DNA of 63,604 nt, the filler included. It is 4 parts of 4 records of this genome, joined end to end, with 100 filler letters (N's around TTAATTAATTAA, not from the genome) between each part and the next. Parts side by side here need not be neighbours in the genome. Positions count along the whole stretch, not along the records: positions 28,762 to 48,708 come from SRR20825019_1384; 3 more parts are not named here. The stretch is one strand, 5' to 3'. Position 1 is the stretch's first letter, and every line of letters begins with the position of its first letter. The position numbers and the translations under genes were made by a program. The notes under the pieces are model-generated. The model had not been told where the DNA came from and ran no database searches. It was given only the letters and a program-made list of their open reading frames with translations. Positions 1 through 63,604 of this stretch are shown piece after piece.

Positions 1-54
1 CATGGTGACTTCAAAACCGAAACGCATATCCGAGTATTCTGGTGTAGTCCACAT
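1..54 (-). CDS. pqqA: PQQ precursor peptide PqqA (3' end truncated by window edge)
   Basis: Manual translation MWTTPEYSDMRFGFEVTM matches the PqqA pattern (MW..P...D.R.GFEVT.Y). RBS-like AGAGGA at ~62-67. Absent from the ORF track. Confidence 0.92.
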   Translation of the reverse strand, partial: MWTTPEYSDMRFGFEVTM

Positions 55-178
55 AATGATTTCCTCTGTTAATAGAAGGTGCGTTAACAGGCCTCCCTGT
101 TAACGTTAATGACATTCTGGCTGATGAAAATATACAAGTAAAACGATAGTTTTCTATTACTGCTATCGCTATAAGCGA

Positions 179-1132
179 TTATTGCTGAGCCAGCCAATCA
201 TCATCGGATTCCTCATTCATGCCTTCAAACAGGTAAGTCGACAGATAACGCTCACCGGTATCGGGCAGCATGGCCAGAATGGTCGAACCGGCTTCGGCTT
301 TCTCTGCCACTTTCATCGCTGCTGCCAAAGTACCGCCACAGGACAGGCCGACAAAAATGCCTTCTTCACTGGCAAGTCGCAGCGCCCAGTCTTTGGCTTC
401 TTCATCAGTGACCGGATAGAGCTCGTCATGAATGTCACGATTCAGTACATCGGGAACAAAGTCCGGGGTCCAGCCCTGGATCTTGTGTGGATTCCAGTCA
501 CCCCCAGCCAGCAGGGAAGCCGCGGCAGGCTCAGTTGCGACAATTTTGGTGTCGGGTCGGGCCAGTTTGATCATTTCACCGGCACCGGTCAGTGTGCCAC
601 CGGTACCCCAGCCGGAGACCCAGTAATCAAGTCGCTTGCCGGCAAAGTCGCTCAAAATTTCAGGACCGGTCGTATTGCGGTGGAATGCCGGGTTAGCGGG
701 ATTTTCAAACTGACGCGCCAGAAACCAGCCGTGTTTCTCCGCCAATTCCTGCGCCTTTTTCACCATCCCGGTACCTTTTTCGGCAGCAGGTGTCAGGATA
801 ACCTTAGCACCCAGGGCACGCATGATCTTGCGGCGTTCTACGGAGAAGGTCTCAACCATAGTGGCAACAAACGGATACCCCTTGGCGGCACAGACCATAG
901 CCAGTGCAATACCAGTGTTACCGGAAGTGGCTTCTACAACGGTCTGGCCCGGTTTAAGCGCGCCACGCTTTTCAGCATCATCGATCACTGCGAAAGCGAG
1001 CCGGTCCTTGACCGAGCCCATTGGGTTAAAGGATTCGACCTTCACATACATATCAACGTGATCGGGGGCGATATTATTGAGACGGACAACCGGGGTGTTA
1101 CCGATAGTATCGAGAATGCTGTTGTAGATCAT
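179..1132 (-). CDS. cysK: Cysteine synthase A
   Basis: PLP lysine motif SVKDR, EATSGNTG, GTGGT, PDTGERYLST. Confidence 0.95.
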   Translation of the reverse strand: MIYNSILDTIGNTPVVRLNNIAPDHVDMYVKVESFNPMGSVKDRLAFAVIDDAEKRGALKPGQTVVEATSGNTGIALAMVCAAKGYPFVATMVETFSVERRKIMRALGAKVILTPAAEKGTGMVKKAQELAEKHGWFLARQFENPANPAFHRNTTGPEILSDFAGKRLDYWVSGWGTGGTLTGAGEMIKLARPDTKIVATEPAAASLLAGGDWNPHKIQGWTPDFVPDVLNRDIHDELYPVTDEEAKDWALRLASEEGIFVGLSCGGTLAAAMKVAEKAEAGSTILAMLPDTGERYLSTYLFEGMNEESDDDWLAQQ

Positions 1133-1236
1133 AACTAAATTTTCTTGTTGGTAAGTTGAGTAGCAAGCTTACATCAATTTACGTCACGGGAAAAAATGTC
1201 AGGTTTATCTTAACTTAAAATACTGTTTAGCCGGGT

Positions 1237-1452
1237 TCAGAGTCCGCCGTTTTCATAATCTTCAATCAGTGCTTCGGCGCGGGATTGATCGTTTTCATCG
1301 ACGAAGACATGAGCAAAATCGGTGGCAGGTAGATCGCCGACCGCGCCCTGCAGGTAATGACCGCCGACATGGCAGTCTATGCCATGACTCTTGAGCATGC
1401 CCGCGACGATATGGGCTTCGAGAATATTGTTGGCACGAAACACCAGTTGCAT
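1237..1452 (-). CDS. DUF2007-like small putative signal-transducing protein
   Basis: 71 aa, EAHIVAGMLKSHGI pattern; RBS-like GGAG upstream. Confidence 0.7.
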   Translation of the reverse strand: MQLVFRANNILEAHIVAGMLKSHGIDCHVGGHYLQGAVGDLPATDFAHVFVDENDQSRAEALIEDYENGGL

Positions 1453-1506
1453 AAAGGGCTCCGGTTGCTGGGCCTGTAAATTTTCAGTGTAGCGCGTTGT
1501 TCAATA

Positions 1507-1535
1507 CAAAAACAGCTACCGAGGTAGCTGTTTTG
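1507..1535 (-). terminator. Intrinsic terminator after the nqr/CBS operon
   Basis: Inverted repeat AAAACAGCTACC/GGTAGCTGTTTT. Confidence 0.75.
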
Positions 1536-1559
1536 AATCAAGCGTCAGCGGCTGTGCTG

Positions 1560-2024
1560 TCAGTTCGGGCTGCTGACATGAATCTGTTGTTTGGTAGATT
1601 GCTTGGCGGGTTTCTTGTGGCTTTCGATATTGGCCGTTGTTTCCAGTGCCTTAAGAATATTCTGGCGGGTGATGGAACCAACCAGACGGTTATCTTTGAC
1701 GACCGGCAGACATTTGAATGCGGTTTGCAGGAAGGTTTCAGCGACTTCAATGATCGATGACTCAACATCAACTGTCTGGCAACCCTCATGCATGAACTCC
1801 GCTACTTTACCGGCGGCTTCACCCTGGTAGGCGGCGTTCAATGCCACCTTCATACAGTCTTTTTCCGACAGGAATCCGATCAGGTTACCGTGATGATCAA
1901 TCACCGGGGCACCGGAAATTTTGAATTCAATCAGTTGATGAATCGCACGCAACACGTCCATATCGGGTGTGAAGGTGATTTTGGTGCCATTCATATAGTC
2001 TTTTACTTTCAACGGTGCGAGCAT
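1560..2024 (-). CDS. CBS-domain pair protein
   Basis: Tandem CBS motifs (ISGAPVID..GFLSEKD; CLPVVKD..VGSITR). Confidence 0.85.
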   Translation of the reverse strand: MLAPLKVKDYMNGTKITFTPDMDVLRAIHQLIEFKISGAPVIDHHGNLIGFLSEKDCMKVALNAAYQGEAAGKVAEFMHEGCQTVDVESSIIEVAETFLQTAFKCLPVVKDNRLVGSITRQNILKALETTANIESHKKPAKQSTKQQIHVSSPN

Positions 2025-2042
2025 GGCTTCTCTCCTGTGACC

Positions 2043-2240
2043 TTATTGTTGTTCTGCTTTACGGCGGGCACATTCCTCTTTTTCTTCGAGGGAGCAGGCG
2101 CCGCCGCAGCTACCGCCCAAGCCAACCTGATTGAGACCGCCGCAACTGCCCTTGATCGAGGAACGACCAAAGATGACGCCGATGGCCATACCGGCCACGA
2201 CAAGCAGTAAGATAATAAAAGCGGCGATAAACGTGGTCAT
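2043..2240 (-). CDS. nqrM: Na+-NQR maturation factor NqrM
   Basis: N-terminal TM helix plus IKGSCGGL and further Cys residues; directly after nqrF. Confidence 0.85.
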   Translation of the reverse strand: MTTFIAAFIILLLVVAGMAIGVIFGRSSIKGSCGGLNQVGLGGSCGGACSLEEKEECARRKAEQQ

Positions 2241-3458
2241 TTAGCCTCCGAAGTCGTCAAGCAGGATATTCTCTCGCTCGACACCCAGATCCTCCAGTAG
2301 ACGGATAACCGCTGCGTTCATCATCGGTGGACCACAGATGTAGAACTCACAGTCTTCCGGTGCCGGATGATCTTTCAGATAATTGTCATACAGCACGTTG
2401 TGTATAAAGCCAGTGTACCCCTGCCAGTTATCTTCGGGAAGAGGGTCGGAGAGAGCGACATTCCAGGTGAAGTTATCGTTCTCAGCAGCCAGCTGATCGA
2501 AATCTTCGGTGTAGAACATTTCACGCAGACTGCGGGCACCGTACCAGAAGGTCATCTTGCGTTTGCTCTTCAGACGACCCAACTGATCGAAGATATGCGA
2601 ACGCATCGGCGCCATACCGGCACCCCCACCGATAAAGATCATTTCCTTGTCGGTATCCTTGGCAAAGAACTCACCGAAAGGTCCGGAAATCGTTACTTTA
2701 TCGCCCGGCTTCAGGTCGAAGATGTAGGAAGACATCTGACCCGGCGGGATATCGTCCTGATCCGGTGGCGGCGATGCAATACGGACGTTGAGCATCACAA
2801 CGCCTTTTTCCAGCGGATAGTTGGCCATGGAGTAGGCGCGCACCACATCTTCTTTGACCACAGACTTGTAACGCCACATATCGTAGCGATCCCAGTCACC
2901 GCGATAGTCGTCTTCAATGGTGAAGTTTTTATATTCGACGGTGTGTGGCGGACATTCGATCTGAATAAAACCACCGGCGCGGAATTTCACGTCTTCGCCT
3001 TCCGGCAGCTCCAGTACCAGTTCCTTGATGAAGGTGGCGACATTGTGATTGGAGCGAACGGTGCATTCCCATTTTTTGACGCCGAAGACTTCCTCCGGTA
3101 CTTCGATTTTCATATCCTGTTTGACCGAGACCTGGCAGGACAGACGCTCACCGTCATTCGCTTCACGCTTGGTGATATGCGACTCTTCGGTAGGCAGGAT
3201 AGAGCCACCACCCTCAAATATTTTGACCTTGCACTGGCCACAGGTGCCACCACCGCCGCAAGCGGAGGATACAAACAGATCCGCATCCGCCAGCGCGCCC
3301 AGCAATTTACTGCCCGGCTTGGTGGTGATGGTCTTTTCGTCATTGATAATGATATTCACATCACCGGTGGAGACCAGCCGTGATCGTGCACCCAAGATCA
3401 GAAAGACCAGGGCCATGATGATCAATGTGAAAAGTACGATACCGAGTATGATTTCCAT
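2241..3458 (-). CDS. nqrF: Na+-translocating NADH:quinone reductase subunit F
   Basis: 2Fe-2S motif [27 protein letters not shown], ends DDFGG. Confidence 0.97.
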
Positions 3459-4066
3459 TACAGCTGTATCCCCGAAAATGACATAAATCCAAGCGCCATC
3501 AGACCCGCGGTAATAAAGGTGATACCCAGACCCTGCAAACCGTCAGGCACGTCGGAATATTTGAGTTTCTCGCGAATACCGGCAATCGCGGTAATCGCCA
3601 GTGCCCAGCCGACACCACTGCCCAGTCCGTAGGTGACACTCTCTGCGAAATTGTAATCGCGCTCGACCATGAACAGGGTGCCGCCGAGAATGGCGCAGTT
3701 AACGGTAATCAGCGGCAGGAAGATGCCCAGCGCGTTGTACAAAGCCGGTACATATTTATCCATCGCCATTTCCAGGATCTGGACCATGGCGGCGATAACG
3801 CCGATGTAGCTGATTAGACCCAGGAAGCTCAGGTCGACTTCCGGCAGACCGGCCCAGGCCAGTGCACCGTCTTTCAGCAGATATTGATAAATCAGGTTAT
3901 TGGCCGGCACGGTGATGCTTTGTACCAGAACCACGGCGATGCCAAGACCCAATGCGGTTTCAATTTTTTTGGAGACCGCCAGGAAAGTACACATACCCAG
4001 GAAGAAGGCCAGGGCCAGGTTCTCGACAAAAATCGAGCGGATAAAGAGGCTCAGATAATGTTCCAT
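3458..4066 (-). CDS. nqrE: Na+-NQR subunit E
   Basis: [24 protein letters not shown]; operon order. Confidence 0.97.
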
Positions 4067-4729
4067 TTACAGCACCTCCGTCCGGTGAACCTGGTGAATC
4101 TGATAGTCCGGTTTTTCCACCTGCTCTTTCTTCCAGGTGCGGATTGCCCAGATCATCAGACCAATCACAAAAAAGGCACTGGGCGGCAGCAGCATCAGGC
4201 CGTTGGGGATATACCAACCACCTTCACTGGCGACCGGAATGACCGTGACACCAAACAGTTTGCCAGCACCCAGCAGCTCGCGGAAAAACGCGACGGACAT
4301 CAGGATCAGACTGTAACCCAGACCGTTACCCAGGCCATCGAGGAAACTCATCAGCGGTGGATTTTTCATCGCATAAGCTTCAGCACGGCCCAGTACGATG
4401 CAGTTGGTGATAATCAGACCGACGAATACAGATAACTGTTTACTGGCTTCATAGGCATAGGCTTTGAGGACCTGGTCCACGATAATGACCAGCGAGGCAA
4501 TGATGGTCATCTGGACGATGATGCGGATATTGCCCGGAATATGTTTACGGATGGCACTGATAAAGGCGCCCGAGAAGGCGGTTACCGTGGTCAGTGCGAT
4601 ACACATGATGAGCGAGGCCATCATGTTGGTAGTCACCGCCAAAGCCGAACAAATGCCCAGTACCTGCAGGGTGATGGGATTATTGTCGATTAACGGATCG
4701 ATAACATTGGTTTTAGCTTGACTTGCCAT
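4067..4729 (-). CDS. nqrD: Na+-NQR subunit D
   Basis: [19 protein letters not shown]; operon order. Confidence 0.97.
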
Positions 4730-4732
4730 CTG

Positions 4733-5557
4733 TTATTTCTCCAATTCGGTACGCATGTTTTTCAGATAAGGTCCGAAGCCGTGATCACCCAGCCAGTATT
4801 GCAGCAGGTTAGTGACGCCGTTACTGGTCAATGTGGCACCAGACAGGCCGTCGACTTTATGCTCGGCATTGGCCGTTTTCTTATCCACGTAACCGCGGAC
4901 GACACGGATTTCGACATTACCTTCTTCATCAAAGACTTTTTTGCCATCCCACTTGGCACGCCATTTCGGGTTGTCCACTTCACCGCCCAGACCGGGGGTT
5001 TCGGCATGTTCGTAGAAACGCAGGCCGGTGATGGTGTTGAAGTCGCCTTCCAGTGATAAAAAGCCGTACAGGGTCGACCATAGACCGTAGCCATGAACCG
5101 GCAGCACCACCTGTTTGATGGTATCGCCCTCGGTGAGCAGATAAACCGGTGCCATATTGGCACGGCGACTAATGCCGGCAATATCCTGCCCACCAGGCAA
5201 CTCGACGCTCATCATCGGATCAGCAGAGGCTTTACGCTGGTCATAGACCACCGGGTCGATATCGGTATGTGCATAGAGGCCGGTATCCAGATCAACCAGC
5301 TTAACGTCAAAGCGGCTGAACAGCTCATCCAGACTCCCATCCTGATCGCTCAGACCGGTGACAGCCAGAATATTGCGTTTGATATCGTCCTTTTTATTGC
5401 TGGTCTGTAACGGCTTTAATGAAACTGCCGCGGTTGATACCAGAATCGAACAGACCAGGCACAACAGGATTGCAACAAACAGGGTTTTCTTGGGATTGTC
5501 ATTGGGCAGACTTAAAAAGCTGCCTAATAATCCTTTTTTCTCAGTTGAATCAGCCAT
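4733..5557 (-). CDS. nqrC: Na+-NQR subunit C
   Basis: FMN attachment motif [22 protein letters not shown] at 5557 overlapping the nqrB end chosen. Confidence 0.95.
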
Positions 5558-6770
5558 TGACTTCACTTCGTTTCAATCTGCGTTTAATGTTGGCCTGCAT
5601 CACAAAGTGATCGATCAGCGGCGCAAACATATTACCGAACAGGATCGCCAGCATGATGCCTTCCGGGAAGGCAGGGTTGACCACACGGATCAGGACCGCC
5701 ATGAAACCAATCAGGAAGCCGTAAATCCAGCGGCCTTTATCGGTCATGGCAGCAGAGACCGGATCTGTCGCCATAAACACCATACCGAAGGCGATACCGC
5801 CAATCGACATATGCCAGTACCAGGGCACACTGAACATCGGGTTGGTATCGCTACCTATCAGGTTGAACAGCAGGGTGGTGGCGACCATGCCGAAAAAGAC
5901 ACCGAAAATAATCCGGTAGTTAGCCACCCGGGTGTATATCAGGAACGCGGCCCCTATCAGGATAGCCAGCGTTGAGGTTTCCCCCAAAGAGCCAGGAATC
6001 ATACCGAAGAAGGTTTGTGACCAGGTATAGCCGGCTTCTTTAATTGCTTCAACACCGCCTGCTGCTGCGAGTGCTAGTGGTGTAGCCCCGGTATAGCCAT
6101 CAACGGCGGTCCAGACTGCATCGCCCGACATCGCCGCCGGATAGGCAAAATAGAGGAATGCGCGACCGGTCAGCGCCGGGTTGAGGAAGTTTTTACCGGT
6201 ACCACCGAACACCTCTTTACCCAGCACCACGCCGAAGATAATGCCCAGCGCCACCATCCACAATGGCGTGGAGGGGGGCAGGGTCAGGGTGTAGAGCATT
6301 GAGCTGACCAGGAAGCCCTCATTGACTTCATGATTCCTGACCGCGGCGAAGATGACTTCAAACAGGCCGCCGGCTGCCAGCGTCACGATATACATCGGCA
6401 GGAAGTAAAGCAGACCATGGAACATATTGGCGAACAGACTGTTGGGATCGTAACCGATACCCAGCGTACTCATCAGCCAGTGACGCCAGCCTTCCGCCTC
6501 GCTCATACCGATTTGTGCCATTGCCGAGTTGGCCTGGAAGCCGGTATTCCACAGCATTAACAGCAGCACCGGGAAGGTGGCGACAACGACATAACTCATG
6601 ACCCGCTTGAGGTCGATGGCGTCGCGAACATGCGGCGAACCGCGTGTCACATCCGCCGGCGAGTAGATGAAGGTATCGACCATCTCATACAGGGCGTAAT
6701 ACTTCTCGTAAGGGCCACCTTTCTGGAACTGCGGCTCAATACGATCAAGGAAACGTCTTAAACGCGCCAT
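5550..6770 (-). CDS. nqrB: Na+-NQR subunit B
   Basis: [16 protein letters not shown] site [16 protein letters not shown]. Confidence 0.97.
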
Positions 6771-6772
6771 GA

Positions 6773-9414
<2,642 letters not shown>

Positions 9415-10509
9415 TTAGGGTTTTTGTGCCGGGATGATCGGGGTATCCGTCTTCACATCCATGTTCTGAGCGCGGTGGCGCAGCACATGATCCATCAGCA
9501 CCAGTGCCAGCATTGCTTCAGCAATCGGTGTCGCACGAATACCGACACACGGGTCATGGCGGCCTTTGGTGACAACCTCGATCGGCTTGCCTTCCTTGTC
9601 GATACTGCGGCCTGGAATGCTCAGGCTGGATGTCGCTTTCAGTGCCATGGAGACCCGAAGGTCCTGACCACTGGTAATCCCTCCAAGGGTACCGCCGGCA
9701 TTATTGCTGACGAAACCTTCCGGCGTGATTTCATCGCGGTGCTCGCTACCCTTCTGGGTCACCGCGTCGAAGCCGGCACCGATTTCAACGCCCTTGACGG
9801 CATTAATACTCATCATTGCATGGGCAATATCGGCATCAATACGATCAAAAATGGGTTCCCCCAGTCCTGGCGGTACGTGACGTGCCACGACATTGATACG
9901 GGCACCAATCGAGTCACCTTTCAAGGACTTCATATAGTCTTCCAGTGCCTGTTCTTTATCCGGATCAGGGCAAAAGAAAGCGCTTTTGTCGATGTGGCTC
10001 CAGTCGACCTTTTCGATTTTTACCGGACCCAGTTGGGCAAGGTAACCCTGAATTTCTATGCCGTACCGTTCACGCAGATACTTTTTGGCAATACCGCCGG
10101 CAGCCACACGCATCGCGGTTTCGCGCGCAGAAGAACGGCCGCCGCCACGATAGTCGCGAACACCGTATTTCTGCTGATAGCTATAGTCCGCATGAGCCGG
10201 GCGGAACTGATTCATGATATTGCCGTAGTCTTTGGAGCGCTGGTCCGTGTTTTCGATCAACATGCCGATCGGGGTGCCTGTGGTCTTGCCTTCGAAAACA
10301 CCAGACAGAATTTTGACTTCATCGGCTTCTTTTCGCTGGGTGACAAAGCGGGTCTTACCCGGTTTGCGACGGTCCAGATCATTCTGCAGATCGGCTTCGC
10401 TTAGTTCCAGTCCCGGCGGGCAGCCGTCGACGATACAGCCGATTGCCGGACCGTGGCTCTCGCCGAAGCTAGTGACAGTGAACAGTTTTCCAAAAGTGTT
10501 ACCAGACAT
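9415..10509 (-). CDS. aroC: Chorismate synthase
   Basis: [25 protein letters not shown]; true start ATG 10509. Confidence 0.97.
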
Positions 10510-10522
10510 AAATAATTCCGAG

Positions 10523-11881
10523 CTAGATAATAAACAGCGTGGCAAAACCGAGGAAGGCCATAAAACCGACCACATCCGTCACGGTGGTGAGCAAAACGCT
10601 GCCCGACAAAGCCGGGTCGATGCCGATCCGTTTCAAGGCCAGAGGGATAGTCACCCCGGCAACGGCAGCGGCAAACAAATTAATAATGATAGCAAGACCA
10701 ATCAGAATAGCGATGGATGCCTGCTGAAACCAGAAATAGGTGACCAGTGCGATGGCCAGCGCCCAAATCACACCGTTACTGATGCCGACCAGGATTTCCT
10801 TGCGCAATAACCAGCGCTGGTTTTTGTCATTAAGCTGACCCAGCGCCATTGAGCGGATTACCAGCGTCAGCGTCTGGCTGCCGGCGATACCGCCCATGCT
10901 GGCAACAATCGGCATCAATACGGCCAGCGCCACCACTTTTTCGATAGTGGTATCGAACAGTCCAATGACCCAGGAGGCCAGAAAGGCGGTCAGCAAATTG
11001 ACGCCGAGCCAGACCGAACGGCGATTGACACTGCGTTTGACGCCCGCAAAGGTGTCTTCATCTTCGCCCAGACCGGCCATGCTCAGCATCGAATGCTCGG
11101 CATCATCCCGGATAACGTCGACCACGTCATCGATAGTGATACGACCCAGCAGATGATTATCCTTATCAATAACCGGGGCAGAAATCAGGTCATGTTTCTC
11201 GAAGCGGCGGGCCACATCGCGATCCGACATATTGGCTGGAATCGGCTCCACCTGATGCGACATCACTTCACTGACCATTAAAGAGCGACTGCGGCTGACC
11301 ACCTGTGACAGCCTCAGGGTGCCCAGATAATGATCATTGTGATCGACGACATATAAACTGTCGGTATTTTCCGGCAGTTCCCCCAACATGCGCAGGTAAC
11401 GCAATACCACTTCCAGCGTAATATCAGTACGCACGGTGATGACGTCGGTGTTCATCAAACCGCCGGCGGTGTCCTCTTCGTAGCCAAGGACGGCTTCAAC
11501 CCGACGCCGGTGCTGGCCGTCCATTGCCCTCAGTACTTCATGCACGATGTGATCGGGCAGATCCTGAAGAATGTCCGCCACATCGTCCGTATCCAGATCT
11601 TCGGTCGCGTTGATGAGGTCGGCGGTGTCCATTTCCGTCATCAGATCGGTACGGACTTCCTCGCCCATGTAGGACAGTACATCACCACGCAGATCGGGGT
11701 TGATCAGCGGCCAGCAGATTTTACGTTCGTTGGGGGGCAGGGATTCCAGCAGATGCGCCGTTTCCGCTGGATGCAGGCCGGCCAGCAATCGACGCATGCG
11801 CACAAAGCGGCCGCTCTGCAACGCATCGGCAAGGGTATCGATTGAATGATTCAGCGTGTGATGTTGGTCCAGCTCTGACAT
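10523..11881 (-). CDS. mgtE: Magnesium transporter MgtE
   Basis: N-domain, CBS pair (TAGGLM, GRITIDD), TM domain with MGGIAGSQ and TTVTD. Confidence 0.95.
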
Positions 11882-12041
11882 TTCCAGGTCTCAACGGCGG
11901 CGGTGATTCGGATCCGTGCTTCGGCCGCTATTTTAGCCTGCTTGCCGGCGGCTGAATAGCGCCGGCCCCGGATTAGATTTAATGCAGAGCGATGTCAGAA
12001 CAAGTTAAGCCCGCTTCGGGAGAGAGGTCGCGAAGCGGTTT

Positions 12042-13790
12042 TTAGTGGTCGGGGCCGTTGATTTGTTCCAGCAGCATATCGACTTCCAGCGGGTCAGTCG
12101 CGTTCATGATTTCCAGAGTATTAATCGGCAACTGGCTCAGGTCGGTTTCATTGATGACCTGTTTGACCTCCAGCAGCGCGTTGGGGTGCATACTGAAGCT
12201 TTCCAGCCCCATCGCCAGCAGCAGGCGGGTATAGCGGGGGTCACCGGCCATTTCACCACACATCGACACTTCCACATTATGTTTCTTACCGGCGCGCAGC
12301 GTCATGTGGATCAGTCGCAGCACGGCAGGATGTAAGGGGTCATAAAGATAGTTGACGTGGTCATCGATACGGTCGATAGCCAGCGTGTACTGAATCAGGT
12401 CATTGGTACCGATTGACAGAAAGTCGACATGGCGCGCGAACATTTCGGCGCAGACGGCACTGGCCGGGATCTCAATCATCGCACCGATCTTGATGTGGTG
12501 ATCGTATTCCAGATGTTCCATGTCGAGTTCGTGCTTGCATTGCTCAAGGATATGTCTGGCCTGCAATAGCTCATGCATGGTCGATATCATCGGGAACATG
12601 ACTTTGATCTTGCCGTAGGCAGAAGCCCGCAGAATCGCCCGCAGCTGGGTACGGAACATGGTGGGCTGACTGAGGCATAGCCGGATAGCACGCAGGCCCA
12701 GGGCCGGGTTGGTGACCACGGTCTGATTCAGATGACGGCCGCCATCGACCGTTTTATCAGCCCCGAGATCGAAGGTCCGGATCGTCACCGGCTGGCCGTT
12801 CATGCCCTCGACCACATCGCGGTAGGCGGCGAGCTGTTCCTCCTCTTCAGGCGGTGCCAGCCGGTTCATGTACAGAAACTCAGTCCGGTACAGGCCGATG
12901 CCCTGAGCGCCGGCGGCACTGATAGTTGTAATATCTTCCGGTAGCTCGGCATTAGCCAGCAAGGTAATCGATTTACCGTCCCGTGTTTTGGTCGGCTGGG
13001 ATTTATAGCGGCTGAGTGAAGAAATATGTTCACGGAAATCGACCAGCCGCCGCTCGTATTCTTCCTGCGTAGTTTCATCGGCGCCCAGCAGCATGATGCC
13101 GGTTTCACCGTCGACAATCAGCGGCTCGTTATCCTGAACATAACGTCTGACCGACTCAACACCGACAATGGCAGGAATGCCGAGACTGCGTGCCAGAATG
13201 GTGGTATGTGAGGTCGCGCCACCATGTTCGGTAACAAAGGCGACAATCCCCTGATGCTGCATCAGTACCGTATCAGCCGGGGTTAAATCCTCGGCGATGA
13301 TGATATGGCCTTTGAGACGGCCATCGGGGATTTCATGATCAGCCACTTCCTGATCCGTCAGTATGCGATGAATCCGGTTGACGACATGATCGACATCGTC
13401 GCGGCGGGTCCGGAGATAGGGATCATCCATCTCATTAAAGACGTTGATCAGGGCATCACGTTGCAACTGCAGGGCCCATTCAGCATTACAGCGGCGCTGA
13501 CGAATCATCTCGACCGGCACCTTGTTCAGCGACGAATCACCCAGCATCAGCAGGTGAGTATCGATGAATGAAGTCACGTCCGCCGGCGCATTGGCCGGAA
13601 TATGGTTACGGATCGATTTGAGCTGTTGTCTGGCCTGCTCGATAGCATCCTGAAAGCGATCGACTTCCTGCTCAATGGCAAAAGCCGGAATCAGATATTC
13701 ACGGACATCAGGTTGATTGTGAAAAAGGATATGGGCACGCCCCATCGCAATGCCACGAGAGACGCCGATACCCTGCAGCTCAAGTGTCAT
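12042..13790 (-). CDS. ptsI: PEP-protein phosphotransferase enzyme I (no N-terminal GAF domain)
   Basis: TSHT phospho-His motif, GLYRTEF, SIGTNDL, CGEMAGD; 582 aa. Confidence 0.93.
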   Translation of the reverse strand: MTLELQGIGVSRGIAMGRAHILFHNQPDVREYLIPAFAIEQEVDRFQDAIEQARQQLKSIRNHIPANAPADVTSFIDTHLLMLGDSSLNKVPVEMIRQRRCNAEWALQLQRDALINVFNEMDDPYLRTRRDDVDHVVNRIHRILTDQEVADHEIPDGRLKGHIIIAEDLTPADTVLMQHQGIVAFVTEHGGATSHTTILARSLGIPAIVGVESVRRYVQDNEPLIVDGETGIMLLGADETTQEEYERRLVDFREHISSLSRYKSQPTKTRDGKSITLLANAELPEDITTISAAGAQGIGLYRTEFLYMNRLAPPEEEEQLAAYRDVVEGMNGQPVTIRTFDLGADKTVDGGRHLNQTVVTNPALGLRAIRLCLSQPTMFRTQLRAILRASAYGKIKVMFPMISTMHELLQARHILEQCKHELDMEHLEYDHHIKIGAMIEIPASAVCAEMFARHVDFLSIGTNDLIQYTLAIDRIDDHVNYLYDPLHPAVLRLIHMTLRAGKKHNVEVSMCGEMAGDPRYTRLLLAMGLESFSMHPNALLEVKQVINETDLSQLPINTLEIMNATDPLEVDMLLEQINGPDH

Positions 13791-14056
13791 TCTCCTTCTC
13801 CAAAGTAATCATTGATAAGACTACTTATGGCATCCAGTGCAGCTTCTGCATCATCACCAATCGCATTGACCCGGATTTCAGTGCCTTTGGCAGCAGCCAG
13901 CATCATGACCCCCATAATGCTTTTGCCATTGACGCTGCGACCATCACGCGAAACGGTAATTTCTGACTGATAGGCCGAGGCCGTGGTCACAAATTTGGCG
14001 GCAGCGCGGGCATGCAGTCCAAGTTTATTAATAATTTTAAATGTCTGTTCCATCAT
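13787..14056 (-). CDS. ptsH: HPr/NPr phosphocarrier
   Basis: GLHARAA (His15) and GKSIMG (Ser46). Confidence 0.93.
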   Translation of the reverse strand: MMEQTFKIINKLGLHARAAAKFVTTASAYQSEITVSRDGRSVNGKSIMGVMMLAAAKGTEIRVNAIGDDAEAALDAISSLINDYFGEGE

Positions 14057-14460
14057 TTACTTGAGTATCCCGAGTGATGACAGCGGACCACACCTTCCTG
14101 GCCGCCACTCAGTGCTTTTACTTCCAGTTCATCCAGGCTCAATGCCGGATAATTCAGTACCCGGATCAGCATGGGCAGATTGAGTCCGGATACCACCCGG
14201 ATATCAGTGCGATCCGAGACTGCACAGGCGATATTACTCGGTGTCGAGCCGAACATATCGGTGAGAATCAAAATACCATTGCCCTGGTCCAGGCCCTTCA
14301 GATCTTCATCCAGTTCCAAGCGAATTGCTTCGGGACGATCTCTGGATTCAATCGACAGTACTTTGGTGGGCAAAGGACAACAGGACAGCATCTGACGCGC
14401 CGTGTTGATCAACTCGGTGCCGATGTTGTTATGTGATACGAGTAAAATGCCTACGGTCAT
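14053..14460 (-). CDS. PTS EIIA, mannose/fructose family
   Basis: ILLVSH, LTDMFGSTPSN, GLNLPML. Confidence 0.9.
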   Translation of the reverse strand: MTVGILLVSHNNIGTELINTARQMLSCCPLPTKVLSIESRDRPEAIRLELDEDLKGLDQGNGILILTDMFGSTPSNIACAVSDRTDIRVVSGLNLPMLIRVLNYPALSLDELEVKALSGGQEGVVRCHHSGYSSK

Positions 14461-14609
14461 CTCATCTCTCTGTAAAAACAGCTGCCGCGGTTATCGAGCC
14501 TGACACAGCGGCAGCCTTATGACGGCTTTGAATGTAATGGATATCCTCTGTACAGGCAAATATTAACAGCCTGCAGAGTCTGATAGTGCTGCCCATCCAT
14601 GAGCGGGAT

Positions 14610-15122
14610 TCATGATTGCATTTGTGCAGCCTGACGGCGCCGGAGTTCCTGGTTGGCATCGGCCTGGTGCTGCATTTTGAGCCAGGTCAGCAGACGGGAA
14701 GCGGCACTGGCGGCGGAATGCGGGTTGAGCCTGATACTGGGTACGGTTTGCTGCATCAGGGTGGTGGTCTGTTGCTGACCTTCAAGTTTGCTGGGCAGCG
14801 GGTTTGTGTTGAGCTCGACAATATATTGCAATGGCGCGGATTCAACCGTGGCACTGATACCGAACAACTTTTCGATATCAATGGTGCCCAGCTCACGGCT
14901 GTTGAGCAGGCCCTTGAGCATGTTGGGACAATGGCCGAAGAGCTGATTGTCACTGCAACTGACTTCAATGACATCATCGGCAACCAGTTGATGGCCTTGT
15001 GCAATCAGTTCCAGCGCCAGACTGCTTTTGCCGATCCCGGCTTCACCGGTAATCAGCACGCCTTGGCCATGAATACAGACCATAACACCATGACAGGATT
15101 GCGTATCGGGATGTGGAATCAT
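14610..15122 (-). CDS. hprK: HPr kinase/phosphorylase, catalytic domain only
   Basis: HG..V, Walker A GEAGIGKS, LVADD signature; only 170 aa. Confidence 0.85.
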   Translation of the reverse strand: MIPHPDTQSCHGVMVCIHGQGVLITGEAGIGKSSLALELIAQGHQLVADDVIEVSCSDNQLFGHCPNMLKGLLNSRELGTIDIEKLFGISATVESAPLQYIVELNTNPLPSKLEGQQQTTTLMQQTVPSIRLNPHSAASAASRLLTWLKMQHQADANQELRRRQAAQMQS

Positions 15123-15125
15123 GGC

Positions 15126-15587
15126 TTAATCATCATCAATCGACAGTAACAGCTCGAAAATCGCTTCAGCGCTGTCGGCATGACGGATTTTGTCGCAGAT
15201 TTCCGGATCGCGGAACAGGGCAACCAGGCGGGAAAGATGCTGCAGGTGGTGGTCGGTATCTTCTTCCGGTACCAGCAGACCGAAGGCAATATCAATGGGT
15301 TGATTGTCGGCAGATTCGAAGGCGACCGGATTTTCCAGGGTAAGCATGGCGGCGATGGTATGGGTCAGACCGGGCACACGGGCGTGGGGGATTGCCACGC
15401 CCTTGCCCAGTCCGGTACTGCCGAGCCGTTCACGCTCGAGTAAGACCTGGAAGATTTTCTCTGCCGTTGTCGCGGTTGCATTGGCAGCCAGTTTCTGACT
15501 CAGGTTTTCCAGCACTTTTTTCTTGCTGGAAGCCGGGTCGCGATAACTGATGCTGTCAGCGTTAACCAATAAGGCGGCAATGAGCAT
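15126..15587 (-). CDS. ptsN: PTS EIIA-Ntr
   Basis: RERLGSTGLGKGVAIPHAR. Confidence 0.93.
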   Translation of the reverse strand: MLIAALLVNADSISYRDPASSKKKVLENLSQKLAANATATTAEKIFQVLLERERLGSTGLGKGVAIPHARVPGLTHTIAAMLTLENPVAFESADNQPIDIAFGLLVPEEDTDHHLQHLSRLVALFRDPEICDKIRHADSAEAIFELLLSIDDD

Positions 15588-15607
15588 AGAAAGTCCTGTT
15601 AATAGAG

Positions 15608-15934
15608 TTAATTGCTTCTGTGCTTCATATCGGCACCGACCGCCTGGTGGTGATCAGTGATTTTGTCTTTGTGCTTGATGATTTGACGATCCAGCTTGGC
15701 GACCAGGTTTTCAATCGCGCTGTACATGTTTTCGTTTTCATCGGAGGCGAACAAATCAGCGCCACTCACGTGGACTGTGGCTTCTGCTTTCTGGCGCTGT
15801 TTTTCCACAGAAAGAATCACGTGAACATTAGTCATATTATCGAAATGACGAGTCAGTTTTTCGAATTTTTTGTTGACGTGATCACGTAGGCTGTCAGTAA
15901 TGTCGACGTGTTGTCCGCTTAAATTTAATTGCAT
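15608..15934 (-). CDS. hpf: Ribosome hibernation promoting factor
   Basis: MQLNLSGQHVDIT..., MYSAI..L..KLDRQ; downstream of rpoN. Confidence 0.95.
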   Translation of the reverse strand: MQLNLSGQHVDITDSLRDHVNKKFEKLTRHFDNMTNVHVILSVEKQRQKAEATVHVSGADLFASDENENMYSAIENLVAKLDRQIIKHKDKITDHHQAVGADMKHRSN

Positions 15935-15967
15935 AAATAAGACTCCTTTAGAGTGGTGGTGACTGGT

Positions 15968-17422
15968 TCAAACCAGTCGTTTTCGCTCGTTCGATGGCGC
16001 GATGGCCAGCGTCTCGCGATACTTTGCAATCGTCCGGCGAGCGACGTTGATACCCTGATCGCCCAGAATGGCGGCGATCTTACTGTCACTCAACGGTTTG
16101 CGCGGATTTTCGGCCGCGACCAGTTTCTTGATGATAGCGCGGATTGCCGTGGCTGAACATTCACCGCCGGCTTCGGTGCTGACATGGCTGGAAAAGAAAT
16201 ACTTCAACTCGAAAATGCCACGCGGCGTATGCAGGTATTTGCGGGTGGTGACCCGGGAAATAGTGGATTCATGCATTTCCACTGCCTCGGCAATATCGGC
16301 CAGCACCAGTGGTTTCATCGCTTCTTCACCGTGATCGAGAAACTCTTTCTGTCGCTCGACTATCGCTTCGGTAACTTTGAGCAGGGTTTCATTACGGCTT
16401 TGCAGACTTTTCAAAAACCAGCGGGCTTCCTGCAGATTGTTTTTGAGATAGGTATTTTCTGCACTGTTATCGGCGCGGTTGACCAATTGTGCATAGTGTT
16501 CGGCGATCTGCAGGCGTGGTGCGTTGTCGGGGTTGAGCGACAGTTGCCATTTGGCGTTGTGCTTGCGGGCGTAGACATCGGGCACGATGTATTCGGTCTT
16601 ATCAGTCTGGACTTGACTACCGGGCCGCGGGTTAAGCAGTTGAATCGAGCGCACCAGTTCGGTCAACTCGTCATCAGAAACTTTAAGCGCCCGCTTGATT
16701 TGGGCGTAATCACGTTTAGCGAGGGTATCCAGATGTTTATCGACCAATTCGCGCAGCAGATCGATATGCGGGATGCCTGAAGCCTCATAGACACGCAGTT
16801 GGATCAGCAGGCATTCACGGAGATCGCGGGCGGCAACACCGACCGGGTCAAAGTGCTGAATCCGATGCAGGACTGTTTCAATTTCATCCAGCTCCAATTC
16901 CTCAAACTCTTCGCTGAGGCTTTCGTGAATGTCTTCCAGTGTGGTTTTGAGGTAACCGTCATCTTCCACCGAATCGATGATCATGGTGGCAATGGCGGCT
17001 TCAGTTTCTGAAAAAGGGGTCAGTCGCATCTGCCACAGCAAATGCTGTTGCAGGGTGTCGGTGCTTTCATCCTGGTTTTCCCGCTCCATATCACTGTCAC
17101 CCATCGAGCTGCTACCGACAGTGGAGACAGGCTGGTGGTCATACATATCTTCCCACTTGGTATCGACGGGCAGATCTTCAGGGATGTCCTGATTTTCCAG
17201 CTGGCTGATATCGCGACTGGCCTGATCATCGTCACTGCGACTGGCTGCATTCTCGTCGTAGTCATAATCTTCCTCGACTTCCAGCAGCGGATTGGTTTCC
17301 AGCGCTTCCTGGATTTCAGTCTGCAGTTCCAGCGATGACAGTTGCAGTAAGCGGATCGCCTGCTGCAGCTGCGGAGTCATCGACAGACTTTGGCCTACAC
17401 GTAGCTGTAATGAGGGTTTCAC
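15968..17422 (-). CDS. rpoN: RNA polymerase sigma-54
   Basis: TPQLQQAIRLLQL, HESTISR, RpoN box ARRTIAKYRE. Confidence 0.97.
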   Translation of the reverse strand: MKPSLQLRVGQSLSMTPQLQQAIRLLQLSSLELQTEIQEALETNPLLEVEEDYDYDENAASRSDDDQASRDISQLENQDIPEDLPVDTKWEDMYDHQPVSTVGSSSMGDSDMERENQDESTDTLQQHLLWQMRLTPFSETEAAIATMIIDSVEDDGYLKTTLEDIHESLSEEFEELELDEIETVLHRIQHFDPVGVAARDLRECLLIQLRVYEASGIPHIDLLRELVDKHLDTLAKRDYAQIKRALKVSDDELTELVRSIQLLNPRPGSQVQTDKTEYIVPDVYARKHNAKWQLSLNPDNAPRLQIAEHYAQLVNRADNSAENTYLKNNLQEARWFLKSLQSRNETLLKVTEAIVERQKEFLDHGEEAMKPLVLADIAEAVEMHESTISRVTTRKYLHTPRGIFELKYFFSSHVSTEAGGECSATAIRAIIKKLVAAENPRKPLSDSKIAAILGDQGINVARRTIAKYRETLAIAPSNERKRLV

Positions 17423-17464
17423 AAGTGTTTTTGGACTAATGTTGCGACCATGAGTTTATGGTAC

Positions 17465-17480
17465 CGCAAGTCTTATGCCA
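17465..17480 (-). promoter_or_regulatory. Sigma-54 -24/-12 site upstream of rpoN
   Basis: TGGCATAAGACTTGCG versus consensus TGGCAC-N5-TTGC. Confidence 0.65.
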
Positions 17481-17561
17481 TTGCCTACAGGATCACAACA
17501 AAATGTTCTGTGAACTGAAAAACAATCCTATTTGTGTGCCAGTGACAGCGCAGAAATACGA

Positions 17562-18554
17562 TTAAAACACACTGACAGCACTGGCTTTAAAGTTAACCCA
17601 GACCGTATCGCCCAGTTGTAGTGCCAGGTTGTGCAGTGAGGTCGGTGTGATGACGGCATAAAAGGGTTCGCCACAATCTATCATCAGCCGCACTTGCGCG
17701 TTTTCTTCAGCAATCTGCGTCAACCGGCCGGCGAAACTGTTGAGCATACTGGTATGGTGCAGCGGCTGATCAGACACAATTATCTGGCACGGATCGATAG
17801 CGATATGACGGGCGTCGGCATTGACTTCACCGATATGAATCAGCAAATGTCCGGTATTAAATAATTGTTGCTGGCATCGACCGTGATAGAGATTCAGCAG
17901 CGGTGCACTGGTGACACGGCCATTGACCAGATTAATGGAATTGTCAGCAATCGCCATTGCCTGCAGCCGATCATGGGTCGAAAAAATCACGGTCTTGCCG
18001 TCTTGAGCAGCAAACTCGCGAATGCTGGTTTCCAACTGGCGGATATGACGCTGATCGAGATGTGAAAAGGGTTCATCCAACAGTAAAATATCTGGTTCGT
18101 AGACAATAGCGCGAGCGATGGCCGCCCGTTTGAGTTCGCCGCCTGACAGGGTGGCTGCATCCTGATCAGCCTGTGGCATCAGATTGACCAGCGCCAGGGT
18201 TTTTTCTATTAATTCGTCATGCCTGGTGCGCGGGATTTGCTGCAGTCTGAGCGCGAGCTTCAGGTTATCCCGGACCGTGCCACTGAGCATATAAGGCTGC
18301 TGCGTGACATAGCCGATGCGCCGGCGCTGTGCGGCTGTCAGTTTGCTGCCGATGGTTTCCTGTAGCAAGGTAATTTGACCCTGATCAGGGGCTTGAACAA
18401 AAGCCAGACAATTCATCAACGTGGATTTGCCGGCACCATTTTCACCCAATAGTGCGGTACTTTGATTGAGACTCAGGCTCAATGACGGAATATTCAGCAC
18501 GTCACGGCTGTCAAAACGGACCTGGATATCACTGAGTTGGTAGGCCGGCGTCAT
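17562..18554 (-). CDS. tupC: Tungstate/molybdate ABC transporter ATPase with C-terminal TOBE domain
   Basis: GENGAGKST, LSGGE, LLLDEP; TOBE-like tail (FKASAV); follows tupB. Confidence 0.75.
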   Translation of the reverse strand: MTPAYQLSDIQVRFDSRDVLNIPSLSLSLNQSTALLGENGAGKSTLMNCLAFVQAPDQGQITLLQETIGSKLTAAQRRRIGYVTQQPYMLSGTVRDNLKLALRLQQIPRTRHDELIEKTLALVNLMPQADQDAATLSGGELKRAAIARAIVYEPDILLLDEPFSHLDQRHIRQLETSIREFAAQDGKTVIFSTHDRLQAMAIADNSINLVNGRVTSAPLLNLYHGRCQQQLFNTGHLLIHIGEVNADARHIAIDPCQIIVSDQPLHHTSMLNSFAGRLTQIAEENAQVRLMIDCGEPFYAVITPTSLHNLALQLGDTVWVNFKASAVSVF

Positions 18555-19243
18555 GATTTAGCCTTGTTCAGGATCGACAGCAGGAAGTTGAGCAAAAAGG
18601 CAATTAACAGTAACAGCATGCCCAGTGCCAATCCCAGTTCGAATTCGCCCTTGCTGGTTTCCAGAGCGATTGCCGTAGTCATGGTACGGGTGAAACCTTC
18701 GATATTCCCCCCCAGCATCATCGCCGCGCCGACCTCGCCGATAGCACGGCCGAAACCGGTAATCACCCCCGCCAGAATGGCAAAGCGGGTAGTGCGGATC
18801 ACCTGCAGCATCATTGGCAGAGTTCGTGCCCCAAGGCTTCTCAGGGTTGGGATCAGTCTCGGATCGGCGGCGTTCACCGCAGTGACTGTCAGGTTCATCA
18901 TGATCGGAAAAATTAATATCGCCTGGGCGATAATAATGGCGGTGGGCGTATAAAGCAGGCCCCATTCCCCCAGAGGACCGGCGCGGCTGAACAGGCCATA
19001 AAGTAAGAGGCCGATCACCACAGTGGGCATCGCCATCAAAGTATTGAGCAAATGCTGAATCACCGCTTTTCCCTTGAAGCGGTTTAAAGCCATTACCACT
19101 CCGGCCGGAACTGCGAGTAAGGCGGCAATGACTGACGCCGACAGAGATATAAATACCGAGGTGAAGACGATCCGCATGATTTCCGGATCGAGCTGCAATA
19201 TCAAAGCAAAGGCTGCGGCGAAAGAATCAGCAAAATAATCCAT
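18551..19243 (-). CDS. tupB: Tungstate ABC transporter permease
   Basis: FGRAIGEVGAAMMLGGNI.GFTRTMTTAIALETSKG, typical of TupB. Confidence 0.85.
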   Translation of the reverse strand: MDYFADSFAAAFALILQLDPEIMRIVFTSVFISLSASVIAALLAVPAGVVMALNRFKGKAVIQHLLNTLMAMPTVVIGLLLYGLFSRAGPLGEWGLLYTPTAIIIAQAILIFPIMMNLTVTAVNAADPRLIPTLRSLGARTLPMMLQVIRTTRFAILAGVITGFGRAIGEVGAAMMLGGNIEGFTRTMTTAIALETSKGEFELGLALGMLLLLIAFLLNFLLSILNKAKS

Positions 19244-19263
19244 CGCTCAGCGGCCTCTAACGA

Positions 19264-20118
19264 TTATTGATTTATCAGATTGAGACGCTGACAGATGGTC
19301 AGGGTCGGCTCGGTTTTGTTCATGGTATAGAAATGCAGTCCCGGCACATCGAGCTCAATCAGCTGACGAGTGAACTCAGTCAGAAAATCCAGACTAAAGG
19401 CTTTCATTGACTCGGTGTCGTCGTAAAATTCTTCCAGCCGCTTACGCAACCAGCGTGGAATTTCGGCACCGCAACTGGCAGAAAAACGCGCCAGTTGGGC
19501 AAAATTATTGATCGGCATAATGCCCGGAATAATTGGAATATCGATACCTTTCCGGGCACAGCGATCGAGGAAGAAGCGATAAGCATCAATATTATAGAAA
19601 TACTGAGTAATGGCGCTATTGGCACCGGCATCGACCTTGCGCTTGAAATTGTCGAGATCAAATTCGGCGGTCTGCGCCTGTGGATGCACTTCCGGATAGG
19701 CGGCAACTTCGATATCGAAATAATCACCGGTCTCCTTACGGATAAATTCAACCAGTTCGCTGGCATAGCGGAAATCGCCCGGATCGCGCATACCGGATGG
19801 CAGATCGCCACGCAATGCGACAATACGGTGGATGTCGTTCTCGCGGTAAATGTCGAGCATTTCCCGCAGACGATCAGCGTTGGAGCCGACACAGGACAGA
19901 TGTGGCGCGGCATCAATACCGGTCATCGGTTGCTGTTGCTGAATTTCCAGCACCGCCTCCATGGTGTTGTCCTGGGTTGAGCCACCGGCACCGAAGGTCA
20001 CCGAGTAAAACTCGGGCGCAAGCGGGATCAGCGCCTCACGAACGCGGCGCATGTTGGCGACGCCTTTTTCAGTTTTAGGCGGGAAAAACTCACAGCTGAG
20101 CGTCAGATTTTTGGACAT
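19264..20118 (-). CDS. metF: 5,10-methylenetetrahydrofolate reductase
   Basis: EFFPPK, SVTFGAGG, ALRGD, AYPE, HFYTMN. Confidence 0.97.
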   Translation of the reverse strand: MSKNLTLSCEFFPPKTEKGVANMRRVREALIPLAPEFYSVTFGAGGSTQDNTMEAVLEIQQQQPMTGIDAAPHLSCVGSNADRLREMLDIYRENDIHRIVALRGDLPSGMRDPGDFRYASELVEFIRKETGDYFDIEVAAYPEVHPQAQTAEFDLDNFKRKVDAGANSAITQYFYNIDAYRFFLDRCARKGIDIPIIPGIMPINNFAQLARFSASCGAEIPRWLRKRLEEFYDDTESMKAFSLDFLTEFTRQLIELDVPGLHFYTMNKTEPTLTICQRLNLINQ

Positions 20119-20132
20119 ATTTTATTCTTGAA

Positions 20133-20165
20133 TAAAAAAATGGGCTGAAAAAATCAGCCCATTTT
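20133..20165 (-). terminator. Hairpin/terminator between ahcY and metF
   Basis: AAAATGGGCTGA/TCAGCCCATTTT stem followed by a U-run on the minus strand. Confidence 0.65.
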
Positions 20166-20178
20166 AACTGATAAGAGA

Positions 20179-21489
20179 TTAATACCTGTAATGTTCCGGC
20201 TTATACGGTCCTGCCTGCTCCAGACCCAGGTACTTCGCCTGTTGCGGCGTCAACTGAGTCAGGCTGGCACCGATACGGCCCAGATGCAGCTGGGCGACTT
20301 TCTCATCCAGCTTCTTGGGCAGTACATAAACGCGGTTTTCATAGTTGTCACTATGCTGCCACAGTTCGATTTGTGCCATGACCTGGTTGGTAAAGGAGGC
20401 TGACATCACAAAGCTCGGATGGCCAGTCGCACAACCCAGGTTCACCAGGCGGCCCTCTGCCAGCAGAATAATGCGTTTGCTGTCAGGGAAAATAATATGG
20501 TCAACCTGTGGTTTGATGTTTTCCCATTCGTATTGACGCAGGGAAGCAACATCAATTTCAGAATCGAAGTGACCGATATTGCAGACGATGGCTTCGTTTT
20601 TCATCGCTTTCATATGATCATGATTGATGACATCAATGTTGCCGGTGGCGGTAACAAAAATATCACCCATTGCCGCCGCTTCATCCATGGTGACGATGCG
20701 GTAGCCTTCCATGCTGGCCTGCAAGGCACAGATAGGATCGATCTCAGTCACCAGCACGGTCGCCCCCATGCCGCGGAAGGCCTGGGCACAGCCTTTACCG
20801 ACATCGCCATAGCCCAGTACCACACAGATTTTACCGGCAATCATGACGTCAGTGGCACGTTTGATGCCGTCCAGCAGCGATTCACGGCAACCGTAGAGGT
20901 TGTCGAACTTGGACTTGGTAACCGAGTCGTTCACGTTAATGGCTGGCACTTTCAGCGTACCCTGTTTCATCATTTCGTAAAGGCGGTGAACTCCGGTGGT
21001 GGTTTCTTCCGACAGGCCTTTAACCTCGTCCAGCAGTTCCGGGTATTTCTCGTGCATGATGAGGGTCAGATCGCCACCATCGTCCAGAATCATATTCGGA
21101 CGCCAGCCGTTAGGCCCGACAATCGTTTGTTCGATGCACCAGACCGCTTCTTCTTCGGTTTCGCCTTTCCAGGCAAATACCGGAATGCCCTGATCAGCAA
21201 TGGCTGCCGCAGCATGATCCTGGGTTGAGAAAATATTGCACGATGACCAGCGGACTTCAGCGCCCAGCTCGATCAGGGTTTCTATCAGTACCGCGGTCTG
21301 GATGGTCATATGCAGACAGCCGGCGATACGGGCGCCTTTCAGTGGCGCCTGACCGGCATATTCTTCACGTAAAGCCATCAGGCCGGGCATTTCGCTTTCG
21401 GCAATTTTGATTTCCTGATGGCCCCACTTGGCCAGGGAGATATCAGCGACTTTGTAGTCAGGATTGAGGTTTTCGATTGCAGATTCCAT
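20179..21489 (-). CDS. ahcY: Adenosylhomocysteinase
   Basis: [32 protein letters not shown]. Confidence 0.98.
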
Positions 21490-21502
21490 GATGTTTCCTT
21501 AA

Positions 21503-22666
21503 TTATTTCAGACCGGCGGCGTCGCGTAATACGTCTGCCATATCGGTGTTTTCCCAGCTGAAGCCGGCATCTTCACGGCCGAAATGGCCGTAAGCCGCAG
21601 TTTGCTGGTATATGGGTTTGATGAGGTCGAGCATTTTGATGAGACCGACCGGGCGCAGATCAAAATGTTCCCTGACCAGCAGCTCCAGCCGTTCCTGCGG
21701 AATTTTGCCGGTGCCGAAGGTGTCGACGCTGATTGAAGTTGGCTCGGCAACCCCGATGGCGTAGGAAACCTGAATTTCACAGCGATCGGCCAGACCAGCG
21801 GCGACAATGTTTTTGGCCACATAACGACCAGCATATGCCGCACTGCGATCGACCTTGGATGGATCCTTACCGGAGAATGCACCGCCACCGTGACGCGCCA
21901 TGCCGCCGTAGGTATCAACGATGATCTTACGACCAGTCAGGCCGGCATCACCGACCGGACCGCCGATGATGAACTGACCGGTCGGGTTGATATGAATCTG
22001 GGTTTTTGAAGTCAGCCATTCTTGCGGCAGGACCGGTTTGATGATGTGCTCCATCACCGCTTCACGCAGATCCGCCTGGGAGATTTCCGGGCTGTGCTGG
22101 GTGGAAAGCACCACCGCATCAATGCCGACCGGTTTGCCGTCCTGATAGGCGAAGGTCACCTGACTTTTGGCATCCGGGCGCAGCCAGCTCAATTCACCGC
22201 TTTTGCGGATATGCGCCTGTCTTTTCACCAGACGGTGGGCATAGGTAATTGGCGCCGGCATTAATACATCGGTTTCGTTGCTCGCATAACCGAACATCAG
22301 CCCCTGATCACCGGCCCCCTGATTTTCTTCCGTATCCCGGTCCACACCCATCGCGATATCGGAGGATTGTTTACCGATCAATGACATGACGGCACAGGTC
22401 TGGCCATCGAAACCGACGTCGGAACTGTTGTAGCCGATATCGGTGATGGTCTTACGGACCACGTCTTCCAGATCGACCCAGGCTGACGTGGTGATTTCAC
22501 CGGCGATAATCGCAGCACCGGTTTTAATCAGGGTTTCACAAGCGACCCGGGCTTTGGGATCCTGACGAAGAATCTCGTCCAGGATAGCGTCAGAAATCTG
22601 ATCAGCGACTTTATCCGGATGACCTTCTGACACGGATTCAGAAGTGAAAAGATAGTTACTACTCAT
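21503..22666 (-). CDS. metK: Methionine adenosyltransferase
   Basis: [29 protein letters not shown] 22666 with GAGGAAG RBS. Confidence 0.98.
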
Positions 22667-22757
22667 AGCCAGCTTCCTCATTACATTAATTCAAGGTAAT
22701 GATAGTGGTGCCATGAGTCGGGAACAGTGCTCATTACTATCAGTTACCTGTTAATAA

Positions 22758-22827
22758 TGAACGCAGTTAGATGAAACCTGTTGGATAAGCCTAGCAGGGT
22801 GTGCCCTGTTGCAGCGTTCCTTATCCG
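22758..22827 (-). ncRNA. SAH riboswitch
   Basis: Minus strand: GGATAAG/CTTATCC P1, GAACGCTGCAAC core, AGGG-CACA-CCCT stem, GCTAGG, and downstream AAC.GCGTTC pairing with GAACGC (pseudoknot); precedes metK-ahcY-metF. Confidence 0.85.
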
Positions 22828-22898
22828 AAAGTCGACATATTAATCGAAACGGCAGAATTTTCAAGCTTCTAAGTGTAGTTGTCCGGTTTAGCGGAGGT

Positions 22899-23591
22899 TT
22901 AAAGCTGAAGCTGCTGTCCGTTTAGTTTCAACCATGCCCGATGCTGCGTGAAGTTCGGGTCAAACTGTTCAACCAATTGCCAGAAAGCGGGGGAGTGATT
23001 GTGTTGGCGCAAGTGACACAGTTCGTGAATGATGACGTAGTCGATGATTGTGGGAGGCGCCATGATCAATTTCCAGTTGAGCTGTATTTTACCGGACAAC
23101 GTACAACTGCCCCAGCGGGCACGGTAGGTTTTGACTTCGATTATGCTGGGTTTAAAACCGGTCTGCCGTGCCAGTTGTTCACATCGCTCAGTCAGCCAGC
23201 GGTGTGCCTGCTGTTTATACCAGTCCGTGATTTGTCTTTTCAGCGCTGCCTCGCTGGCTTGCTGGCCACGATATTCGACACACAATCTATCATCGCTGAG
23301 TGTCACCTTTTTGCGAGACTGTGATGGATAGAACGCCAGTTGATAGGCGGTTCCCAGATAGAACAGGCGCTCACCATTGACGAACTGTTTGGGGGTAACC
23401 GGTGGGTGAACAGCCAGCTTTTGTTGAATCCAGCTACTCTTCTGGCGCACAAAATATTCGGCCTGCTGCAAGGGTAAGCGCGATGGGATCCGAAGCTTGA
23501 CCTCGCCATCACGAATCGCCAGCGAGAGCGTCTTACGCCGTTTGCTGCGGATGACCTCAACCTCAATACCGTTGCAGTGGATGCTTTTCAT
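22899..23591 (-). CDS. YgjP/SprT-like (DUF45) zinc metallopeptidase family protein
   Basis: RWGSC and HELCH...NHS motifs. Confidence 0.88.
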   Translation of the reverse strand: MKSIHCNGIEVEVIRSKRRKTLSLAIRDGEVKLRIPSRLPLQQAEYFVRQKSSWIQQKLAVHPPVTPKQFVNGERLFYLGTAYQLAFYPSQSRKKVTLSDDRLCVEYRGQQASEAALKRQITDWYKQQAHRWLTERCEQLARQTGFKPSIIEVKTYRARWGSCTLSGKIQLNWKLIMAPPTIIDYVIIHELCHLRQHNHSPAFWQLVEQFDPNFTQHRAWLKLNGQQLQL

Positions 23592-23668
23592 CGTAATATT
23601 GTGCGTAACAGGAAGATTTTTCGCCAGTTATTTGCGAAAATAGCGCGTTTTAATTACGCACTCGGATC

Positions 23669-24652
23669 ATGACAGCAGCCACCGCTTTTCACCCTTCCCG
23701 ACGCCTGTCCGTCGCCCCCATGATGGATTGGACCGATCGCGACTGTCGTTATCTGTTGCGTCTGATTTCAAAGCAGACGCTGCTGTATACGGAAATGGTC
23801 ACCACCGGTGCCTTGATTCACGGCGATCGGGCCCGGTTTCTGGCCCATGATCAGCGTGAATATCCGCTGGCATTACAACTCGGCGGCAGTGAGCCGCAAG
23901 AGCTCGCAGTCTGCGCCCAAATGGGTGAGGACGCCGGCTATGACGAAATCAATCTGAACGTGGGTTGCCCCAGCGACCGCGTGCAGTCCGGTCGCTTTGG
24001 TGCCTGTCTGATGGCAGAACCGGCGCTGGTGGCCGAGGGGGTCGCCGCAATGCAGGCCAAGGTCAATATTCCAGTAACCGTGAAAACCCGTCTCGGTATT
24101 GATGATTTTGACAGTTATGAATTTCTGACGGATTTTATCGATAAGGTTTCAGCTGCCGGTTGTGAAATTTTTATTCTGCACGCTCGTAATGCCTGGTTGA
24201 AAGGTCTGAGTCCCAAGGAAAACCGTGATGTGCCGCCGCTCAACTACGAGCGGGTTTATCAGGTTAAGCAGGACTACCCACATCTGCATATTGATATCAA
24301 TGGCGGTATTCAGACGCTGGATGAAGCCGGACAGCATCTGCAGCATGTCGATGGTGTGATGATGGGCCGCGCGGTGTATCACAACCCCTATCTGCTGGCT
24401 GAGGCCGATGAAACTGTCTTCGGTGAAGCGCAGCCGATATTGCCACGACATGAAGTGATTGAAGTCATGTTGCCCTATATCGAGCAGCGTATGCGGGAGG
24501 GGCGACCATTGAAATCGATCACTCGCCATTTATTGGGCCTGTTCCAGGGGCAGCCCGGTGCTCGCCGTTGGCGCCGGCATTTGAGTGAAAATGCCCATTT
24601 GCCGGGTGCGGGGATTCAGACGCTCAAGGATGCGCTGGCGCTGGTGGGTTAG
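23669..24652 (+). CDS. dusA: tRNA-dihydrouridine synthase A
   Basis: [34 protein letters not shown]. Confidence 0.96.
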
Positions 24653-24660
24653 CTTTTTGG

Positions 24661-24790
24661 TTATCCGCAGATTACGCTGATTCCACAGATTATTGAGAAG
24701 CTTACTATTCACTAATCAAGCGCGTGTATGTTGACCTCAGTTTTGAGCCTATTTTCTCTCAATCTGCGTACATCTGCGAAATCTGCGGAT
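24661..24790. repeat. REP-like palindromic element built from ~9-10-nt CGCAGATT units (copy 1)
   Basis: Left arm ATCCGCAGATTACGCTGATTCCACAGATT; inverted right arm AATCTGCGTACATCTGCGAAATCTGCGGAT. Confidence 0.75.
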
Positions 24791-24815
24791 TCATTCATCT
24801 CATACCGCGACTGAA

Positions 24816-25598
24816 TCAGTTCCTAAGCCCGGTACCTTTGTGAAGCAGGTAGAGAGCAAAGGCTGTCAGGCCGGCGATAAACAGCAGAATAATGCTGAAC
24901 GCGGCCACCACCGGGATATCTGATACCCCCAGCATGCCAAAGCGGAAAGCATTGACCATGTAGAGGATCGGGTTCAGCAGAGACACGTTCTGCCAGAACT
25001 CCGGCAGCAGACTGATGGAATAAAACACACCGCCGAGGTAGGTCAGCGGTGTCAGAATAAAGGTCGGGATGATCGAAATTTCATCAAAACTACGGGCATA
25101 GACCGCGTTGATAAAGCCGCCGATGGCAAACAAAATGGCGCTGAGTATAACCATGCTGATGGTGATGAAAATATGCTCAATCGGCAGCCGCGTAAAAAAC
25201 AGCGACACCAGGGTCACGATGATGCCGACACAAAGTCCGCGGGCGGTGCCGCCGGCCACATAACCGGCCAGAATCAGATAGTTAGGCACCGGTGCAACTA
25301 TCAGTTCCTCAACATGATTCTGAAACTTGGCACTGAAAAACGAGGAAGCGACATTGGCATAGGCATTATTGATCACCGCCATCATGATAATGCCGGGTAC
25401 GATGTATTCCATATAAGTGAAGCCACCCATTTCACCGATGCGGCTGCCAATCAGGTTGCCGAAAATGATGAAATACAACGTCATTGTGATGGCCGGCGGC
25501 AGAATAGTTTGCGGCCAGATTCTGAAAAAACGGCGTATTTCGCGGGTGACCAGTGTCGACAAGGCGACCCAATGACGTTGATGACGACTTTGGTTCAT
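24816..25598 (-). CDS. yadH: ABC-2 type permease (YadH-like)
   Basis: RFFRIWPQTILPP, NPILYMVNAFR. Confidence 0.88.
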   Translation of the reverse strand: MNQSRHQRHWVALSTLVTREIRRFFRIWPQTILPPAITMTLYFIIFGNLIGSRIGEMGGFTYMEYIVPGIIMMAVINNAYANVASSFFSAKFQNHVEELIVAPVPNYLILAGYVAGGTARGLCVGIIVTLVSLFFTRLPIEHIFITISMVILSAILFAIGGFINAVYARSFDEISIIPTFILTPLTYLGGVFYSISLLPEFWQNVSLLNPILYMVNAFRFGMLGVSDIPVVAAFSIILLFIAGLTAFALYLLHKGTGLRN

Positions 25599-26515
25599 GC
25601 GCTTTGCTCCGAAGTTTCAACCAGATTGAGGAACAATTCTTCCAGCCGGTTGGCTTTGTTTTTCATGCTGACGACTTCTACTGCATGCCGGCTCAACACT
25701 TCGAACACACTATTCAATGACTCGCCGCGGCTGATTTCGACTTCGATGGTGGTGTCATCCAGTCGCTCATAATCGAGGCCATCCAGCGTCTCATGAAGCA
25801 GTGGGTGCTTCAGGTCGAGAATAAAAGCTTCCTTATCCAGCCGGTTGAGCAGGCTTTTCATATCGGTGTTTTCGATAATCTCACCCTTGTCGATGATCGC
25901 GATATTACGGCACAGGCTTTCTGCCTCCTCCAGATAGTGGGTGGTCAGGATAATGGTCGTGCCCGCGGCATTAATTTTGCGAAGAAAGGTCCACATAGAA
26001 CGCCGCAATTCAATATCGACACCCGCTGTCGGTTCGTCGAGAATCAGCAGCCTGGGATTGTGAACCAGCGCCCGGGCAATCATCAGGCGGCGCTTCATAC
26101 CACCGGATAAAGAGCGGGAAGGCGAATGACGTTTTTCCCACAGGCCCAGCTGTTTGAGCAGTTCATCTGCGCGAGGTTCGGCTTCATGTGCCGGCATGCC
26201 GTAATAGCCGGCCTGGGTAATCAGGATATGCTTGACCTGTTCGAAACCGTTAAAGTTGAATTCCTGCGGTACCAGACCGATATAGCTTTTAGCCTGTTCA
26301 GGATCGTCGTCCAGATCAGTATCAAAGACTTTGACACTGCCGGCCGTTTTCGTCACCAGCGATGTCACAATGCCGATGGTGGTGGTTTTACCGGCCCCAT
26401 TGGGGCCCAGCAGGGCAAAGAAGTCGCCTTGCTGGATATCCAGGCTGACCGATTTCAGGGCCTGGAAACCGTTGCGGTAGGTTTTGCTCAGCTTGTTGAT
26501 GGATAAGGCTTTCAC
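25595..26515 (-). CDS. yadG: ABC transporter ATPase (YadG-like)
   Basis: GPNGAGKTT, LSGGMKRR, DEPTAGVD, NRLEELF. Confidence 0.9.
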   Translation of the reverse strand: MKALSINKLSKTYRNGFQALKSVSLDIQQGDFFALLGPNGAGKTTTIGIVTSLVTKTAGSVKVFDTDLDDDPEQAKSYIGLVPQEFNFNGFEQVKHILITQAGYYGMPAHEAEPRADELLKQLGLWEKRHSPSRSLSGGMKRRLMIARALVHNPRLLILDEPTAGVDIELRRSMWTFLRKINAAGTTIILTTHYLEEAESLCRNIAIIDKGEIIENTDMKSLLNRLDKEAFILDLKHPLLHETLDGLDYERLDDTTIEVEISRGESLNSVFEVLSRHAVEVVSMKNKANRLEELFLNLVETSEQSA

Positions 26516-26586
26516 AGCACCTCACAAGGACAGAATAAAGGAGGCTAGGTTACCATGACCAGGCTGCTGTTGAGAATTTGGAATAG

Positions 26587-27261
26587 ATGATGGAAGTGAG
26601 AAAAGCCCCTGAAACCGAAGCAGAATTGGTGGAGCGCTGCCGGTTGCTGGCCGGTAAAACACTGGGACAGGTGGCGGCGGAACTGGGGCTGAGCGTGCCT
26701 GATAATCTGCAGCGGCATAAAGGCTGGGTCGGACAGCTACTGGAATGCTATCTGGGGGCTGATGCTGGTAACCAGGCAGAGCCTGATTTCACCGGGCTGG
26801 GCATTGAACTGAAAACCCTGCCGCTCAACGCCCAGGGGCAGCCGAAAGAATCCACTTATGTCTGCACCGTCTCGCTGACTGAGTCGGGCCGTCTGCAGTG
26901 GCAAAACAGCTGGGTCAGGAGAAAGCTGGCGAAGGTATTATGGTTGCCGGTGGAAGCAGATTCAGCGATTCCTCTGAGCGAGCGTTATGTCGGATACGGC
27001 TGGATCTGGCAACCAAGCCCGGCGCAGGAGCAACAACTGCGGCGTGACTGGGAAGAGTTAATGGACCGGGTCGTGCTCGGTGAACAGGCTGATATCACGG
27101 CCAGAGAGGGCGAGTTTCTGCAAATCAGGCCAAAGGCGGCGCACAGCCGGGTTTTGGCTAAGTCGTGGTCGGAAACCGGCGAGAGTACCCAGGTTAATCC
27201 CAAGGGGTTTTATCTGCGTAGCAGCTTTACCCGGCAATTACTCGCGACACAGTTCAAATAA
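26587..27261 (+). CDS. mutH: DNA mismatch repair endonuclease MutH
   Basis: KGWVGQLLE, PDF..LGIELKT, LQIRPKAA. Confidence 0.93.
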   Translation: MMEVRKAPETEAELVERCRLLAGKTLGQVAAELGLSVPDNLQRHKGWVGQLLECYLGADAGNQAEPDFTGLGIELKTLPLNAQGQPKESTYVCTVSLTESGRLQWQNSWVRRKLAKVLWLPVEADSAIPLSERYVGYGWIWQPSPAQEQQLRRDWEELMDRVVLGEQADITAREGEFLQIRPKAAHSRVLAKSWSETGESTQVNPKGFYLRSSFTRQLLATQFK

Positions 27262-27295
27262 TGATAATGTTGCCAATTTAGTTGGTTCCCGATAC

Positions 27296-28636
27296 ATGGA
27301 CAGTATGGATAGCGATAGCAGTAAGGCAAATAGCATGTTAAATGCGCTGGTGATAGATAGTTCGAGTTATTTCAGTGAACAGTTGAGCGATTTATTGTCG
27401 TCTGCCGGTTTTGAGGTAGAGACTGCCCATTCTGGATACGATGGACTTGATAAGGCTGCTGCAGGACGTTACCGACTGGTCTGTTGTGCCGATAACCTGC
27501 AGGATTACGCCAGCAGTGAATTTTGTAGTCAGCTTCGTGCTATCAGTGGCTATGAATTTGCCACGTTGCTGGTACTGACGGAACAGGACAATGCCAAAAT
27601 CCTCAAGCAGGCGCTGCTGGCTGGCGCCACCGATATCTTCAGTAAGCATGACATCACCGAAATGGAAACCTATCTCACCCGGCTGAGCCAGCGTGAGTCA
27701 CGCCAGTTATCCGGGCGGGTGTTGTTTATCGAGGATTCCCGTGTTTTGCAGACCATCGTTATCGATCTGCTCACTGATATGGGCCTGGATGTGGATGCTT
27801 ATAACTATGCTGAGAGTGCATGGGAGGCGTTTCGCAACGGGGATTATGACCTGGTGATTACCGATATTATGCTGGAAGGCATTATGAGCGGTATTACGCT
27901 GGTCCGAAAAATCCGCCGGATGCAGAGCGAATACGGCAATGTCCCCATTATTGCAACTTCCGGTTTCGACAATATGTCACGCAAGATCGAATTGTTTCAT
28001 CTTGGTGTCAATGACTATGTCTCTAAACCGATTGTGCGTGAAGAACTGCGTCAGCGTGTGTTCAACCATATCACCAGTTACCAGACACTGAGAGAACTGC
28101 GCACCCAGCAACAGTCACTGTACAGCCTGGCGATGCTGGATGAGACCTCAGGCCTGTTCAACCGTCATGCATTGCGTGAGTTTGCAGGCAAATATTTCAG
28201 TGAGGCCTATCGCTTTGATCGCACGCTGTCACTGGCGGTGTTGGATATCGATCACATGAAGCAAATCAATGAAAATCACGGTTTTCAGCAAGGTGACCAA
28301 CTGTTGTCCGAACTGGGAGCCTGGCTCAAGCGACATGTCCGTGATGTCGATATGATTGCCCGTTGGGCCGGCGATGAGATGGTCTTTATTCTGCCCGGCT
28401 GTGATCTGGCCTCGGCTAATGGTTTGATGGATCGCATGCTGGATCGCCTGCGTAAATTTAAACCTGCTGGTCTGGAGACAACTGTCACGGTGAGTGTCGG
28501 GATTGCTGAGTTGTCCAAGGATAACAACGACACCCTCAACAGCCTGTTTGAGCGGGCGGATAAAGCCATGTACCAGGCCAAGATGGCAGGTAGAGATTGT
28601 GTCGTGACCTATCAGGAAGAAAGCGAAACGGCCTAG
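27296..28636 (+). CDS. REC-REC-GGDEF protein (PleD-like diguanylate cyclase with AGDEM motif)
   Basis: Two receiver domains, D..SGLFNR, DID..K.IN, RDVD I-site, RWAGDEM; start at 27296 or 27335. Confidence 0.88.
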   Translation: MDSMDSDSSKANSMLNALVIDSSSYFSEQLSDLLSSAGFEVETAHSGYDGLDKAAAGRYRLVCCADNLQDYASSEFCSQLRAISGYEFATLLVLTEQDNAKILKQALLAGATDIFSKHDITEMETYLTRLSQRESRQLSGRVLFIEDSRVLQTIVIDLLTDMGLDVDAYNYAESAWEAFRNGDYDLVITDIMLEGIMSGITLVRKIRRMQSEYGNVPIIATSGFDNMSRKIELFHLGVNDYVSKPIVREELRQRVFNHITSYQTLRELRTQQQSLYSLAMLDETSGLFNRHALREFAGKYFSEAYRFDRTLSLAVLDIDHMKQINENHGFQQGDQLLSELGAWLKRHVRDVDMIARWAGDEMVFILPGCDLASANGLMDRMLDRLRKFKPAGLETTVTVSVGIAELSKDNNDTLNSLFERADKAMYQAKMAGRDCVVTYQEESETA

Positions 28637-28803
28637 GGCTTGTTGATCTTTCATCTCCGCCNNNNNNNNNNNNNNNNNNNNNNNNNNNNNNNNNNNNNNN
28701 NNNNNTTAATTAATTAANNNNNNNNNNNNNNNNNNNNNNNNNNNNNNNNNNNNNNNNNNNNATAGCCTCCAGCAGTGGTGGATATGAAAGAGCAACAGGC
28801 CCT
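28635..28803. mobile_element. Terminal inverted repeats of a putative MITE/ERIC-like element on both sides of the contig gap
   Basis: 28635-28661 AGGGCTTGTTGATCTTTCATCTCCGCC matches the reverse complement of 28777-28803 at 23/27 nt. Confidence 0.55.
28662..28761. other. Artificial contig linker
   Basis: N-runs flanking TTAATTAATTAA (stops in all frames). Confidence 0.99.
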
Positions 28804-28815
28804 GGCTTCCTGGGG

Positions 28816-29160
28816 TCAGAGAATGCCGTGATCATCGCCCATCAGATTATCAAGATCACTGAGATGGCCACGGATTTTTTCCCGATTGGCCAGTTTCTCT
28901 CGAGCCGCAGCAGGCAGGTCAGTAAATAAAATGACCTCTCTGTCTATCAGCGTATTGATTAGGTCTTCCAGTACCCTCACCAGGGCCATATCAGAAACGG
29001 TAAGTGCAGCGCGGGCGGCTTCCGCATCCGCATTGTCTGATTGAGTCAGAAAAGCGATAAGTTCTGCTGATTCAATCGATAGATACTCTTCCGCACCGGA
29101 TTCAGGTGAATCAAAGACCGCGATGATTTTTCCCTGCTCATCTCGTTTTACATAGGCCAT
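28816..29160 (-). CDS. Conserved hypothetical protein divergent from the T1SS operon ('tryptophan synthase beta-like' label family)
   Basis: MAYVKRD..., SD..LVRVLEDLI..LI....I.FTDLP.AA..KL pattern; RBS-like GGAG. Confidence 0.65.
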   Translation of the reverse strand: MAYVKRDEQGKIIAVFDSPESGAEEYLSIESAELIAFLTQSDNADAEAARAALTVSDMALVRVLEDLINTLIDREVILFTDLPAAAREKLANREKIRGHLSDLDNLMGDDHGIL

Positions 29161-29274
29161 GGTGTCTGCTCCGGCTGTTGCTTGAAAGGCTGAAATTTAA
29201 TGTATAGTGGGCTTTACAGTAAAACAAAAAACTGTGAAACTCATCAAATTATTTAGATCCCAGCTAAGAAACAG

Positions 29275-31455
29275 ATGAACACGGAGCAAATCATCGACGT
29301 GAATAAGCAAGCGCAATGGGAGGCACAGGAAAGCCACCGCAGTTTTGACGATCCATTGCTGGGATGTTTGACCATACTTTCCAAACTTCTCAGTAAACCC
29401 CATAGTCCCGAGTCACTGACAGCAGGCCTGCCGCTGGTTGATAACAAGCTTTCGCCGGGACTGTTCTCTCGTGCTGCCGAGCGAGCTGGGCTCTCCTCGA
29501 AAGTGGTCAAACGGCCACTGAGTAAAATTTCCAACCTGGTCTTGCCGGCGGTACTGATTCTGGAAGGTAGCAATGCCTGCATCCTGCTGGAAATTAAAGG
29601 TAAGCAGGCGCGGGTGATTTTTCCGGAAACGGGCGAAGGGGAGTCTGAACTCAGCGTCAAGGAACTGGAAGACGCCTACACCGGCTATGCTATTTTTATC
29701 AAACCGGTTCATCACTTCGATAAGCGCACCGAATTTACTTCCATACCACGTGCCTCGCACTGGTTCTGGGGCACGATCATGCGCTTCTGGCCTATCTATA
29801 GTGAAGTGTTCATCGCCTCTATTCTGGTGAACAGTTTTGCCTTGGCTTCACCCTTATTCATCATGAATGTCTATGACAGGGTCGTTCCCAATCATGCGAC
29901 AGAAACACTGTGGGTGCTGGCGATCGGTGTTGCCACCGTTTTTGTGTTTGAGCTGCTGCTGCGAACGTTGAGGGCTTACTTTATCGATATGGCCGGTAAA
30001 CGCGCTGATGTCATGCTGTCCTCGACGATTTTTGAAAAAGTGATGGCAGTCAAAATGGCCGCGCGCTCCAACTCGGTGGGTTCGTTTGCCAACAGCATGC
30101 AGGAGTTCGAATCATTCCGTGACTTCTTCACTTCGGCGACGCTAACCACGCTAATTGATTTACCGTTTGCCTTCCTGTTTATCTCTGTTATATGGATGAT
30201 CGCCGGTCCTGTAGCCTATATTCCACTGGCAGTGATACCACTGACCATTCTGGTCAGTTTGATTATTCAAATTCCGCTGGGTCGGACCGTACAACATCTT
30301 TTCAGACATTCAGGCCAGCGCAGTTCCACTTTGATTGAGACGCTGACCGGGCTTGAAACTATCAAGAGTCTCGGTGCTGAAACGCCAATCCAACGCAAAT
30401 GGGAACAGACCGTCGGCTTTATGACCAAGTATAGTCAGCGTGCCCGTTTGCTGTCGTCCAGTGCCGTCAACTTCACCTCTTTTCTACAACAGATGGCGAC
30501 CATCGCTGTGGTGGTTTACGGTGTTTACCTGATTACTGAGAACGAAATCACGATGGGTGCGCTGATTGCCGCTACTATCCTGACCGGTCGTGCGTTGGCG
30601 CCAATGGCTCAACTGGCGGGGATTCTGACCCGTTATCATCAATCCAAAGCTGCTTTGCAGTCTCTGAACTCGCTGATGAACCTGCCGGTGGAGCGGCCTT
30701 CCGGCCGTGAGTTCCTGCACCGGCCTGAGTTCAAAGGCGGTGTCGAATTTAAAAAAGTCACTTTCCGTTATCCCAATCAGCCGATGGACGCTTTATCGGA
30801 AATCTCTTTTACGGTGAAGCCTGGTGAAAAAGTGGCCTTTATTGGTCGTATCGGCTCGGGCAAGAGCACGATAGAAAAACTCATCCTAGGGTTATATGAA
30901 CCCGATGACGGCGCCATATTGCTGGATGGTACGGATATTCGTCAGGTTGATCCGGTCGATTTGCGTCGTAATGTCGGCTATGCCCCACAGGATGTAGTGC
31001 TGTTCTTCGGCAGCATCCGTGACAATATTACAATGGCTGCCCCGTTTGCCGATGATGCTGCGGTGTTAAAAGCGGCTGATGTGGCTGGCGTTACCGAGTT
31101 TGTAAACCGCCATCCTTCCGGTTTTGATATGCCTGTCGGGGAGCGCGGGGAAGGATTGTCTGGTGGTCAGAGGTAGAGTGTCGCAGTAGCGCGGGCATTA
31201 CTGATGGATCCAGCGGTCGTAGTACTGGATGAGCCGACCAATGCCATGGATAACAGCACAGAGGAACGTTTCAAGGCTAAACTCTCGGAGGAGTTGGAAG
31301 ATAAAACCTTATTGCTGGTAACGCATAAAGCTTCCCTGCTGAGCTTGGTAGATAGAATCATTGTGATGGATCAGGGACATCTGGTGGCAGATGGACCACG
31401 TGATCAAATTCTGGCGGCACTGAAGAAAGGCCATATTAAGGTTTCGAAAGGATAA
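29275..31455 (+). pseudogene. Type I secretion ABC transporter (LapB/LssB family) interrupted by an in-frame TAG at 31174-31176
   Basis: C39-like domain, TM domain, Walker A GRIGSGKST, then LSGGQR*SVAVARALL continuing in frame to VLDEPT and VTH. Confidence 0.88.
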
Positions 31456-31459
31456 TCGC

Positions 31460-32791
31460 ATGGCCTGGTTCAAACGCACAAACCCCGAAGATATTGAGTT
31501 CATGTCGGAAGTCAGCGCGGCGACGATGGAAAGTTCGCCCCGTACCGGCCATTCATTGCTGCTCCTGACCGCTTTGTTTTTTATTTGTGCCATCTGGTGG
31601 GCAAGTCAGACCGAACTGGATGAAGTCACCCGTGGCGAAGGCAAGGTTATTCCGTCGAGCAAAATCCAGATAGTACAAAATCTGGAGGGCGGGATTCTGG
31701 CTGACATACTCGTCTCAGAGGGGGAAATAGTCGATAAAGGGGATGTACTGGTCAAAATTGACGATACCCGCTTCACCTCCACATTCCAGGAAACCAAACT
31801 CAAGTATTGGGAATTGCTGGCCAGGGCCGCAAGGTTAAGGGCTGAAGCGGCAGGTGAGGAATTGCAGCTGCCGCCGGAACTGGTGGAAGAAAGGCCTGCA
31901 CTGGCAGCGGCTGAGCGACGTTTATACGAGGCCCGTCAGCGTGAACTGCAGAGTAATATTGACGTATTAGAGCAGCAAGCGCGTCAGCGTCAGCAGGAAC
32001 TGGCCGAAAACCAGGCCAAGTTGAATAAGTTGACCACTAGTTATGAGCTCAGCAAGCAGGAGCTGGAAATGTCGGAGCCACTGGTGTCAGTCGGCGTGAT
32101 TTCCGAAGTCGAAGTGCTGCGTCTCAAACGTACGGTCAATGACCTGCGGGGGGAGATGGAAACAACCAGACTGGCGATCCCCCGTATCCGTTCCAGTCTG
32201 TCAGAAGTCAGACAGAAAATGGAAGACGTCAAAGTGCGTTTCCAGTCTGAGTCTTCCTCACAGTTGAGTGAAGTTCAGGCCGAGCTGAGCAGAACCGAAA
32301 CCACGATCACTTCCGCAGAAGACCGTGTCAGCCGCACCCAAGTGAGAGCGCCGGTAAGGGGTAAGATCAATCGTCTGATGATTAACACCGTGGGCGGGAT
32401 TATTCAGCCGGGGGCCGACATTGTTGAAATCGTACCGCTGGATGACAGTCTGCTAATCGAAGCCCATATCCGACCAGCGGATATTGCTTTTCTGCGGCCA
32501 GGCCAGAAGGCGATGATTAAGTTTACCGCTTATGACTTTTCAATCTATGGTGGTTTGCCGGCAACGCTGGAGCGGATAAGCGCCGATACGATTACCAACG
32601 AAGAAGATGAAAGTTTTTACCTGATTTATTTACGTACGGAAAAGAACTATATTGACAGTAGCAAGGGTCAGCTGGAAATCATTCCAGGGATGACCGTGAC
32701 GGTCGATATTCTTACAGGCAAGAAAACAGTATTGGATTATTTGCTGAAGCCAATACTGAAGGCCAAAAATGAGGCGCTCCGTGAGCGTTGA
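31460..32791 (+). CDS. HlyD-family T1SS membrane fusion protein
   Basis: GEGKVIPS, LEGG, PGMT..VDILTGKKTVLDYLLKP, ends ALRER. Confidence 0.95.
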   Translation: MAWFKRTNPEDIEFMSEVSAATMESSPRTGHSLLLLTALFFICAIWWASQTELDEVTRGEGKVIPSSKIQIVQNLEGGILADILVSEGEIVDKGDVLVKIDDTRFTSTFQETKLKYWELLARAARLRAEAAGEELQLPPELVEERPALAAAERRLYEARQRELQSNIDVLEQQARQRQQELAENQAKLNKLTTSYELSKQELEMSEPLVSVGVISEVEVLRLKRTVNDLRGEMETTRLAIPRIRSSLSEVRQKMEDVKVRFQSESSSQLSEVQAELSRTETTITSAEDRVSRTQVRAPVRGKINRLMINTVGGIIQPGADIVEIVPLDDSLLIEAHIRPADIAFLRPGQKAMIKFTAYDFSIYGGLPATLERISADTITNEEDESFYLIYLRTEKNYIDSSKGQLEIIPGMTVTVDILTGKKTVLDYLLKPILKAKNEALRER

Positions 32792-33459
32792 TGGACGGAA
32801 TCATCACAATGAATGAGACAACCATGATACAGACCCGCCTGTTTGCCGTGATACCTGAAAAAAGTAGGCTGAAAGCAATCAAGCAGGCACTGCCGGAAGT
32901 TTACGACTTTAACGATTTTGATGATCTGGATGCCATGCAGCTTGCTGCAGCCGATGATGCACCCCGCATTATCCTGTGTCATCAATCCTTATTTGAAGGT
33001 GACTATAATCATCAACTGGCGTCGTTGACACAGCAGTGTGGCACTAGCCGGGTACTTATCATCGGGCCGCCGCGGCCCATGGCAATTCAGATTGCTGCGC
33101 TGAAGCAGGGGGCTCGGGGTTATTTTAATGATGATTTACCCCTGGAAAAGCTGCATGATGCCATGCAGTTGATTCTGAATGGTGAGGTGTGGGTGGAGCG
33201 TCATGTTATTTCCGGTCTCATTGATGAACTGACACATAAACCGCAAATTAGTGACGCGCAGCGTCAGGCCTTGGAAACACTGTCTCCGAAGGAGTTGGAG
33301 GTGGCGAAACAAGTCAGCCACGGTGCCACTAATAAAATGATCGCCAGGCAAATGAACATTACAGAACGCACGGTGAAAGCACATTTGACGACCATATTTC
33401 AGAAAATGAATTTGCCCGATCGTTTGTCCCTTGCAATATTATTTCGGGATCTGCGTTAA
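32791..33459 (+). CDS. LuxR-family regulator with degenerate receiver domain
   Basis: C-terminal HTH (NKMIA..MNITERTVKAHLT); no canonical phospho-Asp seen; start 32791 or 32809. Confidence 0.85.
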   Translation: MDGIITMNETTMIQTRLFAVIPEKSRLKAIKQALPEVYDFNDFDDLDAMQLAAADDAPRIILCHQSLFEGDYNHQLASLTQQCGTSRVLIIGPPRPMAIQIAALKQGARGYFNDDLPLEKLHDAMQLILNGEVWVERHVISGLIDELTHKPQISDAQRQALETLSPKELEVAKQVSHGATNKMIARQMNITERTVKAHLTTIFQKMNLPDRLSLAILFRDLR

Positions 33460-33592
33460 GGATTCTGTTGCGGGACAGCTTCTGTTGTAATACAGTTGCT
33501 TATGAGTACAACTTAAAACAATTTTGGACGTTTTATTTTGTGATGCCTGAGGGGCCGCCGAAAGCATCACACCTACAGATAGGATCAGCATT

Positions 33593-34909
33593 ATGAAATC
33601 ATTAGCTATCGTCATCCCCTTATGCATCTCGGTTGGCATTGCTAACGCCGACACGCTGCAAGAAGCAGTGGATGCAACGGTAAAAACCAACCCTGATGTT
33701 CTCGCGGCCACTCATGAACGTCAGGCAGTTTCGAAAGAAATCGATCAAGCCCGAGCGGGGTACTACCCCACATTGGATCTCGCAGTCGGTACCGGTTGGG
33801 AAATGACCGACAATCCAAGTACGCGGGCTTCCGGCAAAGGTGAAGTCCACCTTAACCGCGATGAAGCCAGTCTTAACCTCAGACAGATGCTGTTTGACGG
33901 TTTTGAGACCAGTAATGAAGTCGACCGGCAACAGGCCAGAACCAATTCCCGAGCTTTCGGTGTTTACAGCTCAGCTGAAAATACCGGTCTGGAAGCCGTT
34001 GAAGCTTATCTCAATGTACTGCGTCGCCAGAAACTGGTTGAGCTAGCACAGACTAATCTGGAAGCGCATCAGCGTACGCATGATCAAATCATGTTGCGGG
34101 CGGAGCGCGGTGTCGGCCGCAGAGCCGATATGGATCAGAGTCTGGGTCGTCTGGCTTTGGCCGAAGCGAATCTGCAATCAGAGCAAAGTAATCTGAGAGA
34201 CGCTGAAACCGCTTATCTGCGTGTGGTGGGTATGCCCCCATCATCTCTGAGCAAGCCGGATTCACCAATTACCATGATTCCGGCCAGTATCGATGAAGCC
34301 ATTTCGGTGGCGATTGAAAATCATCCGACCCTGCGACTGGCTACCTACGATGTTGAATCCGCTCAGGAACAGCACGCTACAGCGAAAGCACCTTTCTATC
34401 CTGACCTGCATCTTGAACTCGGCACCCGTGCTGATCATGATATCGATGGACAAGAAGGCAAGGACAAAGACATCACTGCGATGCTGCGCCTGCGCTATAA
34501 CCTATACAACGGTGGTCGTGACAGTGCCCGTCGTGAAGAAACGGCATTTCTGATTAATCAGGCAGCGGAAATCCGTAATAATACACACCGTCAGGTTGAA
34601 GAGAGTGTTCGCTTGTCCTGGAATGCCTGGCAAACACTGAGAGCGCAGATGCCGGCCCGTGAGCAGCACGTGCAGTCGAGTGAAAAAGCCCGTGATGCCT
34701 ACCAGCAACAATTCAGCCTCGGTCAGCGGACTTTGCTTGATTTGCTGGATTCTGAAAACGAAGTTTTCAGAGCCCGTACCGCACTGGTCAATACCCAATA
34801 TGATGAAATGTATGCGATGTATCGCATTCTCAACAGCATGGGTATGCTGCTGCAAGGTCTGGATGTAGAAATCCCGGAAGCTGCGACCACCGTCGCCGCC
34901 AATCAATAA
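33593..34909 (+). CDS. TolC-family T1SS outer membrane protein (AggA/LapE-like)
   Basis: Signal peptide, GYYPTLDL, LRQMLFDGF, QFSLGQRTLLDLLDSENE. Confidence 0.93.
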   Translation: MKSLAIVIPLCISVGIANADTLQEAVDATVKTNPDVLAATHERQAVSKEIDQARAGYYPTLDLAVGTGWEMTDNPSTRASGKGEVHLNRDEASLNLRQMLFDGFETSNEVDRQQARTNSRAFGVYSSAENTGLEAVEAYLNVLRRQKLVELAQTNLEAHQRTHDQIMLRAERGVGRRADMDQSLGRLALAEANLQSEQSNLRDAETAYLRVVGMPPSSLSKPDSPITMIPASIDEAISVAIENHPTLRLATYDVESAQEQHATAKAPFYPDLHLELGTRADHDIDGQEGKDKDITAMLRLRYNLYNGGRDSARREETAFLINQAAEIRNNTHRQVEESVRLSWNAWQTLRAQMPAREQHVQSSEKARDAYQQQFSLGQRTLLDLLDSENEVFRARTALVNTQYDEMYAMYRILNSMGMLLQGLDVEIPEAATTVAANQ

Positions 34910-34932
34910 CACCGGCAGATTTTCTCAAAGAT

Positions 34933-34964
34933 AAGCCACGACAGTTTTGTCGTGGCTTTTTTTT
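34933..34964 (+). terminator. Intrinsic terminator
   Basis: AAGCCACGACA/TGTCGTGGCTT plus T-run. Confidence 0.85.
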
Positions 34965-35050
34965 AATGACGTGAGAACTGGTTTTTTTCTGGTTTGGAAA
35001 CGTTCGTGCTATCATACGATGCCCTATTGGCGGGTTATTTAAGAGAGTTC

Positions 35051-35566
35051 ATGAGTAAGCAATCATCATTCACCTACGAAGAATTATTGCAATGCGGACA
35101 CGGACAGATGTTTGGTCCCGGCAATGCCCAGTTACCCATTCCAAACATGCTAATGATGGACCGCATTACTCATATCTCCAACACCGGCGGAGCATATGGC
35201 AAAGGTGAAATCATCGCGGAGTTGGATATACACCCTGATCTGTGGTTTTTCGCCTGTCATTTTCCCGGTGATCCGGTCATGCCCGGCTGCCTCGGTCTGG
35301 ATGCCATGTGGCAACTGGTCGGGTTTTTCCTCGCCTGGGATGGTAATCCCGGCAGAGGTCGCGCTTTGGGTTCGGGAGAAGTCAAATTCACCGGCCAGGT
35401 CTTGCCGACAGCCAAAAAGGTGACCTACCGGATTGATCTCAAACGGGTGATCGCACGCAAGCTTGTCCTCGCCATCGCAGATGGTACAGTCTCGGTTGAT
35501 GGTCGCGAAATTTATGTGGCCAAAGACCTGCGTGTCGGTTTGTTTACCTCCACAGATGATTTTTAG
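35051..35566 (+). CDS. fabA: 3-hydroxydecanoyl-ACP dehydratase
   Basis: [20 protein letters not shown]; start ATG 35051. Confidence 0.96.
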
Positions 35567-35572
35567 GATTTA

Positions 35573-36793
35573 ATGATGAGACGTGTTGTTGTCACAGGAC
35601 TGGGTATTACATCCTGTCTGGGGCTTGATGCCGCGACGGTCACTGAATCCCTGCGCCAAGGTCGCTCCGGTATTCGTTTCAAGCAGGATTATGCCGATAT
35701 GGGTTTTCGTAGCCATGTCGCCGGGACCATTGATATCGATTTCAAGGAATACATCGATCGTAAGACCCTGCGTTTTATGGGCGATGCTGCAGCTTACAGT
35801 TATATTGCGATGCAGCAGGCCATCGATGATGCCGGTCTGAAAGAAGATCAGATTTCCAATACCCGCACCGGTCTGATTATGGGCTCGGGTGGTGCTTCCT
35901 CATCCAACCAGGTGGAAGCGGCTGATATTCTGCGTGAAAAGGGCCTGAAACGTATCGGCCCTTATCGTGTGACCCAGGTGATGGGCAGTACCACATCAGC
36001 CTGTCTGGCGACCCCGTTTAAAATCAAAGGCGTTAACTACTCGATGTCCTCCGCCTGTGCAACTAGTGCACACTGCATCGGCACGGCAATGGAACAGATC
36101 CAGCTGGGTAAACAGGACATCGTGTTTGCTGGCGGCGGCGAGGAAGAACACTGGTCAATGAGCTCCCTGTTTGATGCCATGGGCGCGCTATCTACCAAAT
36201 ATAATGACACCCCTGAGAAAGCCTCACGCGCCTATGATGCCGATCGTGACGGATTCGTTATTGCCGGTGGTGGCGGTGTTGTCGTGCTGGAAGAGTACGA
36301 GCATGCCAAAGCCCGCGGTGCCAAAATCTATGCCGAACTGACCGGTTACGGCGCGACTTCAGATGGTTATGACATGGTTGCTCCCTCGGGTGAAGGTGCC
36401 GAGCGCTGTATGCAACTGGCGATGTCTACCGCCCGTGAGAGAGTGCAGTACATCAATGCTCATGGTACTTCGACACCGGTAGGCGATTTGGCAGAGCTGG
36501 GCGCGATTAAACGCACCTTTGGTGATGCAATTCCGCATGTCGGTTCGACCAAATCTTTGTCGGGTCACTCGCTTGGTGCTGCCGGTGTACAGGAAGCGAT
36601 TTACAGCCTGCTGATGCTAGACAATGATTTTCTGGCGGCCTCAGCCAATATCAATACGCTGGATCCGGAAGCGGAAGGCATGCCGATTCTGCGCGAACGG
36701 ATTGATAACGCCGGGCTGACCTCGGTGATGTCGAACAGTTTTGGTTTCGGCGGTACCAATGCCTGTCTGGTCTTCGAAAAGCTTGATGATTAA
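35573..36793 (+). CDS. fabB: Beta-ketoacyl-ACP synthase I
   Basis: [32 protein letters not shown]. Confidence 0.96.
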
Positions 36794-36795
36794 TT

Positions 36796-36824
36796 AAAAA
36801 AGCCACCTCGCGGTGGCTTTTTTT
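36796..36824. terminator. Bidirectional intrinsic terminator
   Basis: AAAAAAGCCACC/GGTGGCTTTTTT. Confidence 0.85.
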
Positions 36825-36999
36825 ATGATTCCAGATCGGCGTCTGTTACCGGACCGCGCTTGCCGGCAACGGCTTCCTGAATCAGTGTGATGAGTTTTTG
36901 TTTCTTATCCGGGTCGTCCAGATATTTCGAGCTGAAAGTAATGCCGAATTTGTCTGCGTACTGTTTAACCAGCATGACCAGAATGGTTTCGTCTTCCAC
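36823..36999 (-). CDS. Small hypothetical protein (58 aa)
   Basis: GGGAG RBS, GTG start, MEDETILVMLVKQYADKFGITFSSKYLDDPDKKQKLITLIQEAVAGKRGPVTDADLES, stop at the shared terminator. Confidence 0.75.
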   Translation of the reverse strand: MEDETILVMLVKQYADKFGITFSSKYLDDPDKKQKLITLIQEAVAGKRGPVTDADLES

Positions 37000-37050
37000 G
37001 TTATACTCCCGTTAAATAATCCAACATTATATCGTTCAAAGCAGCAAGCC

Positions 37051-37815
37051 ATGAAATTGCAATACCAAGACACGGGTGAGGGGCATCCCTTACTGATTAT
37101 CCACGGCCTGTTCGGCTCATCTGATAACTGGCGCAGTATGGCCAGATATTTTTCCCGGTATTACCGGGTTATCAGTGTCGATCTGCGTAACCATGGCCGT
37201 TCCCCCCATAGTGAGGATCAGGACTTCAACAGTATGGCGGCAGATATTGAGCAGTTGTGCGGCGATTTGGGACTGCACAAGCTGCATCTTCTGGGACATT
37301 CGCTGGGCGGTAAAGTAGCGATGCAATTTGCGGCCGAACAGGCTGCCTGGATTGATAAACTGGTGGTGGTCGATATCGCACCTCGACGCTACTTCAGTGA
37401 GCACACGCCACTGATGGACGCCATGCTGGCACTGGATCTGAAAAGTCTGGATTCACGGGCGGCGGTCGATGAAGCCTTATCGGACAAAGTCAGAGATAAA
37501 AGTGTCCGTCAGTTTCTGCTGATGAACCTGCAGTCTGATGACAACGGGCTTTACTGGCGTATTAACCTGCCGGCATTGAAAGCTAATTATCAGCAACTCA
37601 TGGCCCCGGTGTGTGAGGGTATGACAGTCTCTGCTAACAGCCTGTTTGTCTACGGTGCCTTGTCAGAATATGTCACAGCAGAAGACCGAAGCTTGATTAA
37701 ACATCATTTCCCGCAGGCGCAATTTCAGGCTATCGACAAGGCTGGCCACTGGGTGCATGCCGAACGACCCCAGCAGTTCAAACAAGTCGTCGAGGACTTC
37801 TTACGCCATGATTGA
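37051..37815 (+). CDS. ybfF: Alpha/beta hydrolase esterase (YbfF-like)
   Basis: HGLFGS, DLRNHG, GHSLGGK, AGHWVHAE; start ATG 37051. Confidence 0.88.
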   Translation: MKLQYQDTGEGHPLLIIHGLFGSSDNWRSMARYFSRYYRVISVDLRNHGRSPHSEDQDFNSMAADIEQLCGDLGLHKLHLLGHSLGGKVAMQFAAEQAAWIDKLVVVDIAPRRYFSEHTPLMDAMLALDLKSLDSRAAVDEALSDKVRDKSVRQFLLMNLQSDDNGLYWRINLPALKANYQQLMAPVCEGMTVSANSLFVYGALSEYVTAEDRSLIKHHFPQAQFQAIDKAGHWVHAERPQQFKQVVEDFLRHD

Positions 37816-38158
37816 GAAAATTTTACTGGAAGAACTGATTCAGTTTCGTAAGGAGCGTGATTGGGAGCAGTTTCATAATCCCAAGGATATTGCCATTTCC
37901 CTGTCTATTGAAGCGGCAGAACTGCTGGAGTGGTTCCAATGGCGTAATAAGGAAGAGGTCAGCGCCATGCTGGCCTCAGATAAACGTGAACAGTTGGAAG
38001 ATGAAATTGCGGATGTCGCCGTCTATCTGAGTTATCTCTGCCATGATCTGGGCATTGATCTGAATCAGGTGGTCAAAAATAAAATGGTCAAGAATGCGGC
38101 CAAATATCCCAAAGACAGAGTCAAAGGCCGTGCTGATAAGTACAACGAGTATGAATAA
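37808..38158 (+). CDS. MazG-like nucleotide pyrophosphohydrolase
   Basis: RDWEQFHNPKD, EAAELLE.FQW, DEIAD. Confidence 0.9.
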   Translation: MIEKILLEELIQFRKERDWEQFHNPKDIAISLSIEAAELLEWFQWRNKEEVSAMLASDKREQLEDEIADVAVYLSYLCHDLGIDLNQVVKNKMVKNAAKYPKDRVKGRADKYNEYE

Positions 38159-38215
38159 TCAGTTAGGATTTGGCATTTAGCAAAGCGGCCTTGCCGCCTT
38201 TATGGAAAGACTGAA

Positions 38216-39073
38216 ATGAGCGCGATTGTTTTCCTGGTTCAATGCCCCGACCGCAAAGGACTGGTGGCCGGAATCACCGGCTTTTTTGCCGAACGTGAGT
38301 TTAATATTCTGCACTGTCAGCAGTACACCGATGTCGAAAACGGCCAGTACTTTATGCGAATCAGGCTGGAAGACGAGGGGCAGATGGCGACTGAGCAACT
38401 CGAGAACGAGTTTGAACAGTTTGCCCGGCCGATGAACCTGACCTGGTCGGTTCGCTACAGTAGTAAACCCCACCGTGTAGCATTGATGGTCACCCGAGCC
38501 TCACATTGTGGCTATGATTTATTATTACGGGAGCTGGAAGGCGAACTCAAATGCGAGATCCCGCTCATTATCGGTAACCATGCTGATCTGGAATATATGG
38601 CGCGTCAGTTCGACAAGCCCTTTTATCATCTGCCAATTACTAAAGACAGCAAAGCGCAGCAGGAGGCAGCGATCAAGGCACTGCTGACGCAATACCAGAT
38701 CGATCTGGTGGTGATGGCGCGTTATATGCAGATTTTGTCTGAGCAGTTTGTCAAAGAATTCGCCGGCCGGGTCATTAATATTCATCACGGCTTTCTGCCT
38801 GCCTTCCAGGGGGCCAAGCCCTATCACCAGGCTTATGATCGTGGTGTCAAACTGATTGGTGCCACCGCACACTACGCGACGGCAGAGCTGGATGAAGGCC
38901 CGATTATTGAGCAGGATGTAGAACGCGTCATGCATGACAACAGCCCGGAAGATCTGGTCATGATCGGTAAGGATATTGAAAGGCTGGTATTGGCCAGAGC
39001 GGTAAAAGCCCATATCGAGCACCGCATTATTATCAGCGGGCGCAGAACTATCGTCTTTTCCGAGGGCGCCTGA
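38216..39073 (+). CDS. purU: Formyltetrahydrofolate deformylase
   Basis: CPDRKG ACT domain, ARYMQILS, INIHH.FLPAF.GAKPY, DEGPIIEQ. Confidence 0.95.
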   Translation: MSAIVFLVQCPDRKGLVAGITGFFAEREFNILHCQQYTDVENGQYFMRIRLEDEGQMATEQLENEFEQFARPMNLTWSVRYSSKPHRVALMVTRASHCGYDLLLRELEGELKCEIPLIIGNHADLEYMARQFDKPFYHLPITKDSKAQQEAAIKALLTQYQIDLVVMARYMQILSEQFVKEFAGRVINIHHGFLPAFQGAKPYHQAYDRGVKLIGATAHYATAELDEGPIIEQDVERVMHDNSPEDLVMIGKDIERLVLARAVKAHIEHRIIISGRRTIVFSEGA

Positions 39074-39204
39074 TTAAAATCTGAAGAGGCCCTGTTTTTT
39101 CAAGTTATCCGCACAGGTCACTGATTTTCACAAATAGATATATCGATGAATAATCTGTGCCCATCAGCGTGATCAGCGGATTGATTCTGCACAAGGGAAT
39201 AACA

Positions 39205-39966
39205 ATGAACTCATCTCCAGTCATCATGATCACCGGCGCCACTTCTGGTTTCGGTGAAGCCAGTGCGCGGTTGTTTGCCGACAAGGGCTGGCGTTTGATT
39301 ATCACCGGCCGCAGGCAGCAACGGCTGGATGAATTACAGCAGGCGCTGGGCGGAGCAGAAAAAGTCCATACCTGCTGTTTCGATGTCAGTGACAGACAAG
39401 CGGTTGAACAGGCTTTTTCCAGCCTACCAGAGCCATTCAGTCAGATCGATGTATTGCTCAATAACGCCGGGCTGGCACTGGGGCTTGAGTCTGCCCATCA
39501 AACCCGGCTTGATGACTGGGAGAGCATGGTGGATACCAATATCAAAGGGTTGCTGTATTGCACCCGGACGGTATTACCCAACATGGTCGAGCGCAAGGCG
39601 GGTTACATTATCAATATCGGTTCGGTGGCCGGGAACTGGCCTTATCCCGGCGGCAATGTCTACTGCGGCACCAAGGCTTTTGTCCGTCAGTTTTCTCTGG
39701 CTATCAGAGCTGACCTGCTGGGCAGCAATGTCAGGGTGACGAATATCGAGCCGGGCAATGCTGAAACGGAGTTTTCCATGGTGCGCTTCAAGGATGATAA
39801 AAGTCGTGCTGACAAGGTTTATCAGGGGACCATTGCCCTGCGTGCTCAGGACGTCGCCAATACCGTGTGGTGGCTGGTGAATACACCGGAACATGTCAAT
39901 GTGACCACGCTGGAACTGATGCCCACCCAGGAAGCAAATGGGCCGATGGCTTTCCATCGAGAATAA
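39205..39966 (+). CDS. ydfG: NADP-dependent SDR oxidoreductase (YdfG-like)
   Basis: TGATSGFG, NNAGLALG, YCGTK. Confidence 0.85.
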   Translation: MNSSPVIMITGATSGFGEASARLFADKGWRLIITGRRQQRLDELQQALGGAEKVHTCCFDVSDRQAVEQAFSSLPEPFSQIDVLLNNAGLALGLESAHQTRLDDWESMVDTNIKGLLYCTRTVLPNMVERKAGYIINIGSVAGNWPYPGGNVYCGTKAFVRQFSLAIRADLLGSNVRVTNIEPGNAETEFSMVRFKDDKSRADKVYQGTIALRAQDVANTVWWLVNTPEHVNVTTLELMPTQEANGPMAFHRE

Positions 39967-40023
39967 AAAAGCCGCGCTTGTGCCTAGGCGTTAAATTAAC
40001 GTGTGGCTAAACCCAAGACTTGT

Positions 40024-40051
40024 ACGCGCCAGCATTGGTGGCGCGTTTTTT
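40024..40051 (+). terminator. Intrinsic terminator
   Basis: ACGCGCCA/TGGCGCGT plus T-run. Confidence 0.65.
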
Positions 40052-40058
40052 ATATCAA

Positions 40059-40100
40059 ATAACCGGGAGGTACGTAGGTTTGAATCCTCGCTGCCCCACC
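40059..40100 (+). pseudogene. Degenerate 3' half of a tRNA
   Basis: ATAACCGGGAGGT..AGGTTTGAATCCT..CCCCACC resembles the 3' side of an anticodon arm, a T-arm and an acceptor strand. Confidence 0.45.
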
Positions 40101-40110
40101 TTTATTTTGA

Positions 40111-40186
40111 CACGTGATGGAGCGGTTTGTGGCTCGCTTGACTCATAATCAAGAGATCATAGGTTAAAGTCCTTCTCCTGCTACCA
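40111..40186 (+). pseudogene. Decayed tRNA-fMet-like gene (anticodon CAT)
   Basis: 76 nt; TGGAGC..GCTCG D-arm, CTTGA-CTCATAA-TCAAG anticodon arm, ends ACCA; acceptor and T stems are mismatched. Confidence 0.7.
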
Positions 40187-40364
40187 TTTTATTACCCATA
40201 TAGCCTGATCCTATTTTATTTATTTATTATCACAGCAAGGCAAATAAAAGGATTAAGTGGAGATTTATTACCCATTTTATTACCCATAAAAGTTCTCCTA
40301 CCTGCGCGGGAGCGGATCCATAGGCAGAAGGGGGAAATATCATGCTGGCCATACTACTTGTAAA

Positions 40365-40403
40365 CAAAAAGGCATCTTCAAATAATTGAAGATGCCTTTT
40401 TTT
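40365..40403. terminator. Bidirectional terminator hairpin
   Basis: AAAAAGGCATCTTCAA/TTGAAGATGCCTTTTT. Confidence 0.75.
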
Positions 40404-40491
40404 AATAGCTCTCAATAGACTGTACATTAAGCGTTTTATAGCAACACTTTAGTTTAACGCTTAGCGCTTGTGCGCGGCTTTTAAATCAAAC

Positions 40492-40836
40492 TTAAGAAAA
40501 CAGCCAGGTTGTCGGGTTAGGATAAGGCTGATTCTGGTCCAGATACTTCATGCCTTTGACGCAGCGGACAATAACCCATATTACCCAGAACAGCAGGATG
40601 AAATAACCGACCACGGCCATGGCGAGAAGTACGCCAATAAACAGATACAGCAGGCCGATCCAGAAGGTCCGGATCTGAAACTGATAATGGCTCTGCAGCC
40701 AGGCTGGCGCATCGTTCTTGTTTACGTAAGCGATGATGACGCCGATGATGCCCAGAAACTGAATAAAGATATTGACCAGAAACAACAGGTAAATCACTTT
40801 GGCTGTGTTCTGACTGTTTTGTTCACTGTCTGCCAT
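40492..40836 (-). CDS. DUF4870-like small membrane protein
   Basis: IIGVIIAYV, WLQSHYQFQIRTFW, RCVKG. Confidence 0.8.
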   Translation of the reverse strand: MADSEQNSQNTAKVIYLLFLVNIFIQFLGIIGVIIAYVNKNDAPAWLQSHYQFQIRTFWIGLLYLFIGVLLAMAVVGYFILLFWVIWVIVRCVKGMKYLDQNQPYPNPTTWLFS

Positions 40837-40948
40837 CTCACCCTTCCTTGTAATTAATCACAGCGTTAATCTAGCAAATTTTTAGCAGTTATGCCGGTTT
40901 GAAATTGACCGTAGCTATCTGTTGATAGCTACGGTTAGTCTCACTGTG

Positions 40949-43087
40949 TCAGCCTCCGAAATCAAAGCGGATACCGGTCATCACGGTGCGACCGATAATG
41001 GGGGCTTCATCCTTGAGGAAGCTTTGATGACGACGACCATCCTCATTCAACAGATTACGGCCCTGAACAAAGATTTCGGCCCCTTTCAGACTGTCTGGGG
41101 CCCAGCTGGCATTCAGTGATAGCAGATCGTAGCCATCGGTATCAGATTCCAGCTCAGCACTGTCACTCTGTCTGAACACATGCCGGTAATCCACACTGAG
41201 TGACCAGTCCTGATAGGCTGTGTCGACTCCGAAGCCCAATCTTCCCGGGCTGATACGTGGCAGATTATCACTATTATCCAGTTTGGCGCGGACATAATCA
41301 CCTGACAGACGCAGTGTCACAGGCACATCGCCCTCAATAACATCCCAGGCAGCAGTGAATTCAGCACCATAGAAGCGGGCATCATCCTGCTGATTGAAAA
41401 CCAGGGTATCGCCCTCAATCAGAATTGGATTGCCGGTGCCATCATCGCGTGAGGCCAGATAGATAAAGTCCTGAACATGATTATAGAACAGGGTGGTATC
41501 GAAACGGAAAGGGCCAGAATGACGGTCCAGACCGATTTCGAAGTTGGTATAGATCTCTTCATCCAGACCTGCATCACCGACTTCGACGGTGCCGGAAGCA
41601 GCATGTGCACCAAAGGCATACAGCTGTTCAGCAGATGGTGCCCGTTCAGAACGGGTGACGGCCAGACGCAGATGATGATTTTCATCCAGATCAATAATTG
41701 AGCCGGCTGAGAGACTGAGCGGGGTGAAGCTGCGGCTACCCAGATTGGCTTCCTGATGCAGTTCTTCCCCGCTTGGCAGATCGATATGACGTTCTTCCTC
41801 GAGCGTGACCGGATCAGAACGAACATGATCCACCCGCGCGGAAAATTCCAGCCGACCGAAATCAGTCAGTCTCTCTTCCAAAGCAAATACACCCATGGAC
41901 CGGGTATCATTATCACGGATATAGAAGCCATCGCCACCATGTCCGCCGTGACCATGACCGGCACCCTCGGCACCGAACTCACGGTTATTCAACTGTAGAC
42001 CGATAACACCCTGCCAAAGCCCGATAGGGTTATGAACCAGTTCCAGACGGGCTTCTGTCTCGTCATTGGTGAATTCGGTTTCCACACCGCGTTCTTCCAG
42101 TTCACCATTAAAGAATTCACCACCGATTTCCTGCTGGTTGAACTCGGTATGAGCGAGTTTCAGCCGAGCAGTGCTGAAGCCCGGCAGCGGATTATTAAAT
42201 TCGCTACGGAAATCGACACGATCGTAATCGGCACGAATACGCTCCTGTTCCTCTTCACCTTCACCCAGAAAGACTTCAGGAATACCGTAATCCGTGCGCC
42301 AGCGGCTATAACCCAGACCAGCATGGCCCCAGTCACCCTTGTACAAGCCGGTTACCGAGAAGCTATCACTGACGGCGTCACTGTTTTGCAGGGTATCTTT
42401 GTCACCACGGGTCTGACCGATTTGCTGGTAACCATCGATATTAAAATCGTGGCTGCGACGTAGACCGTAATCAGTGCGTAATACAAAGTTATCAGTAACC
42501 GGCAGTTCGAGACCGATATTGCCCTGGCGCTCATCGCCGTTATAACCATAGCCCAGCTGTCCATTGACGCGGGGAGCATCGCCAAATTCGGGATCAAAAC
42601 GGCCACTTTTGACATTGATAACACCGCCGACGGCACCGCTGCCAAAAAGCAGGGTGGCAGGGCCGCGGAATACTTCGATTTGCTCGGCGCGACTCGGATC
42701 AATGGCAACGGTGTGATCACCGCCTTCACCTGAGACATCGACCGTTTTCAGACCGTCTTCCAAGACCTGAACACGTGATCCCTGCAGGCCGCGGACTACC
42801 GGGCGACCAACGCCCGGACCGAAATCAGAGTTGGACACCCCCGGCACGCTATTTAGGGTTTCACCCAGCGTGGCAGCACGTTGTTTATCCAGCGCTTCGT
42901 CTGCCAGTACAGTAACTGGAAAGATAAGCTCATCAGCGGTACGGGCACCCAGCGGATCGGCGGTGACCGTCAGGCTGGGAATTTCAATAACTTCAGCAGT
43001 ATTATTCTCGGCAGCTGCAACGCCGGAAACAGGCAGGGCTGACAGAATGCTACCAACCAGCAGTACGGATTGTTTTTTCTGGAACAT
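40949..43087 (-). CDS. TonB-dependent receptor, ZnuD-like (probable Zn/metal uptake)
   Basis: Signal peptide, plug motifs (TLGETL..PGV, RPVVRG, RGPATLLFGSGAVGG), His-rich loop GHGHGGHGG, LYAFGAH.A, C-terminal aromatic residue. Confidence 0.88.
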   Translation of the reverse strand: MFQKKQSVLLVGSILSALPVSGVAAAENNTAEVIEIPSLTVTADPLGARTADELIFPVTVLADEALDKQRAATLGETLNSVPGVSNSDFGPGVGRPVVRGLQGSRVQVLEDGLKTVDVSGEGGDHTVAIDPSRAEQIEVFRGPATLLFGSGAVGGVINVKSGRFDPEFGDAPRVNGQLGYGYNGDERQGNIGLELPVTDNFVLRTDYGLRRSHDFNIDGYQQIGQTRGDKDTLQNSDAVSDSFSVTGLYKGDWGHAGLGYSRWRTDYGIPEVFLGEGEEEQERIRADYDRVDFRSEFNNPLPGFSTARLKLAHTEFNQQEIGGEFFNGELEERGVETEFTNDETEARLELVHNPIGLWQGVIGLQLNNREFGAEGAGHGHGGHGGDGFYIRDNDTRSMGVFALEERLTDFGRLEFSARVDHVRSDPVTLEEERHIDLPSGEELHQEANLGSRSFTPLSLSAGSIIDLDENHHLRLAVTRSERAPSAEQLYAFGAHAASGTVEVGDAGLDEEIYTNFEIGLDRHSGPFRFDTTLFYNHVQDFIYLASRDDGTGNPILIEGDTLVFNQQDDARFYGAEFTAAWDVIEGDVPVTLRLSGDYVRAKLDNSDNLPRISPGRLGFGVDTAYQDWSLSVDYRHVFRQSDSAELESDTDGYDLLSLNASWAPDSLKGAEIFVQGRNLLNEDGRRHQSFLKDEAPIIGRTVMTGIRFDFGG

Positions 43088-43252
43088 GATTTTTCCTCGT
43101 AACACGTTCCCGACTGGTCGATTTGTTCATGAGATAACGGGCAGCCATCCCATTTGGGAGCAGCGCCACATCTCATCACGGAGAGATCACAGTCGGGACG
43201 ATCGCCATAGTGGATGACAGGCGATCAGAATCTTAAAAACGGATTGTGTATT

Positions 43253-43543
43253 TCAGGAAAAAACAGGTGGGGCGCGGATAGCGTGTTGGTGGCGAGTCGT
43301 CGCCGGCAGTTGAAACGCATAAAGGGGCGATTCAGAAACGAGGCTTTCGGTCTGCAGGCTGACCGCCATGGCAGGCGTGATGTCAGCAACAGGCAGATGA
43401 TTAATTGCATTTAGGCGTTCACACTGCGCTTCAGCAGTATGGAAGGGATGTTCAGCATCATGCCAGACAGCAAACGACTGCAACAGCAGCACGATAGCTG
43501 CCAGCGCAAGAATAAAATGTCGATTGAGTTGTCTGTTGAACAC
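43253..43543 (-). CDS. DUF2946-like uORF / RAPP-motif putative ribosome-arrest peptide
   Basis: N-terminal hydrophobic segment, WHDAEHPFH....QC, C-terminal IRAPPVFS; directly upstream of the TBDR. Confidence 0.78.
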   Translation of the reverse strand: MFNRQLNRHFILALAAIVLLLQSFAVWHDAEHPFHTAEAQCERLNAINHLPVADITPAMAVSLQTESLVSESPLYAFQLPATTRHQHAIRAPPVFS

Positions 43544-43551
43544 GATGCTGT

Positions 43552-45029
<1,478 letters not shown>

Positions 45030-45083
45030 ACCTTGTTGCTTGCTCCTGTCTGGCCACAGTCTTGTATGGAGACGAGAAAATAT

Positions 45084-45156
45084 TTATCCGCAGATTGCAC
45101 AGATTTTTGCAGATTGTGTTTTCAATGATCTGCGTCTATCGGCGTAATCTGCGGAT
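45084..45156. repeat. REP-like CGCAGATT palindromic element (copy 2)
   Basis: TTATCCGCAGATTGCACAGATTTTTGCAGATT ... GATCTGCGTCTATCGGCGTAATCTGCGGAT. Confidence 0.75.
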
Positions 45157-45162
45157 GTTTCA

Positions 45163-45984
45163 TTAAATGTCGCGAAGCAGTTCGTTGATACCCACTTTAC
45201 CGCGGGTTTTCTCGTCAACCTGCTTGACGATAACGGCGCAGTAGAGGCTGTAGCTGCCGTCTTTGGATGGCAGGTTACCGGATACCACAACAGAACCGGC
45301 GGGGATGCGACCATAGGTGATTTCACCGGTCATACGGTTGAAAATCTTGGTGCTTTGGCCGATGTAAACGCCCATGGAAATCACTGAGCCTTCTTCCACT
45401 ACGACGCCTTCCACAACTTCAGAACGGGCACCGATAAAGCAGTTATCTTCGATAATAGTCGGGCCGGCCTGCAGCGGTTCCAGCACGCCACCGATACCGA
45501 CGCCACCGGACAGGTGCACGTTTTTGCCGATTTGGGCACAGCTGCCGACGGTAGCCCAGGTATCAACCATGGTGCCGGAATCAACATAGGCGCCAATGTT
45601 AACGTAAGAGGGCATCAATACCACGCCCGGCGCGATGTAGGAACCACGACGCACAGCGGCAGGCGGAACAACTCGTACACCAGCCTTATTGAAATCGGCT
45701 TCGGAGAAGTTGGCGAATTTGGGTTCGACTTTATCGAAGTACTGGGTTTCGCCACCAGCCATTGGATGGTTGTCGTTCAGGCGGAAAGACAACAGAACGG
45801 CTTTTTTCAGCCATTGATTAACGACCCAGTCACCGTTTTGTTTTTCGGCTACCCGGGCACTGCCGTTATCCAGCATGGCCAGCGCTTCATTGACCGCATT
45901 GCGGACATCGCTGTCAGCATTGGACGGGTTGATTTCAGCACGGCGCTCAAACGCTTCTTCGATAATATTCTGAATATCGCTCAT
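45163..45984 (-). CDS. dapD: Tetrahydrodipicolinate N-succinyltransferase
   Basis: [32 protein letters not shown]. Confidence 0.97.
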
Positions 45985-46000
45985 GAAGTTCTCCATTGAT

Positions 46001-47197
46001 TTAGTTTAAATTTGTGATCAGGCTGCGGATGCGGTGAGCAGCCTCAATACATTCTTCCAGTGGTGCCACCAGGGCCATACGAACGCGATTGGCGCCCGGG
46101 TTACCCTCTGCTGTATCGCGGCCCAGATAGCTGCCTGGCAAAACGGTGACATTCTTATGCTCAAACAGCTGGCGGGCAAATTCGGTGTCGGCGACCGGTG
46201 TCTCTGCCCATAGATAAAAGCTGGCTTCCGGCATCGAGACTTTCATTACCGGAGACAGGATGTCCAGTACCGCCTCGAATTTTTCCCGGTAAAGCTCGCG
46301 GTTATGCGCCACATGAGCTTCATCTTCCCAGGCCGAAATCGAAGCAGCCTGGGTTGCCGGGGGCATCGAACAACCGTGATAGGTCCGGTAACGCAGAAAC
46401 TGTTTCAAAATGGCAGCGTCTCCGGCGACAAAGCCGCTGCGCAAGCCCGGTGCATTGGAACGCTTGGACAGGCTGTGGAATACCACGCAACGGCTCATAT
46501 CGGTGTAACCGCCGTTATAAGCGGCCTGCAGCAGGCCGACGGGGGGCTGCGTTTCATCGTGATAGATTTCGGAGTAGCACTCATCGGCGGCAATCACAAA
46601 ATCATGTTGGTGGGCCAGCTCGATAAGGCGCTGCAGGGTTTGTTCATCAATCACTGCGCCGGTAGGATTGCCCGGGCTGCAGATATATAAGAGCTGACAG
46701 CGCTGCCAGGTGGCTTCACTGACAGACTCAAAATCAGGAATAAAGCCATTCGCCGCATCGCAGTTCAGATAAAACGGTTCGGCACCGGCCAGGATCGCCG
46801 CCCCTTCGTAAATCTGATAGAAAGGATTGGGCATGACGACCAGTGGATTTTTACTGCGGTCGATGACGGCCTGGGCGAAGGCAAATAATGCCTCACGGGT
46901 GCCGTTAACCGGTAAAACCTGGGTCACGGCATTGATATGGCCGTCCAGCTGAAACCGTTGATTCAGCCAGGTTGCAATCGCGTGCCGCAGTTCATTGCTG
47001 CCGGCTGTGGTCGGATAGCTCGACAGTCCATGCAGATGAGTAATCACCGCTTCAGTGATAAAGCCCGGTGTCGGATGTTTGGGTTCACCGATGGAAAGCG
47101 CAATATGAGGCAGGTCCTCCGGCGGATGACAACCTTGTTTGAGCTGCGCCAGTTTTTCAAAAGGATAGGGATGCAGTTTTGCCAGTTCCGGATTCAT
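46001..47197 (-). CDS. dapC: Succinyldiaminopimelate transaminase
   Basis: PYPFEKL, LSIGEP, SLSKRSN.PGLRSG. Confidence 0.93.
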
Positions 47198-47269
47198 AAC
47201 GACCAGAGAAGAGTGAAAAATCAGACCATTATAACGGGTTAGCTGCCTCTCGTGGTATAAGGTGTCGCC

Positions 47270-48154
47270 ATGATCACTACATATAACAAAGAATATTCAC
47301 TGGCCGTCGGTGCCATCCTCTTCTCTGCCGCGATGTGGGGACTCATCTGGTATCCGATGCGGTTATTGGAGCAAGTCGGTATGCCGGTTGTTTGGACGAC
47401 CTTGGTTGCCTATATCGCCGCGGCACTGACGGCGACAGTGCATTTGCTCTGGATCAGAAAACGGCTTCAGCATTACTGGCCACCGACGCTATGGGCATTG
47501 GCGCTGGCTGCCGGACTGACCAACCTGGCTTTTCTGGTAGCCCTGATTGAAGGTGAAGTGGTGCGGGTAATGCTCCTGTTTTATCTGTCACCGCTGTGGT
47601 CTGTGCTGCTCGGTCACTGGTGGCTCGGAGAACGCATTTCGCGGCAGTCGCTGATGATGATACTGATCGCAATGTCAGGCACGTTTATGATGCTCTGGCA
47701 TCCGGAAATCGGCTTCCCCTGGCCACATGGGCTGGCTGACTGGCTGGCCTTGTTTGCCAGTTTTATGTTTTCGGTAAATAACGTGCTCAGTCGCAAGCTG
47801 GCGGTGGTGCCGATGGAAATCAAAACTTTTACTGTTTACTGGGGCGTGGTGATCGTAGCGATTGCCGTGCTCTTTCTGCAGCAGGCAACTCTCCCACAGG
47901 TCAGCCTCAATATCTGGCTGATGGTGGCCGTGTTTGGCGGTCTCGCTTTTGTGTCGATGACGGTGGCGGTGCTGTATGGTCTGGCGCGGATTGCGGTATT
48001 CCGGGCGGCCATTTTAATGCTGTTTGAATTACTGGTGGCGGCGATATCAGCCTGGCTTCTGACGGATGAGAGCATGAGCGGCGCTGAATGGCTGGGCGGG
48101 GCACTGATATTTATCGCGGCATATGGCATGGCCAGACTGGGAAAAATGCCCTGA
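47270..48154 (+). CDS. DMT/EamA family transporter
   Basis: About 10 TM segments, RVMLLFYLSP.W. Confidence 0.85.
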   Translation: MITTYNKEYSLAVGAILFSAAMWGLIWYPMRLLEQVGMPVVWTTLVAYIAAALTATVHLLWIRKRLQHYWPPTLWALALAAGLTNLAFLVALIEGEVVRVMLLFYLSPLWSVLLGHWWLGERISRQSLMMILIAMSGTFMMLWHPEIGFPWPHGLADWLALFASFMFSVNNVLSRKLAVVPMEIKTFTVYWGVVIVAIAVLFLQQATLPQVSLNIWLMVAVFGGLAFVSMTVAVLYGLARIAVFRAAILMLFELLVAAISAWLLTDESMSGAEWLGGALIFIAAYGMARLGKMP

Positions 48155-48255
48155 AGGTTGGGGCAGCAGGCTGCTTCACGTTAAAATGAGGTTTTAGCTG
48201 ACTTACCGTGATTACGGTGAGCAGAGTGTTTTTCATCAACCAATCGGGTTAAAGC

Positions 48256-48648
48256 ATGATCAAATCAATTGCGCACGCCAGTTTTCTCGTTGAAGACGTC
48301 CAGCGCTCACTCAAATTCTATTGTGATGTGCTGGAGTTGCCACTCAATCCTAACCGCCCTGACTTCCCATTCGATGGTGCTTGGCTGGATATCGGTGATG
48401 ATCAGATGATTCACCTGATGCAGTTACCCAACCCGGACTCCAATGAAGGCCGTCCGGCCCATGGTGGGCGTGACCGTCATCTGGCTCTGGTGGTCGATGA
48501 TCTTGAGGCTTTGGCAAGCCGTCTGGAGACGGCCAATATTGAATTTTCGCGCAGCAAGTCCGGACGGGCCGCCTTTTTCTGTCGGGATCCTGATGGTAAT
48601 GCTTTGGAGTTTGCGGAGGATTTCACCCCGCCACCACTGCAAAAATAA
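48256..48648 (+). CDS. VOC/glyoxalase family protein
   Basis: H.S..V.D...S..FY, GRDRH, RDPDGNALE. Confidence 0.88.
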   Translation: MIKSIAHASFLVEDVQRSLKFYCDVLELPLNPNRPDFPFDGAWLDIGDDQMIHLMQLPNPDSNEGRPAHGGRDRHLALVVDDLEALASRLETANIEFSRSKSGRAAFFCRDPDGNALEFAEDFTPPPLQK

Positions 48649-48708
48649 TCAGTTGGAGCACTGATCAGTGACTTACAGAGTTACTCACATTTTCTGTGGA
48701 TAACTCTG

Positions 48709-48808
48709 NNNNNNNNNNNNNNNNNNNNNNNNNNNNNNNNNNNNNNNNNNNNTTAATTAATTAANNNNNNNNNNNNNNNNNNNNNNNNNNNNNNNNNNNN
48801 NNNNNNNN
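48709..48808. other. Artificial contig linker
   Basis: N-runs plus TTAATTAATTAA. Confidence 0.99.
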
Positions 48809-48981
48809 GGCATATTTTCATCTAAAAAAACAATATCGAATGTTTCTTTTTTTATTTCTTCCAAAGCTTCTGTACCGCTCTGTGCTGTAGTTACTTTATA
48901 GTTTTTATTCTCAAGGAATAGAATATGTGGTTTAAGCAAATCTATTTCATCATCAACCCATAGTACTTTTATGTCGCTCAT
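48809..48981 (-). CDS. porX: T9SS response regulator PorX, N-terminal fragment
   Basis: LWVDDEIDLLKPHILFLE..DENM; divergent from the HD protein as in Bacteroidetes. Confidence 0.8.
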
Positions 48982-49093
48982 ATATGTATATTTGTGTGTG
49001 TAAATAATTCTGCGCTTTTACGAAGAATTTTCTTCAAAAATAATCCTGAATTATTTCAAAAAATTTTTGAAGCTATTAATTAAAAGTTAAAGT

Positions 49094-50338
49094 TTGAAAT
49101 CCCTTCCAAAGCTTAAAATTATAAACGACCCTATCTATGGTTTTATTACCATACCTACAAAACTGATTTTCGATTTAATGGAGCACAAATATTTCCAGAG
49201 GCTCCGTAGAATTTCGCAAATGGGGTTTTCGTATATCGTTTATCCTGGTGCACATCACACTCGTTTTCATCATGCACTTGGCGCCATGTTTTTAATGCAA
49301 AAAGCCGTGCAAGTACTTAAGTCTAAAGGCGTAGTCATTTCTGCAACAGAAGAAGAAGCCTTGTATGTTGCTATATTTCTTCATGATATTGGTCATGGTC
49401 CTTTTTCACATGCTATGGAAAATAGCATCGTAGAAAACGTGAGCCATGAGCAAATTTCACTACTTTTTATGGAGGCGTTGAACCGAAAGTTTAACAACGG
49501 TTTAACGCTTGCCATACAAATATTTAAAGATGAATACCCGCGAAAATTTTTACATCAATTGGTTTCTGGACAGTTAGACATGGATCGTTTAGATTACCTA
49601 AAACGAGATAGTTTTTATACAGGAGTTTCTGAAGGCACGGTAAATGCACAACGATTAATTGCGATGCTAAATGTTAAGGATGATGCATTGGTGGTTGAAG
49701 AAAAAGGTATTTATTCGGTTGAAAACTTTTTAATTGCCCGTAGATTGATGTACTGGCAAGTATATCTTCATAAAACTGGCATTGTGGCAGAGCAACTTTT
49801 AGTACGTGTGCTAAAACGCGCCAAGCAATTAACTGCTGAAGGAGTGGAGCTTCCTGCAAGTGAAGGCTTACGTTTTTTTCTAAAAAATAACATAAGTTTA
49901 GATGATTTTTCGGATGAAGTGCTAAATACTTTTTCAAAGCTTGATGATTACGATATAATTTCCGCAATGAAAATGTGGGTAAGTAGCGCTGATTTTGTGC
50001 TTAAAAACCTTTCAAAAATGCTTTTAAATCGTGATTTATTGAAAGTAAAAGTGAAATCGCAACCTTTTTCAATTCAAAAAGTAGCTGAAAAAAGAGAAAA
50101 ATTAAGTGAAATTTTCAAACTTTCTGAGGAAGAAGCTTCCTATTTTGTTTTTACTGGAAAAATGCAGAATCAAGCCTATAGCATGGAAAAAGATACGATA
50201 AACTTACTTAAGAAAAGCGGTAAAACAGTTGATGTTGCAAAGGCAAGTGACCAACTAAACTTGGAGGCGCTTTCAAAATCTGTTGTAAAATACTATATGT
50301 GCTATCCAAAAAACAATATAGATAGCTATCAACGCTAA
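49094..50338 (+). CDS. HD-domain phosphohydrolase
   Basis: HTRFHH, HDIGHGPFSH, DRLDYLKRD. Confidence 0.9.
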   Translation: MKSLPKLKIINDPIYGFITIPTKLIFDLMEHKYFQRLRRISQMGFSYIVYPGAHHTRFHHALGAMFLMQKAVQVLKSKGVVISATEEEALYVAIFLHDIGHGPFSHAMENSIVENVSHEQISLLFMEALNRKFNNGLTLAIQIFKDEYPRKFLHQLVSGQLDMDRLDYLKRDSFYTGVSEGTVNAQRLIAMLNVKDDALVVEEKGIYSVENFLIARRLMYWQVYLHKTGIVAEQLLVRVLKRAKQLTAEGVELPASEGLRFFLKNNISLDDFSDEVLNTFSKLDDYDIISAMKMWVSSADFVLKNLSKMLLNRDLLKVKVKSQPFSIQKVAEKREKLSEIFKLSEEEASYFVFTGKMQNQAYSMEKDTINLLKKSGKTVDVAKASDQLNLEALSKSVVKYYMCYPKNNIDSYQR

Positions 50339-50350
50339 CTCCTTTTTTTC

Positions 50351-50358
50351 TATTTTTG
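50351..50358 (+). promoter_or_regulatory. Bacteroidetes -7 promoter element (TAnnTTTG)
   Basis: TATTTTTG upstream of lpxD; same motif at 48987, 55819 and 56882 upstream of other genes. Confidence 0.55.
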
Positions 50359-50458
50359 CAAGAATGAAAACCAACCAACAAAATTTAATTCACATAAAAA
50401 ATACTATTTTGCGGTTGCCAACTTTCTATAATTTGGTTAAAATAATCCAACACATCCA

Positions 50459-51484
50459 ATGAAATTTACAGCAGCTCAAATAGCAGGAATTTTAAACGGT
50501 ACCGTAGATGGCGATGAAGGAGTAGAAGTTTCACAACTTGCAAAAATTGAAGAAGGGAATAAAGGGAGCCTTACTTTTTTGGCGAATCCAAAATACACGC
50601 ATTATATATATTCCACTAAAGCTTCAATTACAATAGTAAATGACGACTTTACTCCTGAAAGCAAAATAGAAACCACTTTAATTAGGGTAGAAAATGCATA
50701 TAAAGCCTTTTCGCAGCTTTTAGAATATTACAATCAAGTAAAAATGAATAAAACGGGGATTGAAAACCCTGTTTTTGTTTCAGAAAGTGCCAAATATGGT
50801 GAAAATTTATATTTAGGCGCTTTTTCATATATAGGAGAAAATGTAAAAATAGGTGATAATGTAAAAATTTTCCCTAATGTTTATATTGGTGATAATGTTA
50901 CTATTGGCGATAAAACAATTCTTTTTACAGGAGCAAAACTTTATTCTGAAACAGTTGTTGGTGCTTCTTGTGTAGTTCATGGTGGTGTAATTATAGGTGC
51001 TGATGGTTTTGGTTTTACACCAAATGAAAAAGGAGAGTACCATAAGGTACCCCAAACTGGAAATGTAATTATTGAAGATAATGTAGATATAGGCGCAGGT
51101 ACCACAATAGATCGTGCCACACTGGGTTCTACAGTTATAAAAAAAGGGGTGAAGTTGGATAATCAAATTCAGATAGCCCATAATGTTACTATTGGTGAAA
51201 ACACTGTAATAGCCGCGCAAACAGGTATTGCTGGTTCAACAAAAATTGGTAAAAATTGTATGATTGGTGGCCAAGTTGGTATTGCTGGGCATATTATTAT
51301 TGGTGACAATGTAAAAATACAAGCCCAAAGCGGAATCGGTAGAAACGTAAAAGATAATGAAACATTACAAGGATCGCCAGCGTTAAATTATGGCGATTAC
51401 AATAAAAGTTATGTGTATTTTAAAAACCTACCCAAAATAATGGATAGGTTCAATATAGTTGAAAAAAAGCTTGATAATGAATGA
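50459..51484 (+). CDS. lpxD: UDP-3-O-acylglucosamine N-acyltransferase
   Basis: Hexapeptide repeats, GADGFG, IDRA, KLDNQIQIAHN. Confidence 0.95.
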   Translation: MKFTAAQIAGILNGTVDGDEGVEVSQLAKIEEGNKGSLTFLANPKYTHYIYSTKASITIVNDDFTPESKIETTLIRVENAYKAFSQLLEYYNQVKMNKTGIENPVFVSESAKYGENLYLGAFSYIGENVKIGDNVKIFPNVYIGDNVTIGDKTILFTGAKLYSETVVGASCVVHGGVIIGADGFGFTPNEKGEYHKVPQTGNVIIEDNVDIGAGTTIDRATLGSTVIKKGVKLDNQIQIAHNVTIGENTVIAAQTGIAGSTKIGKNCMIGGQVGIAGHIIIGDNVKIQAQSGIGRNVKDNETLQGSPALNYGDYNKSYVYFKNLPKIMDRFNIVEKKLDNE

Positions 51485-52883
51485 AAGTGTTGTAAAACAG
51501 CGCACCCTCGGAAAGGAAATTTCGCTTACCGGAGTCGGTCTGCATACGGGTAAAGAAGTTACCATAACGTTTAAACCCGCACCCGAAAACCACGGGTATT
51601 CGTTTGTGAGAATTGATTTGGAAGGGCATCCTGTAATTGAAGCAGATGCTAATTACGTAGTCAATACACAAAGAGGTACAAATCTTGAAAAACGCGGTGT
51701 AAAAATCCAAACATCTGAACATGTACTTGCTGCATTGGTAGGTCTTGAAGTGGATAATTGCATTATGGAATTAAATGCTTCTGAACCACCAATAATGGAT
51801 GGATCTTCAAAGTTTTTTGTTGAAGCCGTTGAAAAAGCAGGTGTTGTAGAGCAAGATGCGCCAAGAGAAGAGTATGTTGTTAAAGAAGTTATTTCATACC
51901 TAGACGAAGAAACGGGTAGTGAAATAATCGTAATGCCTTCTGATGAATACCAGGTTACAACCATGGTTGATTTTGGCACTAAAGTTTTAGGAACACAAAA
52001 TGCTTCATTAAAACATATTTCAGGATTTAAAGATGAAATTGCAAACGCAAGAACCTTTAGCTTTCTTCATGAAATTGAAATGTTATTAGAACACGGACTC
52101 ATTAAAGGTGGTGATCTTAATAATGCTATAGTTTATGTAGATAAAGAGCTTTCACCAGGCACGATGGATAAACTTCGAACTGCTTTTGGAAAGGATACAA
52201 TTTCTGTAAAACCAAATGGAATTTTAGACAACCTAACACTACATTACCCAAATGAAGCTGCAAGACATAAGCTTTTAGATGTTATTGGGGATTTAGCTTT
52301 AGTGGGAACTCGAATTCGAGGAAAAGTAATTGCAAATAAGCCTGGACATCACGTAAACACTCAGTTTGCGAAAAAACTTTCTAAAATAATAAAACAAGAA
52401 AGTCGAAATAACATCCCAAAATTCGATATAAACCAACCTCCAGTAAAGGATGTAAACCAAATTATGGCTATGCTTCCACATAGGCCACCGTTTTTATTGG
52501 TCGATAAAATCATGGAGATGTCTGACACTCACGTAGTAGGGCTTAAAAATGTTACAATGAACGAGCCGTTTTTTGTAGGTCATTTTCCTGGAGCACCCGT
52601 TATGCCTGGTGTTTTAATTGTTGAAGCAATGGCTCAAACAGGCGGAATCCTTGCATTAAGCACTGTTCCTGATCCTGAAAATTACCTTACATTCTTTATG
52701 AAAATAAACAATGTAAAATTTAAACAACAAGTTAACCCAGGGGATACACTTATTTTTAAATTAGAATTAATGTCACCAATTCGTCGTGGTATAGTTCATA
52801 TGAAAGGTAATGCGTATGCAAACGACAAGCTTGTAACCGAGGCTGAATTAATGGCCCAAATGGTAAAAACAAAAAACTTATAG
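51477..52883 (+). CDS. lpxC-fabZ: Bifunctional LpxC/FabZ
   Basis: GVGLHTG, EH, HKLLD.IGD, then LPHRPPFLLVD and HFPGAPVMPG. Confidence 0.95.
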   Translation: MNESVVKQRTLGKEISLTGVGLHTGKEVTITFKPAPENHGYSFVRIDLEGHPVIEADANYVVNTQRGTNLEKRGVKIQTSEHVLAALVGLEVDNCIMELNASEPPIMDGSSKFFVEAVEKAGVVEQDAPREEYVVKEVISYLDEETGSEIIVMPSDEYQVTTMVDFGTKVLGTQNASLKHISGFKDEIANARTFSFLHEIEMLLEHGLIKGGDLNNAIVYVDKELSPGTMDKLRTAFGKDTISVKPNGILDNLTLHYPNEAARHKLLDVIGDLALVGTRIRGKVIANKPGHHVNTQFAKKLSKIIKQESRNNIPKFDINQPPVKDVNQIMAMLPHRPPFLLVDKIMEMSDTHVVGLKNVTMNEPFFVGHFPGAPVMPGVLIVEAMAQTGGILALSTVPDPENYLTFFMKINNVKFKQQVNPGDTLIFKLELMSPIRRGIVHMKGNAYANDKLVTEAELMAQMVKTKNL

Positions 52884-52952
52884 ATGAAATTAGCGTGTTT
52901 TAAGTTTTTAAAGCATAACCCTAATTTCATTTAAAATATAATATATTATATA

Positions 52953-53738
52953 ATGAACCAACCACTTGCATACGTCCACCCGGGCGCAAAAATAGCCAAA
53001 AACGTTGTTATAGAGCCGTTTACAACAATACATAACAATGTTGTAATTGGCGAAGGAACTTGGATAGGAAGTAATGTAACAATTATGGAAGGCGCACGAA
53101 TCGGTAAAAATTGCAATATTTTTCCTGGGGCAGTAATTTCAGCGGTTCCTCAAGACTTAAAATTTAAGGACGAAGATACTACCGTTGAAATTGGCGATGG
53201 TACAACAATCCGTGAATATGTAACAATTAATCGTGGAACCATTGATCGCGGTAAAACCGTTGTCGGTAAAAATTGCTGGATAATGGCTTATTGCCACATT
53301 GCTCATGATTGTTTTGTTGGTGATAATTGTATTTTTTCAAACAACAGTACACTTGCAGGTCATATTACTGTTGGAGATCACGTGGTTTTGGCAGGAATGA
53401 CTGCAGTTCACCAATTTTGTATGATTGGGAATCACGCTTTTGTTACAGGCGGTTCTTTGGTTAGAAAAGATGTTCCTCCTTTTGTAAAAGCTGCTCGTGA
53501 GCCACTTAGTTATGTGGGTATCAATAGTATTGGATTGCGAAGAAGAGGCTTTACTTCACAGAAAATTACAGAAATTCAAAATATATACAGACTTTTATAT
53601 CAGAAAAACTATAATACTTCCCAAGCTTCAGAAATTATTGAAGCGGAAATGGAAGCTACGCCTGAGCGCGATGAAATACTTCAATTCATAAAAAATTCGA
53701 AAAGAGGAATTATGAAAGGTTATTTCAATTCAAATTAA
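52953..53738 (+). CDS. lpxA: UDP-N-acetylglucosamine acyltransferase
   Basis: PQDLK, HIAHDC, VHQF. Confidence 0.96.
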   Translation: MNQPLAYVHPGAKIAKNVVIEPFTTIHNNVVIGEGTWIGSNVTIMEGARIGKNCNIFPGAVISAVPQDLKFKDEDTTVEIGDGTTIREYVTINRGTIDRGKTVVGKNCWIMAYCHIAHDCFVGDNCIFSNNSTLAGHITVGDHVVLAGMTAVHQFCMIGNHAFVTGGSLVRKDVPPFVKAAREPLSYVGINSIGLRRRGFTSQKITEIQNIYRLLYQKNYNTSQASEIIEAEMEATPERDEILQFIKNSKRGIMKGYFNSN

Positions 53739-53815
53739 AAAAAGTTTAAATACTTAGAAGTTGAGAATTTTAACTCAACACTCTAAAAACCACAATTTAA
53801 AAAATAAAATTTATA

Positions 53816-54382
53816 ATGGCTACTTCATCAGATATTAGAAAAGGACTTTGCATCCGCTATAATAACGACATTTTCAAAATTATTGAATTCCTTCACGTAA
53901 AACCCGGTAAAGGACCCGCTTTTGTGCGTACTAAATTAAGAAGTGTTACCACTGGAAAAGTGATTGACAATACCTTTTCTGCAGGTCATAAAATTGAAGA
54001 TGTACGTGTTGAGACTCATAAGTTTCAATATCTTTATAATGAAGGCGATATGTATCACTTTATGAATACGGAAGATTATTCTCAAATTAGTTTAATGAGA
54101 GGAATACTTGATACTCCAGAATTAATGAAGGAAGGCGAAATAGTTACCGTTCTTATTAATACTGAAGATAGTGCTCCGCTTTCTGTGGAAATGCCTGCAC
54201 ACGTTATTTTAGAGGTTTCTTCTACCGAACCTGGAGTAAAAGGAAACACAGCTACAAATGCTACAAAACCAGCTATTGTTGAAACAGGAGCTGAAATTAA
54301 TGTTCCTCTTTTTATAAATGAAGGTGATAAAATTAGAATTGACACTGAAAAAGGTCAATATCAAGAAAGAGTAAAAGAATAA
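53816..54382 (+). CDS. efp: Elongation factor P
   Basis: HVKPGKGPAF, PGVKGNTAT. Confidence 0.97.
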   Translation: MATSSDIRKGLCIRYNNDIFKIIEFLHVKPGKGPAFVRTKLRSVTTGKVIDNTFSAGHKIEDVRVETHKFQYLYNEGDMYHFMNTEDYSQISLMRGILDTPELMKEGEIVTVLINTEDSAPLSVEMPAHVILEVSSTEPGVKGNTATNATKPAIVETGAEINVPLFINEGDKIRIDTEKGQYQERVKE

Positions 54383-54441
54383 TATTCAATAGCAATAGTA
54401 ACTTCAATGATTTTTTTGAAATAAAAACCGAGCAAGCATAA

Positions 54442-55380
54442 ATGAAATTTCCAAATCCTCAAACTCTTGAAAATATAGCGTCCATAATCAGTTCAGATTA
54501 TGTGGGTGAAGCAAATTTTCCGGTTTTTGGAATGAATGAAATTCATGTTGTTCAGCCCGGAGATATTGTTTTTGTAGATCATCCAAAATATTACGATAAG
54601 GCATTGCAATCGCAGGCTACGGTAATACTTATCAACAAAAAAGTAGAATGCCCTGTTGGGAAAGCACTGCTTATTTCAGAAGATCCGTTTCGAGATTTTA
54701 ATAAACTTACAAATCATTTTAAACCCTTCCGAAGTGCTGCAAATGCAATTTCTGAGTCTGCAGAAATAGGAGCTGGAACTGTTATACAGCCAAATGTTTT
54801 TGTTGGCAACAACGTAAAGATTGGTCGCAATTGCTTGATTTATTCAAACGTTTGTATTTATGATAATACGATAATTGGCGATAATGTTACAATCCATGCT
54901 GGAACTATTTTAGGAAGTGATGCTTTCTATTATAAAAATCGTCCCGAAAAGTTTGATAAACTATTAAGTGGTGGAAATGTTGTTATTGAAGATAATGTAG
55001 ATTTGGGCGCGTTATGCACCATCGATAAAGGCGTTACCGCTTCAACCACAATTGGAGAAGGTTCAAAACTTGACAATCAAGTACATGTGGGGCATGACAC
55101 CGTTATAGGAAAACGTTGTTTAATTGCTTCTCAAGTTGGTATTGCAGGTTGTGTTTTAATAGAAGATTTTGTTACCATTTGGGGGCAAGTTGGTATTACA
55201 AGCGGAATTACAATAGGTGAAAAAGCTATAATTTCTGCTCAAAGTGGTGTAAGTAAATCATTAGCTGGAAATAAATCGTATTTTGGATCACCAGCAGATG
55301 AGTTTAGAAAAAAATATAAAGAATTAGCATCAATAAAACTGATTCCAGATATTATTGAAAAATTGGACAAATTATCATGA
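54442..55380 (+). CDS. LpxD paralogue acyltransferase
   Basis: Hexapeptide repeats, KLDNQVHVGHD. Confidence 0.85.
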   Translation: MKFPNPQTLENIASIISSDYVGEANFPVFGMNEIHVVQPGDIVFVDHPKYYDKALQSQATVILINKKVECPVGKALLISEDPFRDFNKLTNHFKPFRSAANAISESAEIGAGTVIQPNVFVGNNVKIGRNCLIYSNVCIYDNTIIGDNVTIHAGTILGSDAFYYKNRPEKFDKLLSGGNVVIEDNVDLGALCTIDKGVTASTTIGEGSKLDNQVHVGHDTVIGKRCLIASQVGIAGCVLIEDFVTIWGQVGITSGITIGEKAIISAQSGVSKSLAGNKSYFGSPADEFRKKYKELASIKLIPDIIEKLDKLS

Positions 55381-55790
55381 ACAATAAAGCAAAAGAAGTA
55401 GTAAGAGATTTTTATAGATCTGATATTCTGAATGATGATAGCGTTTTAGAGCGTTTTTTTCATCCAGAACTTGTTCTAATTTGGAATAGCGCCAATGGGC
55501 TTTCAATAATGCACTACGATGATATTATTAGCTTTTTTAGTGAAGTACGTCGTTCGTATAACGATCTTCGCATTGAGGTAAGTCATTTATTAGGGGATGA
55601 AAATCATGTAACCATACGCTATAAATACTACATCCGAACTATGGAAAACCCAGATGAGGAATTAGGGATAGCGCATTTTATAGCAATTTGGGAAGTTAAA
55701 GACGATAAACTTTATCGTGGATACCAAGTAAGTCAACCTGTAACCGATAATGATGACACTACTGAATCTTATCATAGAGTTAAGGTTTAA
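55377..55790 (+). CDS. NTF2/SnoaL-like protein
   Basis: Size and pattern (FHP.....W; IWEVKDDK). Confidence 0.7.
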   Translation: MNNKAKEVVRDFYRSDILNDDSVLERFFHPELVLIWNSANGLSIMHYDDIISFFSEVRRSYNDLRIEVSHLLGDENHVTIRYKYYIRTMENPDEELGIAHFIAIWEVKDDKLYRGYQVSQPVTDNDDTTESYHRVKV

Positions 55791-55901
55791 TATTTTTTCT
55801 TTCCCCCAACAAAAGCCGTATCTTTGCGGGAATTATTTAAAAAATCAATACTGAATTTACTTCAATAATTAATATACATAAACAATAGAAAATACTTAAA
55901 A

Positions 55902-56774
55902 ATGAGCGTTTTAGTAAATAAAAATTCAAAAATAATAGTTCAAGGTTTCACCGGAAGTGAAGGTACTTTTCACGCCGGACAAATGATTGAGTACGGCACC
56001 AATGTGGTTGGGGGTGTTACTCCAGGAAAAGGAGGGCAGAAACATCTTGACAAACCAGTATTCAATACGGTTTCAGAAGCAGTAAAAGAAACTGGTGCAG
56101 ATACAACCATTATTTTTGTTCCACCAGCATTTGCTGCAGATGCTATAATGGAAGCTGCTGACGCTGGTATTAAAGTAATTATCACAATTACTGAAGGAAT
56201 TCCTGTAAAGGACATGATTATTGCTTCAGATTATATAAAAGATAAAGAGTGTCGTTTAATCGGCCCTAACTGTCCAGGAGTTATTACTCCAGGTGAAGCC
56301 AAAGTAGGTATTATGCCAGGTTTTGTGTTCAAACAAGGTAAAGTTGGTATTGTTTCAAAATCTGGAACACTTACTTACGAAGCTGCAGACCAAGTGGTAA
56401 AACAAGGTTTAGGCATTACAACTGCTATTGGTATTGGTGGCGATCCAATTATTGGAACTACAACTAAAGAAGCGTTGGAAATGTTGATAATGGATCCAGA
56501 AAGTGAAGCTGTTGTTATGATTGGGGAGATTGGTGGTCAGTTAGAAATAGACGCTGCAAACTGGTATAAAAACAGTGGAATTAAAAAACCTGTAATTGGT
56601 TTTATTGCTGGTGAAACTGCACCTGCAGGAAGAACAATGGGGCATGCTGGCGCAATTGTTGGAGGTAGTGAAGACACTGCACAAGCTAAGAAAAAAGTAA
56701 TGCGTGAATGTGGTATTCACGTGGTAGATTCTCCTGCTGAAATTGGTAAAAAAGTTGCCGAAGTTTTAGGATAA
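55902..56774 (+). CDS. sucD: Succinyl-CoA synthetase alpha subunit
   Basis: QGFTG, GPNCPG, MGHAGA. Confidence 0.97.
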   Translation: MSVLVNKNSKIIVQGFTGSEGTFHAGQMIEYGTNVVGGVTPGKGGQKHLDKPVFNTVSEAVKETGADTTIIFVPPAFAADAIMEAADAGIKVIITITEGIPVKDMIIASDYIKDKECRLIGPNCPGVITPGEAKVGIMPGFVFKQGKVGIVSKSGTLTYEAADQVVKQGLGITTAIGIGGDPIIGTTTKEALEMLIMDPESEAVVMIGEIGGQLEIDAANWYKNSGIKKPVIGFIAGETAPAGRTMGHAGAIVGGSEDTAQAKKKVMRECGIHVVDSPAEIGKKVAEVLG

Positions 56775-56787
56775 TCAATAAAACTTC

Positions 56788-56828
56788 AAGACCTGTATCG
56801 TTTTCATAACTTTACAGGTCTTTTTTTT
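56788..56828 (+). terminator. Intrinsic terminator after sucD
   Basis: AAGACCTGTA/TACAGGTCTT plus T-run. Confidence 0.75.
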
Positions 56829-57004
56829 ATAGTCTTGTGTTTTCACAGGGCTTTTTTTATGGAGAACCCATAAGCTTTTATTATATTTGAATCTCCGCCT
56901 TTTGCGGTTTTTTTATTAAATACATGTCTGGTTAGACGTGCCACAACAAGCTAAATAAAAGTGGAACCGAAACCTCTTTAAGTTAAATTGAAATACTTTT
57001 TTAT

Positions 57005-57568
57005 ATGAAATTATTAGAAGGAAAAACAGCAATCATCACAGGCGGAAGCCGTGGAATTGGAAAAGGTATCGTTGAAATATTTGCGCAACATGGTGCTAAC
57101 GTAGCTTTTACATATAGCTCTTCAGCTGAAGCAGCAAATGCATTGGCAGATGAAGTTTCAAAAACTGGGGTAAAAGCAAAAGCATACAAAAGTGATGCTG
57201 CTTCCTATGAAGATTCACAAAAACTGGCTGAAGAAGTTGTAAAAGACTTTGGAAGCATTGATATTCTTATAAATAACGCAGGAATTACTAAAGACAACCT
57301 GTTAATGCGTATTTCAGAAGAAGACTTCGATAAGGTAATTGAAGTTAACCTAAAGTCTGTTTTTAATATGACGAAAGCTGTACAGCGTACTATGTTAAAG
57401 CAACGTAAAGGCTCTATAATTAATATGAGTTCTGTTGTTGGGGTTAAAGGAAATGCAGGGCAAACTAATTATGCAGCTTCAAAAGCCGGTATTATTGGGT
57501 TTACAAAATCTGTTGCGCTAGAACTTGGTTCACGCGACATTCGTTGCAACGCAATTGCTCCTGGATTT
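57005..57568 (+). CDS. fabG: 3-oxoacyl-ACP reductase (truncated by contig end)
   Basis: TGGSRGIG, NNAGITKD, YAASKAG. Confidence 0.93.
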
Positions 57569-57668
57569 NNNNNNNNNNNNNNNNNNNNNNNNNNNNNNNN
57601 NNNNNNNNNNNNTTAATTAATTAANNNNNNNNNNNNNNNNNNNNNNNNNNNNNNNNNNNNNNNNNNNN
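57569..57668. other. Artificial contig linker
   Basis: N-runs plus TTAATTAATTAA. Confidence 0.99.
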
Positions 57669-58419
57669 GGGGTGGGGGGGAGCTGGGAGGGAGGGGGCCG
57701 CGAGCCGCCACGGGCCGGCGCGTCACCTGCAGCCGCGCCGCCGGCCCTGATGGCGCGGGCCGTTTCATTTCCTGAGGACTGACGGAGGGCGGCTGGCTTT
57801 CGCATGGTTCCATTCAGCCCGTGCCGGCGATCCGGTGCTGCTGGGACAGGCGTCACCGTGCTGCCGGCGACCATGCCACGACGGTCCGGCGGCACGGAAG
57901 GCCAACGCGGCGGGGCGTCCCGGACAAACCGGTTCGACCCCAAACTGCTAGAGTGTGAGTTAGGGCTCAGGACAGTGACGCCAAATTCATACCGGTCGTT
58001 ACGTTTCAATGAGTGGGGGCCGGCGGCTCAGACGGAGGATCATCGGAGTGGCGCCTAGCTAGAGGACTATGTTAGTCACTCACCTCGAGCCGCCGCGGCC
58101 CGGCCCGGCGCCCGGGGGCCCGCCGGCGTCCCGCGGTCCGGACCCACCGGTCTGCCGCTTGGCCGGCACGCCCCGCGTCCCGGGCCCGCGAGCTGCGGCC
58201 GCCCCCCGGCGGGGGAGGCGAGGGGGGAAGCGAAGCGGCCGGCTCCTCAGCGGCAGCGGCTCCCGCCAAGAAGCCACTGAACAGGGTGCTGGCGCGTCCC
58301 GCAGATTCAATATAAAAATGTCTCGTGCCCAACGGTTCGCAGGTTGTCACAGCTCGCGCAGGCGGTGAGGTGGCATGTTGACGTCTCTCTCCAAGGACTT
58401 CATCGCATCAGCCCGCCCC

Positions 58420-60812
58420 ATGTCCGCCTTTCACGTGCTCTATGCGGCTCGCGACGGTGACCTCGACGCCGTCATCGCCCTGTCGAGCGGAGACAACTCA
58501 TCCTTCCTCGAAACGAAAGACTACAGCGGTGCCACGTGAGTATCATGTCGGACCCGGGGGAGCGGGTGGGTAGGAGGGGTGGTTGTTTGCTCACGTAATT
58601 CGCACTTAGACCCATGCACCTGGCGGCGGCGAATGGACACACGGAGGTCGTGAGGTACCTCATTCAGCAAGGCATCGACAGCACCTCTAGGGACAACAAG
58701 GGAAGGTGCCCACTCCATTATGCGACTGAGGAGGTATGGTACCGAACCAAGCTGAGATGGGTTGTTGGTGGTGTATGTTTAAAGTTCAAGCGAGAGATTT
58801 GAGCTTGGTGAGGTGATCTGGACATCAGAAAACTATTGTGCGGGGCAAGGCAGGCTCATGTTGAGCATGCAAGAGTTGACTTTCGACTACAGGGGCAGGG
58901 GGCCGTGGTTCAAATCCTCATCCTGAACGGTCCTGTGAATATCTACGACATCAACGGAACGTCCCCTCTTCACGACGCCGCCAGAAATGGTCGGGAGCAG
59001 GAAATCCGTCTGTTGGTGCAGCACGGGGCCAAGATCAACGCCACTGAGAACTCCTCTCTCACTCCGCTGCTGGTGGCTGTGACGTGCAACCATGAGGCTG
59101 CGGTAAGTTTTGATCTTAGTCAGTTGGGCAGTCGCGGCCTTGCGGTATTGACGGCGCCCTCAGGTTCGCGCACTGATTGAGCTCGGAGCCGATGTGGATG
59201 TCAAGGACAAGTCCATGAGGTAAGATGGTAGAGCTCTTCACTGTTCTGGCCCGACCATCTCACTCGGTGCAGGACGGCTATGCACCATGTGTGCATGGAG
59301 GACCGCGTCCGCCTCGCCAAGGTAGGTTCTGTGGCGCCGCCTCCCCTCTAGTGGCTGATGACCCCGCAGCTTCTCATCTCCTCCGGCGCCGGTGTCAATG
59401 CCGTGGACTCAAACTCACGCTCCCCGCTCATGGAGGCGGTCCGGGCAGGCCACAGCCGACCAGGTCAGTTGTGCTTTCACGGAGGTGGATGGTCGTATTG
59501 AATATAGTGGCACGGCAGATGTCCTCGTTTCGATCCTGATGCCAGCCGGGCCAGACGTCAATATGCAAGACTGTGATGGCAACACTGTGTTGCACTTCCT
59601 CACTCGTAATTGGAAGGGAGAAGTGGCATCGATGATCGTGCAGGCCGGTGCGAACCTCAACGCGCGTAACAATGCGGGCAACACCGCCCTACACCTGGCA
59701 AGCATCTTGTGCAACGACAACGCGGCCGAGTTTCTTGTGAAGATGGGGGCATCGCCCGGACTTCTGAATGACGAGGGAAGGTGCGCGGGGATGGGGCGAT
59801 GTTGCTGGTTTGGCGTGGGGCTGATGTCTGTTCCCAGGCTTCCTATTGACTTTGCTGCGCTGTACGGGCGTGAGAATCCCCTTCGGATCCTGCTTGACGG
59901 TGAGGCGGCGATGCGTGTGCCGCGTGTGTTGACCTCACACGATCCCGCAGCAACAATGGAAATTATTAAGAAGCGGAACAGACCGTGGAACCCCATGCAT
60001 ATTGCCGCCGCCGCGGGCCACGAAAGGATTATCAAACTTCTTCTTGTGGTGGGTGCGCGTACTGTTTGTGTTTTGTTCGAGAATTGGGGGTTGGCACGGT
60101 GCTGATGGGAGAGCAACTAGCGCGGAGTGGATATCAATATGAAGGACAGTCGAGGGTGGTCGCCGCTGGCCATTGCAATCTCGAGCGGGAATGAAGACAT
60201 CACCCGCGTTCTGATAAACAACCAGGCGGACCCCAGCATGTAAGTTGCATCACCATTCACGTCAGATTTGGGGAAAGCGGAGAGAGATGATGTCCCCGCT
60301 TCTCTATAGTCCTCACAACCCCTTGCCTCCTTGTATTTGTGACTGACCCGAGGTCTTTACAGAAAGGACAATGATGGGTGGACCCCGCTGATGGAGGCGG
60401 CCGCTGTGGGCTCTGCCGCCATTACTCGGGTGCTGCTTCAGAACGGTGCCACCATCAACACGCGCGACAACAAGGGATGGACCGCTCTCCATGTGGCTGG
60501 CCACTATGGGCATGTAGACGTTGTCAAGGCCCTAGTGTCGGAAGGAGCGTACCTCAACTCCCGTGATAGTGCCCTCAACACTGCCCTGCACGAGGCGTGT
60601 GCGATGCGGCAAACGGAGGCCGCCGTCTCTCTTCTCAAGGCGGGCGCCGACTACAACTTGTGGAACGCCGACGGTAAGTGCAGGAGCGCTGCGGACCACA
60701 CGAATCATCCGCTGACCATAGGCCATGCTCAGGCAAGACCCCCTTGTCACTCGCTCAGGACAATGACTTCCGGGGGGCGCTGACGGAGCTGATCCACGAG
60801 CCGCGCCAGTAG
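58420..60812 (+). CDS. Eukaryotic ankyrin-repeat protein, about 12 exons
   Basis: Repeated ankyrin motifs (TPMHLAAANGH, SPLHDAARNG, TALHLA, TPLMEAA) join in frame across 11 short GT..AG introns (e.g. 58536-58609); alternative ATG at 58375. Confidence 0.85.
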
Positions 60813-61061
60813 GGACTCTGAGCAGCCCCCACCGATGGACCCCCACACACCCACTCAGGTCGCGACTCCTTTGAGTGGGCTATTCTACTCATAAGCCTTG
60901 GCGTGCAGTCAATTTATTCTGTAACCGCCGGGCTGCTGCTTTGAGTGCCAGCTTTGGCACAAAATACTCTTCTCTTCCGTTAGTCAGTGTGCGCTATGCC
61001 TGAGACCTAACCCATCAGATTCCACCCCAACTGCGACGACGGATAAACTCACCTAGCTAGC

Positions 61062-61544
61062 CTACTGGGCAAAGTCAGGGAAACATTCGGCGAAGGTCTT
61101 CTTGGGGTGCTTGTTCTCGCTGTGCTGCTCAAGCTGCGCCTTGGACTGCGTCGACATAAACTGTTGCTGTTGTACGACCTGTCAGTTCCGAGCTCTCCAA
61201 CTGGTGATACTCCACAACCCAGACCCCACCAAACACACAACCACGCCCACACAACTTGCACGGCAGGGTGGGACCACCAATGCGCAAGATCACCGTGATC
61301 ATATCATAAAAATATATAGAAAACTGCAGGTGATCACCAGATCACAACAAAAAGACAATCATGATCGCTCGACACAGAAAACCTGATCACATGCGATCAC
61401 AAGTCTACCTACCATGCATACAGTGCACTTGATCGTCTTAGCAGCCTCGTTGGACTTCAGCTGGCTCCCTTTGCTAGACGACTGCATCTTCTCCATCTTA
61501 CGGGCCCGCGCCGTTGCTGACTTCTGTGCGTTTCCACCACCCAT
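61062..61544 (-). CDS. ZNF706/At2g23090-like small C2H2 zinc finger protein (2 exons: 61544-61413 and 61166-61062)
   Basis: MGGGNAQKS..ARAR..CTVCM|QQFM....LEQHSENKHPK..AECFP, with a GTAGGT..CAG intron. Confidence 0.88.
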
Positions 61545-62449
61545 TGTTCGCTTCTAACGTTGAAAAGAGTTAAGGCATGAGAATTTCCGAGTGATCTCAT
61601 ATATAGGTACGGGTTCGTGCATGGGCCGTCTATCGCAAAAGCTCCACTGCTGGCTGGGTTGGGTTGGGTGGGTTGGCGGAGGCTACTATGGCGACGGTTC
61701 ACAGTTGGCGGTTGTTGTGGGGGCAACCGGCCAGGCACAGTATCATCACCCAGCTGAGTTGCTTGGAGCGGCCATGCCGCCCCCCGGGCGTGCAATGACA
61801 GCCGCTGGCCGGCCCACCTTTAGATCGCGGTATAACAAGATTTATCGTAATATTGAAGCCACAATATCATATTTCTGGCATACGACATGTTGCCAAACTT
61901 AATGTTCTGTTGACATCGCAACTCGTCGCGCCGCGCCGTCCGCTCAAGGTATCAGTTGGCCAGGTGCTGGCCGCGGATGCACCACCACTAAACAACGTTC
62001 AAGTCCTGCGATGAAACAACACTAGGCCTGGCTCCACCTTCACGCCCCCCCCCGCTATTGTTCGTCGTAAACGAGGGGAACCGCCATTTTTGAATCTGCG
62101 TCGCGGCTGTCAGCTGCATAAGGGTATTGCGCGGAGCACTGAGGACGCTAAGACGGTCACTGCCGGGATAAGATGTCATCCGGTGGGCCAGGCTACGTGC
62201 ACTCCGCACCCGCGCGCTGTCTCGCACCCCCTCCCCAGTGATATGATGCCGTTGTAGCTGGTCTGTGATGCTCGCAAGATCCACATCCGTACGCAATTGG
62301 TAGTGCGCCGGCGATTCCCGTGGGGGTTTGTATTGCAGACTGTTCCAATAATTGAGAGTCCGCGTCGTTGCAGGAACGTAGACGACGGGGTGGAAGTTTG
62401 GATCCGACTTGTCACCCTACAGACAACACAATTGAGCCAGAGCGCAAGA

Positions 62450-63604
62450 CTACAAATCCACACTACTCACCGCCACCAGCAAAGCCCAAGTGCGCCGGTA
62501 TTGCTCTCTTATTTCCGCGTCACTCATTCCCACAAAATTCTCTCGCTCGAACAGAACCGGGTGGAGTCGGTTCATCAGGTATGGCAGCATCACTGCGCCC
62601 AGGCCGGCACATACGAGAATGAATAAGATCAACGAGGACGCCTCCCATTCCCTGAGTGACCCTGCGACATTAGTCTGTCCACCCACCATAAGGCAGCCGG
62701 TGATGCCGATGATGAATATAGTGAACTGAGCACAACGGCATTCAGGTCAGCACCCTGCGATTAGGACGCCATGGCCGCCTCACCAAGAGTGCTACTAGTC
62801 CCAGCATCAGTATGAAGGGCTTCCGCTGAGTCAGAGAAAACGGTGTGATATTCTCATCCTCCATCCGTCGGAGTCGATTGATCCGGCGGTCGATCCTGCG
62901 GACTTGCCTGCGCAGTTTCTTGTGGCGGTCTTGGAACACGGAGAGGGTTGGTAAGTCACACCAGCACACTCGGAAGCCCGGGCATACCTGACGGAATTAT
63001 ATCCAGGCGAGCGAGCAGTTCCCCCCTCTGCTCCTTCAGTAGCTCCTGCCGCTCCTTGTACGTGCGCAACATCACTCTTGTGTGAGATATTTCGGATTCC
63101 TGGTTCCCCGTCAGTTTTCAATCTGACCATACCAGCCCTGTGTAGGCGCTCATCCTCACCTTGGCAGGCTGCTCATAGGATCCAAAGGCTTTTTTAACCA
63201 CCTCCGGTGTGACATTCACATCAGGAAGCTCAACCGTGTCCTTCAGTGCACCATAACCCAGGGTAAACCCAAAGCAGTTGAAGTAAACCCACGCCCCCGC
63301 TCCTGCCACGCACGCCAGGACCCAAGCGCCGACCCAAAGCCCGAGCGCCTGAAACAGCGCTGGTCGGTACCAGTGAATTGCTCGGCAACGTCAATAAACT
63401 CACCAGGGTGTACTGCAGGTGGATATCACGGAGGTAGAGAATCACGATACACCCTGTGAAGGGGATGAACCAACCGCAAATCGCCGCGAAAGGGGCCGAG
63501 AACACCTTCTTGTTCAGAAGGATGTTTTCGGTGATGATGTATATGTCCTCGGTCGTCACTCGCCCTGTAACCACAATGTCAGCACCACGCCAGCCCCCCG
63601 CACC
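62450..63604 (-). CDS. Intron-containing multi-pass membrane protein, 5' truncated, function unknown
   Basis: Hydrophobic ORF pieces bounded by GTGAG..CAG introns (e.g. LQYTL|ALGLWVG); exon structure only partly resolved. Confidence 0.55.

What the first reader, a model, noticed from the sequence alone, without database searches (positions are those of the whole stretch)
40949..43543. Candidate metal-sensing ribosome-stalling system: His-rich RAPP uORF controlling a ZnuD-like receptor, attached to the dapE operon
Seen: a 96-aa ORF with an export-like hydrophobic N-terminus, HxxxHxxH plus a single Cys, and RAPP (43265-43276) three residues before the stop. It starts 8 bp after the dapE stop and lies ~165 bp upstream of a TBDR with a GHGHGGHGG loop. 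Known: RAPP is an arrest motif (ApdA/ApdP), Bordetella CruR (DUF2946, CxxC plus RAPP) regulates a downstream TBDR post-transcriptionally in response to copper, and DapE is a zinc enzyme. Inference: a His-ligand variant lacking CxxC that senses periplasmic Zn, Ni or Co co-translationally and gates metal uptake on the dap transcript. I saw no Zur box in the spacer.
Basis: partly seen in the sequence, partly recalled or inferred. Interest (0 to 1): 0.8.

Follow-up and report, generated by a model that had tools for sequence, protein, structure and literature searches.

The report
Zinc-linked ribosome-stalling leader peptide
A 96-codon gene wedged between dapE and a zinc-type outer-membrane receptor in Methylophaga looks like a stalling leader peptide that switches the receptor on when zinc is scarce, and it belongs to a large family that has so far been studied only in its copper-sensing relatives.

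Summary
Window 43253-43543 (-) is a 96-codon ORF with a hydrophobic N-terminus, HxxxHxxH, one Cys, and RAPP three residues before the stop. It starts 8 nt after dapE and ends 165 nt before a ZnuD-like TonB-dependent receptor.

It is not an isolated oddity. A profile of it matches 94 of 400 sampled genomes of the same class. In 80 fetched loci a Cys lies 46-51 residues before R[AGDS]PP (KAPP in one) in every case, and the linker between them keeps its length but not its sequence. In 75 of the 80 loci, zinc-type import genes follow: a porin, usually with ZnuA-family and ABC-3 genes, a ZnuD-like receptor, or a zrgA operon. Zur-box-like palindromes precede 18 of 79 such ORFs.

The family scores just under Pfam's thresholds for DUF2607 (Vibrio ZrgD) and DUF2946 (CruR/CutF). 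It shares CruR's Cys-to-RAPP spacing.

In the window, the codons after RAPP pair with the receptor's Shine-Dalgarno sequence and AUG. This helix recurs in all 13 Methylophaga loci folded. The 3' end of the ORF is C-rich and G-poor in 95 of 95 loci.

Best reading: a zinc-relieved arrest peptide that unmasks the receptor's ribosome-binding site and may also block Rho. Nothing has been tested at the bench. It is a new variant of a known kind.

The parts
43552..44682 (-). dapE (succinyl-diaminopimelate desuccinylase). Its stop lies 8 nt before the leader ORF start.
   Evidence: NF009557 581.7 bits, TIGR01246 560.8 bits. dapE sits directly upstream of the leader ORF in 14 of 14 Methylophaga loci.
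43253..43543 (-). Leader ORF: 96 codons plus stop, GTG start, no Shine-Dalgarno sequence. Probably translationally coupled to dapE.
   Evidence: 46 homologues at E<=0.01. Profile family found in 94 of 400 genomes.
43463..43516 (-). Residues 10-27: hydrophobic export or anchor segment.
   Evidence: Column identity 0.86 in A1. Part of predicted helix 2-34, where pLDDT block means are 92-94. No signal-peptide predictor was available.
43421..43462 (-). Residues 28-41: H28-x3-H32-x2-H35-x5-C41, the proposed metal-binding sensor.
   Evidence: Invariant in A1. H32 and C41 invariant and H28, H35 at least 90% conserved across 77 cluster representatives.
43280..43420 (-). Residues 42-88: linker. From residue 52 on, its length is fixed but its sequence is free.
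   Evidence: Identity over residues 52-88 is 0.43 in A1 and 0.18 in A2. Cys-to-Arg distance is 47-50 in 76 of 76 A2 representatives that have the motif, and 46-51 in 80 of 80 loci. Predicted coil.
43265..43279 (-). I89-R90-A91-P92-P93, the arrest motif.
   Evidence: Identity 0.98 in A1 and 0.87 in A2. Conserved despite synonymous codon changes between loci. RAPP arrest is documented for CruR, ApdA and ApdP (PMC12992588 and PMC9426467, passages and sections read; PMC10951233, abstract only).
43255..43268 (-). P1 5' strand (anti-SD): from the last base of the P92 codon through V94-F95-S96 to the first base of UGA. It lies inside the footprint of a ribosome stalled with P92/P93 in the P and A sites.
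   Evidence: MFE fold. Consensus helix, columns 15-28 with 208-221.
43251..43325 (-). C-rich, G-poor stretch on the mRNA (C 20-21, G 7-9 per 50 nt), a candidate rut site.
   Evidence: C>G in the equivalent region in 95 of 95 loci.
43199..43227 (-). P2 hairpin (GAUCGCC ... GGCGAUC).
   Evidence: 4 of its 9 pairs carry compensatory changes.
43108..43198 (-). P3 long hairpin, closed by CCCGACUG / CAGUCGGG.
   Evidence: 4 of its 9 closing pairs carry compensatory changes.
43084..43097 (-). P1 3' strand: the Shine-Dalgarno sequence AGGAAAAA (43090-43097) and the AUG (43085-43087) of the receptor gene.
40949..43087 (-). ZnuD-like TonB-dependent receptor, 712 aa from ATG 43087.
   Evidence: Plug and beta-barrel domains. 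Best NCBIfam hit is ZnuD at 367.5 bits (cut-off 950); TonB-copper scores 77.3 bits.
41933..41959 (-). GHGHGGHGG loop of the receptor.

Best explanation
The 96-codon ORF is a cis-acting regulatory leader, a ribosome arrest peptide of the CruR/CutF type. It belongs to a large sister family that borders DUF2607 (ZrgD) and heads zinc-import genes.

Proposed mechanism:
1. Ribosomes finishing dapE re-initiate on the ORF.
2. The nascent chain stalls the ribosome with Pro92 and Pro93 of RAPP in the P and A sites.
3. At that moment the His3-Cys motif, about 50 residues back, has just left the exit tunnel behind its hydrophobic anchor.
4. The stalled ribosome covers the last four codons, which otherwise pair with the Shine-Dalgarno sequence and AUG of the ZnuD-like receptor gene 165 nt downstream. 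Stalling therefore opens the receptor's ribosome-binding site. It probably also shields a C-rich Rho-loading stretch.
5. When zinc is plentiful, zinc binding to the nascent His3-Cys motif releases the arrest. The ribosome terminates, the helix re-forms and the receptor is shut off.

Shown by sequence analysis: the anatomy, the family, the gene neighbourhoods, the covarying RNA structure and the C>G skew.

Inferred: that arrest happens, that zinc is the signal, the direction of the switch, and the compartment where the metal is sensed.
For: Motif geometry
- RAPP lies 3 residues before the stop, as in CruR.
- C41 to R90 is 49 residues, equal to CruR's C90 to R139.
- A Cys lies 46-51 residues before R[AGDS]PP (KAPP in one) in 80 of 80 fetched loci.
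- The motif is RAPP in 67, RGPP in 7, RDPP in 3, RSPP in 2 and KAPP in 1.
- Linker identity is 0.18 against 0.87 for IRAPP.

Family size
- 95 cluster representatives at E<=1e-3.
- 94 of 400 sampled genomes match. This count includes 3 unpublished genomes.

Link to zinc
- The first downstream same-strand gene is a BBP2-type porin in 53 of 80 loci. 41 of these are directly followed by a ZnuA-family binding protein, and 36 of those by an ABC-3 permease.
- It is a ZnuD-like receptor in 16 of 80 and ZrgA in 3 of 80. In all, 75 of 80 loci are linked to such modules.
- ZnuD is the best NCBIfam hit for 15 of the 17 receptors matched by phmmer. TonB-copper is never best.
- Zur-box matches of at least 11 of 14 bases lie upstream of 18 of 79 leader ORFs and in 0 of 80 control regions.
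- Within Methylophaga the same leader, between the same flanking genes, heads either the receptor (9 loci) or the porin-ZnuA-ABC-3 set (5 loci).

RNA switch
- The window fold has MFE -65.6 kcal/mol and z -3.54; 0 of 200 shuffles fold as well. It pairs nt 43255-43268 with the SD and AUG.
- The 8-locus consensus has 37 pairs, 10 with compensatory changes, and 89.5% of cells paired against 37-47% when partners are slid. The covariation score is reached by 0 of 500 shuffles.
- In L008 a U-to-C change in the tail is matched by an A-to-G change in the SD.
- The 5 short-spacer loci, folded one by one, also pair the tail or stop with the SD or AUG.
- The tail-SD duplex beats all 140 control windows in the window itself and in 7 of its 9 receptor-type relatives.
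- RAPP codons vary synonymously between loci while the tail codons do not.

Rho
- C>G in 95 of 95 loci (mean C 0.354, G 0.196). The same holds in 59 of 95 for the 5' part of the ORF and in 17 of 95 for the downstream gene.

Precedents
- In CruR, Cu relieves RAPP arrest and Rho then terminates (PMC9426467, sections 9-11 read).
- CruR arrest was shown in vitro (PMC12992588, passages).
Against: - No experiment and no RNA data bear on this locus.
- The window protein has no Pfam hit at E<=1. Relatives reach only 23.1 bits on DUF2607 (cut-off 24) and 18.4 bits on DUF2946 (cut-off 23.7). hhalign against a DUF2946 set gives only 66.7% probability.
- In the window the tail-SD duplex (-13.0 kcal/mol) barely beats the best control (-12.8). 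Across 90 loci only 30 rank at or below 0.05, and only 1 of 5 porin-type Methylophaga loci passes this narrow test.
- In helix P1, 7 of 13 pairs never vary and only 1 is compensatory. The structure was derived from the same sequences on which it was counted.
- The C>G skew could come from a Pro/Ala/Ser/Thr-rich linker and from the RAPP codons themselves.
- Zinc is inferred from neighbouring genes. The binding proteins and receptors score below their family cut-offs, and 0 of 45 ZnuA-family proteins has a His-rich loop, so Mn or another metal is not excluded.
- No canonical Zur box lies upstream of zrgA in two Methylophaga genomes either. Its absence here therefore says little.
- Only 6 of 30 zrgA loci carry a RAPP ORF upstream.
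- The ORF starts with GTG or TTG and has no SD, so its translation level is unknown.
Confidence: 0.6

Rival explanations
1. It is a stable small membrane protein with a structural or chaperone role in zinc import, as ZrgD is currently treated. RAPP would only slow translation or be incidental.
For: ZrgD is described as a 101-aa single-pass protein of unknown function within the zinc-regulated zrg operon (PMC9820375 and PMC9817125, passages). The AF2 model has mean pLDDT 81.8, with a long helix 2-34 and a short helix 39-48 carrying the His and Cys residues. The protein is conserved next to transport genes.
Against: Residues 52-88 are free in sequence but fixed in length, and are predicted to be coil. 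RAPP and its distance to the Cys are near-invariant. The tail codons are constrained at the RNA level and pair with the next gene's SD. The same leader precedes three unrelated transporter types. Single zrgD knock-outs had no growth phenotype.
Confidence: 0.13
2. It is a copper sensor like CruR, and the downstream receptor imports copper.
For: It has the same RAPP position and the same Cys-to-RAPP spacing as CruR. hhalign aligns C41 with the first Cys of CxxC. One family member (G392) passes the DUF2946 cut-off at 25.6 bits. 54 of 80 family members keep CxxC.
Against: The receptor scores 367.5 bits on ZnuD and 77.3 on TonB-copper, and TonB-copper is never the best hit among the 17 receptors matched by phmmer. 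The neighbours are ZnuA-family, ABC-3 and ZrgA genes rather than PCuAC, YcnI, CopC or PepSY. Zur boxes lie upstream of 18 of 79 leader ORFs. Four genomes carry a DUF2946 gene and this family at different loci, which suggests distinct roles.
Confidence: 0.1
3. It monitors secretion or membrane insertion. The arrest would be released by the pulling force of Sec-dependent export, not by a metal.
For: It has an N-terminal hydrophobic segment and a C-terminal RAPP, as in ApdA, ApdP and SecM-type monitors (PMC12992588 and 10.1101/2025.02.05.636593, passages). SD masking is the classic secM-secA design.
Against: The downstream genes are metal importers, not Sec or YidC components. The invariant His3-Cys motif has no role in such a model.
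Confidence: 0.07
4. The ORF has no bearing on regulation. The receptor has its own promoter in the spacer, with a divergent Zur site, and the RNA helices are only a processing or stability element.
For: A T-rich block (TTTTTAAGATT) after the stop is conserved across loci. Methylophaga encodes a Zur-like protein (73.2 bits, cut-off 167) whose binding site is unknown. Two relatives carry an 11/14 Zur-like match inside the spacer.
Against: No sigma-70-like promoter is found on this strand between 43088 and 43700. No Zur-box match lies in the spacer. This model does not explain the conservation of RAPP and its spacing.
Confidence: 0.07

Closest known systems
CruR (Bordetella pertussis Bp2923, DUF2946)
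   Same: Export-type N-terminus. Metal-ligand motif 49 residues before the Arg of RAPP. RAPP three residues before the stop. A spacer of about 160 nt before a TonB-dependent transporter (162 nt there, 165 nt here). A C>G stretch in the ORF. The logic is that of an uptake gene kept on by stalling (PMC9426467, sections 9-11).
   Different: 96 aa rather than 145 aa. The sensor follows the anchor directly. The ligands are His3 plus one Cys, not CxxC. No PF11162 hit. The neighbours are zinc-type, not copper-type. The ORF is not first in its operon but sits 8 nt after dapE. A tail-SD helix is predicted here, whereas Rho termination is the mechanism documented for CruR.
CutF (Rhodobacter capsulatus, DUF2946 family)
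   Same: A nascent exported metal sensor whose C-terminal proline stall melts an mRNA stem that shields the next gene's ribosome-binding site (10.1101/2025.02.05.636593 abstract; PMC9973294 passages).
   Different: CutF stalls when copper is bound and switches on a detoxifying oxidase. Here the logic requires stalling when the metal is absent, to switch on an importer. The motif and the metal differ.
ZrgD (Vibrio zrg operon, DUF2607)
   Same: About 100 aa, one transmembrane helix, and part of a Zur-regulated zinc-uptake operon. A bona fide DUF2607 hit in my sample (L078, 29.9 bits) belongs to this profile family and carries CQIC, RAPP and a 3-residue tail. Three sampled loci have the leader directly before zrgA.
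   Different: The window protein does not reach PF10795. I could not fetch Vibrio ZrgD sequences, so RAPP in ZrgD itself is inferred. ZrgD has not been described as a regulator in the papers I read.
RAPP/RGPP arrest peptides (ApdA, ApdP, SecM-like)
   Same: A C-terminal RAPP core and a localisation signal. Small ORFs with RAPP upstream of TonB-dependent receptors are noted as a class in PMC12992588 (passages).
   Different: Those that have been characterised monitor Sec or YidC. The receptor-linked class was interpreted through copper; 'zinc', 'porin', 'ZnuA' and 'DUF2607' each occur 0 times in that paper's main text.
TnaC-tnaA leader
   Same: A ligand-controlled stall near the ORF end that hides a Rho-loading site (mentioned in PMC9973294, passage).
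   Different: TnaC senses free tryptophan inside the exit tunnel and the ligand induces the stall. Here the sensor lies outside the tunnel and the ligand is proposed to release the stall.

Membership tests
DUF2946 / CruR | Match to Pfam PF11162 at or above 23.7 bits | tested here: not met
   No hit at E<=1 for the window protein. 1 of 29 Methylophaga homologues hits, at E 6.4. The best among 44 wider relatives is 18.4 bits.
DUF2946 / CruR | Conserved CxxC metal motif | tested here: not met
   The sequence is C41-E-R-L with a single Cys. 54 of 80 wider family members do have CxxC.
DUF2946 / CruR | [quoted passage not shown] | tested here: met
   RAPP is residues 90-93 of 96. C41 to R90 is 49 residues, equal to C90 to R139 in CruR. 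DUF2946 members in my sample show 47-51.
DUF2946 / CruR | First gene of an operon with copper-homeostasis genes | tested here: not met
   The ORF follows dapE by 8 nt. The neighbours are zinc-type.
DUF2946 / CruR | Profile-level homology | tested here: inconclusive
   hhalign of A2 against 13 DUF2946 sequences gives probability 66.7% and E 5.3e-5, over the Cys-to-RAPP half only.
DUF2607 / ZrgD | Match to Pfam PF10795 at or above 24 bits | tested here: not met
   No hit for the window protein or its 28 Methylophaga homologues. 8 of 44 wider relatives hit below threshold, the best at 23.1 bits. One profile-family member passes at 29.9 bits. One Methylophaga homologue is labelled DUF2607 by UniRef.
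DUF2607 / ZrgD | About 100 aa, a single transmembrane helix, and a place in a zinc-uptake operon | tested here: met
   96 aa with predicted helix 2-34. The ORF sits upstream of a ZnuD-like receptor. Relatives sit upstream of zrgA operons.
RAPP-type ribosome arrest peptides | R-A/G-P-P near the C-terminus of a small ORF upstream of the regulated gene | tested here: met
RAPP-type ribosome arrest peptides | Demonstrated elongation arrest with the two Pro codons in the P and A sites | not testable with these tools
   This needs in vitro translation or toeprinting. No RNA or ribosome-profiling run holds the locus.
Leader with a stall-opened ribosome-binding site (secM-secA or cutF-cutO type) | An mRNA helix that occludes the downstream SD or AUG and overlaps the stalled ribosome's footprint | tested here: met
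   This is a prediction only. The 5' strand, 43255-43268, starts at the P-site codon's last base.
ZnuD (NF038289) for the receptor | Score at or above the curated cut-off of 950 bits | tested here: not met
   367.5 bits. It is the best hit but far below the cut-off, hence 'ZnuD-like' only.

The most novel reading that the evidence does not exclude
A widespread family of nascent-chain zinc sensors (ZrgD/DUF2607-like, His/Cys motif plus RAPP) controls three unrelated zinc-import modules after transcription: porin-ZnuA-ABC-3, ZnuD-like receptors and zrgA operons. It would be the zinc counterpart of CruR/CutF and would give ZrgD its long-missing function. In Methylophaga the switch has no recognisable Zur box or promoter of its own and is translationally coupled to dapE. 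Zinc import would then be gated on the mRNA of a zinc enzyme by the leader alone.
Probability: 0.45. Interest if true: 0.8.

Novelty: new variant of a known kind. Interest (0 to 1): 0.7.

Why it matters
Metal-sensing arrest peptides are so far documented only for copper (CruR, CutF). Roy et al. remark that no riboswitch is known for Cu or Zn, the metals held tightest by proteins.

A zinc-responsive leader peptide would add a post-transcriptional layer to zinc homeostasis alongside Zur. This family is present in roughly a quarter of the sampled genomes of the class.

It would also explain a named but function-less gene, zrgD, and offer a compact, portable zinc-responsive switch.

The family's fixed 47-50-residue ruler between sensor and RAPP is a ready-made system for asking how ligand binding outside the exit tunnel releases an arrest at the peptidyl-transferase centre.

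Tried and rejected
- **Whole genome of the window:** not held, so I worked from relatives' genomes.
- **RNA evidence:** no RNA holder listed among 6 runs. I did not lay reads.
- **The search for homologous proteins with the zrgA-linked leader of L124:** found only its own cluster, so named Vibrio ZrgD sequences could not be inspected.
- **PF10795 over 301 genomes:** 2 matches. The Pfam model is too narrow to trace the family.
- **His-rich loops as a zinc marker:** found in 0 of 45 ZnuA-family proteins and in 2 of 17 receptors at 4 or more His in 12 residues. Not usable as evidence.
- **Canonical Zur box upstream of Methylophaga zrgA:** none. The negative result in the window is therefore weak.
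- **Narrow tail-SD duplex test (-22..+3):** failed for porin-type Methylophaga loci, with 1 of 5 at or below 0.05. Whole-spacer folds show that there the tail pairs with the AUG and the first codons instead.
- **First synteny script:** used a receptor query one base out of frame. I redid it in frame; the identity values for the receptor should be ignored.
- **The idea that lack of CxxC defines the zinc type:** rejected.
Full report
**1. The observation**

- The minus strand carries dapE at 43552-44682 (NF009557, 581.7 bits).
- After an 8-nt gap comes a 96-codon ORF at 43253-43543, starting with GTG.
- After a 165-nt spacer comes a TonB-dependent receptor. Its likely start is ATG 43087, behind GAGGA.
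- The ORF product has basic residues followed by a hydrophobic stretch (residues 10-27).
- It then has H28-x3-H32-x2-H35, a single Cys at position 41, and RAPP at 90-93, followed by VFS and the stop.
- The receptor's best NCBIfam model is ZnuD at 367.5 bits, far below the 950-bit cut-off. TonB-copper scores 77.3 bits.
- The receptor carries GHGHGGHGG at 41933-41959.
- No match to the Zur-box core (recalled consensus TGTTATANTATAACA, up to 3 mismatches) lies in the region.
- No sigma-70-like promoter is found on this strand between the ORF and the receptor or just before the ORF.

**2. Conservation in Methylophaga**

The protein has 46 homologues at E<=0.01. All that carry a name are from Methylophaga. 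In an alignment of 29 of them, the anchor, H28, H32, H35, C41 and I-R-x-P-P are invariant, while residues 52-88 average 0.43 identity.

Fourteen genomic loci all show dapE, then a gap of about 8-13 nt, then an ORF of exactly 96 codons. The ORF starts with GTG (6), TTG (7) or ATG (1) and has no Shine-Dalgarno sequence. This fits re-initiation by ribosomes leaving dapE.

What follows the ORF differs between loci. Nine have the ZnuD-like receptor, at 80-93% identity. Five have a BBP2-type porin, a ZnuA-family binding protein (PF01297, 145.4 bits) and an ABC-3 permease. Both arrangements sit between the same flanking genes. The leader stays while the cargo is exchanged, and both cargoes are metal importers of the zinc type.

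**3. The wider family**

A profile of the Methylophaga proteins finds 95 cluster representatives at E<=1e-3 among 1.84 billion proteins. Nearly all are 90-110 aa with the same layout. Across 77 of them, H32, C41, P92 and P93 are invariant, and Q22, H28, H35 and R90 are at least 90% conserved. 76 of the 77 carry R[AGS]PP, with the Cys 47-50 residues before the Arg. Linker identity is 0.18 against 0.87 for IRAPP.

The profile matches 94 of 400 genomes sampled from the class of the M. thiooxydans genome, almost always once per genome. Three of the 94 are unpublished genomes that I did not use further.

I fetched 80 of these loci. All 80 encode the small ORF. The motif is RAPP in 67, RGPP in 7, RDPP in 3, RSPP in 2 and KAPP in 1. 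It lies 1-10 residues from the stop, most often 3, and a Cys lies 46-51 residues before it in 80 of 80. CxxC is present in 54.

**4. What the family controls**

| First same-strand gene downstream | Loci (of 80) |
|---|---|
| BBP2-type porin | 53 |
| ZnuD-like receptor | 16 |
| ZrgA family (PF10986), followed by ABC ATPase, FtsX/MacB permease and DUF3299, i.e. a zrg operon | 3 |
| Other gene first, with ZnuA/ABC-3 or a ZnuD-like receptor a gene or two further on | 3 |
| No such module | 5 |

- Of the 53 porin loci, 41 are directly followed by a ZnuA-family protein, and 36 of those by ABC-3.
- In total, 75 of 80 loci carry such a module.
- ZnuD is the best model for 15 of the 17 receptors matched by phmmer. 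TonB-copper is never best.
- Zur-box matches of at least 11 of 14 bases lie just upstream of 18 of 79 leader ORFs, and matches of at least 13 of 14 upstream of 10. None of 80 control regions has such a match.

Together these results point to zinc. Some caution is needed. The transport proteins score below their family cut-offs, and none of the 45 ZnuA-family proteins has a His-rich loop.

**5. Relation to known families**

The window protein hits no Pfam family.

Among 44 wider relatives, 8 hit DUF2607 below threshold (best 23.1 bits, cut-off 24). Nine hit the C-terminal half of DUF2946 below threshold (best 18.4 bits, cut-off 23.7).

One profile-family member passes DUF2607 at 29.9 bits. Another passes DUF2946 at 25.6 bits. 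hhalign against 13 DUF2946 proteins gives 66.7% probability. It aligns C41 with the first Cys of CxxC and RAPP with RAPP. DUF2946 proteins in the same genome sample are longer (121-185 aa) but keep 47-51 residues from CxxC to Arg. They occur in only 14 of 400 genomes.

The family is therefore a short-form sister of CruR/CutF that borders DUF2607.

DUF2607 is the annotation of ZrgD in V. parahaemolyticus. ZrgD is described as a 101-aa single-pass protein of unknown function whose single knock-out has no phenotype. A RAPP ORF precedes zrgA in 6 of 30 sampled zrgA loci. I could not inspect Vibrio ZrgD itself.

**6. The RNA**

The stretch from A88 to the receptor's third codon folds at -65.6 kcal/mol, with z -3.54; 0 of 200 shuffles fold as well.

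- **Closing helix (P1):** it pairs 43255-43268, from the last base of the P92 codon through the V-F-S codons to the first base of UGA, with the Shine-Dalgarno sequence AGGAAAAA and the AUG at 43084-43097.
- **Inside P1:** a hairpin at 43199-43227 and a long hairpin at 43108-43198.

Eight long-spacer loci give the same consensus: 37 pairs, 10 with compensatory changes, 89.5% of cells paired against 37-47% when partners are slid, and a covariation score reached by 0 of 500 shuffles. P1 itself is mostly invariant. In L008, however, a U-to-C change in the tail is matched by an A-to-G change in the SD.

The five short-spacer loci, four of them porin-type, also pair the tail or stop with the SD or AUG when folded singly.

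RAPP codons differ synonymously between loci, whereas the tail codons do not. This suggests a constraint on the peptide at RAPP and a constraint on the RNA in the tail.

A ribosome held with P92/P93 in its P and A sites would cover exactly the 5' strand of P1.

Across 90 loci the tail-SD duplex ranks in the best 5% of control windows in 30 loci and in the best 1% in 22. This is an enrichment, not a universal feature, and the downstream start codons were called automatically.

**7. Rho**

The last 90 nt of the ORF plus 30 nt of spacer have C>G in 95 of 95 loci (mean C 0.354, G 0.196). The same holds in 59 of 95 for the 5' part of the ORF and in 17 of 95 for the downstream gene. In the window this is 43251-43325. 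CruR's rut site was mapped to such a stretch. Amino-acid composition could contribute to the skew.

**8. Mechanism and direction**

P1 makes 'off' the default state, and stalling turns the receptor 'on'. An importer is needed when the metal is scarce. The arrest should therefore persist without zinc and be released by zinc binding to the emerged His3-Cys motif, as proposed for Cu and CruR.

The AF2 model (pLDDT 81.8) places the three His residues at the end of helix 2-34 and C41 on a short helix after a turn. The rest is coil.

Where the metal is sensed, in the periplasm as for CutF or in the cytoplasm as argued for CruR, is open.

**9. Prior work**

- RAPP ORFs upstream of TonB-dependent receptors are recognised as a class (PMC12992588, passages).
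- His-only CutF-like proteins next to HupE/UreJ were suggested to sense Ni or Co (PMC9973294, passage).
- 'Zinc' occurs 0 times in the main texts of PMC12992588, PMC9426467, PMC9973294 and 10.1101/2025.02.05.636593.
- Searches for 'RAPP motif' with 'zinc', for 'DUF2607' and for 'ZrgD' found no paper linking them to arrest.
- I did not read the supplements.

**Verdict**

This is a real and well-conserved element. Most likely it is a zinc-responsive arrest leader, a new variant of a known kind. Nothing has been tested at the bench.

Noticed in passing
L001-L014, between the leader ORF and the DUF4870 gene (window equivalent 40837-43252): Within one genus, and between identical flanking genes, the cargo behind the leader is either a ZnuD-like receptor (9 loci) or a porin plus ZnuA-family protein plus ABC-3 permease (5 loci). 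This looks like a cassette exchange downstream of a fixed regulatory leader.
   Followed up: partly
L010:6380-9423 and 52 further loci among L050-L129: This is a recurrent three-gene set: a BBP2/OmpL-like porin with an N-terminal coiled coil and a conserved GYLNxxHxH motif, a ZnuA-family protein with GD[VI]HxxGNPH, and an ABC-3 permease. Among the 18 same-strand fourth genes, Pfam on the 11 submitted showed no ATPase. The set may be an undescribed outer-to-inner membrane metal uptake unit.
   Followed up: partly
P0057, P0063, P0074, P0081: Some family members (127-145 aa) carry a second His motif or a long His-rich insert between the anchor and the conserved Cys, while keeping the Cys-to-RAPP distance.
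   Followed up: no
G138, G213, G305, G329: Four genomes hold both a DUF2946 (CruR-type) gene and a member of this family at different loci. This suggests parallel copper and zinc leaders in one cell. In G392 a single gene satisfies both profiles.
   Followed up: no
L122 (G353:C7): A family member with RSPP and a 13/14 Zur-box match upstream precedes a siderophore-type receptor (TIGR01783, 292.7 bits), a MerC-family protein and an ABC-2 transporter. This cargo differs from all the others.
   Followed up: no
window 43568-43645 (-): Two terminator-like hairpins with T-rich tails lie inside the 3' end of dapE, just upstream of the leader ORF. They are consensus matches only, and their significance is unknown.
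   Followed up: no
L010-L014, between the arsC-like gene and dapE: The porin-type Methylophaga loci carry an extra 170-172-aa secreted-looking gene, with no family hit, between the arsC-like gene and dapE. It is absent from the window.
   Followed up: no
window 40492-40836 (-): A DUF4870 membrane protein gene (26.7 bits) follows the receptor. It is conserved downstream of both cargo types in all 14 Methylophaga loci.
   Followed up: no
L185, L186, L187 (G001-G003): Methylophaga genomes encode Fur and a second, divergent FUR-family protein whose best match is Zur (73.2 bits, cut-off 167). No canonical Zur box was found before zrgA or before this locus, so the genus may use a divergent Zur site.
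   Followed up: partly
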